This document shows, one piece after another, positions 1 to 64,000 of a stretch of DNA of 64,000 nucleotides. The first letter of the stretch is position 1. Each line of letters opens with the position of its first letter. Location of the stretch: assembly GCA_951406725.2 (NCBI GenBank), contig OX597815.1:47244001-47308000 (forward strand), read 5' to 3'. Source of the stretch: Octopus vulgaris (Eukaryota). Under the pieces are notes generated by a model, which was not told where the DNA came from, did no database searches, and saw nothing but the letters and a program-made list of their open reading frames with translations. A program made the position numbers and the translations under genes.

Positions 1-152
1 AAATTTACATTTATGCGATAATTTCATTAGAGGTAAAACGATGCAGCTTTGGATTTTTTATATTGGGGTATCAATTTGTTAACAATAAATAATTATTAGC
101 TTCCTTATCTCCATTCTTCTTTCTCTTCTTATATATATAGAGAGAGATATGT

Positions 153-437
153 GGAGGCACATGGCATAGTGATTAGAGCAGCGGATACGCGGTCGAAGGA
201 TCGTGGTTTGAATCTCAGACCGGGCGATTTGTGTCTTTATAAGTGAAAGATCTAAGCTCCACGCGGCTCCAACAGAAGGTAATGGGGAACTTCTCTCTTT
301 CGCCACGACTTACTCTCACTCTTTCCTCTTTCATCTAGCAGCTCACCCGAAATGGACCGGCGTTCCGTTCAGGTGGGGAACTTATACACCAATGAAACCG
401 GGAAGCCAGCCCTTATGAGGAGGAACAAACAACAACA
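153..437 (+). mobile_element. tRNA-derived SINE (family A)
   Basis: A-box-like TGGCATAGTGA and B-box-like GGTTTGAATCTC head, unique body, (AAC)n tail GAACAAACAACAACA. Confidence 0.65.
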
Positions 438-445
438 TATAGATC

Positions 446-474
446 TGTGGCTGTGTGGTAAGTAGCTTACTTAC
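446..474 (+). mobile_element. 5' piece of a CORE-type SINE (family B), interrupted by the 475-2541 insertion
   Basis: GTGGCTGTGTGGTAAGTAGCTT matches the heads of intact copies at 10200 and 61708; the SINE resumes at 2542. Confidence 0.8.
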
Positions 475-2541
475 TCAGAATGCAACACTAGTTGGTCTGG
501 ACTGTTACAGTGAGCAGATGTGAGTTTCGGCTCCGCGAATAGAAAAAAAGAACAAAAAGAAAAATTGTCAATTATGGCTCGCTATAGTGAGCAAAATACT
601 GGGTTCTCATCACCGTAACGGTGAATTGAGAATTATTTTTGAAAATTCTTCTTGTAAATTCTAGTGGGCGTATCTCGCCAGAAAAATAAGAATAAGCCAC
701 TTGGATTACCTTTTGAATTACCTTTTTGGAGTATTATAGAAAGGATTCCCTGTCTGTGCTATTTGTGAGGTGTTTCTTTTACTTTTCCCTTCTATTTTTT
801 CTTTCTTTCTAAGTTTTGGTTCATTCTTTTCATTACTTAAATTTCAGTTTCCTCCCCTCCTCTTTTATTATGTTTTATTTTTATTTGGCTTAATGTTTTG
901 GCAGACTGTCTTTTGAACTACTTTTGAACTGTTTTTTGACATGGCAGAGAAGGAACTTAAAAAGAAAAACTCTGTCTTAGAGTGGGAAATTAACCCGCCT
1001 AAGCAATGGTTAAAAGATATGGAGGAGAAGACGATGGTACTTAGAACGTATTCTAAAGTTCTTAATTCCATCACCGTCTGCCCAAAACAAGTCATAAATA
1101 ATGAACTTAAAGAACATTTGTCCACTGTAAAATATATATCCCGTGGTGTCAAACATGCAACCGTATGGTTGCTGTTTGACAACAGGGAAAAGGCTCGCCA
1201 GTTTGCGAGTCAGCCTTTAGAAGGCAAGGAAATTCTGTTTCTCCCGTCATACTGTGGAAGAAAATTAATACGAGGCTGAGTATGTGGGCTCCCCCCCGGG
1301 CACCGAAGCGGATTGGATTGAAGATACCATACGACGGGGACTGGGGGATGGCGGGCCCAGGCTCTTAAATGTAAGAGTATTGCCGGCGGTCGATTAGGAA
1401 GGGTCAAAAGCGATTTTGACCCTGTGGACCCCATCGGCCGCAACAGAACTGGTTTTTCCAGACTTCTTGAAAATGGCTGGCTGAAGGTATCCGGTGATAC
1501 TTGAGGGACATCCCCCAAATTGTCACTCGTGCCTGCAGCCAGGCCACATTAAAAGGAACTGCCCTCAGGACCATGGTAAGGTCCTGGAACAGTCACTAGA
1601 TTCCACCTCCCCTACCCGGTCAAAGGGAGAGGTGGATGTGGTCGAGGAGGCTTCAGCCTCCTCAACTCAAAAAGGATTAAAAAGGAAGAAGGCGGGCAAC
1701 AATAGTTGCCCGCCGAAGGAACCTAAGGCTTCGGAAGGCGGGGGAGAGTCTCCGGACAAAGCGGAAGAGCTCCACTCTCCCGAAGCCAGGAAGAAAAGAA
1801 AAAAAAAGAAAGAAGAACGGGTTATCTCAGCGGGGAGATGATGAGCCGACTGCATGCCCCGAAGTTGTGCCACCCACGGTGGAAGAAACCACCCCCACCC
1901 TTAAAGATGATCAATTAATTATCTTTTCTACAAGGGCGGGGAGGTGGAAAAGATTGTAGAAGAACATAAAGAAACAGTAGATATGCCCTTCACACGGGAT
2001 CCCGAATGGCCTCTGCAGATAGCTGTGGAGGTCATAAGGTTTCCCTTGTGGGAAAGGCTTAAAGTATTTGGGGAGGAGTGTCGCATATGGCCGGGTGGCC
2101 CTTACACGACTTACATGTCCTACATGAGTGAGGCATGGGAAATGGCGGGACACAGGAACTCAAGCGGCATTGAAGATAATGATGAATATATCGATGGATA
2201 TATCGAAGAGTAGGAGGTGAAAGATCCTCGTTCCTGGGTTTGAAACCTCACTTATTGGATTATTTTGTAGTGGTTTATAACCTCAATTGTGTGCTTTAAG
2301 AAATAAAAAAAAGAAAACATGTGAAGTAAGAGGTTTTAGTGCCTTCTCCTTGTAAGAGGTTCGAAACCTCATATTGATTTTAAAAAAAGAAAAAAAAGAA
2401 AATATGTTTTCGAAAAACATCCAATCGGCGGGTGTTGAATTTCGTCTCTCATTTATTCATTATATTTCATTTTCATTCATTAATGTATTTGTCCAGCCCG
2501 CAAAGCTCTTTGTACTGTCTATATGACAAATTTATGAAATA
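475..2541 (+). mobile_element. Non-autonomous L1/Tx1-like retrotransposon carrying only ORF1 (HAL1-like)
   Basis: About 465 bp 5'UTR, disrupted ORF1 with CCHC knuckle, about 330 bp 3'UTR ending in AATAAA, flanked by duplicated AAGTAGCTT(N)TAC at 460-474 and 2542-2554; no endonuclease or RT sequence. Confidence 0.75.
941..2213 (+). pseudogene. ORF1p/gag-like nucleic-acid-binding protein with frameshifts and stops
   Basis: ORFs 941-1279, 1494-1841 and 1944-2213 join across frameshifts; FPDFLKMAG*RYPVILEGHPPN-CHSCLQPGHIKRNC-P gives a CX2CX4HX4C knuckle at 1521-1562 in typical L1/Tx1 ORF1 context, followed by a Lys-rich region and an acidic tail. Confidence 0.75.
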
Positions 2542-2682
2542 AAGTAGCTTGTACCAACCACATGGTTCCGGGTTCAGTCCCACTGCGTGGCACCTTGGGC
2601 AAGTGTCTTCTACTATAGCCTCGGGCCGACCAAAGCCTTGTGAGTGGATTTGGTTGACGGAAACTGAAAGAAGCCTGTCATA

Positions 2683-2751
<69 letters not shown>

Positions 2752-2890
2752 GCGTGTGTGTGTTTGTGTGTCTGTGTTTGTCCCCCTAGCATTGCTTGAC
2801 AACCGATGCTGGTGTGTTTATGTCCCCGTTACTTAGCGGTTCGGCAAAAAGAGACCGATAGAATAAATACTGGGCTTACAAAAGAATAAG
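2542..2890 (+). mobile_element. Remainder of the family B SINE with internal (TA)n
   Basis: CATGGTTCCGGGTTCAGTCCCACTGCGTGGCACCTTGGGCAAGTG (B box plus CORE-like CCTTGGGCAAGT), near-identical to 10200 and 61708. Confidence 0.9.
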
Positions 2891-2924
2891 TATATATATC
2901 TACATATATATACATACATACATG

Positions 2925-2956
<32 letters not shown>

Positions 2957-3100
2957 CATACATATATATATATATACATATATACATACATATATGTATA
3001 TACATACATATATATATCGACATCTATATATATATATATGTATATATATACATACATAAATGCATATATATATATATATATAAATACATACATACATACA

Positions 3101-3142
<42 letters not shown>

Positions 3143-3763
3143 TACATAAAAAGAGACAGAAAGATATTCAGACACACAAATGCAAACGTAGACAGATATA
3201 GAGATAGATATGTAGATAAATTGATTAAGGAAGGAGAGATAAATAGGTAGAGAAAGAGGAAATGACAATTGTAAAAGAAATCTTAACCGAGGGATAGAGA
3301 AAGAATGATAGAGAGGGATAGACGGGGAGAAAGAGAAAGAACGAAAGAAGGAAAAAAGGAAAGAAAGAACAAAGGAAGAAAGAAGAAAGAAAGAGTGGAG
3401 TAAAAAGACAGAGAAAGTCAGACATGAAGAGAGGACTTGAGAGAGAGGCAAAGGGAATCAGAGAGTAAAAGAAAAGAAGATGAGTACATGGGAAAACAAT
3501 TATCAAAGCTAAATGGTTAAAAATATGCATCTGCAGCATGAGTATTGCCGGTCGGGGAGAGGTCTCAGGTGGTGGTTGAGAGCAGGTTTGGGCAGGGAGG
3601 GTATAAAGATGGAGTAACGAGGCAGGGTGGATAGACGAGTTATGCAGCTTGTAGATGAATGTTTCACAAACGTAGCAACATACCAACACATATATAAAAT
3701 TAAGTATGGTACATCCGTACATACATGCATACATACGTGTGTTTGTGTGTGTGTGTGTGCGTG

Positions 3764-3796
<33 letters not shown>

Positions 3797-4154
3797 TTAT
3801 GTATATATATATATGTATGTGTGTGTGTATGTTTATGTGTAAATATATATACATATACAGACATACTTGTGTAATACACGTGTAAATATAAATGATTATA
3901 TATGTGTGTGTGTATGTGTATATGTACGTGTATGAGAGTATATATATATATATATACGTTTATATAAATATGTGTATATAGACTTGCATATATGGTTGCA
4001 TGCATATACATTTTACTGAGAGATTACTACACACACGCACACACATACATATGTATTTATATACACATGCACAAATATATACATACGTCTAGTCTATGTG
4101 TGTGAGTATGTGTGAGTGTGTGGGCAACCCTATTGTATATTCTCAATATATTTG

Positions 4155-4186
<32 letters not shown>

Positions 4187-4475
4187 TCCCTCACTTACTT
4201 CCTTGATATAAGTGTATGCGAGAGTTCGTATGTGTGTATACACATGTGTGTGTGTGTGTGTGTGTGTTTGCGCGTGTTTACTTGTATTTACATGCGTACA
4301 AGACTGCGCGTAACGTTGTTCTTACACCCTCCTCACTTCTGTTTTCTAAACATAACAACATCCGTCTTGCAACGATGGTTTTCTGATGACTAAATCTTCT
4401 AGAATAACCCATAAGCGATTCATCACATACTGTTCCTGACCATAACCTCTCTTGCTTAGACTATAATCACCAACC

Positions 4476-4990
4476 GCCGCCACCAGCACCACCACCACCA
4501 CAACCACCACCACCACCACCACCACCACCACCACCACCACCACCACCACCACCACCACCACCACCACCACCACCACCACCACCACCACCACCACCACCAC
4601 CACCACCACCACCACCACCACCACCACCACTACGACTACCACTACTGCAATCATCGTCATCGTCTTCACCATTTACCGTATCATAATCATCGTTATCCTC
4701 ATCACCATCATCATCCTCATCATCATCGTCGTCCTTGTCATCATCGTCGTCGTCATCGTCCCCATCGTTATCATCATCATCATCATCATCATTGTCTTCA
4801 TTATCGTCGTCGCCGCCGCCGCCGTCGTCGTTCTAAACGTCATGATCATCATCACTCTCCACCTCCTCCAACCATATCATCATCGTTTTCGTCGGCATCA
4901 TCATCACCATCAACGTCGTCATCATAATTATCATCATCATCATCATAATCAGCATTACCATTCTCCTCATCCACCACTGCATCATCAACA
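4476..4990. repeat. (CAC)n microsatellite followed by degenerate (CAT/CGT)n
   Basis: Directly visible. Confidence 0.95.
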
Positions 4991-5221
4991 TTTTTTTTTA
5001 TAAACGTCTACTTCCTTTTTGCTCAGTCTCCCTGCCCTTCCACATCCTACTTTCACTCGCGTTTTTCCAGTCCCCTTTTCTTATGCTGTCTCTCTAACTA
5101 ACCCCCTTCCTGCTCACTGTCCAATACATCATCGCCAACATCGTCATTATTATCAACAGCACCACCAAATCCATCAACACCACCATCATTGGCAAAGAGG
5201 AAATACTGTCAAAATCAATGG

Positions 5222-5319
<98 letters not shown>

Positions 5320-5697
5320 TCTGCACATACAGACATATACATATGTACAGTGAGATGGGGGGGGAGACAGGCATTCAACGTGATGTGCTACAATGAGGGT
5401 TGGGTTGCTTGACTGGCTTATGCAGCACATTTTGAAGTTGTTTAAGCGCACACGTGTGTGTGTGAATATTGCTGGTGCTGATTGATTTTGCTAAGAGCAC
5501 CAGATTTGTGACTGCTGAAGAAATTCGGTGATCGTATTATCGTCTCAGAAATTTGAAGTACTGTATATGAGTTTCCATAACTTTATCATTTAATATAGTC
5601 CCCTATGTCCAATGATATTGAAGTCTATCTCGTTTGTCATCACACGTGGCTTCTATGTCTGTCTACTTCTGTTTCTCTCTCTCTCTCTTTCTCTCTC

Positions 5698-5735
<38 letters not shown>

Positions 5736-7000
5736 TAAGCAGATATAGCTATACGCGCGTGCACACGCCCGCACACACATACACACACGTACACGCATAC
5801 ACACACACACTCGCACAAACACATATATGTGCCCAATGAGATCTGTACAGAATATCATAGCTGAGAAATGTTTGATTTATTAAAATTTCCTTTCCAGGCA
5901 GAAAGTGTGAACAAAAGCCTATCTCTGATTGCTAAGACTGCGAATGAGAAAGGATGACAATTAAAATATGAAAATTTACGAGTAGTTCTCAGTCATTTGA
6001 CATGCTAAGAAAGGAAATAATTTTGTTTTATTCGCGTACGAAATACATGAAAACATTTGGCAAAAATTGACATTTGACAAAAGAAACTGAGTGTCCTATT
6101 CGATTTGGACAAGTTACATAATTAAAAAGAACAGGCGCTAAGAGAGAATAATTGAAAGAGGCGAGTGACAAGAATTTAAATAACAAAGCTATCGGGAAAA
6201 TCTACGGGATACAGTATATGCTAAATACTTAGTTTGTTTAAATTTCCTTCGCAGACAGTGGAGGTAGATTAAAACTGAATTCGTGTATGTGTGTCAGTGA
6301 CTCTGAATGGGAAGGGAAGACAATTTAAGAAATTAAGCATTACACGCTATTCTGTCAACTTTGCTATCCATATTCATAACATGATTCCTTCTGGATTATT
6401 CTAACACATCAACCTTTGGCAAGAAATGTTGCCAGCTCATTTTTGCATGTAATAAGATTTTACATCTGGTTCCGAGGCGAGAAGTATCATACTATGTCGA
6501 TTATCCTTATTGATATAGAAATATTTGTCCATATCTGCCACTTGCCTACGAAACAAACTTCAGGCTGCTTTACGCCTAGTTTATTCATTGAGAAAATCTT
6601 TATTTCATCAAGAATCGCTAACAATCACCACTAGGTTATAGTTTACTTTCTTAATAAATCGTGTACCTTTCTGTACACTCTGCCAAGTTTGTTCTTCAAA
6701 CTAATGGCTTTAGCACCGTATAAACACATGTGTGTGTTTGTGTGTATGTGTGTGCATGTGTATGCGTGCTTGTGTATGTATATATAATGGTCGTATATAA
6801 CCATATAACCATAAAATCTACACTCTCATGTGCATTCGAAATGTTTTTAAAAGATCAAAGCCTCTTGGCAAACATAAATGTTCACTTCAACATTAATTAT
6901 TGTGCTAAATAAATATTCTAGCTCCGCGTTTCTTTGGTACACTAAAGATTCGCTTATCAAGACTGGTACTCACCGACATGGAAAACTGTATATATACATA

Positions 7001-8503
7001 CTAGCTGATTTACCCGGTAATACCCGGAAAAACGGAAGCTATTTCCTGTTCCCGTTCCCATTACACTGTTTCATGTCCTATCCTGTTCCCTGGTTAGTTC
7101 CCGTTTAAATTACAAATAGATTTACAATTACACACTGACGTAGGATAGATTCACACATACTGGCAAGTAATACAGTTGAATTATAAAATTGAATGATTGT
7201 AATGGTAAGATAATATAAAAGTTGAATTGGTAGAAGGCTGGAAAGATGAGAGGATTCACGATGTTTGACTATGAAACAATTCATTGATGTTTGATTATTA
7301 TCAATTTTGCAGAGTCTCTTGATATACCACATTTTTGGTCTTGCCTCTGGATGATTTGGACTGCCGACTCTTGGCTATCCTACATATAGTTGGCCATGGT
7401 AAAGAACAGATCCAGAGGCCTATCTATTGGGGAAGACATGGTCTGACATGGAATAAACAGAAATTTATATAAGACAGTCTATTGTAAAGATTACCCGGCA
7501 ACATCGGGCTATTCATTGTTACAGTACGTTGGTAAAGTTCTAATAAATCTTAATACGATGGCTTGAGAACAAATATAAAAACATTTTACCTTTCACTTAT
7601 TATTTTCACATCTGTTGTTGATGTTGTAAAAGTTTTTACGGAGCATACGATAGTTAACTTACTAAGACGTATGCGTTAACTGATAGGTAAAAATTCAGTA
7701 AACACATTCTCTCTCTACCCCGCTCTGTCCCTGCCACTCTCTGTCTTTCACATTCCCTGTCTCTTTGTCTCTTCCTTTCTCATCCCCTTCCTTGATGTCA
7801 GCCACTCTCAATATGAAAAATTGCACAAATCTGTCCTGATCAAGTGGCTTATCTGTCGGGGAAGGCACGGTCTGATATGGAATAAGCAACAATTTATATA
7901 AGACATTCTATTGTAAAAATTGCCCGACAACAACAGGCTATTCATCTATGGAAGCAGATGAAAGATATTATCTGTAGTTTTATTGTTTCAACACGTTGGT
8001 AAAGTTTTAATAAATCTTAATACGGTGATCTGGAAACAAATATAAAAACACTTTACATTTCACTTGTTAGTTTTACATCTGTTGTTGGAGATAATGTAAA
8101 AATTTTGACTGAGCAAACGATAGTCAATTCACTAAAGCGTATACGTTAACTAATAGGTAAAAATTCAGTAAACACATTCTCACTCTCTCCCGCTTTGTCC
8201 CCGTCTCTCGCTGTCTCTTACATTCCGTCTCTCTTTCTCTTCCTGTCTCTTCCCCTCCCCTTATATCAGTCACCTTCTTTATGCCACCACATTTCCCTAA
8301 AACTAACACTTTTGCACCCTTCTCATTTTATCATATAATAACCCAACCTCCGTAGGGGGCCCATTAGCGATTTTTATAGAAATCCAATTAGCCTATAATT
8401 GAACTGGTTGTTTGTTTAATATGTATGCAAACTTCCGCGGAAATTGGTTCGCTAGTTTAGGCAATAATATGGTAACAAACACAGAAATTGCCATTCATAT
8501 ATA

Positions 8504-8506
<3 letters not shown>
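7001..8506 (-). mobile_element. Non-autonomous Helitron-like element with internal tandem duplication
   Basis: Minus strand reads A|TC(8506)...small GC hairpin CCGG..CCGG...CTAG(7001)|T; two diverged ~430-bp units at about 7410-7840 and 7840-8280; 3' end resembles 45970-45998. Confidence 0.7.
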
Positions 8507-8590
<84 letters not shown>

Positions 8591-8592
8591 AT

Positions 8593-10170
8593 CGGGTGCG
8601 CCGTAAAGTATTTCCAATTGATTTTTTGTTATAATTTTTAGTAAAGGACATAAAGACACACCATTTCTTTAGACATTGATTAAATATAGTAATCTAAGAT
8701 ACGTTTCATTCATTGAAGTCCGCCTTTAGCTTCCACAATCGCCCGAAGACAGCCGAGAACAGAGTCACACGAACGCCGGAAGACTTTCTCTTAAATAATC
8801 CAAGACGCGACTATGGCTTTTTTTCAGAGCGGTGATTTTTTATAGGAAACTCTTGAAATAGCGAAGTCCATAGGATGACGCCTAGGCTGGAGTGGGGACT
8901 ACACATTCCTGTCCCAGAACCCGCTGAAATGTCTCCGTCACCACTACTGTATCACATTGGACGTATAAGAAGGGGCCCCGTCTTGCGTGAACACGTGTTT
9001 CCAAATGTTTTGGTCACCCATGATAAAACATTATCCTCCAACATTTTCAGGTAAATTGCTGAATTGACCTTCTTAAATGAACACCAGAGATTTTACACCA
9101 TCGGATGACACTGCCGCCCAAACCATCACTCCGGCGGTCTTTATTCGACGAAACACCTTGCAGGTGCCTTCAGAAACAGCATCCGATCTCGTGGCCAAAA
9201 TCCTGTCACTCTAGGTGTTCGCAACAGCCTCCACAGCAAATATGTTTTCGTCCAACTAAATGAAAATATTGTCACCGGCGCTCTGAATTTCATTGGCCAT
9301 TTTCTTGCACCTGTCTAATTTGGAAGCGGCCGAAATTAGGTGTTGACGCTGCAATTTTAATGACATACAATTTCATGCACGACAGTCACATGGTTATCAG
9401 AGAGATATCGAAACTTTTAACCATTGCCTCATGCTCCACTGTGGATTTCGTGACACGCTCCTTCGGACGACATTCACAATTCTTTCGTCCTGCCGAATCG
9501 TTTTCGACCAGGAATAGTCTTGCTATCGATTAAACCTGTCTTATTGAAACATTTTTTATTTTGCTGGTTTTTACCCGACACTATATTGGTTGTACGTTTT
9601 GAACACAATATTTTCAATACCAAATTTCAGTTTTCCTTCTGCAAATCTTAGTGCATTTTGCAAAATACTGGCCAGGCAATTTGCAGGAGTATTTTTTTAC
9701 TGGGTCATTTTCAGTTTTGAAGAACATGATTGTGGTACCTTAGCTTACACTTGCATTGTCAGAAATGTGTACAGGTACTTTATTCAATTTCAAACCTGGC
9801 ATCGCTATTTTGGTTATTAGCTGATTTCTTATTTCCTCTCATGATTCCACCTTGAAAGCGTCAGTTACTACTGAAAAGCAGCAAATTTAATTCTTTGGCT
9901 TTTGACATTTGAATATATCCACAGAGTTTTGGCTTTAGTTTTCTGATATTACACATGAAAAGTTATTTAGAATATGTTTATCATTCGGCAGAATTTGACG
10001 CAACTTGACCCGTACTTGGATTTTTGTGCCTCCTTTACCGCTGTCCGTGGGACGCTGGTGTCCTTAATTTTGGGTCTCTACTCTTAAACTACAACTCTTT
10101 GCAAGTGCTATGGTATTTTTCAAGTAATTAAGTTGGAACAAATTACTTGTACAATGCGAATTTTGAAAAG
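8593..10170 (-). mobile_element. Decayed Tc1/mariner-superfamily transposon (DD37D/maT type)
   Basis: Lies between (TA)n tracts; left end TA|TCGGGTGCGCCG is TIR-like; transposase remnants on minus. Right boundary uncertain. Confidence 0.65.
8690..9710 (-). pseudogene. DD37D transposase pseudogene
   Basis: Minus translation gives LDENIFAVEAVAN, VFTQDGAPSYTSN, HFSGFWDRNV and PMDFAIS, with about 37 residues between the second and third D; many stops. Confidence 0.75.
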
Positions 10171-10199
10171 TTATATATATATATATATATATATATATA

Positions 10200-10567
10200 G
10201 GCGCAGTAGTGGCTGTATGGTAAGTAGCTTGTTTACCAGCCACATGGTTCCGGGTTCAGTCCCACTGCGTGGCACCTTGGGCAAGTGTATTCTACTATAG
10301 CCTCGGGCCGACCAAAGCCTTGTGAGTGGATTTGGTAGACGGAAACTGAAAGAAGCCCGTCGTATATATGTGTATATATATATGCGTGTGTGTATTTGTG
10401 TGTGTGTATTTGTCCCCCTAGCATTGCTTAGCGGTTCGGCAAAAGAGACCGATAGAATAAGTACTGGGCTTACAAAGGAATAAGTCCCGGGGTCGAGTTG
10501 CTCGATTAAAGGCGGTGCTCCAGCATGGCCCCAGTCAAATGACTGAAACAAGTAAAAGAGTAAAAGA
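10200..10567 (+). mobile_element. Family B CORE-type SINE, near full length
   Basis: GGCGCAG head through GACTGAAACAAGTAAAAGAG tail. Confidence 0.9.
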
Positions 10568-10610
10568 TATATATATATATATATGTGTGTGTGTGCGTGT
10601 GTGTGTGTGC

Positions 10611-10641
<31 letters not shown>

Positions 10642-10770
10642 TGCGTGTGTGTGTGTGTGCGCGCGCTCTCATATGGGTGTGCGTGTGCATATATATGCTT
10701 TTCTATCTGTAGATATACATGTATAACATACATACGTATATTTAATTATGTAAGGAAATATAGACGACTT

Positions 10771-10809
<39 letters not shown>

Positions 10810-10811
10810 GC

Positions 10812-10842
<31 letters not shown>

Positions 10843-10843
10843 T

Positions 10844-10892
<49 letters not shown>

Positions 10893-11606
10893 GTGTATGT
10901 GTGTGTGTGTATGTATATATGTATGCATGTGTGTCTGTATGTATTTATTAGAGAGGGCAAGAAAATGTCTGAAAATGTGATTAAAAAGAATATATTTAAA
11001 AAGAAAAACGGAACACCAAACAAAGCAATAAAAATGATAAGAGCACAAATCAATAGATTCATATATTAGTATAAAGAACATTCAAGTCCAGATAAGACAA
11101 CAGCAAAATAAATACATAAATAAATAAAAAAGAAAGAAATGAAAATAAAAAAAATAAAAGAAACAATAGAAAATCAGGCATCGCGAAATACTCGCACATA
11201 TACCAATACACTTGCATATACATAATACAGACAGTCATAAAATGCTACACAAACACACACCACAAACCCCCTTATATATATATTTATATATATATATATA
11301 TACACACACACACATGCATCCATATATATATATATATGCACACACACATACATCCATACATATATATATATAGACAGGGAGAGAGAGAGAGAGAGAGAGC
11401 GAAAGAGTGCGTGAGAGAGAGAGAGAAAGAGAGCGAGAGAGAGAGAGTGATTGATTGCGAGATAGCTAGATAGATACATACATAAATGAATACATAGAGA
11501 TATAGTTATTAACGTATATATCTATATTCACACATATATATATTATATATATCATATGTGTGTGTGTGTATCTATGTATACAAACACACAAACATACGTA
11601 AGAGTA

Positions 11607-11640
<34 letters not shown>

Positions 11641-12009
11641 TATTTCCTTTAACAATAACATCAATGGTTGGCATGAACGAACTTGTCTTAAGAATGTTCA
11701 GTAGCAGAGCAGAATTTTTACAAGGTCGGTTTGGCTTATTGACAACTAGGAGAAAAGCAATGAACAGAGAGGTAGAAATGAAATGTTGATTTTAAGCTGA
11801 GAGACATTCCTCAGCAACAGTCATATCAGGCACGACAAAGTTACGTTGCCATTTTTACTGATTTGGAGCAAATGTCGAAGTCGAGGCATAAATATCACGT
11901 TTCATTTAATCGAGTCTTTGTTTTCCATTGCCCACTGCTAACCTTAATCTATTCTGGTTGTTGTTGTTGTTGTTGTTGTTGTTGTTGCTACTGCTATTAT
12001 TATTTTTAT

Positions 12010-12200
12010 TGTTGTTTAACACCAGGCCAAATTCGAGCAAGTAAGACCTATGATTAAAATATCTCATAGTCGTAACACTATAACTTTTTCCATGAGAGAC
12101 ATTATCCAGTATGGCTGTTTTTTTCTAAGAGCGTGAGATTTGAGGGTGTGTTGGCTGTTATTTTTGATAGGACAAGTGAGGCCCTTAAAGGCTTTCTTAT
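12010..12200 (+). repeat. Old interspersed repeat family, unclassified
   Basis: Motif AGACCTATGAT(C)AAA...CCAGCCGTGAC recurs in degenerate form near 19760, 23680, 27870 and 62990. Confidence 0.45.
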
Positions 12201-12429
12201 TAGTTCGTTCCTTACTTTGCTCGTTTATGTTATCGCGTAGAAGTATAGAGACTTTTAGCATTTCAATCATTCAAATATACATATATATGAACATTTTGTG
12301 TATTTAGGTGTATGTGTGTGTGTATTTTTGTATGTGTACGTGTGTATATGCATGTATACATTAATCCATGTCAGATAAATAAAGATTACACAACCTAATC
12401 ATTGTTTCGTTCGATGAGTCGAATGTACG

Positions 12430-13265
12430 CATCAACAGATTTGGAAGAAATTAGAATAAGCAGAATAAACGACGTAGACCATTGTTTGCCGCCATTCGTG
12501 CATTAGAGGGTTCCACTTCACATTCCATAAGAAATTACCCTATTCTTTCTATTTTTTAAGACTGGCGAAAGATGTGGCGTTTCTGTGTCAGACATAGGTG
12601 TTAGTACTTAGTTTATTTTAATTCTTTACATGGAATAGTGCCGGTTTTCTCGTTCTCTCTTGAATTCCATATGGGTTTTAAAAGTGATGTATATTTTCAA
12701 GGTTGAGCGTTGATGAAGGTGGCTCTTTAAAGGGTGTTTGTTGATATGGAAATGGTCGGGGTATCAGCACAGCATATAATATTTTTTCTTAGGGAAGATT
12801 TTCTCTGTAAAGACACGCTTCTATGGTTTGAGGATCTCATGTCGGTTACCTTTTCTATGCATTTGTCATATTTTCCCCATATGGCGCTTATTGGCAATAG
12901 ACATGCTTTCTGTGCAGCTGTAGCGTATTTAGTTCTTTTTGTGAAATTGCTCCTGGAAAGAGGCACGGAAATTCTTCTCAAATTAAGCAAAGGTAATATT
13001 TTGTAGCATTGGCATTATTTTTACCAGTGTTGTTAGAGTGGCTAGCGTTTCTTAAAGAAACCCTAAGCGTTTCTTTACCTATTACTTTTATGGTGGTTCC
13101 TAGATGGTACTGGAAAGTAGTTTATTACAGTATATTGTTCATGTGATAATGTTTTGCTGTAGTATACTGCAGTCTTATTGAAGGTCGCTTCGTTCGATGA
13201 TAATTCAACTATCCCTATGTTACATATTGGAACATGTGCGGTAGCGTTCGACGGGTGGTTGAATT
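12430..13265 (-). pseudogene. Heavily decayed PLE fragment (RT thumb, linker, GIY-YIG)
   Basis: Minus translation [26 protein letters not shown] and IRYSCTESM resemble the PLE motifs SNHP..LSSNEE.FN.A.PYY and SYSC..N. Confidence 0.6.
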
Positions 13266-13872
13266 GTGTGTGTGTGCGTGTGTGTATGTGTGTATGTGTG
13301 TGTGTGTGTGTGCGTGTGTGTATGTGTGTATGTGTGTATGTGTGTGTGTGTGTGTGCGTGTGTGTATGTGTGTATGTGTGTGTGTGTGTGCGAGCAAGAT
13401 TGTTGCTATTTGATTTCTAAAAGAACTCATATGATTATGTATCCAGTTTCAGCGTGGACATTCAGTGTGGCATCATGGAAGATTATCTTGGTAGGTTTTT
13501 CTCTTCCACCATCACCTTCTGGTTGAATATATATATATATCATTTTATTTATTCGTCTCTTGAAGGCTTCAGATTTGTATCACCTTACCCTATACAGGAG
13601 ACACAATAAAGCAATTAAATTACTCTCTCCGTCCAGAGTAAGAACATGGCTACCAACTCACATAATTTGACCTAATCAAAGATTTTACTATCGCCATGTT
13701 TAGTGTCACTCATGTTTAACGACATCGAAATCGGTGGTTTCTTTATACGCAGCAAGTAATGGTTAGAAAGCAGGGATCTCCCAGCAGGCATAATGAACTG
13801 TAAGGCGTTTGGTATCGTATTGCTGCGTCTTTACATGAAATTCACGGCGAATAAAGGGAAGATTATAACAGA

Positions 13873-14100
13873 TTTTATTCTTTATTTGTTTCAGTCATTA
13901 GACTGCTGTCATGCTAGGGCACCGCCTTCAAGAACATATAGTCGTGTGAATCGATCATGGTACTTCTTTTTTCTTTTTTCTTAAGTCTGTTACTTATATT
14001 ATCGGCCTCTTTTGCCGAACTGTTAAGTTACGGAAACGTAAACACACCACCACCGGTTGTCATGTGAAGGTGGTGGGGCAAACACAGGCACAAACACACA
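13873..14100 (-). mobile_element. Family B SINE, 3' half, diverged
   Basis: TTGTTTCAGTCATT...CTCTTTTGCCGAAC is the reverse complement of the family tail. Confidence 0.75.
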
Positions 14101-14123
14101 CATACGTATATATATATATGTAT

Positions 14124-14197
<74 letters not shown>

Positions 14198-14365
14198 GTT
14201 AAACAGGACAGCTGTGCTGCTTAACAGTTATATATCCGCTGCATCGGAAATCTGCAATGGCTCCATTACTACCGTCTCGGCTATAACCTTGGAGACCCAG
14301 TAATCCGTTACAACACTTACCGAGCGTACGTAATTGTTTAGCTAACCTGTGAACTAAACCCTCAT

Positions 14366-14423
<58 letters not shown>

Positions 14424-14429
14424 TATATA

Positions 14430-14850
14430 TAAGGATATTGTTGTTTATAGTAATATCAGTGGCTTAGCATGCGTAAAAAAGAACCCTAAAAGTAAAAATT
14501 ATCAACTAATAATTAAGGGTACTAACAGGCAGTACCGGCATGCTAAAATAGCAGTCAAAATGATCAAATCACAAGTTTTGACTTAAACACAAAGGTGAAA
14601 GCAAGCAAATGAACAAAAATCCTAAGTCCTCGTACCAATGGCGAAAATAATCGAAAATTGAAACAGCCAGACATACCTGTATGACAGTGATTGCGAACTT
14701 TGAGAAACACACAGTTCATCTTCAGCGAGTCTTACTGACCTCAGGGTTGAAGAACTTGTTTATCTCAACCTATGTGTGCGATTTTTAATACCGTAGCAAA
14801 TTTTAATTTAAATGTCGCAGTGCGTTTTTGTAAATTATATTATTATTAGT
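14430..14850 (-). mobile_element. Probable PLE terminal-repeat fragment with degenerate hammerhead (14680-14730)
   Basis: Minus: CTGAAGA-T-GAACT..AGTTC-GCAA (GAAA mutated); adjacent to (TA)n. Confidence 0.35.
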
Positions 14851-14860
14851 ATGTATATAT

Positions 14861-15655
14861 ATTACATGGAAAAATGCGAGCAAGAGAAATAATATTCTTA
14901 AGACTATAAACCTGGAAGCAGGACAAGTTATTACTCTTGGAAAAGTTCATGACAGCTCATTACATCTGGTAAACTATAGAACAAGAAAATTTTTACTTAA
15001 AATATTGCAGCTAAGGATAACATTTCAAATAAAATGTTTAGATTTAGAAAATATTAGCTTTTATTAAAACTAAAAATTTTATTACAAGTTATTGCTTCTA
15101 ATTGTTATTACCTGTAACTACTATTAAAAATAAAAATAACTCAAAATATTTTTTGTACCTTAAAAAATTTCGTTTTCCATTTATAAATTAGAAATTAGAA
15201 ATTTGAAAATAGGTTATAAAAATTGTAGTAGTACATAATTGGTTAGTATAATAAATAGAATAATACAAAAATTAGTTATATATTACTGAAAAATCTACCT
15301 GTAACAACAATTTCACAGTAAAATTTGCTTGAATAAGTCCTTAAGTTATTGCCAAGTCTTCATATTTTTACATAAGGAATTTGCCTACCATATATACTAT
15401 TCTACTTTGCATAAAAGTTTAGCTTTATTGTTAGTGCTGGTTCTCATTTTTTAAGTATTCTAGTGTGTCAATATTTTAACAAGATGATGGTACCGTTTTT
15501 AATTATAATGTTACTTTGTAAATTAAAATTAAATCATTTTTAATATTAACATTTTATCCTTAGCTGCAATTTCCAAGTGTTATATCTTATCCTGTAATTT
15601 TCCAGGTTTAAATCTTAAGAATATTATTTCTCTTGCTCGTATTTTTCCATGTAAT
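14861..15655. mobile_element. MITE / non-autonomous TIR transposon
   Basis: ATTACATGGAAAAATGCGAGCAAGAGAAATAATATTCTTAAGA at 14861 matches its reverse complement ending at 15655 with one mismatch in 43 bp; inner inverted block TTGCAGCTAAGGATAA / TTATCCTTAGCTGCAA. Confidence 0.85.
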
Positions 15656-16352
15656 CCATGTTTTTTTTTTCTAGGCTATGCTATTATGGTAATTAATAAT
15701 GTGCCAAATGTGTCAATTAGAGGTGTCGTTAATAATTTTTTCCTTATCTAAATGACGCCGGTGACATGTGTTAAAAGTCCCCTTATAGAACTATATTTAT
15801 AAAAAGGTATTGAACTATATTGTCACCCTCAAATTTGAGAAACAAACACTCATAACGTTTTTCTTTTAAAACTTCACTGCATGAGATTGATATGATGAAA
15901 TTCCTCGAATTAAGCTCTATCATTTAAGCTTAATCAACATATTTTTAAAATAATGTTAATTATACTTAAATCCAAATTTTGCCTTATTTTTTATGATATT
16001 TTACCTCACAACTTTTTTGATACAAATTTTTGTTGCATGGGAACAAAATTGTAAAATTATTCATGCTTTCTTCTATCATTGAAGCTAAGATAAATATATT
16101 CGCTTTTATAATAAGAGTTATTTAGATCTAAACTTGATTGGTGGCATTACAACAAATTTTGATGTGAACTTTTTTTCTACTGGATCAGATCTCAATTCTT
16201 TATACCAAAATGTAGATAGGGACCAGTCCTCTTCAGAAATGTTAGCAGTTTTCAATTTGATTAAGAACTGAATTAGCGACAAGCTCTGAAAGGTGCCGCG
16301 TGCGAGTAAATTGCGGCCTCAAGAAAACTATTTAATTACTACAGTAGTTGAA

Positions 16353-16403
<51 letters not shown>

Positions 16404-16440
16404 CACATACATATATATGTATGTATACGTATATGTATAC

Positions 16441-16562
16441 AACGGGCTTTCTTTCAGTTTCCGTTTGCCAAATTCACTTACCCAAGATGGCACGCAATGG
16501 GACAGAACTCGGAACTATGTGGTCGGGAAGTAAAACCTCTCATCACAAGATTATGCCTGTAC
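16441..16562 (-). mobile_element. Family B SINE 5' fragment
   Basis: CTTTCAGTTTCCG...GGACAGAACTCGGAACTATGTGG is the reverse complement of the head. Confidence 0.7.
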
Positions 16563-17369
16563 TTATATTGAAAGAAAATAATCAGTAGTGTGAAATTTAA
16601 GCATACATTTTTGCCACTCAGTGGAATAGTTTTCTGTTGGGTGTGGTCTAGAAGTACACACACACACACACACACACATGCACGCACACACACACACTAT
16701 CTCTCACACACACATTCACGCATGTTATAAAAACAACACATTGGTGTATAAATTATCAAACGGCCGTTTACATATATACACTCACATATATGTATTTTAT
16801 CGCGCATTCCTTAATAGCCAATAGCAATCGACTTTCTATTATCCGTTCCTAATTAAGCAATCTTAGTACCGTGTTTAAATAACAGCTTACAATGTCTCCG
16901 TATCTAAATGTGTACTCGTACTTTTGGACATTATTCGATGAAAGTCATAACCTGGCGTAACTCCGAGTTGTAATGTGATATTATAACTTCATCTAATAAT
17001 AAATACAATACCCAGACATCCATACACACACGCAAACAAGCAAAACACTCATAGAAACACACAGGAGTAAACGTTTGTGAATATATACTTATAATAAAAT
17101 GGCCAGCAACGCACACGAATGCCTCTACATTCAGTTTAAAATGAATTAATAAAAAAAAGAATACTTTCAAAGATAAAGCTAAAGAAAGCCAAACGAAGAA
17201 AAAATAAATCGTTCATCGTCGGGTTGTAAATGTCATTTACTGCTTTGTTAATAAGCAGGTGTTTGTGTACGTGTCTCACTTCCTTCTTACTAATGTCGTG
17301 TTTATTTTGCTTCTACATGTTTATCTAAACTCTTGTTGTATTGCTCTCGGACAGAAAGAAATACATTGT

Positions 17370-17416
<47 letters not shown>

Positions 17417-17420
17417 TTCC

Positions 17421-17451
<31 letters not shown>

Positions 17452-18229
17452 GACTCCTTTTGGCATATTGCTCATTAATATTAACATAAGGTTTAGAAGA
17501 CGTCAATTATAATTAATATTATGAAGTTAGATTACTGTCGCACCTGCCATACGAAAGGAAAGAAAAACAGTTATTAGAAGAAGTCTTGGGGGTAGACTTC
17601 GGCCTTTTCCCGAATAAGAGTTCTTTTAACAATATATTACAAGGTATTATATATGACTATTTTCCCACTAAGGTATATCGTTAAATAATTATTTAGACAG
17701 TGTTTAGTTATAAATAACAATATTTTCAAGCAATGTTTCTTTGCTTTATGATTGAAATATAAATATTAAGTATTTGTGAAGAATAACATAGACTACTTCC
17801 CAAAGAAAACCAGTTGACTCATCAGAAAAGCTTGAAGCTCGAAAATGCTTTAACTCATAGAATTAATGATCCTTCTCCATGTCTTTTACTCTACGAATAA
17901 AAACGTCCCCGCATTTCTGGGATAGCTAGCTACATACTCTCTTCATTTAAGCTCTTCTAACTTCCATCATTCTGCAAACCTCAGTTGAAATCCCTCTGCC
18001 TGAAGTAGAACACGCCACCCGTTTCTCACCACAGCTGTTCAAATCTTTGGAAATATAAAGGATTTTTGCTGTTGTTACAGTTCATGGTTCTCGTCTATCA
18101 GACAGCGATCTACAGACAGATGTTCAAGCTGAAACATCAACTGTATCATCGATCAATCAGACCAGTCCCGGAGGGTTCCCAGAGGTTATGGGTACTTATG
18201 CCTTCTTCTGACTCTAGTAAAAAAGGAAA

Positions 18230-18230
18230 A

Positions 18231-18276
<46 letters not shown>

Positions 18277-18277
18277 G

Positions 18278-18360
<83 letters not shown>
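18230..18360. repeat. Compound (ACT)n(AAT)n microsatellite
   Basis: Directly visible. Confidence 0.95.
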
Positions 18361-18363
<3 letters not shown>

Positions 18364-18496
18364 ATATTGTTTGAACTGGAAGGGGAGGTGACGGCCAAAT
18401 ACCGATTCGGTTATGACTTATAGTGCATTTCAAATGGCTTTTAATGTTACCTATTTATAATGAGATAAATATACATAATACATGGACAGAAACATA

Positions 18497-18533
<37 letters not shown>

Positions 18534-18799
18534 AAGTATATGTATATATATATGTGTGTGTATATATATATATATATATACGTATAGATATATATGTGCA
18601 TAGATATATATATGTATATATATACATGTATATATATATGTATATATCTATATCTATATATATATATGTGTATATGTATATGTATGTACATATATATATG
18701 TGTGTGTGTATATACATGCATATATATATATATATCTTTATATATATATATATATATTTATGTCTATATGTATATGTTTGTATATATATATATATATGT

Positions 18800-18863
<64 letters not shown>

Positions 18864-19685
18864 TTGTGTATGTATGTATGTATATGTATGTGTATGCATT
18901 AATATGAGGGAGAGGAGATAGATCACAAATAGATATAATCACATTCGTACTGAGGGTCAGACAGACAATTTGACAGACAGATAGACAGACAGATCTAAGG
19001 CTCACAATCTTATCTTCTCACAATATATTCGTCTCTGTCAGTCTGATAGAGATCGTTCCAGTTGTCAGACGATCGCTGAAGCAGAGCATTATGGAAGAGG
19101 TTAGCAAAAACCGCTCACTCATTTATTTCAAAAATAATATCTCAGCCAACGTTAATCAAAGCACAACTCAAGACGACGACGACGACTACCACCACAGCCA
19201 TCACCACCACCAGCTCCACCACTACCGTCAACACCACCAATACCAACAACAACAACAACAGCAATAGCAACAACACCATGTGATTTATTAGCATTCACAT
19301 TTCAATTCTATATAATGTTAAATAGTAAAATTTCACAGAAATAGATTTGTATTGTTATTGATGTTAATAGTCACATAAATAATACCACCTCTTTACTCTC
19401 AGCAACCTAGAATTAATCGAGATAACGTGGCTAGTCTTTATGAGGTTATTTGGCTTGCTAGAAGTAACAGCCTAATCTTCTTAATGCCTGAAGAAAACAA
19501 AACAAAGAAAAACAGTAAAACATTCGCTACTGTAGCCGTAGATGTATAAAACACAGGATGGTCATATTTGGCTTTACCCTCTGGATCAATCAATTATGGA
19601 TCTAAGGGATTCATGTGACAAGAGATCATCTTTGAAGTTGTTCCTCTGCTCTTACAGGATTTCTGAATAATCAAGCATCGCAAAT

Positions 19686-19738
<53 letters not shown>

Positions 19739-19992
19739 TCCTATTACTATTTAGTTTTGATCTAACAGACCTATTATGAAAGACACTCCAGCCACGAACA
19801 ACCTGTCTCTGAGGGTACCCAGAGCTACATTATTAACCAAAGTGTCCTCCCTTCTTGAAGACAGTAAGGCGTTATTCGAGATAGTCCTGACTTTTGTTTC
19901 TAATAGGTCGCGACAAAATAGAGGCTTCCTCATTGAATCGTATATAAAAAGATATTAAAATACATAGTAAAGTTCGCAGAAAAATGTTTATA

Positions 19993-20800
19993 TATGTACA
20001 TATATGTATGTATATATGCACATATTTATATATAATTTACATTATTATATGATCGACCGCCACGCATCCATTTCAAAGTAAGCTTTATCTTAATAATTAT
20101 GATGCGCACTCTTCTATCTCTACTATCTCTTCTCTGTCTATCTCTTTCCCTCTCTTGTTCTTCATCCTTTCTGGTTTTCTCTCCCATCTTTTCCTATTCT
20201 TCTCCTCTCCTGTTCCTCGTTCCCTATCTCTCACTCTTCCTCCTGGACTCTCTCGTCGCCGACACGTGACAAAAGGGAATCTATGTTTCTGCCCATATCC
20301 TTCCTAAAGACAACACGTGCTTATACCTGTCTCCACTCATAAGCTCGTCTTCCTAGCGTTCATAATAATTTTGCTATCGTCTTGACTTAACAGCCCTCAC
20401 CGTTTGTTTTTACTGTCTTATTCTCACTGTCCTGTTCTTGTTACCACTTTAACCCTCCGCAAAAGTCCCGAATTTTATTTAACTTGCTTTGCGGGAAGGA
20501 TTGTTTCAACGAAGTCGCGTATTGTCATTGCCTTCGAAAACGCGGCGTAGATGAAATAGGGACAACTGATGAAGGGAATAGTCTTTATGCTGCATGTCTC
20601 GTTTCTCTTTTTGTTATTTTTCGTTGTTCAAAAAAGTTCGTTTTCTATGTTTTTGCTTTTATGTCTTCGTTTCTCATTGTGTTCAACGTTTTTTTGATGT
20701 ACTGTACCCATATATGCATGTATATATACATATATATGTAGGTATGTACATATATGTATGTATATATGCATATATTTATATATCATTTATATTATTATAT
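19993..20800 (+). mobile_element. 750-bp non-coding unit with 58-bp terminal redundancy (PLE terminal repeat or retrozyme-like)
   Basis: 19993-20050 is repeated at 20743-20800 with 3 mismatches; hammerhead-like remnant at about 20503-20557; a related junction fragment lies at 33634-33720. Confidence 0.5.
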
Positions 20801-21189
20801 ATATGTTCGTGTTATACAATAATGTAGATAAATGTATATTCATCGATGCTAAAAGAACGCTATACTGTATTGCATCTCCAACTCAGTTCAACTTGCCTTA
20901 AAATAGCTTGTCTAATTTAATAATAATTTAATAATCGTGGTTTTGATGCGAGAACCGGGTAGTGTGTCCCTACTTTGAGCAAGATACTACATTCGAGTTT
21001 CTCCAGGTTATTCGGCTAAAAATGAGAACTACCCCACTATTGATGCAATCCCCACCTTTCGATTGCAATCACCTGGGGTGTGCCACTGCGTCAAAGTGAG
21101 AGGTCTGATTGGGTCTATGGTATGCTCGTCTCTATAAAGGCAAGTAAAACAGTTAGCGAATATATGATTACATGGTACATGTTCCCAAG

Positions 21190-21406
21190 TAATCCTTTCT
21201 ACTAAAGGCACAAGGCATGAAATTTTGGGGGAGAGGACAAGTCGATTACATTGACCCCAGTATTTCATGGTACTTAATTTATCGACCTCGAAAGAATGAA
21301 AGGCAAAGTCGACCTCGGCGGAATTTGAACTCAGAGCGTAACGGTAGACGAAATACCGCTAAGCATTTCGCCCGGCGCGCTAAAGATTCTGCCAGCTCGC
21401 CACCTT
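21190..21406 (-). mobile_element. tRNA-derived SINE with Meta-like central domain (family C)
   Basis: Minus: AGGTGGCGAGCTGGCAGAATC...GAGTTCAAATTCCGCCGAGGTCGACTTTGCCTTTCAT. Confidence 0.85.
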
Positions 21407-21974
21407 TGCTTGCAAGTAACAGTTCTGCGCTCTATAATTTGATAAGGAACCTTGGGTATCATTTCCAACATGTTTTTGTTTAGCCTCATATCATCTCTTA
21501 CTGAGCAAAGGAGACGATCTGAAAACTTTTCAATGATGACCAAAAGTGGGTAATATTTTTAGACACTGTATCGAAGCCTTCTTTCACTTTGAGATATAGA
21601 TATACTCTGCTTAATAATGAATTGGTTGCTATTCCCGTATGATCAAAAACTTACATCGAGGTTCCCTTCTTGGTATGTGGTAGTTTATAGACATCACAGT
21701 TTAAGAAGAAAACAGTACAACACATATTAGGTTTCAAGTAAAGATGACCTGTGTACCAAAGTTGCTTCAGTCATGATGTATTCATCTTCAGACATAATGC
21801 ATCAAATGTGTAATTTCTATAAAGTCGACAGAGAATACTTTGAGACTTGGCTGCTTTCCTCCTTATTTCTGCATACTAAGAATGGACAACTAGAAGAATT
21901 CAAGGTAAATTTTCGTTGGCGTACTATTCTGAAAGTTCCGCGGTCCATAGTTTGCCCATGACTGTTATATACCT

Positions 21975-22285
21975 TACTTTAATTTCAATGGTGTACATGT
22001 TTAATTGTTAAACTCTAAGGGTTTCAATTCTCTAATACTTTAAACTCCAGTGGGTCAAGTGTTTAATAGTTTAATTCTGGTTTAATAGTTTAACTCCAAG
22101 ATTGAATGGGTTTAATGCATTATTTCAAAGGATTAACATGTTTAGTAGTTTGGCTCTAAGGGTAATTGTGCTTGAGGAATGAACCTGCTTAATAATTTAT
22201 CTCCAAAAAGGAATATCTTTCATAGTTTACTTTAAAGATTGAACACATTTAATAGCTTAACTCCATGGATTAACATATTTACCTC
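21975..22285. repeat. Degenerate ~30-bp minisatellite
   Basis: About ten units resembling TTTAATAGTTTAACTCCAAGGGTTAACATG. Confidence 0.6.
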
Positions 22286-22574
22286 GACCAAACTATTTGG
22301 GGTTAATAAACAAAGGACAGAAATGAAGTCCCACTACCAGGAATTTTGAGCATATTCTTCAGATTCATCTATTCTGAAACCCTACCAAGATATGTAATAT
22401 TGATCTGAAATTTTATTACATTATGTTTTTGAGGAAGAAAGTTGTGTAAATCAATCGATTATATCAAGAATTACGACCTACAGACTTCACTGGAATTTAT
22501 TTCATACACATTTAAATTATGATACTCTAAGTAGTTCCGGTACGATTTGAAATTTGAACGTAAAATAACAATCA

Positions 22575-22786
22575 AATATTGGCTTCAAATTTTGGGAAAA
22601 GGCTAGCAATTTCGGGCGAGTGGATAAGTTGATTACATCGACCTCCAATACTCAGCTAGTTTTTATTTTGTTTTATCGACACTGAAAGGATGAAAGGCAA
22701 AGTCGACCTCGACGGAATCTGAACTCAGAATGTACAGACGAAATACCGCTGAGCATTTCACCCGACATGCTAACGATTCTGCCAGC
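22575..22786 (-). mobile_element. Family C SINE
   Basis: AAAGGATGAAAGGCAAAGTCGACCTCG...GATTCTGCCAGC. Confidence 0.8.
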
Positions 22787-24976
22787 GCAACGGCTAATAA
22801 TTTAATATATTTTACAATATGTAGTTTCTTCTTTTATGGTTCTTGCTTTTGTTGTTTAATCCACCGTATTTATTATCAAAGGTATTTCACCAATAACCAT
22901 CCCATGTTTTGTCCAGTTATTTTCTCTCCATGCAGGAAATCATGGGTCACTTTATATATGTTTTTTCTCTTATGAGAGTATGGTTTGAGTTGGTATTTGT
23001 TTCTAGCAGAGCAGTGACCACATAGATGGTCTCTCATTGGCCTGTTTACTTCATGGTATAGTCAGATGAGGCAGAGTAGCATTCGTGATGGTTGGAGGAC
23101 TTCTGAGAATGGTGAGGAAAGTAAGGTGCTGCCTGCAGACTGATAATCTGGTTTGAGTAATTAGAACTGAGTTTGCCTCCGCTTACGATTGATGATATTA
23201 TTCTACGTTGCTCTACCAATTCTGCCATCTGTTATCGCTTTATATCTTATATTTTGAGTACCTTCACCATTTTCCAAGACTAATGGTTAATAAATGCATA
23301 TTCGTCGTAAAGAAGTTAATCTCCTGTAACGAAATACAACAGCGATTTGCATATTCATGTTCGAATCTGCCGAAATATATTGCGAATAAATATTCAAGTC
23401 CTCGCACACTATTTCAATTATAATAGTTGTAATCACGATCTATACCTCTTATTGCGAAGATTATGATGGTATAAATTTATAAATTGATTGAATCGCCATG
23501 CATTAATTTCATTATTTTTGGTGTATTTATTCAATTTAATCACACGTAGATCTATGTTTTCCGGATAAGCAACACATCGGATACGCACCTACGGTGGCGT
23601 TGGTGTGTAGAACATACTCTCTCCAAGAATTATCATTCTTCTCATGGGTAGTGGTTTAAACCCTGCTAGGCCAAGACTGGATTGATCTATGATCGAAGTG
23701 TTCAAGCCTTCTTTTCAGGTATAACATATCTAGCATTCCATTATCTCATGTGAAATTTCTCAAACTGTACTGACTATCTATAAACGACATGATGCAAATT
23801 GAGGCGTATTTCGTTGTTCTTTCTATCAGTTCGTAAAGTTACTTAGAGGAATTGCATCGATAGTGTCTTTCAAGCTAGAGGTGAGGAATAATTCTATGAG
23901 TGTATGTATAAATTGATTTGCCAAATATACAGCATAGCACAGTATACAAACTCATTAGCTAAAGCGAAAATACAGAGTTTGGTAACTGTTCAAGTCAGTC
24001 AATGTATCATGCGTATCAGTTATCATTTAAATCAAAGTTATGCATCAATTAAGCTTAACGTGACATTCCTTTAATTGGACTCTCAAACAGTTAATTGCGA
24101 TGTATAATGAGTCAGCCTAAAGATGAGATGGTATTATTATAACACCTTGATAAATAACAAAGCTACTGAATAATTTTTTAAAATTCGAATCTATTAATAA
24201 TGAATTGTTTTGTAACTTATATATGCAAGTAACTATCATTATAGGAATATATGCAATTTACTACGCAATAGCTTCTCCTGTAATCAATAGATAATTGGTG
24301 AAGAAAAGCCGTCCAGTTACGTCTATAATTAGTAAGCAAATGAATTATTTTGTAATCCTCTGCCTGTCTTAAGCATTTTCATAAGTTTGTCCGACATGTC
24401 TATGCTGGTTTCTAGATTTTTAGTTAGCCCTTGTTCCAAACGTTCTGAGTAATATAAAGCTTTCTGTTCATAGGTTACTCTGATAGCTGAAGAAAAAAAT
24501 GCATACGTGTTTCATATGCGATGCTTAGCCGCCAGGGAACATGATAAATAACTCGTGACATTTTGAATCTCAACTACTTATTGGTTGCGATGGTGAGATA
24601 GAACTTTTGATGATGTTACAGAAACATTCGAAAACACCTGAGTGGCTTTTATAGCTGAGATTGCAAGCCATTTTGATGGCTTACACAGCCAAAGCGACGA
24701 TGCCACCTCTTGCTCTTCCTTACTTTCAGATGAAGATCCATGTTTAAAACGTTAGATTTTTTTAACTGATCTAATCAAACTCTCCTGTAATCATTTTTAT
24801 AGCCAAATGTTTTCTGAATCTGACTGATAGCATTTTCATCGGAATTTTACACTCATTAATTTCTCACTTCAACAATAGTTCGACAAATGTAGCGATATCT
24901 CATAGAAACATAAAAATATGTTGCTTGGAAAAGATAGGTACGATACTTTCACACACCCGTCCGTCCAACTATCTGC

Positions 24977-25060
<84 letters not shown>

Positions 25061-25160
25061 TCTTCACTTCTAGAGATAAAGAGAGACAGAGTGAGAAGCT
25101 TCTTCGCTTTTAGAGATAAAGAGAGACAGAGTGAGAAGAGAGAGGCTGACAAGCAGAGGC

Positions 25161-25195
<35 letters not shown>

Positions 25196-25589
25196 GAGGA
25201 GAGTGAGATAGATAGATAGAGAGAGAGATAAATAGATAGATAAATAGAGTGAGGGAGAGAGCGGGGGTAAGTTACTTTTTTCCTTGCTCCTTCGTGAACT
25301 AATTCTCGAGGTCAGAGAATACACTATTTCGTTACCCACCATTGTAATGCTTTCTCTTCAGACTAAATCCGATCTATGTCTAAAACCTGCTTGTGAATTG
25401 TTTCTAAAATCATTAACATCTACGGTATTTCGTTTGGAAAAGTATGTGTAGATTAGTGCCATTCAAATTGTTCAGGTTCATGCCATTAACCATTAACTTG
25501 TAATTATGTTTACCTTCCAAAGGGTGTGTACACTGCTGTAAAATATACTAGACTCCAGCGCTTAACTGGTACTTATGTCAACAGACAGC

Positions 25590-26465
25590 CTGCTTAGCAA
25601 CATTTTCCTCAGTCTTTACGATCTGGGTTCAAATTCCGCCGAGGTCGACTTTGTCTTTCATCCTTTCGGGGTCGATAAATTAAGTAAGTACCAATGAAAC
25701 ACCGATGTCGATGTAATCGACTAGTACCTTCCCACCAAATTTCAGACCTTTTGCCTTAAGTAGAAACGATTATTATTATTATTATTGGAAAGGTGGCGAG
25801 TTGGCAGAATGGTTAGCACGCTGGGCGAAATGTTTAGCGGTATTTCGCCGTCGCTACATTCTGAGTTCAAATTCTGCCGAGGTGGACTTTGTCTTTTATC
25901 CTCCGGGGTCGTTAGAATAAGTACCAGTTGAGCACTGGGGTCGACATAAATTTCAGGCCTTGTGTCTTTAGTAGAAATGATTATTATTATTATTGGAAAG
26001 GCGGTGAGTTGGCAGAACCGTTACCACGCTGGGCAAAATACTTAGCTGCATTTCATCCGACTTTATGTTCTGAGTTCCAATTACGCCGCGGTCGACTTTG
26101 CTTTCCATCATTTCGGGGTCGATAAAATAAGTACCAGTTGAGTACTGAGGCCGATGTAATCGACTTAATCCCTGCCTCGAAATTACTGGCCTTGTGCCAG
26201 AGCTTTAAATTATTATTATTATTATTTAGGCGACGAACGGACAAAAACCTTAGCATGTCGGACAGAACGCTTAGCGGCATTTCTGTTAGCCCTTTTCAGG
26301 CATTTCTGCTCTGAATTCAAATACCATGGTCATCAATCTTGTATTTCATCCTTTCGGGATCGATAATATACAATTCCAGTCAAACACTGAGATTGGGGTA
26401 AGCAACTAACCCCTCTCCTTAAACCTATTTGTCTCCAGCTAAAATTTGTGATCACTATTATTGTT
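25590..26465 (+). mobile_element. Head-to-tail cluster of four family C SINEs
   Basis: Units start near 25590, 25789, 25997 and 26228, each with the CTTTCATCC..CGGGGTCG domain and a (TTA)n tail. Confidence 0.85.
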
Positions 26466-29029
26466 GTGGTTGTTGCTGTTGTTTCTTAAATACATGCAAG
26501 ATCAGAAATTTGAGGATGGATAGAGTAGAAGAAAGTTTAGATTCTTAGATATTAATATAAATATCTACTAAAATTGGTAGAAATATGTGAGGGTGGGGGT
26601 ATTTTAAAAATATGTTAGAATCAATGCAAAATTTTGAACTTGATTCCTCGAATTATTTTCGAAGCCGAAGTGCCTCCTTATGGCCGCTTAAAGTCTTGAG
26701 GAATTGTGATTAGCACTTATTCTCACACACCTTCTGCTATCAAGATTCTCCTTGTATTAAGATGGTATTGAATTGTGTCTAACATAAACAAATCAGTTTT
26801 TGCAAAAGAAACGAGTCTCACTAGCAGCACGTAAAAATATAAAGACTTAATCTTCAGTTAGGTGCAAGCCTCAAATGTACGGCTGAGAGTGAAAATATAA
26901 AATAAAAGAAAAAATTGTGAACTGGACTCACCGAGACGGTGAAAATATTTTCGATATTAGCTTTATGACACTAATGAGCTTCAATTGAGGCAACTTATTG
27001 TCATGAGGGTTTGAATATTTCAGCCTTCAATTATTAACTTATTGACTTGTATTAAAATAATACTGAATTCTACGTAGCATAAGAAATTCAGTCCTTTACA
27101 ATAAACATTTTTCTTTCTCTTTTTGTCATCTGTTCATCCCACGCACTCAATTAGATTTACATTAGCTACTATCATCTAATATTAAGATAAAAAAAAAAAG
27201 GACACACGTTCTATTTCTCACCATCGTTGCCGGTATTACTTCAGATGTTGTTTAATTTCAATAAATTCATTATTGCCTATTTCCTTTGCTCTTCAAAATT
27301 AGAGGGTATTCATTAGATTTCTGCAACAGTGATACATAATTATCTAGCATGTAAGCTTTCTTTCATTCAAGTGAACTATAGCCAAAATGTCTGCACGAAA
27401 GGGACAAAGTTAACTCATATTACATATTAATGTAGCATATTTCAATGTAAATATATTTTTTCTTTATATTTTCTTTATATATTTAATAAAATTTAGAATT
27501 TAGAATATGTAGTATTTTCCTTCTTTTAAATTTTCCAATACATCTTTCTATTATCAACAATTTTTTAAAGTATATTTTCCTCAGTGAGTAAGGATTTGCA
27601 TTTCAGTATTTTTTAAACCCTATTTTGAAATATCTATATTCCACACCATATCTCTTTTCTCAAAGATATCTGACAGTTTCAGCGTCAATATTTCTGACTT
27701 ATTGAAATAAAAGATGGAAAAAGCTCCTGGAAAATGATAAGTTTACAAACTAAATAGAAATGATTTAACTGCAAATGTTAAACTTCGTAAAAGTTTTCAG
27801 CAAACAAAATAGACGTGTTTAGATGTGTTCCATACCTATAAAGTTACAGTTGATACATAGCTTCGAATCTGCTCTGATCGAGGAAAACAAATCACGAGAA
27901 GCACTCCCACCGTGACAATCTCGTCTTCATTTCAGTCGTTGTATACGGTTGCACTGTCAAATGTGTTCTATTTGCCACCTCGAAGTTTAATTTCAAGGAC
28001 ATTCAGCTGCTATTACTAGCAGGTCTAAGGCCCGTTTAATAAATCACTTTGTTATTTATATGGGAAAGGTTGGTTGTTCTACTTGGCAAATTTTTAATGT
28101 GCCTTAATTCTAAGATAAGATTGAAAAGAAACATTGTGTTACTAAGCACCTGCTTCGATATAAACACGATGGAATTCGACATTACTTTCAGTAGCAGCCA
28201 AAACACCGAAATATTTATTCAACATTGAAATTAAAGAAAATGTCAACGAGATAAGATAAATTTATGTGGTATAAAGGGTAAGATAACATTTTAGCTATTT
28301 TACGTAATCCATTGTATGGTGCACTATAGAATACAACATAATTCTAGAGAACCAACAAGGATGCTCTTGTCAAAAAATGAGCCTCCCATTGGTCAAATCT
28401 CCCACAAATACACACTATCGTCTTGTTAGTGACAGAATAGATTATATAATAAACGTCTAGATATACAGACACACCTGCCTCAGAAAAGAAATCGAATCGG
28501 GTTGAGAGAAATGCTTTCGAGCTTACCGAACTTGCTCTGAAAATACTTCTGTTATTCCTTTCGGCTGGAATATTTTTTGCAACATGAATGTGGTGATGGC
28601 GAGGTACAGACTTTAACTATCTACTGTGCGTGGCATTGTCCTCAATTGAATAACGATGGAATTATCGGTGAAGGAAGCGGCCTCACCATTTACATTGATT
28701 AATAAAAGCTAAGGTTTGCAATAGTTTTATTAAATAAATAGAAATATAAAATAGCTTGCTAAATTAATATAACAAATTTGCTTCAATGTTTATTATAGTT
28801 ATATCCTTCCATTAGAAATTAAAATCACTGCAACTGTTCAAAAATAGTTTTAGGCGCAAATATGGAACAGATACCTGTAATATTGTAAAGATTATTTGGT
28901 GACCCCTAACATCTGTTCGTGTGTGTATATAATAGTTCACATAAACATGCACTAACATGCTCAAATGAGCACATACACACATTTACAAATACAAATGCAT
29001 AGAAATACATACACTGACACTTCGTCAGT

Positions 29030-29325
29030 TATATCGACATGGGTTCCAGTCGATCTAATCGACTGAACCGCCTGCTAGTGAAATTAAGGTGCAAGTGGCT
29101 GAGCATTCCACAGACACGCAGTTCTAATGGAGATTCAGCGGGACACAGAATGTGACAAGGTAGACTCTTTGAAATACATGTACAACTCATTTTTGCCATC
29201 TGAGTGGACTGAAGCACCGTGAAATAAAGTGTCTTGCTCAAGGACACAAAGAGCCGCCTGGTATCAAACTCACGATCTTATGAACAATAACCAAATTATC
29301 TAACTATTATACCACGTGCTTTCGC
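29030..29325 (-). mobile_element. tRNA-derived SINE with CORE-like TGTGTCCTTGAGCAAGACAC segment (family D)
   Basis: Minus: GTGAGTTTGATACC (B-box-like) then TGTGTCCTTGAGCAAGACACTTTATTTCAC; degenerate plus copy near 20930-21130. Confidence 0.7.
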
Positions 29326-30159
29326 TCATATATGCATTAACACATACACAAACACCGAAAATACGCATATACATACATATACACACAGTTCATGCATATT
29401 TAATGTTCATAACATACCCATTCAACCGTTTTATTTAAAGTGTAACATTTTGCAATTTCTTTCTTATATATTTCAGATACCATTATATTGAAACCATTGC
29501 TTAGTCCAATGTCATGTTCTAATCGATCAGAATGAAAATGGTGCTTTATCATAGGTCACGCCTTGATTGATCTGATCGAAACTTACTTAGCACTATTTCG
29601 TTCGATGATCGATCAGACCTATATGAAACATTGGCACCTAGTGTTGGCATTATTGCGTATATTCTCAGACAAAGCCCAGATACAACGGAGGTCATATTGA
29701 ACTACATTATACTGTAATGGAGAGAATCTTCTCATTTCTGTTCGTATGCTTGATGGAGCCGTCTGTCTGCACTTTATACTTATACAGGAAAATTCGAAAA
29801 TCTGTTCCTTCGGAACAAAATCTTGCAGCCTGTTCTATTTCTACGTTTCTATATACATTATAAATGTTATATATACCGGTATTTTAATCGATTCTATTTC
29901 AAGTGCGTATAACGATTTATATCTAGCTTGCCTAGATTGGTTTGTTTACCGATTTCTATATAAGAACAGTCTTTTTCAATTTGACTTAGAATATCCGAGG
30001 TATTCGCCACCGAAGAAACCAAATTAAGTCGAGACCTCATATTTAGTGACACACTGGCATTCTGAGCGAAGACCTACGTTATTTAAACGCACTAGTCGCT
30101 TTGAAAAATTTTCCTCAGACAAAATATTACAACTAGTGCATTTCCACAGTTGTATATAT

Positions 30160-30169
30160 TATCATTATT

Positions 30170-30261
<92 letters not shown>

Positions 30262-30266
30262 TATTA
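30160..30266. repeat. (CAT)n(TAT)n microsatellite
   Basis: Directly visible. Confidence 0.95.
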
Positions 30267-30669
30267 CGGATAGTTTATTATACTGCTATCTGAGGTGCGT
30301 ATTTTATGTCAGAAAGAAGAGGAGGGGTCCGGAGAGAAGGAAATATATATGTAGTATATGATGAAAACGGACGAATGAGTTATCTGGTATTACTATGATT
30401 GTTTCATTAAGAGTATTTATTCTGACATAAGCATAATACAATTAGATTTCGCAATATGTTGCATGACTCCAAGTTCAAATATATACTGCTGATGAACCTA
30501 ACTTTCAGAGATCTAGATCACAAAATTTCACCACAAATGCTGGCCGACCTTCGCCTGCTGTTGCTACATTTCAATGCTTTTTACACTACGTGCCTTTAAG
30601 AGATACTTCCTCGTGGCGAATACCTCAATTTATAACACTTTCAACATAAACACACTTAAAGTATATATA

Positions 30670-31763
30670 TAACAAAAGAGGGGGGGTATTTCCACTCAGG
30701 AAAAAAATATAGGAAAATGTGTTTGCACCTAAATTTCAAAAACTCGTAAATGCTTAAAATACATTTATTTACATATATACCAAACTAGTTTCAACAATGT
30801 GTTTTGTTTATCAAAGGTTATGAATTAGAAAAACATGTTTAAAAGTTTCAATGTTGACAAATTAAATGTTTCAATGTTGATAAATTAACATGTTCAAAAC
30901 AGATAAATTTAGCATTGTGAATTAGGAGGACAGGTGTAAGTTTGAATGTTCATAGCAGTCAATAATGTTAAAATTGTATAGCAATATGTTTGAATGTACA
31001 AAGATCATTGATTTTAGTGGTGGTCGACAAGTCATACCGAAAAAAAGGGTGAAATGAAAATAGTAAAAAAAGAAATTTGATTTACAGTTTCTCTGATCCT
31101 CTTCTGGTAGACGCTTTTGCTTGTAATGGTATCTTTTGGGATCAGATGTATTTATAATTTTTCTGCGAGAGGATCTAATTCATTACAATACTGATAACGT
31201 CTTTTCCGTGGTCAAGCTTATCGTTCTGCTTGGTTGGTTTCCCTGTGGAGACGGTTATAAGTCGTTCAAGTTGCTTGGTTCTCTTAAAGGGTCATTTCGT
31301 TGTATTTGTTGAAGTTCGGCTTTGATTAGTCTGGAGTTAGGTGACGTCAGCAACTGGTGTTTGTATGGTATTTTGGAGTTGTGGTTTCGGAACCCTGGTG
31401 GAAGATTGTTACTAAAGGTTTTTTTTAATTTTTTGTTGTTTCTGGTGTTTTTTTGTGTTGAGATTGAGTCTTTTTCTATTCTTTTTTCTTCTTTCTAAAC
31501 GATATTCAGCTGTGGTTTATATTTTTTAATCAGTATGTTTCCCTTATTTACACGGAACTGGGTTGAAGTGTTTCTAGTGCATTGATAGAGAGGGAGGATT
31601 TGGTATTTATGGTTTATGTCTACAGGGCATTGGTCTAGGTGCTTGCTTACGGGAATTTTCCTCGTGATGAGTCCCTGATTTGTTGCCTGTGCACCGTAAG
31701 TCTATCCCTCAAAGTTAAGCTAGTTTGACCAATGTAGTCACCACCACAACTTCCACATTTGAG

Positions 31764-31768
<5 letters not shown>
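30670..31768 (-). mobile_element. 5'-truncated PLE: GIY-YIG end, 3' region and degenerate hammerhead (30778-30820)
   Basis: FVLKCGSCGGDYIGQTSLTLRDRLTVHRQQIRD...ILIKKYKPQLN at about 31500-31768; ACC-T-TTGATA-AACAA..TTGTT-GAAACTAGT remnant. Confidence 0.8.
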
Positions 31769-31828
<60 letters not shown>

Positions 31829-31846
31829 GTATCTGCACGCTGTACC

Positions 31847-32263
31847 TTGAAAAACAGCCGCAAGAGAGGTAAGCCCTGTTCACTGTGCAACAACATGAGT
31901 CAAGTGAATTTCATCAGGAATCATAACAGAAATGTTATGATTTATACTGAAGGTGGGACATGTAGAGATTCTCATTTGGTGTATGTGGCAGAATGCACGA
32001 AACACAACTTGATTTATGTTGGTTGTACAACTGAACAGTTAAACAAAAGGTTTAATGGGCACAGATATGACGTCAGACACAACAGCAGTAGTTCGACAGA
32101 ACTTGTCGAACATTTTGCTTCAAACGGCTGCAATTTTGAAAAAGACTTCAAAGTGCTTATTCTCAGAAAATATTCTGAATCTGTTTCACTTTCACTTCTC
32201 AAAATGCATGATATTGAATTAAAAGACAGGAGCATATCATCAAATTTATATAAAACTGATTGA
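31847..32263 (+). pseudogene. PLE GIY-YIG endonuclease fragment
   Basis: CSLC...TCRDSHLVYVAECTKHNLIYVGCTTEQLNKRFNGH...ELVEHF fits the LVY/YVG motif, catalytic R and downstream H residues. Confidence 0.85.
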
Positions 32264-32451
32264 GAAAAATATCCTTTTTTTTCCTTTCTTTTTCTTTACT
32301 CTTTCTTTCTATCTCATTTCTGTCTTTTTCTGTTATATAATTGAAACTTAAAAGACTGATGATGTCATTCCATCAACGTATGGGCGCTGGTTGCTCTCGT
32401 TCATACTTTAGATTTAAATTTCTATAATTTTGAATTTTTATCACTTCTTAT

Positions 32452-32496
32452 TTTGAACTCGACAAAGACAGACTTGCTGTCGAAATATCGTTCAAA
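32452..32496 (+). ncRNA. Degenerate minimal type I hammerhead
   Basis: Stem I TTTGAAC/GTTCAAA, stem II GACAG/CTGTC, GAAA, palindromic ATAT then C; core reads TCGACAA, not CTGANGA. Confidence 0.55.
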
Positions 32497-32580
32497 TAAC
32501 ACAATATCTATTACAATCGAATCGCGCTCTTCGTCTTGACTGTTTACCTTTGTGAAGAGTTACGTGAATTCTTTTAAAAT

Positions 32581-32865
<285 letters not shown>

Positions 32866-33429
32866 AGTGTCGGAGTAATTTTTGTCAACATCTACAAGTA
32901 ATTTTGTAAATATATGCATGGAATCAGAACTGCAATACTGTGAAATGTTAAACATGAAAGCGTACATTATACATAAAAAGAATCGGTGTATGGTGACAAG
33001 GTTGAGCTGTAATGTTACACTGAAGCTGAAGTTAATATCATAAAGACAAACATTTGATATTTGAAGTCAGTTCTGGTACTGCGTCTACTTGCGTGAAGTG
33101 CTTTGAGGAATTTAGTAGTCTCTTATTGCACTGCACACCAAGTTCAACTCCGAGAGTGGGTGACTTCACCTTTTAACTTTTGTAGGTCGGTGAAATAGAT
33201 AATAGTAACAGAGGTCGATTTCATCGATAAAACATATGGCTTTCTACGCGTTTTATAAAACTTTAATGATTGCCATTTATCTCCCAGTGGTCCATACATA
33301 CATACATACATACATACATACATACATACATACATACATACATAATACATACATACATACATATATACAAACACACACACATATGTATACATATCTGTAT
33401 ATCTATATACACACACACATATATATATA

Positions 33430-33463
<34 letters not shown>

Positions 33464-33733
33464 CATACATACATACATACATACATACATACATGGTGGC
33501 GCTCTAAGTTGACTGCTGCCGCATGGCTGAATCGAATAAAAGAATACAAGAATATATATATACATGCATATATACATACGTATCTGTAGATACTTACATC
33601 TATACGTATATGTATATGCATGTATAGATATAAGTATGTACATATACGTATGTATATATGCATATATATATTATTTATATTATTATATGATTGAACGCCA
33701 CGCATCCTCTTCGAAGTAGAATATATATATGTA

Positions 33734-33897
33734 GGCGCAGGAGTCGATGTCTGGTAAGAAATTCTTTCACCAACCACGTGATTCCGGATTCAGTCCCACT
33801 GCGTGGCACCTTGGGTAAGTGTCTTCTACTTTAGCCTCGGGCTGACCAAAGCTTTGTGAGTGGATTTGTAGACGGAAACTGAAAGAAGCCTGTCGTA
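33734..33897 (+). mobile_element. Family B SINE 5' half
   Basis: GGCGCAGGAGT...CAGTCCCACTGCGTGGCACCTTGGG. Confidence 0.85.
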
Positions 33898-33959
33898 CAT
33901 ATATATGCACCTGTGTGTGTGAGGGTCTGTATGTGAGTGTGTGTGTTTGTGCGTGTGTG

Positions 33960-34358
33960 TGTATCGCGGATTTCTGCGGTCGATAGGTACCTATGTTTGT
34001 TTAGATTTTAATTATTTATGTGGTTAAGTAAACATTTCCACGCCTAAAAGTTAATTAGTTAATAAGTAAAAATACAGTACGATACTGTACTGTATAACAC
34101 ATTAATTAAAATATATTGCAAGAAAATACGTAGTGTACTGCAGATGAGTAGACAAAGAATCGCACATACTGTATGGTAAACGAAACAAAGGAGGCGAATG
34201 TGTGGTATCGTTTTGCATTTATAATAAAATAATTATTTACAAATTATAAAAATAATAAAAAATGATACACAGTACTCTACTGTTTCTACTTCGCGGATTT
34301 TCGCCTATTGCGTGGGGTTTTGGAGTGTAACTCCCGCGATAGCCGAGAGGTTACTGTA
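33960..34358. mobile_element. Tigger/pogo-like MITE fragment
   Basis: Right end CCCGCGATAGCCGAGAGGTTACTG|TA and internal TCGCGGATTT repeats. Confidence 0.5.
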
Positions 34359-35289
34359 GTAGCACTCTCTTGTAGCTATGATCACATTGTTGGAGCTAAC
34401 TCATGCTCTTTGCTGCCGATTCTCATTACAGTCAAGATGTCAACTTCATTCAAACTTTCGTTGCTTACTGCGGTAATACTCTTGCTCCAGTCTTAAAATT
34501 TATTTTTGTGTTATTCTGATTATCTCTTTGGTCATTCTGATTACATCCATGGTGCTAACTCTCGTTATAGTCTCTATATTATGCTATCTTCTTGTTTCTT
34601 ACTGTCTTTGCATTTTATGCTAACTCTGATCACCCAGTTGCGGGCATCCTCGCTTGCTTTAGCATTACTAACACTGATCTCTCTATAACTCGCAGCGATT
34701 CATTTTAATACCCATTTGTCGTTGTTGCTGCGGTCTTATTTATTTATTTTTTATTTCTTTATTGAATTATAGTACTAATACGTTCTTTAAATTTTGAAGT
34801 TACTTCCTTTACTGGGAATCCCAAATTGAAGGGAAAACTTGAGTATGAAAAAATCTATAAGTCCGTATATATCTCTACTAAACACTGAAGGTACTGGATA
34901 ACTTTTTGTGCATATTTCCATGTATGTATGTATGTATGTATGTATGTATGTATGTATGTATAAATGTATGTGTATTTTTCAATGTGTAAAAATAACACGG
35001 AAAAAATAAATAGTTACCAGGGTAACAAATATTCACATAAGTGCGAAGGATGTTACAGCCTACATATAAAGGTAGAAATGCCAGGGTTTAGAGAAATATT
35101 TTTGATTAACATAGTTAAATTAAGAAATGGAGTTAAACGCAGGTGTTATTCAAATCTGTATACTTCCGACATATGTTTCGAAGAAAACATTGGTATTATT
35201 CCCTAGGGAATAAACTGATGTAAAACAATGTAAGGGAAAAAAGAGAAATAAAACACATCAATAAGCTATTTTTACCGAATGTGATTACC

Positions 35290-35522
35290 TATTTCTTTAT
35301 TACCCACAAGGGGCTGAACATAGAGGGGACAAACATGGACAGACATAGGTATTAAGTCGATTATATCGACCCCAGTGCTTAACTGGTACTTAATTTATCG
35401 ACCCCGAAAGGATGAAAGGCAAAGTCGACCTCGGCGGAATTTGAACTCACAACGTAACGGCAGACGAAATACCGCTAAGCATTTCGCCCGACGTGCTAAC
35501 GATTCTGCTAGCTCGCCGCCTT
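35290..35522 (-). mobile_element. Full-length family C SINE, 3' half of the tRNA-SINE chimera
   Basis: Minus: AAGGCGGCGAGCTAGCAG...AGCCCCTTGTGGGTAATAAAGAAATA. Confidence 0.9.
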
Positions 35523-35538
35523 AAAAAATACCCCTTTG

Positions 35539-35611
35539 AGGTTCCAGCGAGTTTCGAACTCACGACCTTCTGCGTGTTAAGCAGATGTGATAACCACTAC
35601 ACCATGGAACC
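35539..35611 (-). tRNA. tRNA-Val: tRNA-Val, anticodon AAC, probably a retrocopy
   Basis: GGTTCCATGGTGTAGTGGTTATCACATCTGCTT-AAC-ACGCAGAAGGTCGTGAGTTCGAAACTCGCTGGAACC-T folds as a full 73-nt cloverleaf; T6 tract follows about 10 nt downstream. Confidence 0.9.
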
Positions 35612-35737
35612 ATGGAACCAGCTGCTACACCATGGAACCACCATGGAACCAGGTAATCACCGAATGTGATTACCGCGTATATAATGAAGGGAACGTTGGC
35701 AAGTTATTTTTAAAAAAACCGTTAATAGATTTAACAT

Positions 35738-35798
<61 letters not shown>

Positions 35799-35937
35799 CG
35801 TGCGTGTGTGTGTATATACCAAAGTAAGCACATAAATATGAGACAAGTTGGAACAAAATAGTACTCGAATACCGGAGGTAGAGTAACATCCTTTATTATT
35901 ACTAAAGCAGCAAATACATCACAAAAATATCATAAAA

Positions 35938-36037
35938 ACTGCTACTCAGAGTTTCATGTTCTCGTTTGTCGGATAGTTTGGATTGAGATTTAGATTCTCA
36001 ATCTAAAGTGTCCGACGAACGGAACGTGAAATTCTGA
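35938..36037. ncRNA. Fold-back pair of hammerhead-like motifs in a PLE terminal fragment
   Basis: 35946-36037 is an imperfect palindrome; arms give CCGACGA-ACG..CGT-GAAA and GAAACTC-T-GAGT-A with stem I ACT(A)T/GCAGT. Confidence 0.55.
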
Positions 36038-36069
36038 TATATATATATATATATATATATATGCATATA

Positions 36070-37100
36070 TAAGTGTCCACTTAGTGGAACCTGTCTAGTA
36101 CTGGGGTCGCGTATTTATTGTCGGTGAATGGTCAGTCTGTTTCTTAGAGTAAGCTTTGTTTCACCTATGTAATCTTCATTAAGTCCTTAACATTTGATAG
36201 CGTATCTTAAATTCCTTGAAGAACATGTAGAGTTATTTTTTCCTGATTTAAATTTGTATGTTGTGTCTTCACTAAGGTTGATGCAGGTCATGCAGTTAGG
36301 ATGGCCACACTTTTTGACTGTTGGTCTATGTCGGATACATAGACATATGTCCAAAAATATGCCCTCCAAATTCCAGGTCTTCCCACTCAACCTATGTTCT
36401 ACGAATACCACAGATGAAGCACCGATAAACAAAGAAAATACTTTCATACAAAAGTCGAAACTAAGACTTAACAAACTTTAACAGAGAACATACACAAATA
36501 ACTATTGACACACAAAACTCATTCTACCACTTGTCATGAGGAAGCTACACAGCTAACAACCTAAACATTAGCCACCGGACTTCATAGAAACGTCTCCTGT
36601 CCACTCTCCCACCAGTCAGATCAAATTTCGAGTGCTTTAACTATGACTAAACGTGTTCACTCAACGGTGTCCACCTTCTTTTTAGATGCAAAATATATTG
36701 TCACGTGTCATTAATGCACAGACGTAGCGGGAAACGTAGAAAAGGTTCTAAACTTAATCATGTGTTCATCCTCGTTTGGACATGTTCAGTCAACGATGTC
36801 AGCCTTAACTAAACATTGTCACATGACACAAACACAAGCACGTAGCGGGGAACGTACAAAAATTTCTAAGACCAGTCATGTGACTATCCTCTAGCAATCA
36901 AACCCTATTCAAAACATATACTAATTTGAGCCATGAACTCCCTATAAAAATAGGGCAAGCTTCAAACACTATTCGCAAGAAAGACTTACACAACTTCTTT
37001 CTATTTGAACATTTTTAGAATCAATGTAAAAAGGGAAACCGGTTAAAGCTTTAAATATATTAATAAAGAATATTTCAACTATTCTCAGTGCATTTTCAAC
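36070..37100 (+). mobile_element. PLE 3' end with an inverted 5' segment
   Basis: Minus 36070-36330: KKCGHPNCMTC..TCSSRNLRYAIKC*..DYIGETKLTLRNRLTIHRQ..LSGH. Plus 36331-36481: IDIC..KFQVFPL..NKENTFIQK..LN. Hammerhead remnant GAAACCGGT near 37036. Confidence 0.8.
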
Positions 37101-37102
37101 TT

Positions 37103-37171
<69 letters not shown>

Positions 37172-37254
37172 GGTCCCGGGTTGATTCGGGGTTAACCACA
37201 GTAAGTAAGGTACTCAATACATAGCAGAGTAAAATTAATTTATTATATAGAAGG

Positions 37255-37305
37255 AGCTTCTACAGGACTAGTACTGTTTCATTCAAGAGAAATCTTCAGG
37301 AAGCT
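37255..37305 (-). ncRNA. Type I hammerhead ribozyme
   Basis: Reverse complement of 40071-40121. Confidence 0.75.
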
Positions 37306-37509
37306 ATTTAACAAGAATTGTATTAGCATTTATACATTTAGGCAGGTTTAAGGGAGTGGTGGTGGGGGACTTTTTGGGGGTAGGCATAGCGCAAAATATC
37401 ATACTTGGGGGAGTGGTCAAGGAGTCAGTGGTAAGTTAGATGAAGGGATAGATAAATAAAAAAATAAAAAAATAAAATAAAAAAATAAAAAAATAAAAAA
37501 TATATATAA

Positions 37510-37682
<173 letters not shown>

Positions 37683-37981
37683 GTATGTATATGCATCTGT
37701 CTGTGTGTGTGTATGTGTATATATGTGTATCATTATTGCGTATGTATACATGTATATGTGTATATATGTACATGTGTATCATTATTGCGTATGTATACAT
37801 GTATATGTGTATATGTGTGTGTGTGTGTGTGTGTATATGTATATATATATATATATAGGTATATATATGTATGTATATATATGCATGCGTATGTGTATGT
37901 ACATGTATATATGTGTGTGTGTATATGTATATATGTTTATATATGTGAGTATGTAGTGATATGAGTATATGCATGTGTATA

Positions 37982-38012
<31 letters not shown>

Positions 38013-38187
38013 GTATGGGTATGTGTATCAGTGTATATGTATATATGTATGTGTGTGTGTATGTATATGTATGTATATGTGTATATATGTATGTGTATAT
38101 GTGTATATATATGTATATGTGTGTGTGTATATGTGTGTATGTATGTGTATGTGTATGTATGTGTATATATATATATATGTATATATG

Positions 38188-38227
<40 letters not shown>

Positions 38228-38504
38228 TGCGTGTGTGTATGTATGCATATATGTATGTATGCATGTATATGTGTATGTATATATATGTGTGTAAGTGTGT
38301 GCATATATGTATATGTAAGTATGTGTGCGCGTATGAGTATGTATGTATGCTTGCACACGTGTATATATATGTGTGTGTGTGTATATATATGGATGCGCGT
38401 GCGTGTGTGCAAGTGTATGGGTACGCATGTATATGTGTATGTGCGTGTATGTGTATACGTGTATGTATGTATGTGTGTGCGTAGATTTGTATATGTATGT
38501 GTGA

Positions 38505-38545
<41 letters not shown>

Positions 38546-38731
38546 TGGGTGTGTGTATGCGTATAAATGCATGTAAGTATGGATGTATGGATGTATGTAT
38601 GTATGTATACGTATGTATGTGTGTATGTGTGTATGTATATATATATGTGTGTATATATGTTTGTGTATGTATATATATGTGTATGTATGTGTGTGTATAG
38701 GTATGTGTGTATGTGTATGTATGTATGTATA

Positions 38732-38778
<47 letters not shown>

Positions 38779-38837
38779 ATATATATATATATATAGGTAT
38801 GTATCTGTATGTAGGAGTATATATGTGTGTGTGTGTA

Positions 38838-38868
<31 letters not shown>

Positions 38869-40070
38869 GTATATTTATTGGTGTATATGTATAGACTAGC
38901 CTCCTAAAGTGTAGACACGAATCTGTAGGTACGAGCACGTATGTGTATATACGTGAACGTATGTAGATGTTTGTATGTATGAATATAACGCGTGCGTACG
39001 TGTATGTGTATGAGTGTACGAATGGGTGAATGTACGTGCTAATGAGTGTGCGTGCGGGAATGAGTACTTGCCTTCTAGTAGACAGACAAATGGACATGCA
39101 GCCATAGCCAGGATTCTTAGCCTTAGCGATCAAAGATAACAAAAGTAATAAATGAAGATAATAAAATTAAAATTAGGGAATGGGCCTGTATTGGATTGTA
39201 TATATATATATATATATATATATGCATTTGTATGTATGTATGTGTGTATGTGTAGGTATGTATAGGTATACATGTGTATGTGTGTGTGTATGTATATGTG
39301 TGTATGTATGTGTGTGCACACATGTATATATATGTGTGCGTGTATATGTATATATATGTGTATATATATATATATATATGTACATAGGTGTATGTGGGTG
39401 TATGTATATATAGGTGCAAATATGTGTATATAGGGAACTAGGTGTGTTGTGTGTGCATGAGTGTATGTGCGTATGAATATATATTTTTCTGTGTATATAT
39501 GTATGTGTGGTCGTGGGTATATATATATATATATATACATGTGTGTATGCGTGCATGCATGGGAGTGAGTGTATGCATATATACGTGTGTGTATGTGTAG
39601 ACAGGTATAGGCATGTGCATGTGTATAAATTTGTATATGTGGGCGGGTGTATGTATGTGTGTATGTAGATATGTATGTATGTGTGTATATATGTATATGT
39701 GTATATATATGTGTGTATATATATGTATATATATGTATGTATATATATGTGTGTATATATATGTGTGTGTAGATACGTATACATGTGTGTATAGGTATAA
39801 GTGAGAATCTCCTTATTTACCTATAACTCTATCCCCCCTTTTTTTATATATATATTTTTTTATATATATATATTTTTTATATATATTTTTTATTTTTTTA
39901 TTTTTTTATTTTATTTTTATTTATCTATCCCTTCATCTAACTTACCACTGACTCCTTGACCACTCCCCCAAGTATGATATTTTGCGCTATGCCTACCCCC
40001 AAAAAGTCCCCCACCACCACTCCCTTAAACCTGCCTAAATGTATAAATGCTAATACAATTCTTGTTAAAT

Positions 40071-40121
40071 AGCTTCCTGAAGATTTCTCTTGAATGAAAC
40101 AGTACTAGTCCTGTAGAAGCT
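40071..40121 (+). ncRNA. Type I hammerhead ribozyme
   Basis: AGCTTC-CTGAAGA-T.TTC(TCTT)GAA.T-GAA-ACAG(TACTAGTC)CTGT-A-GAAGCT; GUA cleavage triplet, predicted cut after 40115; stem II closes with a U.U mismatch. Confidence 0.75.
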
Positions 40122-40136
40122 CCTTCTATATAATAA

Positions 40137-40175
<39 letters not shown>

Positions 40176-40341
40176 CATATATTTATGCATATATAAATAT
40201 ATTTACATATATATACATATATATAGATATGTATATATGCATGTATATATACATACATGTATATATCCATATATATGTATATATATATATATATATATGT
40301 GTATATAAATATAAGTATACATAAGCATATGTATATATATA

Positions 40342-40388
<47 letters not shown>

Positions 40389-40404
40389 TTGGAGAGAGAG
40401 AGAG

Positions 40405-41164
40405 AGAGGCGATGACTAAATTCTGCAAAAATGAAAATAACACTGACATCTCATTTTAACAGATATATTTACCAAATCACATCAAAATATCTTGAAATAC
40501 TAGAGAGTAAATTTAGTCAATAAAATCACCATTGGCTTCAACTACGCCCTCCAGACGACTTCGGAATCTGCTGAAACTCGTCTGGACTGTCTCTTTGCTT
40601 AAGTTCGCAAATACTGCCAAAATCCTGGCCTTCCGTTCATCTTTGGTGTTACAAGGAATTATTTTGGTCTCTCGTTTAACTGCGCCCCACCCATAGTAAT
40701 CAGCGGGGTTTCAGTCTGGGGAGTAAGTGGCCAGATTTTGAGTGTGATGTGGTCACATAAATTATTTCACAGCCATGACTGGGTTCCCCTGCTTGTGTGG
40801 CATGGTGCAGAATCCTGTTGCCAGACATAGGGTCTTCCAGATCATGTGGGAAGATGAATCGAGATATTACATCGCCATCACTATTGATCATTCATAGCAC
40901 CATGAATTTAGTTGGCTGGATGTTTGATTTTTATCACTCTCGATACATCTTAGATTGCAATGTCCTCAGATTGACACACAAACACTCTGAAATATTCGTA
41001 TCGGAGCTTCCGGCACGAATGACAGGCAGTTCAGCAGCTCGTTTCCAAATTCAGGCAGATTGAATTGCGTCATGGTGCTGTTTAAATTACAGAAGGTGCC
41101 CAACAGACCCTACTATACTGTATATTCTAAAAAATCAAAAACAAACAAATCGCATGCACGAAAT

Positions 41165-41168
<4 letters not shown>
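40405..41168 (-). mobile_element. Internally deleted DD37D Tc1/mariner copy
   Basis: Minus translation INSDGDVISRFIFPHDL and QQDSAPCHTSR; same family as 46028-46845. Confidence 0.75.
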
Positions 41169-41198
<30 letters not shown>

Positions 41199-41311
41199 CC
41201 TGCTCGCTTAGCCAGCGGGGTGGCGTCATTCGAAGGCTAAAACAATGCGAACGCATTGTGACCAGCGATGTGTGGCAGCATCTGATGGTCTGGTCGGTCA
41301 CGGTGATCCCG

Positions 41312-41413
<102 letters not shown>

Positions 41414-41719
41414 TGTGTGTGTATGTGTGTGTGTGTGTATGAATGTATGTATGTATATACATATTATAAAATGTCAGTAGTAATTATTCCAGGCTGCTAG
41501 AAATTACTGAATGATAACAAACAATAGGTAATCGAGAAGCTTTTATTTTCTTCTACATTTCTAAGACTGTATCACCCCAGATTATTCTCCTAGTTATTTT
41601 GTATCTTGTTTTTCGTCTTAAACTCACTCTCATATTGCGCGAGTATATCAATTGCTCCTTTTAAGTGTGTACGTATGTATGTATGTATGCATGCATGCAT
41701 GTATGTATGTGTGTTTGTG

Positions 41720-41774
<55 letters not shown>

Positions 41775-41987
41775 TAGATAGATAGATAGTTATAGATAGA
41801 TAGTAGATGACCATAGCATCTTGTTTTGGCTACACGCGGGTGGGAAGGGGCTGGTGACACAATCCTTTCATTCACACTTTGAATTTGGTGATACTAGTTG
41901 CGGATTCTAGCTCGCTCTGATACTGAGTTGAGTTGGTGCCTTCTAGTATCTCAAAATTCAATATATAATCATTTATGATTATAGTAT

Positions 41988-42087
41988 TCTACGCTGAAGA
42001 GAAAAGAAGTTTGGGTAACGTAGAATTATTTAATATTTAATTCTTATGCTTTCCTAAAAACTTGATTTCGAAACGTGCGTCCGTAGA
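41988..42087 (+). ncRNA. Type I hammerhead with long stem II
   Basis: TCTACG-CTGAAGA-GAAA..61 nt..TTTC-GAA-ACG(TG)CGT-C-CGTAGA; GUC triplet, predicted cut after 42081. Confidence 0.8.
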
Positions 42088-42734
42088 TAACTTAAAATTG
42101 TATGATAGATTGCCGTCAATTCATTCTCTCTTACCTGTTTGTGTCTGCCTTCCAATTGCTGTGTTTTTTACTGAGATCTCCTTTTTAGTAGAAGAAATAG
42201 CTATAACTCTTTGACTGCTATTTCTAAATTCGGTCTGTGGTAAGGCAATTCGTTGCTAAACCCTTTATTGCTTAGTATTACTTAAATTTTCCTCGAATGA
42301 GGCTTTTACATGCCGAAGACTACTTGGTGTAATTGATAATTATTCCAAATTAATTAATTTCACCCTTCATTATTACGGATATATATATATAGATAGATAG
42401 GTAGATATATACGTGTATATATATGTATATGTGTGTGTGTGTATGTGTGTATGTGTGTGTGTACGAATATGTATATGTGAGAAAACAAGAAAGCTGTTTA
42501 ATAGCCCAGATTGCCAATCGTTCATTCATTTCAAACATATACTGGAAGAGAAATGTGGTGTAAGAAGTAATATAGGAAATAATTTCAAAAAAAAAAAAAA
42601 AAAAGAGAAAAAGGAAGAAAGAAAAGAAAAGAAAAGAAAAACAATAAACAATATGGGTAAGATTAATATTATGTGGAAATAAATGACCGAAAAATAACTC
42701 TGGGTTGAAACCATTTTTATTGATTTATATATAC

Positions 42735-42791
<57 letters not shown>

Positions 42792-43413
42792 ATATATATA
42801 TATTCCAGTTATTTTTTTCTGTTTGATAATGATGAACATGGTGAGTAATATAGCAGAAATTATTTATCACACGGGCAACAAACGGTCAGGAAAAACTATC
42901 TAGATATCAATTTTGTCTCACACTAGAACAGATTTTTCGGAGCAACTCACCAATGACTTTGGCACGGTACTGTCTATCGCCTTAATATTTTTATTGAAAA
43001 ATCTATAACCAGACCTTTCTCAGGTGATAACATCAATTATTTAACCATAAATCCAACGAAGAAAACTCACAGGAAGTAAAAAAAAATATATATAATTTTT
43101 ATTTGGTTAATATTAGAAGAAAAATACTCAAACACACGCATACACATTAACACACATTCCAATACACACAAAATATAAATTCACGTACAGGATAACAGGA
43201 TATGAGCGTCTGTGTGTGTGTGTGTGTGTGAATATTTGTATATTTGTAAAATAATTTTGTAGCACATGTGCTATTATATTGATATTTTATTTATAAGACA
43301 CAGACACACACACAAATACACAAACACACATACACACACACAGTTGCACGTCTATGAAATTGTTTATAAATTTGATTTAAAATCAAATGTGCGTATACAT
43401 ATATGTTTATATA

Positions 43414-43471
<58 letters not shown>

Positions 43472-43943
43472 CATACATACATACATATATACATATATAT
43501 TCATATATACATATATACAGTTTCACACACACACTCTCACACGTTTGTGCATACATACATACACACTCATACACAGACACACATATGTATATAAATAATT
43601 ACATATACTCATATATGTATATACGTATGAATACACTAAAATATTAATTCTATGTAAGTTTCAATCTGTACCCTGTAATCTTCTTTCTTTTTCTTACCGT
43701 GTATCTTTCCTCTGGGTCCCTTCATCCTCTCTCTCTCTCTCCTTCTCTTGCTCTCTCTCCTTCTCTTGCTCTCTCCTTTTTTTCTCTCTGAGTTCTCTTC
43801 CACTTTGCATACGTGTACACATGCAAACACACACACACATACACATATTTTTGTGTGTTTGTTATTAATCTGTTTCTGTGTGATACCATTTGCATGTCAC
43901 TCTATCAGTACACACACACAAGCACACTATGGAGTCGAGGTAC

Positions 43944-43981
<38 letters not shown>

Positions 43982-44007
43982 TGACTGACAGAGAGAGAGA
44001 CAGACAA

Positions 44008-44080
<73 letters not shown>

Positions 44081-44389
44081 CAGAGAGAGAAAGAGAGAGA
44101 TAAAGGTACTATATTTCTAAATTGTATTCATACACTTGTGAACGCATATGCATACACAAGTGTGTGAATACAGTTTAGAAATTTTCATTCTATATTTCTT
44201 ACATGAAATATAATAAAAATATAATAAAAAAGCCCATCGGACGCAAAAGTATGATGATCGTTTGAACTGCAGTGTCAAGGAATGCTATCTTGCAATTTCC
44301 ATGGTAACACTCGTTTCGCAAAAGACATCGATTATTCGGAAAACGATAACAACACCATAATCAAGATCATCATAAACAACATTAGAATG

Positions 44390-44390
44390 C

Positions 44391-44488
<98 letters not shown>

Positions 44489-44556
44489 TGATGATGATAA
44501 TAATAGTAATAATAAAAGTATTATTATTATTATTATTATTATTATCATTAATAGTG

Positions 44557-44594
<38 letters not shown>

Positions 44595-44634
44595 TGTAGT
44601 AGTGGTGGTGTTGGTGGTGGTGGTGGTGGTAGTG

Positions 44635-44679
<45 letters not shown>

Positions 44680-44758
44680 ATCTTTTTCATCGGTCACAAG
44701 GGCCGAACACAAAGCATAATGCCAACAACAGCAACAAAAACATTACAACTGCTACCAT

Positions 44759-44807
<49 letters not shown>

Positions 44808-44808
44808 G
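44390..44808. repeat. Compound AAT/ATT/AGT/ACT trinucleotide microsatellites
   Basis: Directly visible. Confidence 0.95.
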
Positions 44809-45417
44809 GTAAGCTGGTAGCGTCGTCAGCACGCTGGTTTTTTTCTGGCTTTACGTAATGAGTTTTTGCCTTTTTATTCATCCGGGGTCGATGAAATAAG
44901 TGCCAGTTAAGCACTGAGTCGGTGTAATCGATTAGTTCCCCTCCATCCTCAAATTGAAAGCCTTGTGCTTCTAATACGTAAAAGGGCTGGAAGGATTTAG
45001 AGGAGAAAAAGTATTTCTTGCTGGTATAGTTCTGTTGTTTCTCAGTCTCGGCCTTTATTTTACATTTATTGTACAGCCTTATTGCGCAGCATTATGAATA
45101 TAAACTTTTAAGGTGGCGAGTTGGTAGAATCGTCATCCCGCCGAGCAAAATGATTAGCGGCATACTCCACACACTCATACCCATACATACATACATACAT
45201 ACATACATACATACATACATACATACATACATACATACATACACGTTCACACACACACATATACACGCATATTATATCAAAAACTGATAGTCTATTCAAA
45301 GTTTCCTCCCGACTCTGTGCGAAAATCTGTCAACTTTTGATATAGATTAACAACAATCTAATTTTGATACCAAACAATCTTCGAACTGCGTGAATTAGAC
45401 TTTTAATATGTTACAAC

Positions 45418-45998
45418 TCCTACACTACATGTGTGGGAACTTCTGTCTGTGGGTGTGTTTGTAGAGTTGTTAGCTAACTCCTCTAACATCGTTTTATCGA
45501 TTTTGATGAAACTTGTCGCGTGAGTAGAACTCATTTCTGGAAATCTCATGACATACTCAGATTGTTGAAAAAAAAATCGATAATAGGGCCCCTGGAAGGA
45601 ATCCTTCCATATAACTAATATATTTTATTTTAAAAAACAAGAGAATAACCATTCATTTTCCTAAATTATTTGGTAAAAATGAAATTGAGTATAAAGTTAT
45701 TTTCACAATTTATCCAGTACAACCTTTAAACAAGTAAAAGGTATTTTCCTAAACAATAGATTCACTTATTTCGGTTAGTGACTTATTCACGAATATACCA
45801 ACAATAGCGCCCCTTAAGGTAATATTCTCTGGGAACGCACAAAAGCCCCTTTCAGAGATATTTACTTTGAATTGTTATTATCTCATACCTGATTAGCCTG
45901 TTATTACGTAACATGCTTCACGATTAGGGAGACAATTATGAGAACGGAACGAAGGGGTAATCCCCGCTTTCCCGTGAATTACCGGGTAAGTCAGCTAG
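45418..45998 (+). mobile_element. Non-autonomous Helitron-like element
   Basis: 3' CCCGTGAATTACCGGG hairpin then CAGCTAG|T; internal ATCGATTTTGATGAAACTT; related to the end at 7001. Confidence 0.6.
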
Positions 45999-46027
45999 TA
46001 TACACACACACACACACACACACACAC

Positions 46028-46845
46028 AGAGCTTGCGATGGGTAAATTGTTGCCATTTTATATCTTTAATTTCGCGCATACGCATTGTTTGTTTTTCCTT
46101 TTGTCAACTACACAGTATAGTAGAGTCAGTTAGACACCGTCTTTGAGAAAAATAGCACTATGGCGCAATTCACTTTGCCAGAAATTTGGAATCGACATGC
46201 TGTACTGCTTGGCATTCGCGCCAGAAGCTCCAGTACGAACATTTCAGAGTGTTTGGGTGTCAATCTGAGGACATGTATTGAAAGTGATAAAAATCAAACA
46301 TTCAGTCAACATCGTGGTGTTTGGAATGATCACTATTGATGGCGACTTTGTGCCTCCATTCATCTTTCCACACGGCCTCACACTCAGAACGGAGGCCTAC
46401 ATCAAGTGCCTGGAGGTGGTAGTGCTGCCCTTGGTCAAGAGGGTGACTGCTGGAAGACCTTATGTTGGCAACAGGACTCTGCACCATGCCATACAAGCAG
46501 GAGAACCCAGTCATAACTGTCAGACAACTTATGCGACCTCATCACCCCTAACTCCCCAGACTGCAACCCTCTTGATTATTATGCGTGTGGCGCAGTTGCA
46601 GAAATAATAAAAAAACTCCTTGTAACACTAAAGATGACCCGAAGGCACCGACTGTTGCACAATTCACCAACTTAAACAAGGAGACCTACCAGAAGAGTTG
46701 CAAGTCGTCTGTAGGCCGTGGTTCAAGCCAATGGAATTTTTATTGAATAAATTTACTCTTTAATATTTCAAGATATTTTTTATGTAATTTTGGTAAATTT
46801 ATCTGTTAAAATGAGATGTCGGTGCTATTTTCTTTTTTGCGTATA
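46028..46845 (+). mobile_element. Internally deleted DD37D Tc1/mariner copy
   Basis: VVFGMITIDGDFVPPFIFPHG..YIKCLEVVVLP..QQDSAPCHTSRRTQ..SPDCNPLDYY. Confidence 0.8.
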
Positions 46846-46849
46846 AATA

Positions 46850-47270
46850 TCAAATCCTGAAGGACAACTCATTTTCCCATATGAGGTAGTGGTAACGTCA
46901 CGCCGATCAGATATGTTCCTACTATTCTGCTATCCAGGAATGCAAAAGCAATCACTATCGTTTAACTTTTAACGTCTTGAAAGGATAGACTTGACATTTC
47001 TCATCAGCTGAAGAAAGCCAAATATCAGGACTTGGTCAACGAAGAAGTTGTCAAGGTTTTATTCTCTATTGAGGTCGGCTGCCGTGACTTTCCAAATGGG
47101 TCGGTGCGTTATTTCTTGAAGAAGTGTGCCCAGGCAGTCAAAGAATTCACCGAGAAGATAGGCAGCTGAAACCGGCTCAAAGGCGCTACGATTCATAAGA
47201 GAAGACAGCTAGAACCCTTTCGCAGGTAAAACGTTTTAGTTAAGGGGCAAAACACTTGTAACTCTATCCA
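46850..47270 (+). pseudogene. 3' fragment of an RLE-type non-LTR retrotransposon (HERO-like)
   Basis: Across frameshifts: QLIFPYEVVVTSRRSD...HQLKKAKYQDLV...IEVGCRDFP, matching the RPD / KxxKY / EVGxRGF endonuclease motifs. Confidence 0.7.
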
Positions 47271-47855
47271 ACCTGCTGATGATATAGACGTGCTTCCGAA
47301 ATTTTCGGTGTATTCAGGGAAGCTTGCGAAAGCTTTGATAAGCTCTTGCAGTTTTTGAATGGGTTAAGGTATCTCCGATGCTTGTTTTTCCCCTTAACAT
47401 ACATACATACATACATACATACATACATACATACAGCATGCATGCATGCATATATGCATAATACATATATGCATACATACATATATACATACACACATAC
47501 ATACATACATACATACAGCATGCATGCATGCATATATGCATAATACATATATGCATACATACATACATACATACATACATACATGCTTAAATACCAATCA
47601 TGAGACTTTAGACTTCTCAAAACCAGAATGGTAAAATCTGATTCGAAGATTACAGATCGAAGCTGTAAAACTTTCCAGAAGTTTGTCATTTAAGTATAGG
47701 TGCACATGTCTAGATATGCAACTATATTCATGAGAATACATACATAAGACAAGACATTCAAATCTATCTGCACATGCATTGTTGCCAAGTACTGCACATG
47801 TACACAAATACATATAAAAATACCTTATTGATGTTGATTATTTCCTCTCTTTCTG

Positions 47856-47906
<51 letters not shown>

Positions 47907-47929
47907 TTATATATGCAAGCGTTTATGTT

Positions 47930-48132
47930 TATGCTTGTCCCTCATTTCGCTTACCAATCGATGTAGGTTCGTTTACGTTCCCGTACCCTAGTGATTCGGC
48001 AAAAGGAACCGATAGAATAAGTACCAGGTTTTAAAATAAATACTGAGATTGACTTGCTCGACTAAACCGTGCAATGCAGTGTCCCAGCATGACCACAAGC
48101 TAATAAGTGAAACACGAGCAGGGAGAGTAAAG
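47930..48132 (+). mobile_element. Family B SINE 3' part, diverged
   Basis: TTCGGCAAAAGGAACCGATAGAATAAGTAC. Confidence 0.7.
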
Positions 48133-48239
48133 ATGATATATATCGGACGTACGTTCATTCATCCATACAAAGATGCATAAGCACGTAAACACACACACAG
48201 ATACACACACACAAGCACGCACACACACAGACACACACA

Positions 48240-48286
<47 letters not shown>

Positions 48287-48679
48287 CTATGCTTGTGTGT
48301 ATGTGTGAATATATGTGTGTACAGTGAAAGGGAGAGATGGAATGAGAGTTAAATAGGTACTGAAATACTTATGGCATTGAGCTATAAAAATGAATCGGTA
48401 AAACACTGCACATGATTTGAGGTAAAACAGTTGGTGAATGAAAATTTGTGTAGAAAAGCCAAGCACAGACTTAACTTCATTTTCCATTTCCCAAATATGA
48501 GATGATTTATTAAATGATTGGATTACGGGGTCATTAGCTGCCTTTGCAAGTGTCATATATATATAGTCAAATATATTTTTTGGTCATCTAGAAGCCCTGA
48601 ATAGGAATGAAAAAAATTCGAACCACAAGCTGAACTAAAAAAAGATAAATAAATAAATGTCGATTACGAGTAATTTCAG

Positions 48680-48894
48680 AGTTTGGAAGAGACCTCCCCC
48701 CCCCCATTTTTGGGGAAGGGATCAAATCAATTACATCGACCCCAGTGTTCAACTGGAACTTATTTTATCGACCCCGAAAAGTAAAAAAAAAAAAAAGCAG
48801 ACCGCGGTGGAACTTGAACTTAGAATGTAAAGACGGACGAAATGCAGCTTTGCATTTTATCTCGTGCGCTAGCGATTCTGCCAGCTTACCGCCA
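48680..48894 (-). mobile_element. Family C SINE, diverged
   Basis: ATCGACCCCAGTGTTCAACTGG...GATTCTGCCAGCTTACCGCC. Confidence 0.75.
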
Positions 48895-50618
48895 TAGTGT
48901 TTATATGTTAATAGTAACAGTATATCTTTTTGCGAAATATTTGTTCATAAATGAATTATGCAGTATTAAAAGTGCTAACGAAACATTTGGATAATCTTTT
49001 ATTCAAATATATACAGGTTAAGTTAGATAATCATACATAGAGAAAAATAGAAAGATTGATGCGACTGAGTTTGTGATACATTCAAGGAAAACAGAAAATA
49101 ATATTTTGAGATAAAGATATCGTTGTTTTAAAATTTAGCTGTTTAGAATAAGGTAAACGTGAGTGAGAAGATCATAGAGAAAATGAAAGGAGAAACGAAG
49201 ACAGAGAAAGGAGATTAGTTTGTAAGACTGTAATGGTGTACTTAAATTACAACTGATATTTAAGCTTGTTACTTTTACAACAGAATTCACCTGTGTAAAT
49301 TAAATAAATATTTGCTTCTGTTATCAAAGAGAATCATGCCTTTGAAAACTTTGCAGACTCTTTGGTAATTGATCGATTAGATAAACGTAGGTGTAGGAGG
49401 TAATCAGAAGAACAGAGACATTCTTCTTTGAATTGCAATTTTCAGCAAATTAAATTGCATATGTAATCTATGATTGGTTCAGCTTTACTAAAGAGAATCA
49501 ATTCTGAAGAACACCAGATTTCTCAGACACATTAGTAAATCGGAATTTATTCGTCCACATACATTTGAGAAAGCAGTTTTCAATTTACTACTGATCCTAT
49601 TGGCTGCCGAATAAATTCAAAGAAACTGTTCAAATGATTTACTGCTTCAATGAACCAGCAACGCACGTGTTCTGTTGCTACCCGTATCGACTACGAATTC
49701 TCCCGCGTATTCTGTTGATCTGATCAAGTGGCCTTTGTTAGTCAACTGCTGCAATCTGAGTTTACGTTGGAATCCGTTCGCTGGAGCGAATGAGGTACCT
49801 TTTCTGATGTGGCCTCAGAACAGTTGCGAATAGATAAAACGTTTATTGCACGATTTGACAAGCAAAGTAAAACTCAGTCATGCGTAACAGTCCGACTTGT
49901 TAAGTGGTTTTTCAGCGAGAGCAATAGAAACTGTGAGTTATTTCTGTAGCAGCAAGAAACTAGAATCCGTTCTGATGACTCTTTTATTTTAATGTTTTAT
50001 AATTATAGAGTTGCTAGATCGCTAGAGAATGAACTCTTTAGCAGTGCACTAAAGCATAGTATGCTTTGACATTTCAACAAAAGCAGTCAACGTAAAGGAA
50101 TAGACCAATATATTATAAACCCAGCTTGCTTTCCTGTGCAGCCATTCTGCTGCAATTCTTGTTACGTGTATCTCAACTATTCAGCAAAATAGAAAGAGAG
50201 GAAACTTAACAGATAGTTATTACAGTTGACCGCTTTAAATCAGAATTTTACGATGTATTTCCAAAGAAAAAAAGATCTCTAAAATATCAAACAAGAAAAA
50301 AATAAATCGACGAAATAAACTAAAGTCCCTTTGACAGAAAGTTGGTTCCCTGTAAGAGAAATTGAAGATAAAAAAAATATAAGAAAATAAAATAACAGTT
50401 CGGCATTGTCCTGTGCAAAAAGAAAAATGAAAGCGTGGTAAATTGACGCTGCCCGTTGTGAGAGAAACTTTAGATCTCTGCAGTGAATCTAAAATGGAGT
50501 GCAATCGAGTGTTAACACTGCTGCAGCCAAGTATATCACGTCGCTCTAATACATGCATATATACACACACACATACACATATCTAAATACTTACATACAT
50601 ACATTCACACACATACAT

Positions 50619-50649
<31 letters not shown>

Positions 50650-52248
50650 CATTCCTTAACCGTCTAGTTAAATAGATGGAGAAAAGCACAGACTTTCTTC
50701 AAAATAGAAAGCATTGATGCTGAGCACCGATTTTAATGTTAGCAAACCTCAAAACAATGCAGAAGATTTTTTTTAAAAACCCCGTGGTATTGATTTTCTG
50801 GATGGTCTTTCATGTACTTTTACACACTTTGGTTTACAACAGAAATTCTGAGTTTTCCTTAAAACCTCGTATGATGAATTTTAAGTGAGAATTTCTAATT
50901 CCTTTTGATAGCATATGCTCCTGACATTGCAAAGCACAAAACTTGACGACAACACCCAAATAGATAGATCACCCAAACCGAGTCGTTGTTTTATTTTATA
51001 ACTGCCGTTAATGTCTGCCGACTGAAATAAAATACACATACAGTTGAAAAGTTGAGACCTTATCATTTGTATCTTACTGGAAGAGTAAAAGAAAGGTAAG
51101 ACAATTGGTGACATAGAGCATGATGGATGAAAATTTAATAATATATAAAAATACTATTGGAGATGAATTGATGGTTACTTGTCACTCAGATTCGAGGCAA
51201 CAACTAGTACATTTCCTCTCTAGTTTTATACAAAGAACTAAAAGAAAGATGATGTTTAACCTTTTCACAGTGGCCACGTTGTTGTTTAAAGCTCGAGTAG
51301 GTTTTGTTTCTTTAGCTTCTCATTTAGAAAAGAAGTGACTGATGTACTCACTCCTCTTTTTATGTTTTTCTGTTAATTATAGCTAGAAGTTGCACTCAGA
51401 AACGACGCCTGGTTTCAGCACTTACAGTAGAGTAGAGAAGACTCAGCTAAATTTTGAGAAGACCCACGACTAAAATGTTGGTGTCTATCACTTATGACTA
51501 AAGCTCCCCCCCCCCCCAGCTGACTTTCTCACGGCTTCCACCTGCTAAATTTCACTTACAAATAATTCATAGAACGAAGTCTACGATACGGGGCACATGG
51601 ATTTCGAAAGGAACTTCTTGACCTCTCACTTATGCTCAACACGTCAAATCAAAGCGTAGCGCCGTTATTGAAGGTACTGAATGCAGATTCTTCCATAATC
51701 TACAGTCATCTACATGTACAAAAACACTCAATGTTGAGTTTCTTAGGAATATTTGGAATTCCCTTTACAGGTTAAAGATTAACGAATATGTTGCACGGCA
51801 GAGTAGATATACAGGTCTATCGTTTCATTTTGCTTAAATACCTTCAGATATTTAGGCGTTATTCCTAATTCTGCATAATTCTCTTGAAGGAAATTGTAAG
51901 AAAATGCATTTGAACCTTTTCTAAAGTTACACACACACAGACACACACATATAAACATGACACCTGGTGTTATGTCCTGTTAATTGTATTTGTATTTGTG
52001 TAACATTTCTCTGCTTTTTTTTTATTTCGTCCTTGTTTTTGCATACATTCGCTGCTTTCTTCCAAGGAATCTAATGCTCTTAGCTTATTTTTTCATTGGG
52101 GCTGGCCAGATTGGAGCAATCTCGAGTGTAACCTGCCGAAATTGCAAAGATAATCTGGAACTCGAATGAGGATAGAAAACTCCGAACGACCCGTCCTTGT
52201 TTTCCTTGTGTCTGGATGTTTTGCGTTCTTGTCCTATTCTTGTATTTT

Positions 52249-52294
<46 letters not shown>

Positions 52295-52647
52295 AACACA
52301 CACATAAACACACACACAAATATATATATATATACAGATAAATTCCTCTATTTACATAATATCGAGGTCTCTTTCTTTCTTTTGTTATCTTACCACTTGT
52401 ATCAATATATATATATATATATATGCATATACACTTAATCCGATAAAAACGTTGATAATTGTTAAAACTGCTTCTATATTGTAATGTTTGATCTGGAAGT
52501 ATTAACACTATGAGTAAAATAGTTGAGAATCTTGATATGTAATAAGATCCTTATAAGCTTGAACACTTGTTTATGTCCACGTATGTATACATCCATCCAT
52601 CCATAATTGCTCACTCATCTATACACATATATATCACACTTGCGTGG

Positions 52648-52683
<36 letters not shown>

Positions 52684-53083
52684 ATGTGTGTAAGGTATTT
52701 GCTAACATTACGCTATGAAAGAAGACAATTGCTTAAGGTTCTTCATTATGGAATCTAATCCAGAAGCATGCATTTGCGAAAGCAACTTGCTATTTATACA
52801 CAGATTTTGATGAAAGCCTTTTAGTTATGAGTATCCCGTTTTTTATTTCTAGAATAGAATACATTATCGAAAATGCCATGATTTTTATAAGATACAAAGG
52901 GCAAGAGACGCTTTGGTTGTCTGAGATTAGTGATAATGAAGGCAGGGGTGAAGATTAACCTAAACTTTCGAAAATTAATGCTGTCAGAGAAGACAACTGG
53001 AGGGTGTTAAAGAGCTGCAATTCCTTGGAGAAAGGAATTATTTTGTAAAGATACATACATACATACATACATACACACATACA

Positions 53084-53111
<28 letters not shown>

Positions 53112-53114
<3 letters not shown>

Positions 53115-53342
53115 TTCTTTACTACCCACACGGGGCTAAACACAGAGAGGACAACAATAACAGACAAACAGATTAAGTCGATTATATCGACCCCAGTACG
53201 TAGCTGGTACTTATTTAATCGACCCCGAAAGGATGAAAGGCAAAGTCGACCTCGGCGGAATTTGAACTCAGAACGTAGCGGCAGACGAAATACCGCGAAG
53301 CATTTCGCCCAGCGCGCTAACGTTTCTGCCAGCTCGCCGCCT
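53112..53342 (-). mobile_element. Full-length family C SINE inserted in (TACA)n
   Basis: Closely matches 35290-35522 including the tail. Confidence 0.9.
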
Positions 53343-55459
53343 ATGCATGTATACATACATGCATACATACATACATACATACATACATACATACATACAT
53401 ACATACATACATACATACACACATACATGCATACATACATACATACATACATACATACATACATACATACATACATACATACATACATACATACATACAT
53501 ACATACGTACATACATACATACATACATATATTTTGTTTAATATATTATTATTAATATCAGGAAATAGATATTATAAAATTCTTCAGAAGGATATATACG
53601 TGTGTAAAATAATTGTTGTATTGAAAATATAAATATATATAAATATATGTAAATATGTATGAGTGTAAATATATAATAATGACATTTTAAAAGTTTCGAA
53701 TTAAGTTTTTAAAGCATCTTACGATCGTTTCGCAGAAGTGCTGTCCCTATAATGGAATCTTATATAGATTAGCATTTATAGACAACTCTTCTGCTCTTCA
53801 GAGATATAAAATGTGAAATGTGTATAATTTATCGAATGGTAGGTTTTTAAAAATATGAAGTAATATACGAAAATGGTGTTTGTTTGAAATATAAAATAAA
53901 ATTAAAAATTACTGCTTTTGATTTTGGTAAGTACACTTTAGTATGATAGTCTTTAAATCCATATATGCTTCCTTGGTAATTCTTCTGTAATAATCCATAC
54001 ATACATACATAGAAGAAGAAAGTCGGGGAATTAAATGATTTGGAGAGAAGAGTACATAGTTTACTAGCTCGTAGACGGACTATTATGAGCTATATAAAAA
54101 ATAGAAAGAGTCAATATATTGGCTGACTAGAGTTGGAGCTGAGTTCTATTCAGTTACACACAGTGTGTGTTTGTAGTGGGGCGTGAACATATTTGAGTGT
54201 GTATGTGTCAAGAAATTGCATCGTTCCAGATATGTGAACACTATCCGACTGTTAATCAATCATTCATATGCAGTTATATTTGGCATTGAAGAAGACTAGC
54301 ATTTGATATTGCAGTCTTCACATTTATATATATTTTCCAAATGGTAGTCTATCAAAGATTGCATGGCAAAGAATCTGTAAAGTTTGTCATGACTTTAGCT
54401 TATTCTTCTTGAATATGAATGGATGTGTATACAAACAATGAAATACCTTCTTGATCTTATAGATAATACAGATTACTGAACCTGTTGATTAACAGGAAAA
54501 TAACACTGATAAAATTTCTTTTTCTGCTTTTTGGGAGGGTCAATAAGTGTTATTTATATTTGCTTCTATCTAAAAATTAAAAGGAATGATTTCTATTTCT
54601 TTCAAACTTTGCTTTTGTGACTAGGACATCAATGCTTTGAAACTGATCTATTTTCTATTACATTTCAGAGAGATTCAGCACTGAGTTGCAGATACAGAAA
54701 TATCGTTATAACAAATATTCTGCTCCAGACAACAGATTCGCTTGTCAGTTGTTTGACTATAACCGCTTGAGCATGTCCCTTAGTGGCTGACAGTATGTGT
54801 ATCTCTGATCAGGAATAATGAGCAGGAATAGTGGCGGAGCATCATAGCCATGTGTTGAGTGGGATTCTTTGGAGTTTTCAAACTCCAATGTAGCAAAAGT
54901 CTGAAGAAGATATTAGCAATTCTTCATACTTTCTAGGGGTAAGCAAATAGGAAATTTCAGTTGCTACCCAAGGAAAAAACTTTATACAGTGTAATCATTA
55001 AGATAATAGACATTGATAAATAGCGAAAAATGGAGACTGTTAAAATTTTGTTGATAACAAAAACTCAGCACCTTGCCTGCGCATTTGTCATTATGAGACA
55101 TAGTCAAGAGTGTAACGGCTGTGATTATAAAACTAGAGTTATCTGGGACAAAAGCAACAAAAACTACAACAGCAATAAAAATAATAATAACCATAATGAT
55201 ACGCTGATTATAATTTATACATATACTTTCATGCTTATCATTGTGTGTGTGTGATTGTTTGTGTGAATGCCTACGCATTCTATCATACGGATATATATAT
55301 ATGACTGTATAAACACATAAATACAGACGTGCAAACATATACGTATGTACGAATGTACGCATATGCGTATATAAATATGTATCTGTCTCTGTGTTTGATT
55401 ATCTACCTGTAATTCTATCTATCTATCTATCTATCTATCTATGAATACACGTATACGTC

Positions 55460-55543
<84 letters not shown>

Positions 55544-55742
55544 TACATGCACACACGCGCACGCATACACGCAGGCACACAGAAATCAGCAAAGATATAC
55601 GGTTGACTATGCACAGACACATATCGCATTCATAGATTTTCATATATGTCTAAATATGTATTATCTGTGCTGTGGTATAGCTTCATATCTTTAGCAGTGT
55701 GCATGTATGTAAATCTTCTACAACAAATTAAATCTGTATTTC

Positions 55743-55811
<69 letters not shown>

Positions 55812-55935
55812 TTACACAGTTGCATTTATATACACATACGCACATATATTCGCGTTCATTTAGGCGTGATTATTACGAAACAGTTCTCATTATAAAGCGA
55901 GTATTAAACTATATATTCTATACACACAGATGCCA

Positions 55936-56015
<80 letters not shown>

Positions 56016-56135
56016 ATGTGTGTGTGTGTATACATAAATATATGCATACATATATACAACATATACACATGTATATACATATATATACAAAAATATATAC
56101 CTGTATATATATATGCGTATATGTGCATATATTTA

Positions 56136-56177
<42 letters not shown>

Positions 56178-56875
56178 TATATATATATACATGCATGTAT
56201 TTATATACATATATATGTATGCATATATGTTTGTACATATATATATATATATATATATATACACAAATACATACATAAATACATACACATGTGTGTGTGT
56301 ATGTATGTATGTGTGTGCACTCGGGTGTGTAATGCGCCTGTGTTTATATACAAGTGCATATCTGTATCTATATGTGTCTATACAGTCATTTTCATATCCG
56401 TATGAAACGAATGTGTAGGCATTCACACACACATGGACATGTAACACACGTCATGATTAAAGCCAAAAACAACAGCAGCAAGAACAACAACTACAAGAGC
56501 AACAGCATGAACAACAGCAGCAACAACAGCAATACGAACAAGAACAATAATAATGAGAAGAAATTCTTCGTTCTGTACGAACGTCGAATAGTGATTCATT
56601 TTATAAGTTTACCGATACGGCAATGCTTTCTAACAGCTCTTTCCTCCTGATTAGCCCGTTAGTGCGCATGACTGATCAGGGAAATGGTTGCTATGGAGTT
56701 TCGAAATAATACTACAGAGAGAGAGAGAGAGAGAAAAAAAAAGAAGAGAAAAACTATAAAAATATATGAAATAACACATACATACACACACACAGACAAT
56801 GTATATATATATATATATATATATACACTCACACACATATATACGCTTGTGTGTGTCTACAATGTGTATGTTCTA

Positions 56876-56943
<68 letters not shown>

Positions 56944-57098
56944 TATACATATATAATTATAAAATATATGAAACAACACATACATACACACACACAATAT
57001 ATATATATATATATTATGTATGAGTATGTATGTATATATATATGTGTATATATATGTATGTATATAAATATATATATGTGTGTGTGCGTATGCATATA

Positions 57099-57145
<47 letters not shown>

Positions 57146-57753
57146 TCATACATGCATACATATACATATATAATTATATAAATTTGTGTGTATCTTTACA
57201 TATATGAATGTGCGCACGCACTTGTGGATGTGTGTTTGTGTGAACGCTCACCAAACAGACAGTGGTAAGACAAAGACGAAACAGGGTATAGTAACACAAA
57301 ATAAAAGAAAATAGCCACCAACCAAAAGAAAGTGATTAAGAAAGACGAAGATATACATGAAAATATAGAAGACAACAGAAATATCAACAACGGTAAGAAC
57401 AACGACAACAACAACAATAAAATAGTGAAGTTAAAAAAAAAAAAAAAAAAAACTAAATAAATGCAATGAGAACAGCATCAAGAACAGTAGAAACAAGAAA
57501 ATAAAAGAAATCAACAACAAACACATACAAAACACTGATAAACATTACCTAAGTGTAAAGCCAGAAAATATAAATATATTGAAATAATGCTAAGTAATAT
57601 ACAAATGTACATACAAACGCAATCATTTCCTCCGCCAACACTTTCTCAATCCATTTGAGTGTGTGTGTGTGTCTACCTCTGTATATTAGATACATATATA
57701 CATGTATACATACATACATACATATGTATGTATAAATATATATATATATATAT

Positions 57754-57799
<46 letters not shown>

Positions 57800-57871
57800 A
57801 TATCTATAATTATACATATACACATACACATTATTATATAAATATATAAGTACAGACACACACACATGCAT

Positions 57872-57914
<43 letters not shown>

Positions 57915-58038
57915 TATAATATATGTATGTAATGGGCCTCTATAAATATAAATATATATATATATGTATATGCATATATATACATATATATTATATATAT
58001 CATATATATACATATATATACATATATATATTATATAT

Positions 58039-58106
<68 letters not shown>

Positions 58107-58830
58107 ATTTGTATATTAATGAGAAAGGAAATACAAACAAAAGCAGATGCAGAGTTTAACAGAGGGTAGCAGCTGAGAATGTGTAGAAACGTAAAATCTA
58201 AAAACAAATTTTAAGAAAGATGAAGAGAGAGAGAGAGAGAAAGGGAGGAAGACAAAGAGAGAGAGAGGGTGAGAGAGAGAATGAGTGGGAAAAAGAAAGC
58301 TTTGTAAAGAAGAGAACTGAAGTTTTGTTCCAATTCTAGTGTTCCAACAATTGAGAAAATTGCTATTAATGATAGCAACAGTTGTGTTTAAGTAACAAAA
58401 TAAACACATTACTGACTTAGTCACATGCACACATGAACAGACATATACATGTTTATTATATATATGTGTGTGTGTGCGTGTATACATACATATATATATA
58501 TATACACACACACACCCACACGCATATACATGCATACACATACACATACAAACATATATACTGATACAGAAAGAGAGAGGGAATGAAAGATATATATATG
58601 TATACATATACTTTTATATATGTACTTACATATACATATATCTAAATGTTTATATTTATATATATATACACACAAATATAAACATAAATTCATATATATA
58701 TATACATATGACTATATATACATATATATATATATATGATTATATGTACGCACATGCGTATATGCATACAGACAGAAATGTATTTTATGTTTATGTATAC
58801 TCCTTTTGTCTGCGTGAAATTTATGTACAT

Positions 58831-58863
<33 letters not shown>

Positions 58864-58960
58864 TTGTATATATGGTATGTGTATGTGTGTGTGTTTGTGT
58901 GTGTGAACATATATTATATATTGTATATATGTAATACGTTTAGCATATGTATTATATATA

Positions 58961-58998
<38 letters not shown>

Positions 58999-59328
58999 CC
59001 CGTATGCACAAATATACATACATATATCTACGTATATGTATATATGTATGTGTGTGTGCGCGCGTTTACATAGCTTGAAAACAAAAAAAAAACAAAGTGA
59101 GAGAGGAATAGCAAGTAAGTAAATAATATTCCAGTTCAAGAATTCTTACGTAGCATTTTGCAGGTCTAGTTTCTTGCTGAAAACTCTATATTTCATTACT
59201 AGAGGCAGGTTTCAGGAAGAACTTATGTTGAATTATGAAGACGAAACTATGGCTCTCTCCCTGCTTATATGCGCGCGCGCGTGTAATAAAAGTGAAAGGG
59301 GTGCAGCGAAATTGCCATAAGAATTGGA

Positions 59329-59369
59329 ATATCTAACGTTTCGGATGTAACCCTTCGTCAGTGGGTATA
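59329..59369 (-). ncRNA. Minimal hammerhead, slightly degenerate
   Basis: Minus: CTGACGA-A-GGG(TTACA)TCC-GAA-ACGT-T; palindromic stem III without a loop; stem I weak. Confidence 0.55.
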
Positions 59370-60170
59370 CAAAAATAGAAGTTTCAGAAAGAAAGGGTTT
59401 GAAATGAAATTCAAATGTGCCAACCAATTGGATTTAGCTTGAGATTGTAAATAATCTCTCACCTACCCCCGTAAGATTTTTAACCACTGTAATACTGTAT
59501 TGATAATAACGTAAGCATAGCCCGTTACGGCCTATATCTTACCTCTTGATCCGTGAACTCTACGTATGTACATGCATATATCTTTTGTATGATGTAAAAG
59601 GATAAAACCTCATTATATATGTATATGTATTAGTTGATGCTTTTACGCATGTATGTATATGCATATACATGCATTTGTTACCTATGTAATAAACTATGTA
59701 TGCAGATTAAGACTGAAGCTTCGACTTTGACTATATGATATATGAATATAATGGCATTATTTGTTACATTATTTGTTGAATTAATGTGCTTGCATCTTCC
59801 ATAAACATCTGTCTATATATTATGTTATGCTATATTATATATGTAATATACAATATATTATATTATATTATATTACACTATATTATATTATACTATATTT
59901 TATGTGGTATTTTCCATCTACTATGTATTGTGGATAACATAATACACATATTCCATTATTGGTATTATTAATAATAATAATAACAATATAAATAGTTTTG
60001 GTAATTTAATATAATGAACTTTGGACTTTGTATATGTACCCATTGATGTGGATGTATTTGTATACTCCTGTATATATATTTGATTATCTGTAACCCTATG
60101 TGTATGTATATTATTATATATATACTTATATATATGTATATTTATATATATATATGTATATACACTTATA

Positions 60171-60201
<31 letters not shown>

Positions 60202-60272
60202 ATATTCTTGTGTATGTGTATTTTGTTTCATATTTATATTTGCATTTTATATTTTTATAATTGTACTTTATA

Positions 60273-60398
60273 ATCTCTGACGAGGCCTTGGATATATATA
60301 TATAAGCAACTCATTTTTAAGTGCATATTACCTCAATACATATGATTAATATAGGCAAATGAGATACCTTTATCTACAGGCTGAAACAGCTGTAAGAT
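60273..60398 (+). ncRNA. Type I hammerhead with very long stem II
   Basis: ATCT-CTGACGA-GGCCT..89 nt..AGGCT-GAA-ACAGCTGT-A-AGAT; GUA triplet, predicted cut after 60394. Confidence 0.75.
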
Positions 60399-60567
60399 CC
60401 ATTTTATATGTATTATTTTCATGGTATTATCTTACTTATTGATGTATATTGTTTGATTGTGTTTTATTCTGTTGGATTTGGATGTTCCTATATAAGTAGC
60501 TAATAAATAATATGAATTGGTATTATCTGTAAGTTGATGATTGAAAGGAATCTGTTCCTCCCTTTTC

Positions 60568-60745
<178 letters not shown>

Positions 60746-61707
60746 TTGCCTGTATATATGTATATATATATATATACAGAGACACGAACTCGCATCAACG
60801 TTCAAATGGGGACTTTTCCATGGTTGTATCGGTGAGACGGAATTCCTTTACGCAGATTTTCTCTGGCTTGAAGTCTTTCCTCTCGGTAAAAATGAACTCA
60901 TCTGTTTGCAAGTAAATAGACGAGTTGCTGACCATCGAATGAGGAAAAGTCCGGACATTGTTATACGTAATGTGGAGAAAATACGGTACCGCTTGAATGA
61001 GTCAGTCGTAGACAAAGGTCACACAGTAATTCAAGACACGTCACGAAGCTCGCACATGATCATGTCTATGAATGCTGACAATGTTTTTTACGGTCCTCGA
61101 AGACACGTGAAAACGTGAAAAAATACAAATGCACTCACACAACCACATCAATGTACACGGATACCTCGTATTTGCATATAGATACACACACACATATACA
61201 CACACATACGTACACACACACACACACTCATACAAGCAACAAACTTCTTCAATTTTGTCTATTTTGTTCACAAAGTATTGGTCGATCGCGGTTTTTATAT
61301 AGAATAGGAGCCGACAAAGTTTACGCTGAAACCGAGCACACCATCACGTGGTTTCGCAGCAAACTTCTGAAGCAAATCTTGAAACAGAATCGGCAAATTA
61401 AGAAATTTAAGTCACTACATAGGACAACCTATTCATGTTAGAAGCCTTGTTACTGGCCAATTAGTAGCCAGATTTCACGTTACAGATTCTTCTAGAGACT
61501 TCTGAAATATTTCCTTACAAGATTTGTAGAGTGCGTGATAACCTGCGGACGTGCTACACACATCCTCTTACCGTTTATAATAATCGTTCAACGACTGTCT
61601 GCTCAGCTTGGGTATGTCGATTTAGTTGGCCGCAACCTACTAGACTGTTTTCTCCTGTCTTGACAAACCAGCACAGAGCTTTTGCAATAAACTATGTATG
61701 AACAATA

Positions 61708-62119
61708 GGCGCAGGAGTGGCTGTGTGGTAAGTAGCTTGCTAACCAACCACATGGTTCCGGGTTCAGTCCCACTGCATGGCACCTTGGGCAAGTGTCTTC
61801 TGCTATAGCCCCGGGCCGACCAATGCCTTGTGAGTGGATTTGGTAGACGGAAACTGAAAGAAGCCCGTCGTATATATGTATATATATATGAGTGTATGTG
61901 TTTGTGTGTCTGTGTTTGTCCCCCTAGCATTGCTTGACAGCCGATGCTGGTGTGTTTACGTCCCCGTCACTTAGCAGTTCGGCAAAAGAGACCGATAGAA
62001 TAAGTGCTGGGCTTACAAAGAATAAGTCCCGGGGTCGATTTGCTCGACTAAAGGCGGTGCTCCAGCATGGCCGCAGTCAAATGACTGAAACAAGTAAAAG
62101 AGTAAAGAGTAAAGAGTAA
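61708..62119 (+). mobile_element. Full-length family B CORE-type SINE
   Basis: Complete head, CORE-like segment, internal TA/TG tract and (AAGAGT)n tail. Confidence 0.92.
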
Positions 62120-62539
62120 TACTGAATTATTGCTTCAATTATGTTGACTTGTGTGCGGAAAAATAAAAGTTACTATTAAATGTGTGCTTGTTGTTGTTAC
62201 TCACTCACACGCAGCCTTACATGCATACCTACTAAGCAACACTTCTTGATCATACGGTTCTGCTTGCTCCCACATGGCGGACAGAAGGAGATCCTGGAAT
62301 CCAGGTGGTTAGCTCAGTCAGTACTTTTGCACAAGCAGGGTATCGAAATGTATAGAGAGGAACACTGCTTCAGTAGAATCATGGAATATATTTGATACTA
62401 GTACCCCCATTCTTTTGTTTATATATACGTGTGTATGTGTGCGTGAAGTGCATGTGTAGAGATCAACAGATAGGTTGGTACGTGTACAAGTATATAGATT
62501 AACAGATAGACTGAAAGACAATTAGACAGACAGACAGAC

Positions 62540-62698
<159 letters not shown>

Positions 62699-64000
62699 AA
62701 ATAATAAGTAAAAGGACATGAAATTCAAGCATGAAAATCTTTTTTTATTTCGCATCGTCGGTTATATTCATACATTTGACGGAATTAATATACGATGTTA
62801 AATTCTTTGATCTAGGGTACAGCAGCCTTTGCTAATTTGTTCTTAATGAATTGAATATAATAAATATTACGCTTTGTAAGCAGTGAATTAACTTCCTCAA
62901 ACACAAACCAACTTTATATCGCATATAGCATTCTATAGAAGGTTGTTATTGCTACTGTTGTTGTTATTCCTTAGCACCTCGTCAGCTTCGATTGAGCAAA
63001 GACGTTACTATCGGCAGCATCTTTCATTTTCGACCCTCCCAAGTCACAACGAAATTTATTTCAATACAGGAATTCCCATCAAGGGTCTTGCAAACTAAAC
63101 ACAAAAACAATCTAATTTATTTGGCCATATATGTTTCTAGGACGGTATTTTTTAATTTGTCAGTTTTTTTCCAGACATCACAACATGATTCCAGCGACAT
63201 TTGTTCACTATTTTAAACGGGTCGGGTAACCGTACAAAACTCGCTTGCTGGCTTTTATCACAGCAATATTTGTAATGAACGTTCTTTCGGAAGAATAATG
63301 CTTAGTTTGTTTAATTTTACAAACTGACATATGATATTGGACCTCTCTCCAAGAACACTTCAGAAAAGTGAATCCTACCGTATTCTCGGGTTCATCAACT
63401 AAGGGAGGTGTTTGGTTGCTGTAAATTGCGCAGAAATCCTCCACACCTATCTACTTTTTATCTATTCTCCTCTCTTTCTATATATATACAAACTTACTGT
63501 TAAGAAAAGTCGGGATGCGTGGCGTTCAGCTATTCCATAAATGAAATATACATTAAATTCTACAAAACGTAGACGTAGGACAGACACGATGACCCTAATG
63601 CTTCATCAGTTATCGACCAAAAATTCTAATATCCAATTTCATGCCTTTAACGATAAGACTGGGAACTTCGTATAGCGGTGGCACCTGCAAGATTTGTGTA
63701 CAATTAGGGCTCAAGCAAATAAAACAATACAGGGTGGCCGTACGAAAGTAAACAAATGTAATTTCAAACGATAGTTGAAGACAATAAATCACGCCTTTCG
63801 GCCAAACATGATTATGATTGGTAACGCCTGGAAGAAAACCTCAAATAGATATAAAATCAAAATTACTAAGAGAAGAGAAAAAGTTCACTAGCACTCTGGG
63901 CATCCGGTGGCGAAAAGCAGAAGATAGAAAATCAGTCAAGGATCACGTCTGGGCAGCAGACATAAAGGAAGGAGGGTGAGAGGAGAGAGAGAGAGAGAAC

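Follow-up and report, generated by a model that had tools for sequence, protein, structure and literature searches.

Non-autonomous LINEs that keep ORF1 are described from three clades, L1, CR1 and Jockey (PMC5786205). Mammalian HAL1 is a LINE derivative coding for ORF1p only (PMC5753468, PMC5786205), and Ag-Sponge (CR1 clade) and HeT-A (Jockey clade), both from insect hosts, likewise have ORF1 and lack ORF2, with no SINE target reported for them in the same source (PMC5786205). In Dictyostelium, TRE5-A.2 keeps ORF1, has a largely deleted ORF2, is moved in trans by TRE5-A.1 and is tied to Pol III genes (PMC3159450).

Other related systems concern the choice of insertion site. Tx1 families are often target-specific, with other transposons among their targets, and Tx1L in Tx1D, Keno in U2, Tx1-Mar and SINEU-3 each use a fixed site of another repeat (PMC4494074). 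The target-specific Tx1 families are autonomous two-ORF elements, while SINEU-3 is a non-autonomous, non-coding SINE for which a 16-bp duplication is expected and described; the Tx1 targets named in that survey are DNA transposons, LTR elements, snRNA/5S genes, satellites and microsatellites, with no SINE among them (PMC4494074). For Octopus vulgaris, 80 L1-Tx1 families have been reported, 13 of them recently active (PMC13282606). The parts of the literature surveyed (including PMC4758252 and PMC8869645) yielded nothing on an ORF1-only or SINE-targeting cephalopod LINE, nor on Tx1 elements that target a SINE; since novelty was judged from the literature, Repbase, Dfam or the O. vulgaris repeat library may already contain the family as an L1-Tx1 entry.

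In this work, a decayed insert in a 64-kb stretch of O. vulgaris DNA (the window) was examined. With about even confidence, it is read as a member of an ORF1-only, Tx1-type non-autonomous retroposon family, likely SINE-targeting via the borrowed ORF2 protein of a partner. A preliminary description had called the element HAL1-like, and the analogy holds in that the window copy has ORF1 without ORF2, but the type of ORF1 and the tail differ. HAL1 derives from mammalian L1, has a Type II, Transposase_22 ORF1 and carries a poly(A) tail ahead of the duplication, whereas the octopus element has a predicted RRM-RRM-CCHC layout without Transposase_22, lacks poly(A) and apparently uses a fixed target. 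HeT-A belongs to another clade and is site-restricted at telomeres, and TRE5-A.2 lands ~50 bp upstream of tRNA genes via an ORF1-TFIIIB contact, whereas the octopus element lies inside a SINE head.

The insert and its host SINE

The insert (475-2541; 2,067 bp) sits inside a split octopus SINE (Table 1), and its coordinates and features match those first proposed for it, namely ~2.07 kb with a 5' UTR, a decayed ORF and a 3' UTR between duplicated pieces of a SINE. Window positions 447-474 align with the SINE copy at 61717-61744 and positions 2542-2891 with 61730-62027, and the two SINE halves share 15 bp of SINE sequence, an overlap that is the target-site duplication. The duplicated SINE segment of the preliminary description is retained, but its length of 15 bp and the element start at 475 are revised, probably to 16 bp and to 476, because other copies carry the SINE's letter at 475. 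A degenerate 15-mer of the site, with at most one mismatch, matched the window three times (460, 10222 and 61730) against 0.08 matches expected, and none of 100 shuffles reached three; the right duplication copy goes unmatched because of its deletion. Empty-site SINE copies are present in the same window, and among the joints listed, empty-site joints leading from 466-473 to 2552-2559 were found in all four contig runs.

Table 1. Positions of the insert's parts and of the interrupted SINE within the window
Feature	Position (strand)	Remarks
Host SINE 5' head, A-box-like part	446..474 (+)	Aligns to intact copies at 61705 and 10197
Left target-site duplication copy	460..475 (+)	15 bp, or 16 counting 475
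5' UTR	476..940 (+)	T-rich, many T4+ runs; contig cover in all 4 runs
ORF1 piece 1	941..1291 (+)	First predicted RRM; stop at 1277-1279, frameshift near 1291
ORF1 piece 2	1292..1838 (+)	Second predicted RRM, CCHC knuckle at ~1521-1562, basic low-complexity region
ORF1 C-terminal part	1839..2213 (+)	~95-aa domain, acidic tail, frameshift near 1923
3' UTR	2214..2541 (+)	Three 17-nt repeats, A-rich runs, terminal AATAAA
Right target-site duplication copy	2542..2554 (+)	2 nt deleted
Remaining host SINE: B-box-like part, TA run, body	2555..2891 (+)

Four SINE heads of the host family occur in the window, and intact copies lie at 61717-62027 (start 61705), ~10197 and ~33721. The remainder of the host SINE is 95% identical to 10222-10383 over 162 nt, and at this locus the SINE is without the first ~12 nt and the last ~80 nt of the intact copies, whose tail aligns only as far as 2891. 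Its A- and B-box-like motifs suggest that the SINE is tRNA-derived; ARAGORN called no tRNA in the SINE head, none of 27 weak Rfam matches (almost all on TA runs) reached the gathering score, and the folding of two heads was not significant (z +0.80 and -0.40). Immediately 5' of the host SINE, positions 136-445 hold another SINE-like repeat with no second copy in the window, within which contig depth is high at 350-427.

No second copy of the insert was found in the 64-kb window. Its first and last 500 nt share just low-complexity matches of 10-31 nt, with no sign of LTRs, and no terminal inverted repeat was found in the insert. LTR/gag and DNA-transposon readings were rejected for want of an LTR or a terminal inverted repeat.

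Several other features were observed in the window. An open frame piece at 31763-32263 (+) carries a GIY-YIG-like motif and is presumed to be a possible Penelope-like remnant. Positions 40425-41174 and 46059-46840 form an inverted pair of diverged repeats (77%) with a transposase-like frame at 46269-46607 (+), which we take to be possibly Tc1/mariner. ARAGORN called a tRNA-Val(AAC) at 35538-35611 (-), adjoining a repeat family (35286-35522 and 53108-53342); the call may represent a SINE head.

The ORF1 protein and its relatives

The insert contains a single broken ORF (941-2213; 424 codons). Besides the breaks given in Table 1, it has stops at 1395-1397 and 1482-1484, both within the second predicted RRM, and a third putative frameshift in the A-rich run at 1787-1838. 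The preliminary account of a decayed ORF of about 420 codons with a CX2CX4HX4C knuckle, a basic region and an acidic tail agrees with this, and the knuckle, in the piece 1485-1838, was matched by Pfam zf-CCHC with E 2.8e-4 and a score of 21.3 bits, slightly over the threshold of 20.8. None of the remaining five ORF pieces had a Pfam family match, and Transposase_22 was found in none of the six.

For the N-terminal piece, one relative was detected among 58 candidates, the O. sinensis protein of LOC115225585 (XP_029652367.1; hereafter P0001), with 65% identity. ORF1 piece 1 matched the family HMM with E 7e-30, and tblastn of P0001 on ORF1 piece 2 gave 58% over 171 aa. A search with P0001 returned 47 proteins at E<=0.001, P0001 itself counted; six of ten relatives looked up bore cephalopod names (O. 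sinensis, O. vulgaris, O. bimaculoides and Argonauta) and the other four were nameless. In the 24 of the 47 relatives that were scanned, the zinc-knuckle family was found in 10, and endonuclease, RT and Transposase_22 in none. When P0001 was compared with proteins of similar length, only P0001 itself was recovered among 684 candidates.

An AlphaFold model of P0001 (29-row alignment; mean pLDDT 82) contains two alpha/beta RRM-type domains ahead of the knuckle. All Foldseek matches listed for this model are RRM proteins (SFPQ/NONO, hnRNP A1 and HuR), with a best E of 2.7e-5 and a low whole-chain TM of 0.2-0.3. Neighbours in the Atlas include zf-CCHC and ZCCHC3-like clusters (0.89-0.93) as well as RRM clusters, the best clusters being unnamed arthropod and mollusc proteins. 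On the predicted fold, the ORF product is a Type I LINE ORF1, with two predicted RRMs followed by a zinc knuckle. The knuckle assigned earlier was retained; the two predicted RRM domains had been overlooked. The Type I layout of RRM plus CCHC is defined in PMC5203782, where it is called no more than consistent with Tx1.

The same ORF1-only anatomy might come from a clade other than Tx1 (of CR1, L2, I or Jockey type, as in Ag-Sponge and HeT-A), which appears very unlikely. Type I ORF1 is not specific to one clade and is also found in LINE clades other than Tx1, and the arthropod and mollusc proteins of the best Atlas clusters are in line with such an origin. Against it, ZCCHC3-like clusters are among the Atlas matches, and the insert shows a 15-16-bp duplication and an AATAAA end without a terminal microsatellite, a combination that fits L1/Tx1 better than CR1/L2. 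CR1 families, too, are active in O. vulgaris (PMC13282606), which speaks for the non-Tx1 origin.

The C-terminal part behaved differently in these searches. The piece 1926-2210 matched none of eight candidates and scored <0.9 in the Atlas, and no relative of the last ~95 residues was detected by candidate, Atlas or HMM search. A C-terminal homology seen by eye was rejected, as an HMM built from the C-termini of five relatives gave no match at E<10. P0001 has 281 aa and ends at about the position of the A-rich run 1787-1838 of the window ORF.

P0001 and the 46 further ORF1-like proteins share the RRM-RRM-knuckle layout of the element, the difference being that their annotation is that of uncharacterised host genes. 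LOC115225585 has three RefSeq protein accessions, and the first knuckle Cys of P0001 is replaced by Phe; the gene is considered a decayed or co-opted ORF1 copy. In another O. sinensis protein (P0015, XP_029639579.1), ~45 ORF1-family residues and translated 5' UTR-like sequence are joined to an integrase core, and this is likely a chimeric gene model spanning two mobile elements.

A multicopy family with a decayed member

Logan contigs from 4 of 24 listed runs (X1, X3, X4 and X13) were mapped at 80% likeness. Of the 30 bins of the insert, contigs covered all 30 in X1, X3 and X4, and 29 in X13. The summed depth over the insert in X1 was 4.7e3-2e5, compared with 26-105 for single contigs listed, depth being distinct from copy number, and the long contig pieces listed mostly carry many other letters, which implies that they come from other copies. 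The best run held 0.43 of the sampled words, corresponding to ~97% identity if there were a single template. The element is clearly a multicopy family, and together with the cephalopod-named protein relatives, the contigs in all four runs support the earlier proposal of a family in cephalopods whose gene is of LINE ORF1 type. A pattern for the insert junction gave no matches in metagenome contigs.

Most of the ORF breaks belong to the window copy. In X1, X3 and X4, 99-100% of the depth lacks the stops at 1279 and 1396, and 58-91% lacks the stop at 1484; the frameshift at 1291 is missing from 64-96% and that at 1923 from 42-82%. Five of the six breaks are therefore lacking in a large share of the depth or in all of it, and the sixth lies in the skipped A-run. 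Among 40 differences listed (of 203), 31 are private to the window copy, at least 85% of the depth in X1, X3 and X4 reading otherwise; within these 40, the private ORF differences comprise 3 silent changes, 11 replacements and 2 stops, as expected under neutral decay. The window copy decayed after insertion, and the ORF of its source family was probably more open.

Absence of ORF2 in the window copy

In the window copy, ORF2 is absent, the ORF stop being followed only by a closed 328 nt with stops in all six frames. This stretch carries its 17-nt repeats at 2237, 2272 and 2358 and ends in AATAAA at 2538-2543, reaching 2 nt into the duplication; no poly(A) tail was found at the 3' end of the insert, where AATAAA abuts the target directly. 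A second AATAAA with an A-run at 2302 resembles the terminal one and is a possible alternative 3' end. Folding was not significant for the 3' UTR (z -1.39), the last 146 nt (z -1.04) or the 5' end (z -0.80).

Other copies join the ORF stop to the same UTR. Such joins were found in X1 record 8 (2128-2344; 24 other letters and 14 gaps), X13 record 14 (2204-2370) and X4 record 32 (2121-2293), the last turning unlike the insert past 2293. In addition, positions 2233/2235 were called in 25-27 X1 contigs, as far as 108 letters in from the contig ends. The preliminary description had named a one-off internal deletion as the case that would overturn it, and these joins in diverged copies from three of the four runs count against that case. 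Taken together, the multicopy cover, the mostly private breaks and the stop-to-UTR joins in diverged copies argue that the insert is not a one-off.

Continuity from the ORF stop into the UTR was seen in other copies to ~2370, and none of the contigs listed spans 2370-2440; the repeat at 2377-2407 was skipped in contig mapping, and X13 depth is zero at 2378-2455. The claim that ORF2 is lacking accordingly stands for this copy, and for other copies as far as ~2370, with the stretch 2370-2440 unbridged family-wide among the listed contigs. Because no contig listed bridges it, ORF2 could lie there in other copies, and the family could then be mainly an autonomous LINE, possibly SINE-targeting, with an internal deletion confined to the window copy or to a minor subfamily.

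This is judged unlikely. In X1 and X3, depth at 1988-2221, the peak of the insert, is ~3.5-fold that of the adjacent UTR (1.4-fold in X4), and it rises ~2-fold again in the last 130 nt, a profile that an autonomous LINE would explain, as it would the divergence of X4 record 32. The excess at 1988-2221 would also fit ORF1 relatives with a different downstream part, and the peak may mark sister families sharing the C-terminal domain. On the other hand, in several diverged copies the stop is followed by 160 nt or more of AT-rich sequence with many further stops, which is long for an ORF1-ORF2 spacer, and the 3' end has only ~1.5-2 times the ORF1 depth, which is mild given 4 kb of extra sequence and counts slightly against an autonomous LINE. 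Among 32 contig pieces listed, those with >40 unlike letters numbered five on the 5' side and five on the 3' side and did not discriminate. A search of metagenome contigs for loci of the relative P0051, in which a downstream ORF2 was sought, gave 201 pattern matches and none confirmed.

A shared 5' junction at the SINE site

The SINE's letter at 475 accounts for 5965 of 6180 in depth in X1 (12 contigs), 9727 of 10288 in X3 (16 contigs), 589 of 605 in X4 (11 contigs) and 54 of 54 in X13 (one contig), that is, 95-100% of the depth (not of copies) in all four runs. At position 515, inside the element, depth is 5636, 4224, 270 and 54 in X1, X3, X4 and X13, respectively, and the depth at 475 is equal or greater. 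In the local alignments, a mismatch at 475 was counted only if the contig also matched leftward into the SINE head. X13 record 9 spans 448-885, from the SINE head into the element, and has ~10 additional letters where the two meet; the whole SINE head is carried by only one contig among those listed. As a control, one of 76,149 X13 contigs has the SINE letter at 475 and gives all the depth there, which indicates that empty SINEs are not leaking into the count. Of the window's intact SINEs, when aligned to the insert edge, one stops aligning at 474 and another is gapped at 475.

Given the dominance of the SINE letter at 475, most 5'-complete copies seem to occupy the same SINE site, and the 5' boundary at 475/476 is common to other copies, in agreement with the boundary first proposed. 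Judging from the reads, the SINE is apparently the usual target and not, as had been assumed, a random place of insertion. With four SINE heads per 64 kb, random landing on that SINE position would have a frequency of ~1 in 16,000. A signal at the 3' junction, consisting of insertions behind 2551 (13+14, 16+22, 9+7 and 2+1 contigs), was set aside, as these may be SINE contigs beginning there. In the same field, Kojima's criterion for target preference is that >20% of flanks lie in one repeat (PMC4494074).

Two further explanations of the shared junction were weighed. The element may have entered a SINE once, after which SINE and cargo were amplified together by the SINE's partner or by DNA duplication. 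Such hitchhiking, which had to be excluded for SINEU-3 by Kojima (PMC4494074), accounts equally well for the shared 5' junction; it nevertheless appears improbable, as the 23 runs of at least four T in the insert would stop Pol III, the insert puts 2 kb between the A- and B-box-like motifs, and the host SINE is truncated at both ends. Moreover, depth climbs from 5' to 3' (Spearman 0.55-0.72), a gradient that 5' truncation predicts and that disfavours pure DNA duplication.

Alternatively, an ORF1-only family without site preference may have captured a SINE head as its 5' end, the SINE downstream being partly due to chance. The 5' junction alone is well supported, and Tx1 families with snRNA-derived 5' ends have been reported (PMC4758252), both of which are compatible with a capture. 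However, the SINE resumes exactly 15-16 bp back of the left break, as is typical of target duplications, and a chance landing on that very nucleotide has the rarity calculated above; a captured head is thus considered quite improbable.

Proposed mechanism

The SINE-targeting reading can be extended, tentatively and with somewhat less than even confidence, to an octopus ORF1-only Tx1-derived family that is site-specific in the head of this abundant SINE via a new SINE-targeting Tx1 endonuclease, making it a two-tier parasite. We infer the Tx1/L1 clade, the mobilisation in trans and the partner; the Tx1 clade is unproven, since the element has no RT to place on a tree and no partner was seen.

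In this mechanism, the element would be transcribed by Pol II from an internal promoter in its 5' UTR, and its ORF1 protein, with two predicted RRMs and the knuckle, would coat its own RNA. The ORF2 protein of the partner would recognise the 3' end and nick the SINE at 460-475. Target-primed reverse transcription with a staggered second cut, the established mechanism of LINEs, would then leave the 15-16-bp duplication that is observed here. As AATAAA overlaps the target, transcripts may run into target sequence, which might help priming at the same site, and such read-through could also account for the missing poly(A); both ideas are speculative. The window copy subsequently decayed neutrally, as its private differences indicate.

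Implications

If the two-tier scheme is true, SINE copies would serve as safe landing sites for the element, each being silenced by the splitting of its Pol III promoter, and the element would retain an ORF1 of its own with which to compete for the ORF2 of its partner. If SINE targeting is true, a SINE would be added to the targets known for Tx1, and the octopus would be expected to have an APE endonuclease that acts at a defined 16-bp site. A mollusc case of Tx1 type would, with TRE5-A.2 also known, represent another independent origin of ORF1-keeping non-autonomous LINEs, and would allow a test of why ORF1 persists although ORF2 can be borrowed. Moreover, some of the octopus gene models now annotated as uncharacterised would be remnants of ORF1.

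Follow-up and report, generated by a model that had tools for sequence, protein, structure and literature searches.

Single-event insertion of a tRNA-Val precursor copy and a young SINE in the octopus genome, with related pre-tRNA/SINE joins

A complete tRNA-Val copy and a full-length young SINE entered an older repeat of the Octopus vulgaris genome as one insertion. The insert was found in a stretch of 64 kb, which is referred to here as the window. It is traceable to one parent tRNA gene, whose leader and trailer were both on the template; the tRNA part is joined to the SINE at the first nucleotide (+1) of the latter, and joins of this kind recur across tRNA genes of the same genome. Such an insert was probably made by one retrotransposition, in which the reverse transcriptase (RT) of a LINE copied the full SINE RNA and then jumped end-to-end onto the oligo-U of a pre-tRNA-Val.

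Results

Architecture of the insert

In the 64-kb window there are just two copies of the 16-mer ACCGAATGTGATTACC, whereas the mean expected by chance for a 16-mer with at most two mismatches is 0.01. The two copies enclose an insert of 369 bp. On the minus strand the order is target-site duplication (TSD), GATTACCT, GGTTCCATGGT, GGTTCCATGGTGTAG, CAGCT, GGTTCCAT, tRNA-Val(AAC), a trailer with a T6 run, SINE, and TSD. The parts are as follows.

35659..35674, minus strand: 5' TSD, 16 bp, starting with GGTA in the element orientation, which is the target preference of the SINE family
35651..35658, minus strand: fold-back copy of the target, GATTACCT, the last 2 nt of which also equal leader positions -2 to -1 of the parent gene
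35640..35650, minus strand: short copy of tRNA +1 to +11, GGTTCCATGGT, parsed against the parent gene, with a 2-nt microhomology (TG) to the next segment
35625..35639, minus strand: short copy of tRNA +1 to +15, GGTTCCATGGTGTAG, with a 3-nt microhomology (TAG) with leader positions -8 to -6
35612..35624, minus strand: leader -5 to -1, CAGCT (35624-35620), and tRNA +1 to +8, GGTTCCAT (35619-35612), with a 4-nt microhomology (TGGT) to the full tRNA copy
35539..35611, minus strand: complete tRNA-Val(AAC) without CCA (ARAGORN; Rfam RF00005, 62.2 bits)
35523..35538, minus strand: copy of the parent's 3' trailer with a terminal T6 (35523-35528), against T8 in the parent, and with one C/G difference
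35290..35522, minus strand: full-length young SINE, 233 nt, without poly(A), the last ~42 nt being common to a LINE of the Tx1/L1 group
35274..35289, minus strand: 3' TSD, 16 bp, the second copy of the 16-mer
35120..35745 (approximate), no strand given: older dispersed host repeat split by the insert, with paralogues at 85-89% identity

The sequence-only reading of this DNA had placed the TSDs, the fold-back, the three short copies, the tRNA, the T6 trailer and the SINE correctly; CAGCT, which is the 5' leader of the parent gene, was absent from its list. The tRNA-Val body in the insert is identical to that of the parent and of many cluster genes. The SINE begins with AAGG, as do ordinary copies, and is therefore full length; its tail ends in AATAAAGAAATA, and ordinary copies have this same end, also lacking poly(A). 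It is 100% identical to many dispersed copies, which indicates that the insertion is very young.

A single insertion event

Paralogues of the host repeat were used as the empty-site test. All 19 that were fetched carry a single 16-mer-like site, and 13 of them run straight from the 16-mer into the right flank of the window, while the other six diverge at the site or soon after. Therefore, the 369 bp between the two 16-mers arrived together, and the tRNA and the SINE represent a single event. This is what the sequence-only reading had proposed, and it is borne out both by the TSD, which encloses both parts, and by the one 16-mer of the paralogues. Two paralogues (L251 and L257) switch to an inverted copy right at the 16-mer. 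Contigs from four public runs were also compared with the left flank and the SINE tail; none of the pieces listed spanned the site, and the flank is a repeat.

The parent tRNA-Val gene

The trailer pattern occurs at two places genome-wide, namely the window and a parent gene on another contig (L002, G000:C25:19905073, with the match at G000:C25:19905136). The leader TAGCAGCT is found in one of the 55 distinct Val genes examined, and this is the same gene that bears the trailer. The terminator is T8 in the parent and T6 in the window copy, and the single C/G difference between the copied trailer and that of the assembled parent may be an allele, an RT error or a mutation.

The pre-tRNA had been described in the sequence-only reading as 5'-processed. 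This is not supported, because the scar contains the parent leader, (TAG)CAGCT, of the trailer-bearing gene. The presence of the leader within the scar indicates an unprocessed pre-tRNA as the template, and the RNA would have carried both the leader and the trailer of one gene. The ends of the copy are transcript ends: the U-run ends inside the parent T8, and the leader extends to -5 or -8. DNA-level copying of the parent gene was rejected on account of this coincidence. The parent is solitary within its 3-kb locus, has a body identical to that of the cluster genes, and is evidently transcribed.

A few bases after the parent T8, in the same orientation, lies the decayed head of another SINE family (L002:1582-1650), with a score of 49 against a mean of 14 and a maximum of 29 in 2,000 shuffles. 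This offers a lead that the parent gene may itself be an old chimera, with the decayed SINE head behind its T8.

Val genes with the AAC, CAC and TAC anticodons (L002-L030, L152) have one common body sequence, and the discriminator is T in 53 of the 55 Val genes. In tRNA-Val the discriminator is usually A.

The 5' scar

When the leader is included, each junction in the scar has a microhomology on a single template (CT, TG, TAG and TGGT). The sequence-only reading had invoked multiple template jumps between RNAs, which are not needed, because slippage on one leader-bearing template covers all the junctions. Moreover, similar scars occur in plain young SINE copies: four of 29 (three of them independent) carry short copies of their own 5' end, and one plain young copy repeats target sequence. 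Scars of this kind are thus not peculiar to the tRNA/SINE chimera. All three short copies in the insert start at mature +1, and jumps between transcripts of one gene, some 5'-processed and others not, would fit them as well.

The fold-back and the TSD form a 9-bp hairpin with a 5-nt loop (DNA fold -8.1 kcal/mol), which ends at the TSD boundary. This is as expected from a single-stranded target end priming on itself, and a cDNA looping back onto its own start explains the fold-back equally well. Snap-back junctions are known from engineered R2 insertions, as described in the available part of PMC11371274.

tRNA/SINE joins across the genome

Two patterns were searched for genome-wide. The first (B-box, gap, TTT and SINE start) matched 41 places, and the second (a stricter B-box, without the T filter) matched 35, while the reversed patterns, serving as controls, gave no matches. 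The union comprises 63 places, of which 62 are distinct, and 45 of the 62 are tRNA-derived joins as judged by ARAGORN, BLAST to other tRNAs, Rfam or, for one of them, inspection by eye. Among them are Val, Asp, Glu, Thr, Lys, Ser, Phe, Ala, Gln, His, Arg and Leu tRNAs. A search for further fusions of tRNA and trailer to SINE, as suggested in the sequence-only reading, has therefore yielded at least 45 joins of many isotypes. The 17 matches left out of the tRNA count are mostly chance or SINE B-box matches, and include two uncertain tRNA fragments (L075 and L083) and a 96-nt RNA (L064). The census covers the sense orientation, and both patterns required the SINE start, so that a preference of the joins for +1 is not to be read from it.

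A non-simple exact TSD of at least 9 bp surrounds tRNA plus SINE in 14 of the 38 full-tail chimeras, against none around the SINE alone (0/38), with a null rate of 0.024 per locus; 20 of the 38 are without an exact TSD of this length, and four lie in simple repeats. In the set obtained without the T filter, a trailer with a T-run ends at most 4 nt from the SINE in 30 of 35 cases, CCA is present in two, and three are non-tRNA or unclear. The donor U-run varies from T2 to T8 among the joins, and many have 1-3 extra nt between the U-run and the SINE. An insertion at the usual intron position is kept in two Lys copies (L072 and L126; by eye). In a second parent/copy pair (L152/L151), 5 nt of leader match the end of the TSD.

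The exact 13-nt SINE start occurs 43,648 times in the genome and stands in 36 of the chimeras, or about 0.08%, which is a lower bound. The number of adjacencies expected by chance is about 0.5, if 2,000 tRNA genes are assumed.

A tRNA-first search gave 12 dispersed copies of one Glu trailer, joined to at least four SINE families and differing in their joins and 5' ends. Most are joined at or near SINE 5' ends, and some at internal points of other families; no parent gene was found among the 12. No repeated trailer/junction was found among the 45 chimeras, or among the 12 Glu copies.

U6 RNA behaves similarly. About 22 of the best 30 of 48 U6 matches directly precede SINE sequence of several families (by eye), three of them with the family of the window. 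Five of the U6 matches (L216-L220, among L208-L237) form a tandem array of U6 variants. In another SINE family, the joins with U6 and with pre-tRNA-Glu fall almost at one internal position, just past a short stretch that resembles a hairpin (L208, L222-L224, L233, L139, L141 and L145), which suggests a pause or cleavage site at this recurrent point.

Single loci show further features. The trailer of L149 is ~75 nt long and continues through a T4 run to the SINE; in L145, trailer and a piece of SINE are present as an inverted fold-back copy; and L074 has a TSD of 92 bp. An unannotated RNA of ~96 nt, whose ends pair, which contains motifs resembling A and B boxes and which terminates in T4, has five dispersed copies (L064/L238 and L239-L242). 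Four of the five are joined to the start of the SINE family of the window, one of the five has an A-rich tail between direct repeats, and the L064 copy (G000:C1:166998950) has a 17-bp TSD. No Rfam family matched this RNA (L064/L239) at the E-value thresholds used, and none of the five copies is a clear parent gene. In architecture it is reminiscent of vault RNA.

The SINE family and its probable partner LINE

GGTA follows the SINE in 25 of 29 young copies, as it does in the window. A tail-only search of the fetched loci gave a LINE that matches the SINE tail over its last ~42 nt. The ORF2 of this LINE contains Pfam RVT_1 and zf-RVT; its best solved structure in PDB is human L1 ORF2p (E 7.5e-20), compared with 2.7e-9 for R2. 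Homologues of the ORF2 carry an AP-endonuclease domain (PF03372), and one is named 'Transposon TX1'. One LINE locus (L203) shows zinc-knuckle and endonuclease-like frames by eye. It is thus likely, as far as such homology can tell, that a LINE of the Tx1/L1 group drives the SINE. GGATG stands behind 12 of 20 copies of the tail-sharing LINE (by eye), in contrast to GGTA for the SINE, and this LINE should therefore be regarded as a relative of the true partner. The L1-type machinery named in the sequence-only reading is supported in a broad sense, in that a Tx1/L1-like LINE has the tail of the SINE.

In several of the LINE copies (L203, L185-L201), the GGATG site lies within the coding region of another non-LTR element, presumably, from its motifs, of the restriction-like-endonuclease type. 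The top RVT_1 matches were also considered as partners and rejected, none of the best 30 of 150 scored loci having the SINE tail. Among the RVT_1 matches is a very young LINE family (e.g. L160-L182) with a (TTA)n tail and many long open frames, in which a length of 949 aa recurs. From their motifs, this family is taken to be CR1-like and the other RVT_1 loci RTE-like.

Tx1 elements typically show target preference, according to the available part of PMC4494074, and an octopus is reported to have recently active L1-Tx1 families (PMC13282606, in the main text of which the term 'chimer' is absent). The SINE family was not identified from the passages of PMC4824008 consulted.

Discussion

Mechanism and alternatives

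In the proposed retrotransposition, the target would be nicked at the GGTA site. The RT would finish the copy of the SINE RNA and add a few non-templated nucleotides to the cDNA, and these might clamp onto the U-run of a nascent pre-tRNA, from which copying would continue to about -8 of the leader. During 5'-junction repair, carried out perhaps by the RT or by a Pol theta-like repair polymerase, the growing end would realign three times on the same template (through TGGT, TAG and TG), and the single-stranded target end would snap back on itself and then join through CT. Template jumping by the R2 RT requires non-templated addition (PMC8857657, in the part available), and the extra 1-3 nt at many joins are expected from such addition. 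The product is a tRNA gene of perfect sequence that retains its own terminator and lies upstream of a SINE with an independent promoter, and the pair is predicted not to travel as a dimer. Twin priming was rejected, because the tRNA is in the sense orientation. The proposal of the sequence-only reading that a pre-tRNA with trailer and oligo-U was joined to a full SINE, and its kinship with chimeras of the U6/L1 type, are upheld.

Alternatively, the pre-tRNA and the SINE RNA may have been ligated first by an RtcB-type reaction and the fused RNA then retrotransposed, which is unlikely although it deserves the most serious attention among the alternatives. Pre-tRNAs meet the tRNA ligase complex in the nucleus, U6/SINE chimeras are common in the octopus genome, the recurrent internal join point in some other SINE families could be a cleavage site, and RNA ends can be remodelled. 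On the other hand, the donor at the joins is a U-run of variable length (T2-T8) and the acceptor is SINE +1, often with the extra nucleotides in between. A primary Pol III RNA has a 3' U-OH end, and a SINE RNA has a 5' triphosphate. The substrates of RtcB ligation are a 2',3'-cyclic phosphate on one RNA and a 5'-OH on the other, and the two RNAs would match neither; in the available part of PMC6789731, where ligation is demonstrated for U6/L1 in human, a donor with a 3'-OH or an acceptor with a 5' triphosphate greatly reduced it. Less probable still is that the LINE RT copied the SINE only and a Pol theta-like polymerase patched the 5' junction from the pre-tRNA, thereby making both the tRNA and the scars. 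Theta-mediated joining typically shows snap-back and repeated realignment at microhomologies, and in engineered R2 insertions snap-back and U6 'extra template' junctions occur together (PMC11371274, in the part available). However, the tRNA/SINE join itself (T6 followed by AAGG) is without microhomology, and in all 30 trailer cases copying started from the 3' U-run of the RNA, a pattern that agrees better with an end-to-end jump than with internal annealing. From sequence alone, one cannot tell a jump of the RT from ligation of RNAs with remodelled ends, or the RT from a repair polymerase.

The remaining two explanations have very little probability. One of them is that a tRNA transcript extending into an adjoining SINE was retroposed, the read-through option of the sequence-only reading, or else that the SINE was inserted behind a resident tRNA gene. 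SINEs are dense around tRNA genes, and the parent does have a same-family SINE downstream. This SINE, however, the nearest of its family, lies 282 nt past the parent without its first 8 nt, and its identity is 90.7%, whereas the window SINE matches the young subfamily at 100%; no SINE of the window family was found directly behind the parent T8. Moreover, the TSD spans both parts, the host-repeat paralogues have neither, and none of the 38 chimeras has a TSD of at least 9 bp around the SINE alone. The other is that the locus founded, or belongs to, a new family of dimeric tRNA-SINEs. RNA-gene heads added to SINE 5' ends are documented (PMC4494074, in the part available), and read-through is conceivable in the 18 of 45 chimeras without a T4 run. 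Against this stand the one genomic copy, the T6 terminator between the parts and the unrepeated junctions (45 chimeras and 12 Glu copies); in addition, RNase Z would presumably cleave the RNA of a dimer 3' to the tRNA.

Proposed roles in SINE birth and tRNA gene birth

The sequence-only reading had regarded the locus as a plausible birth step for new SINEs. The copy is single, a T6 run separates its parts, and no trailer/junction occurs twice among the 45 chimeras, so that on present evidence the locus is a dead end in this respect, a by-product and not a new SINE. None of the 18 chimeras without a T4 run has been seen amplified.

The tRNA is intact according to ARAGORN in 23 of the 45 chimeras, and T4 or more follows in 16 of these. 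Because the promoters of tRNA genes are internal and the terminator is copied, some chimeras may be new functional tRNA genes. It is conceivable, though doubtful, that SINE retrotransposition is a working route by which tRNA genes arise and spread, with about one such event in every 1,000 SINE insertions, and that the parent gene is an ancient active chimera. If so, captured precursors with terminators would plant complete Pol III transcription units at new sites.

It is still argued whether chimeras form by template jumping of the RT or by RtcB ligation, and U6 cannot settle the debate because its cyclic-phosphate end permits both routes. Pre-tRNA/SINE joins at +1 would be poor RtcB substrates, and a genome with dozens of them thus provides a natural test set. 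The strong excess of precursor ends over CCA ends (30 versus 2) suggests that reverse transcription takes place in the nucleus, close to Pol III transcripts as they are made. The chimeric copies are also an archive of the leaders, trailers and introns of single tRNA genes, and of an unannotated Pol III-like RNA.

Comparison with known systems

None of the literature consulted treats sense pre-tRNA/SINE chimeras as a class, although supplementary locus tables may list cases. LINE machinery is known to copy tRNAs. Tailless and pre-tRNA retropseudogenes were reportedly described by Schmitz et al. in 2004. In the available parts of two later papers, pre-tRNA retropseudogenes are mentioned (PMC4476161) and tailless tRNA copies are covered (PMC2912911). 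The likeness lies in the copying of tRNAs, including precursors, by LINE machinery, which implies nuclear recruitment. The tailless copies are 3'-truncated and primed directly at the target, whereas the window tRNA is 3'-complete with its trailer and was the second template, after the SINE.

Human tRNA/LINE-1 chimeras likewise have a tRNA and a retroelement inside one TSD; as far as the available text goes, they comprise 21 loci, mostly with antisense tRNA halves and ascribed to twin priming (bioRxiv 10.1101/2025.02.02.635956). In contrast, the octopus chimeras are sense, 3'-complete precursors, many of them full length, as is the tRNA of the window.

Experiments on R2 (PMC8857657 and PMC11371274, in part) show an end-to-end jump after full-length cDNA and fold-back synthesis at the 5' junction. 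They are engineered or in vitro, and U6 is nearly the sole extra template in the text available. The octopus events, by comparison, are natural and germline, involve pre-tRNAs, and likely depend, to judge from the ORF2 homology, on an enzyme of the L1/Tx1 group. The crocodilian SINEU and its partner Tx1-Mar (PMC4494074, in part) resemble the octopus case in the Tx1-group machinery, the target preference and the small-RNA 5' heads acquired by template switch; the SINEU heads were amplified into families, while no amplification of the octopus chimeras has been seen.

The closest likeness is to the U6/L1, U6/L2 and U6/Mon-1 chimeras (Group IV in PMC4476161, the last from the platypus), in which, according to the part available, a U-tailed Pol III RNA lies 5' to a same-sense retroelement and one TSD surrounds both, SINE partners of stringent LINEs being included. 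The features of small-RNA/non-LTR chimeras are all present in the octopus insert: an enclosing TSD, a 5' RNA that has the orientation of the retroelement and an intact U-run 3' end, and a LINE-recognised tail. It differs in that an unprocessed pre-tRNA, still bearing its leader and trailer, serves as the 5' partner, drawn in the class as a whole from many genes, that the SINE is joined at its +1, and that the tRNA copy keeps its internal promoter and terminator, which a U6 copy does not. Since the 5' partner is a pre-tRNA, and not U6 or another snRNA, the octopus chimera is best regarded as a variant of the U6 chimeras rather than as a member of them.
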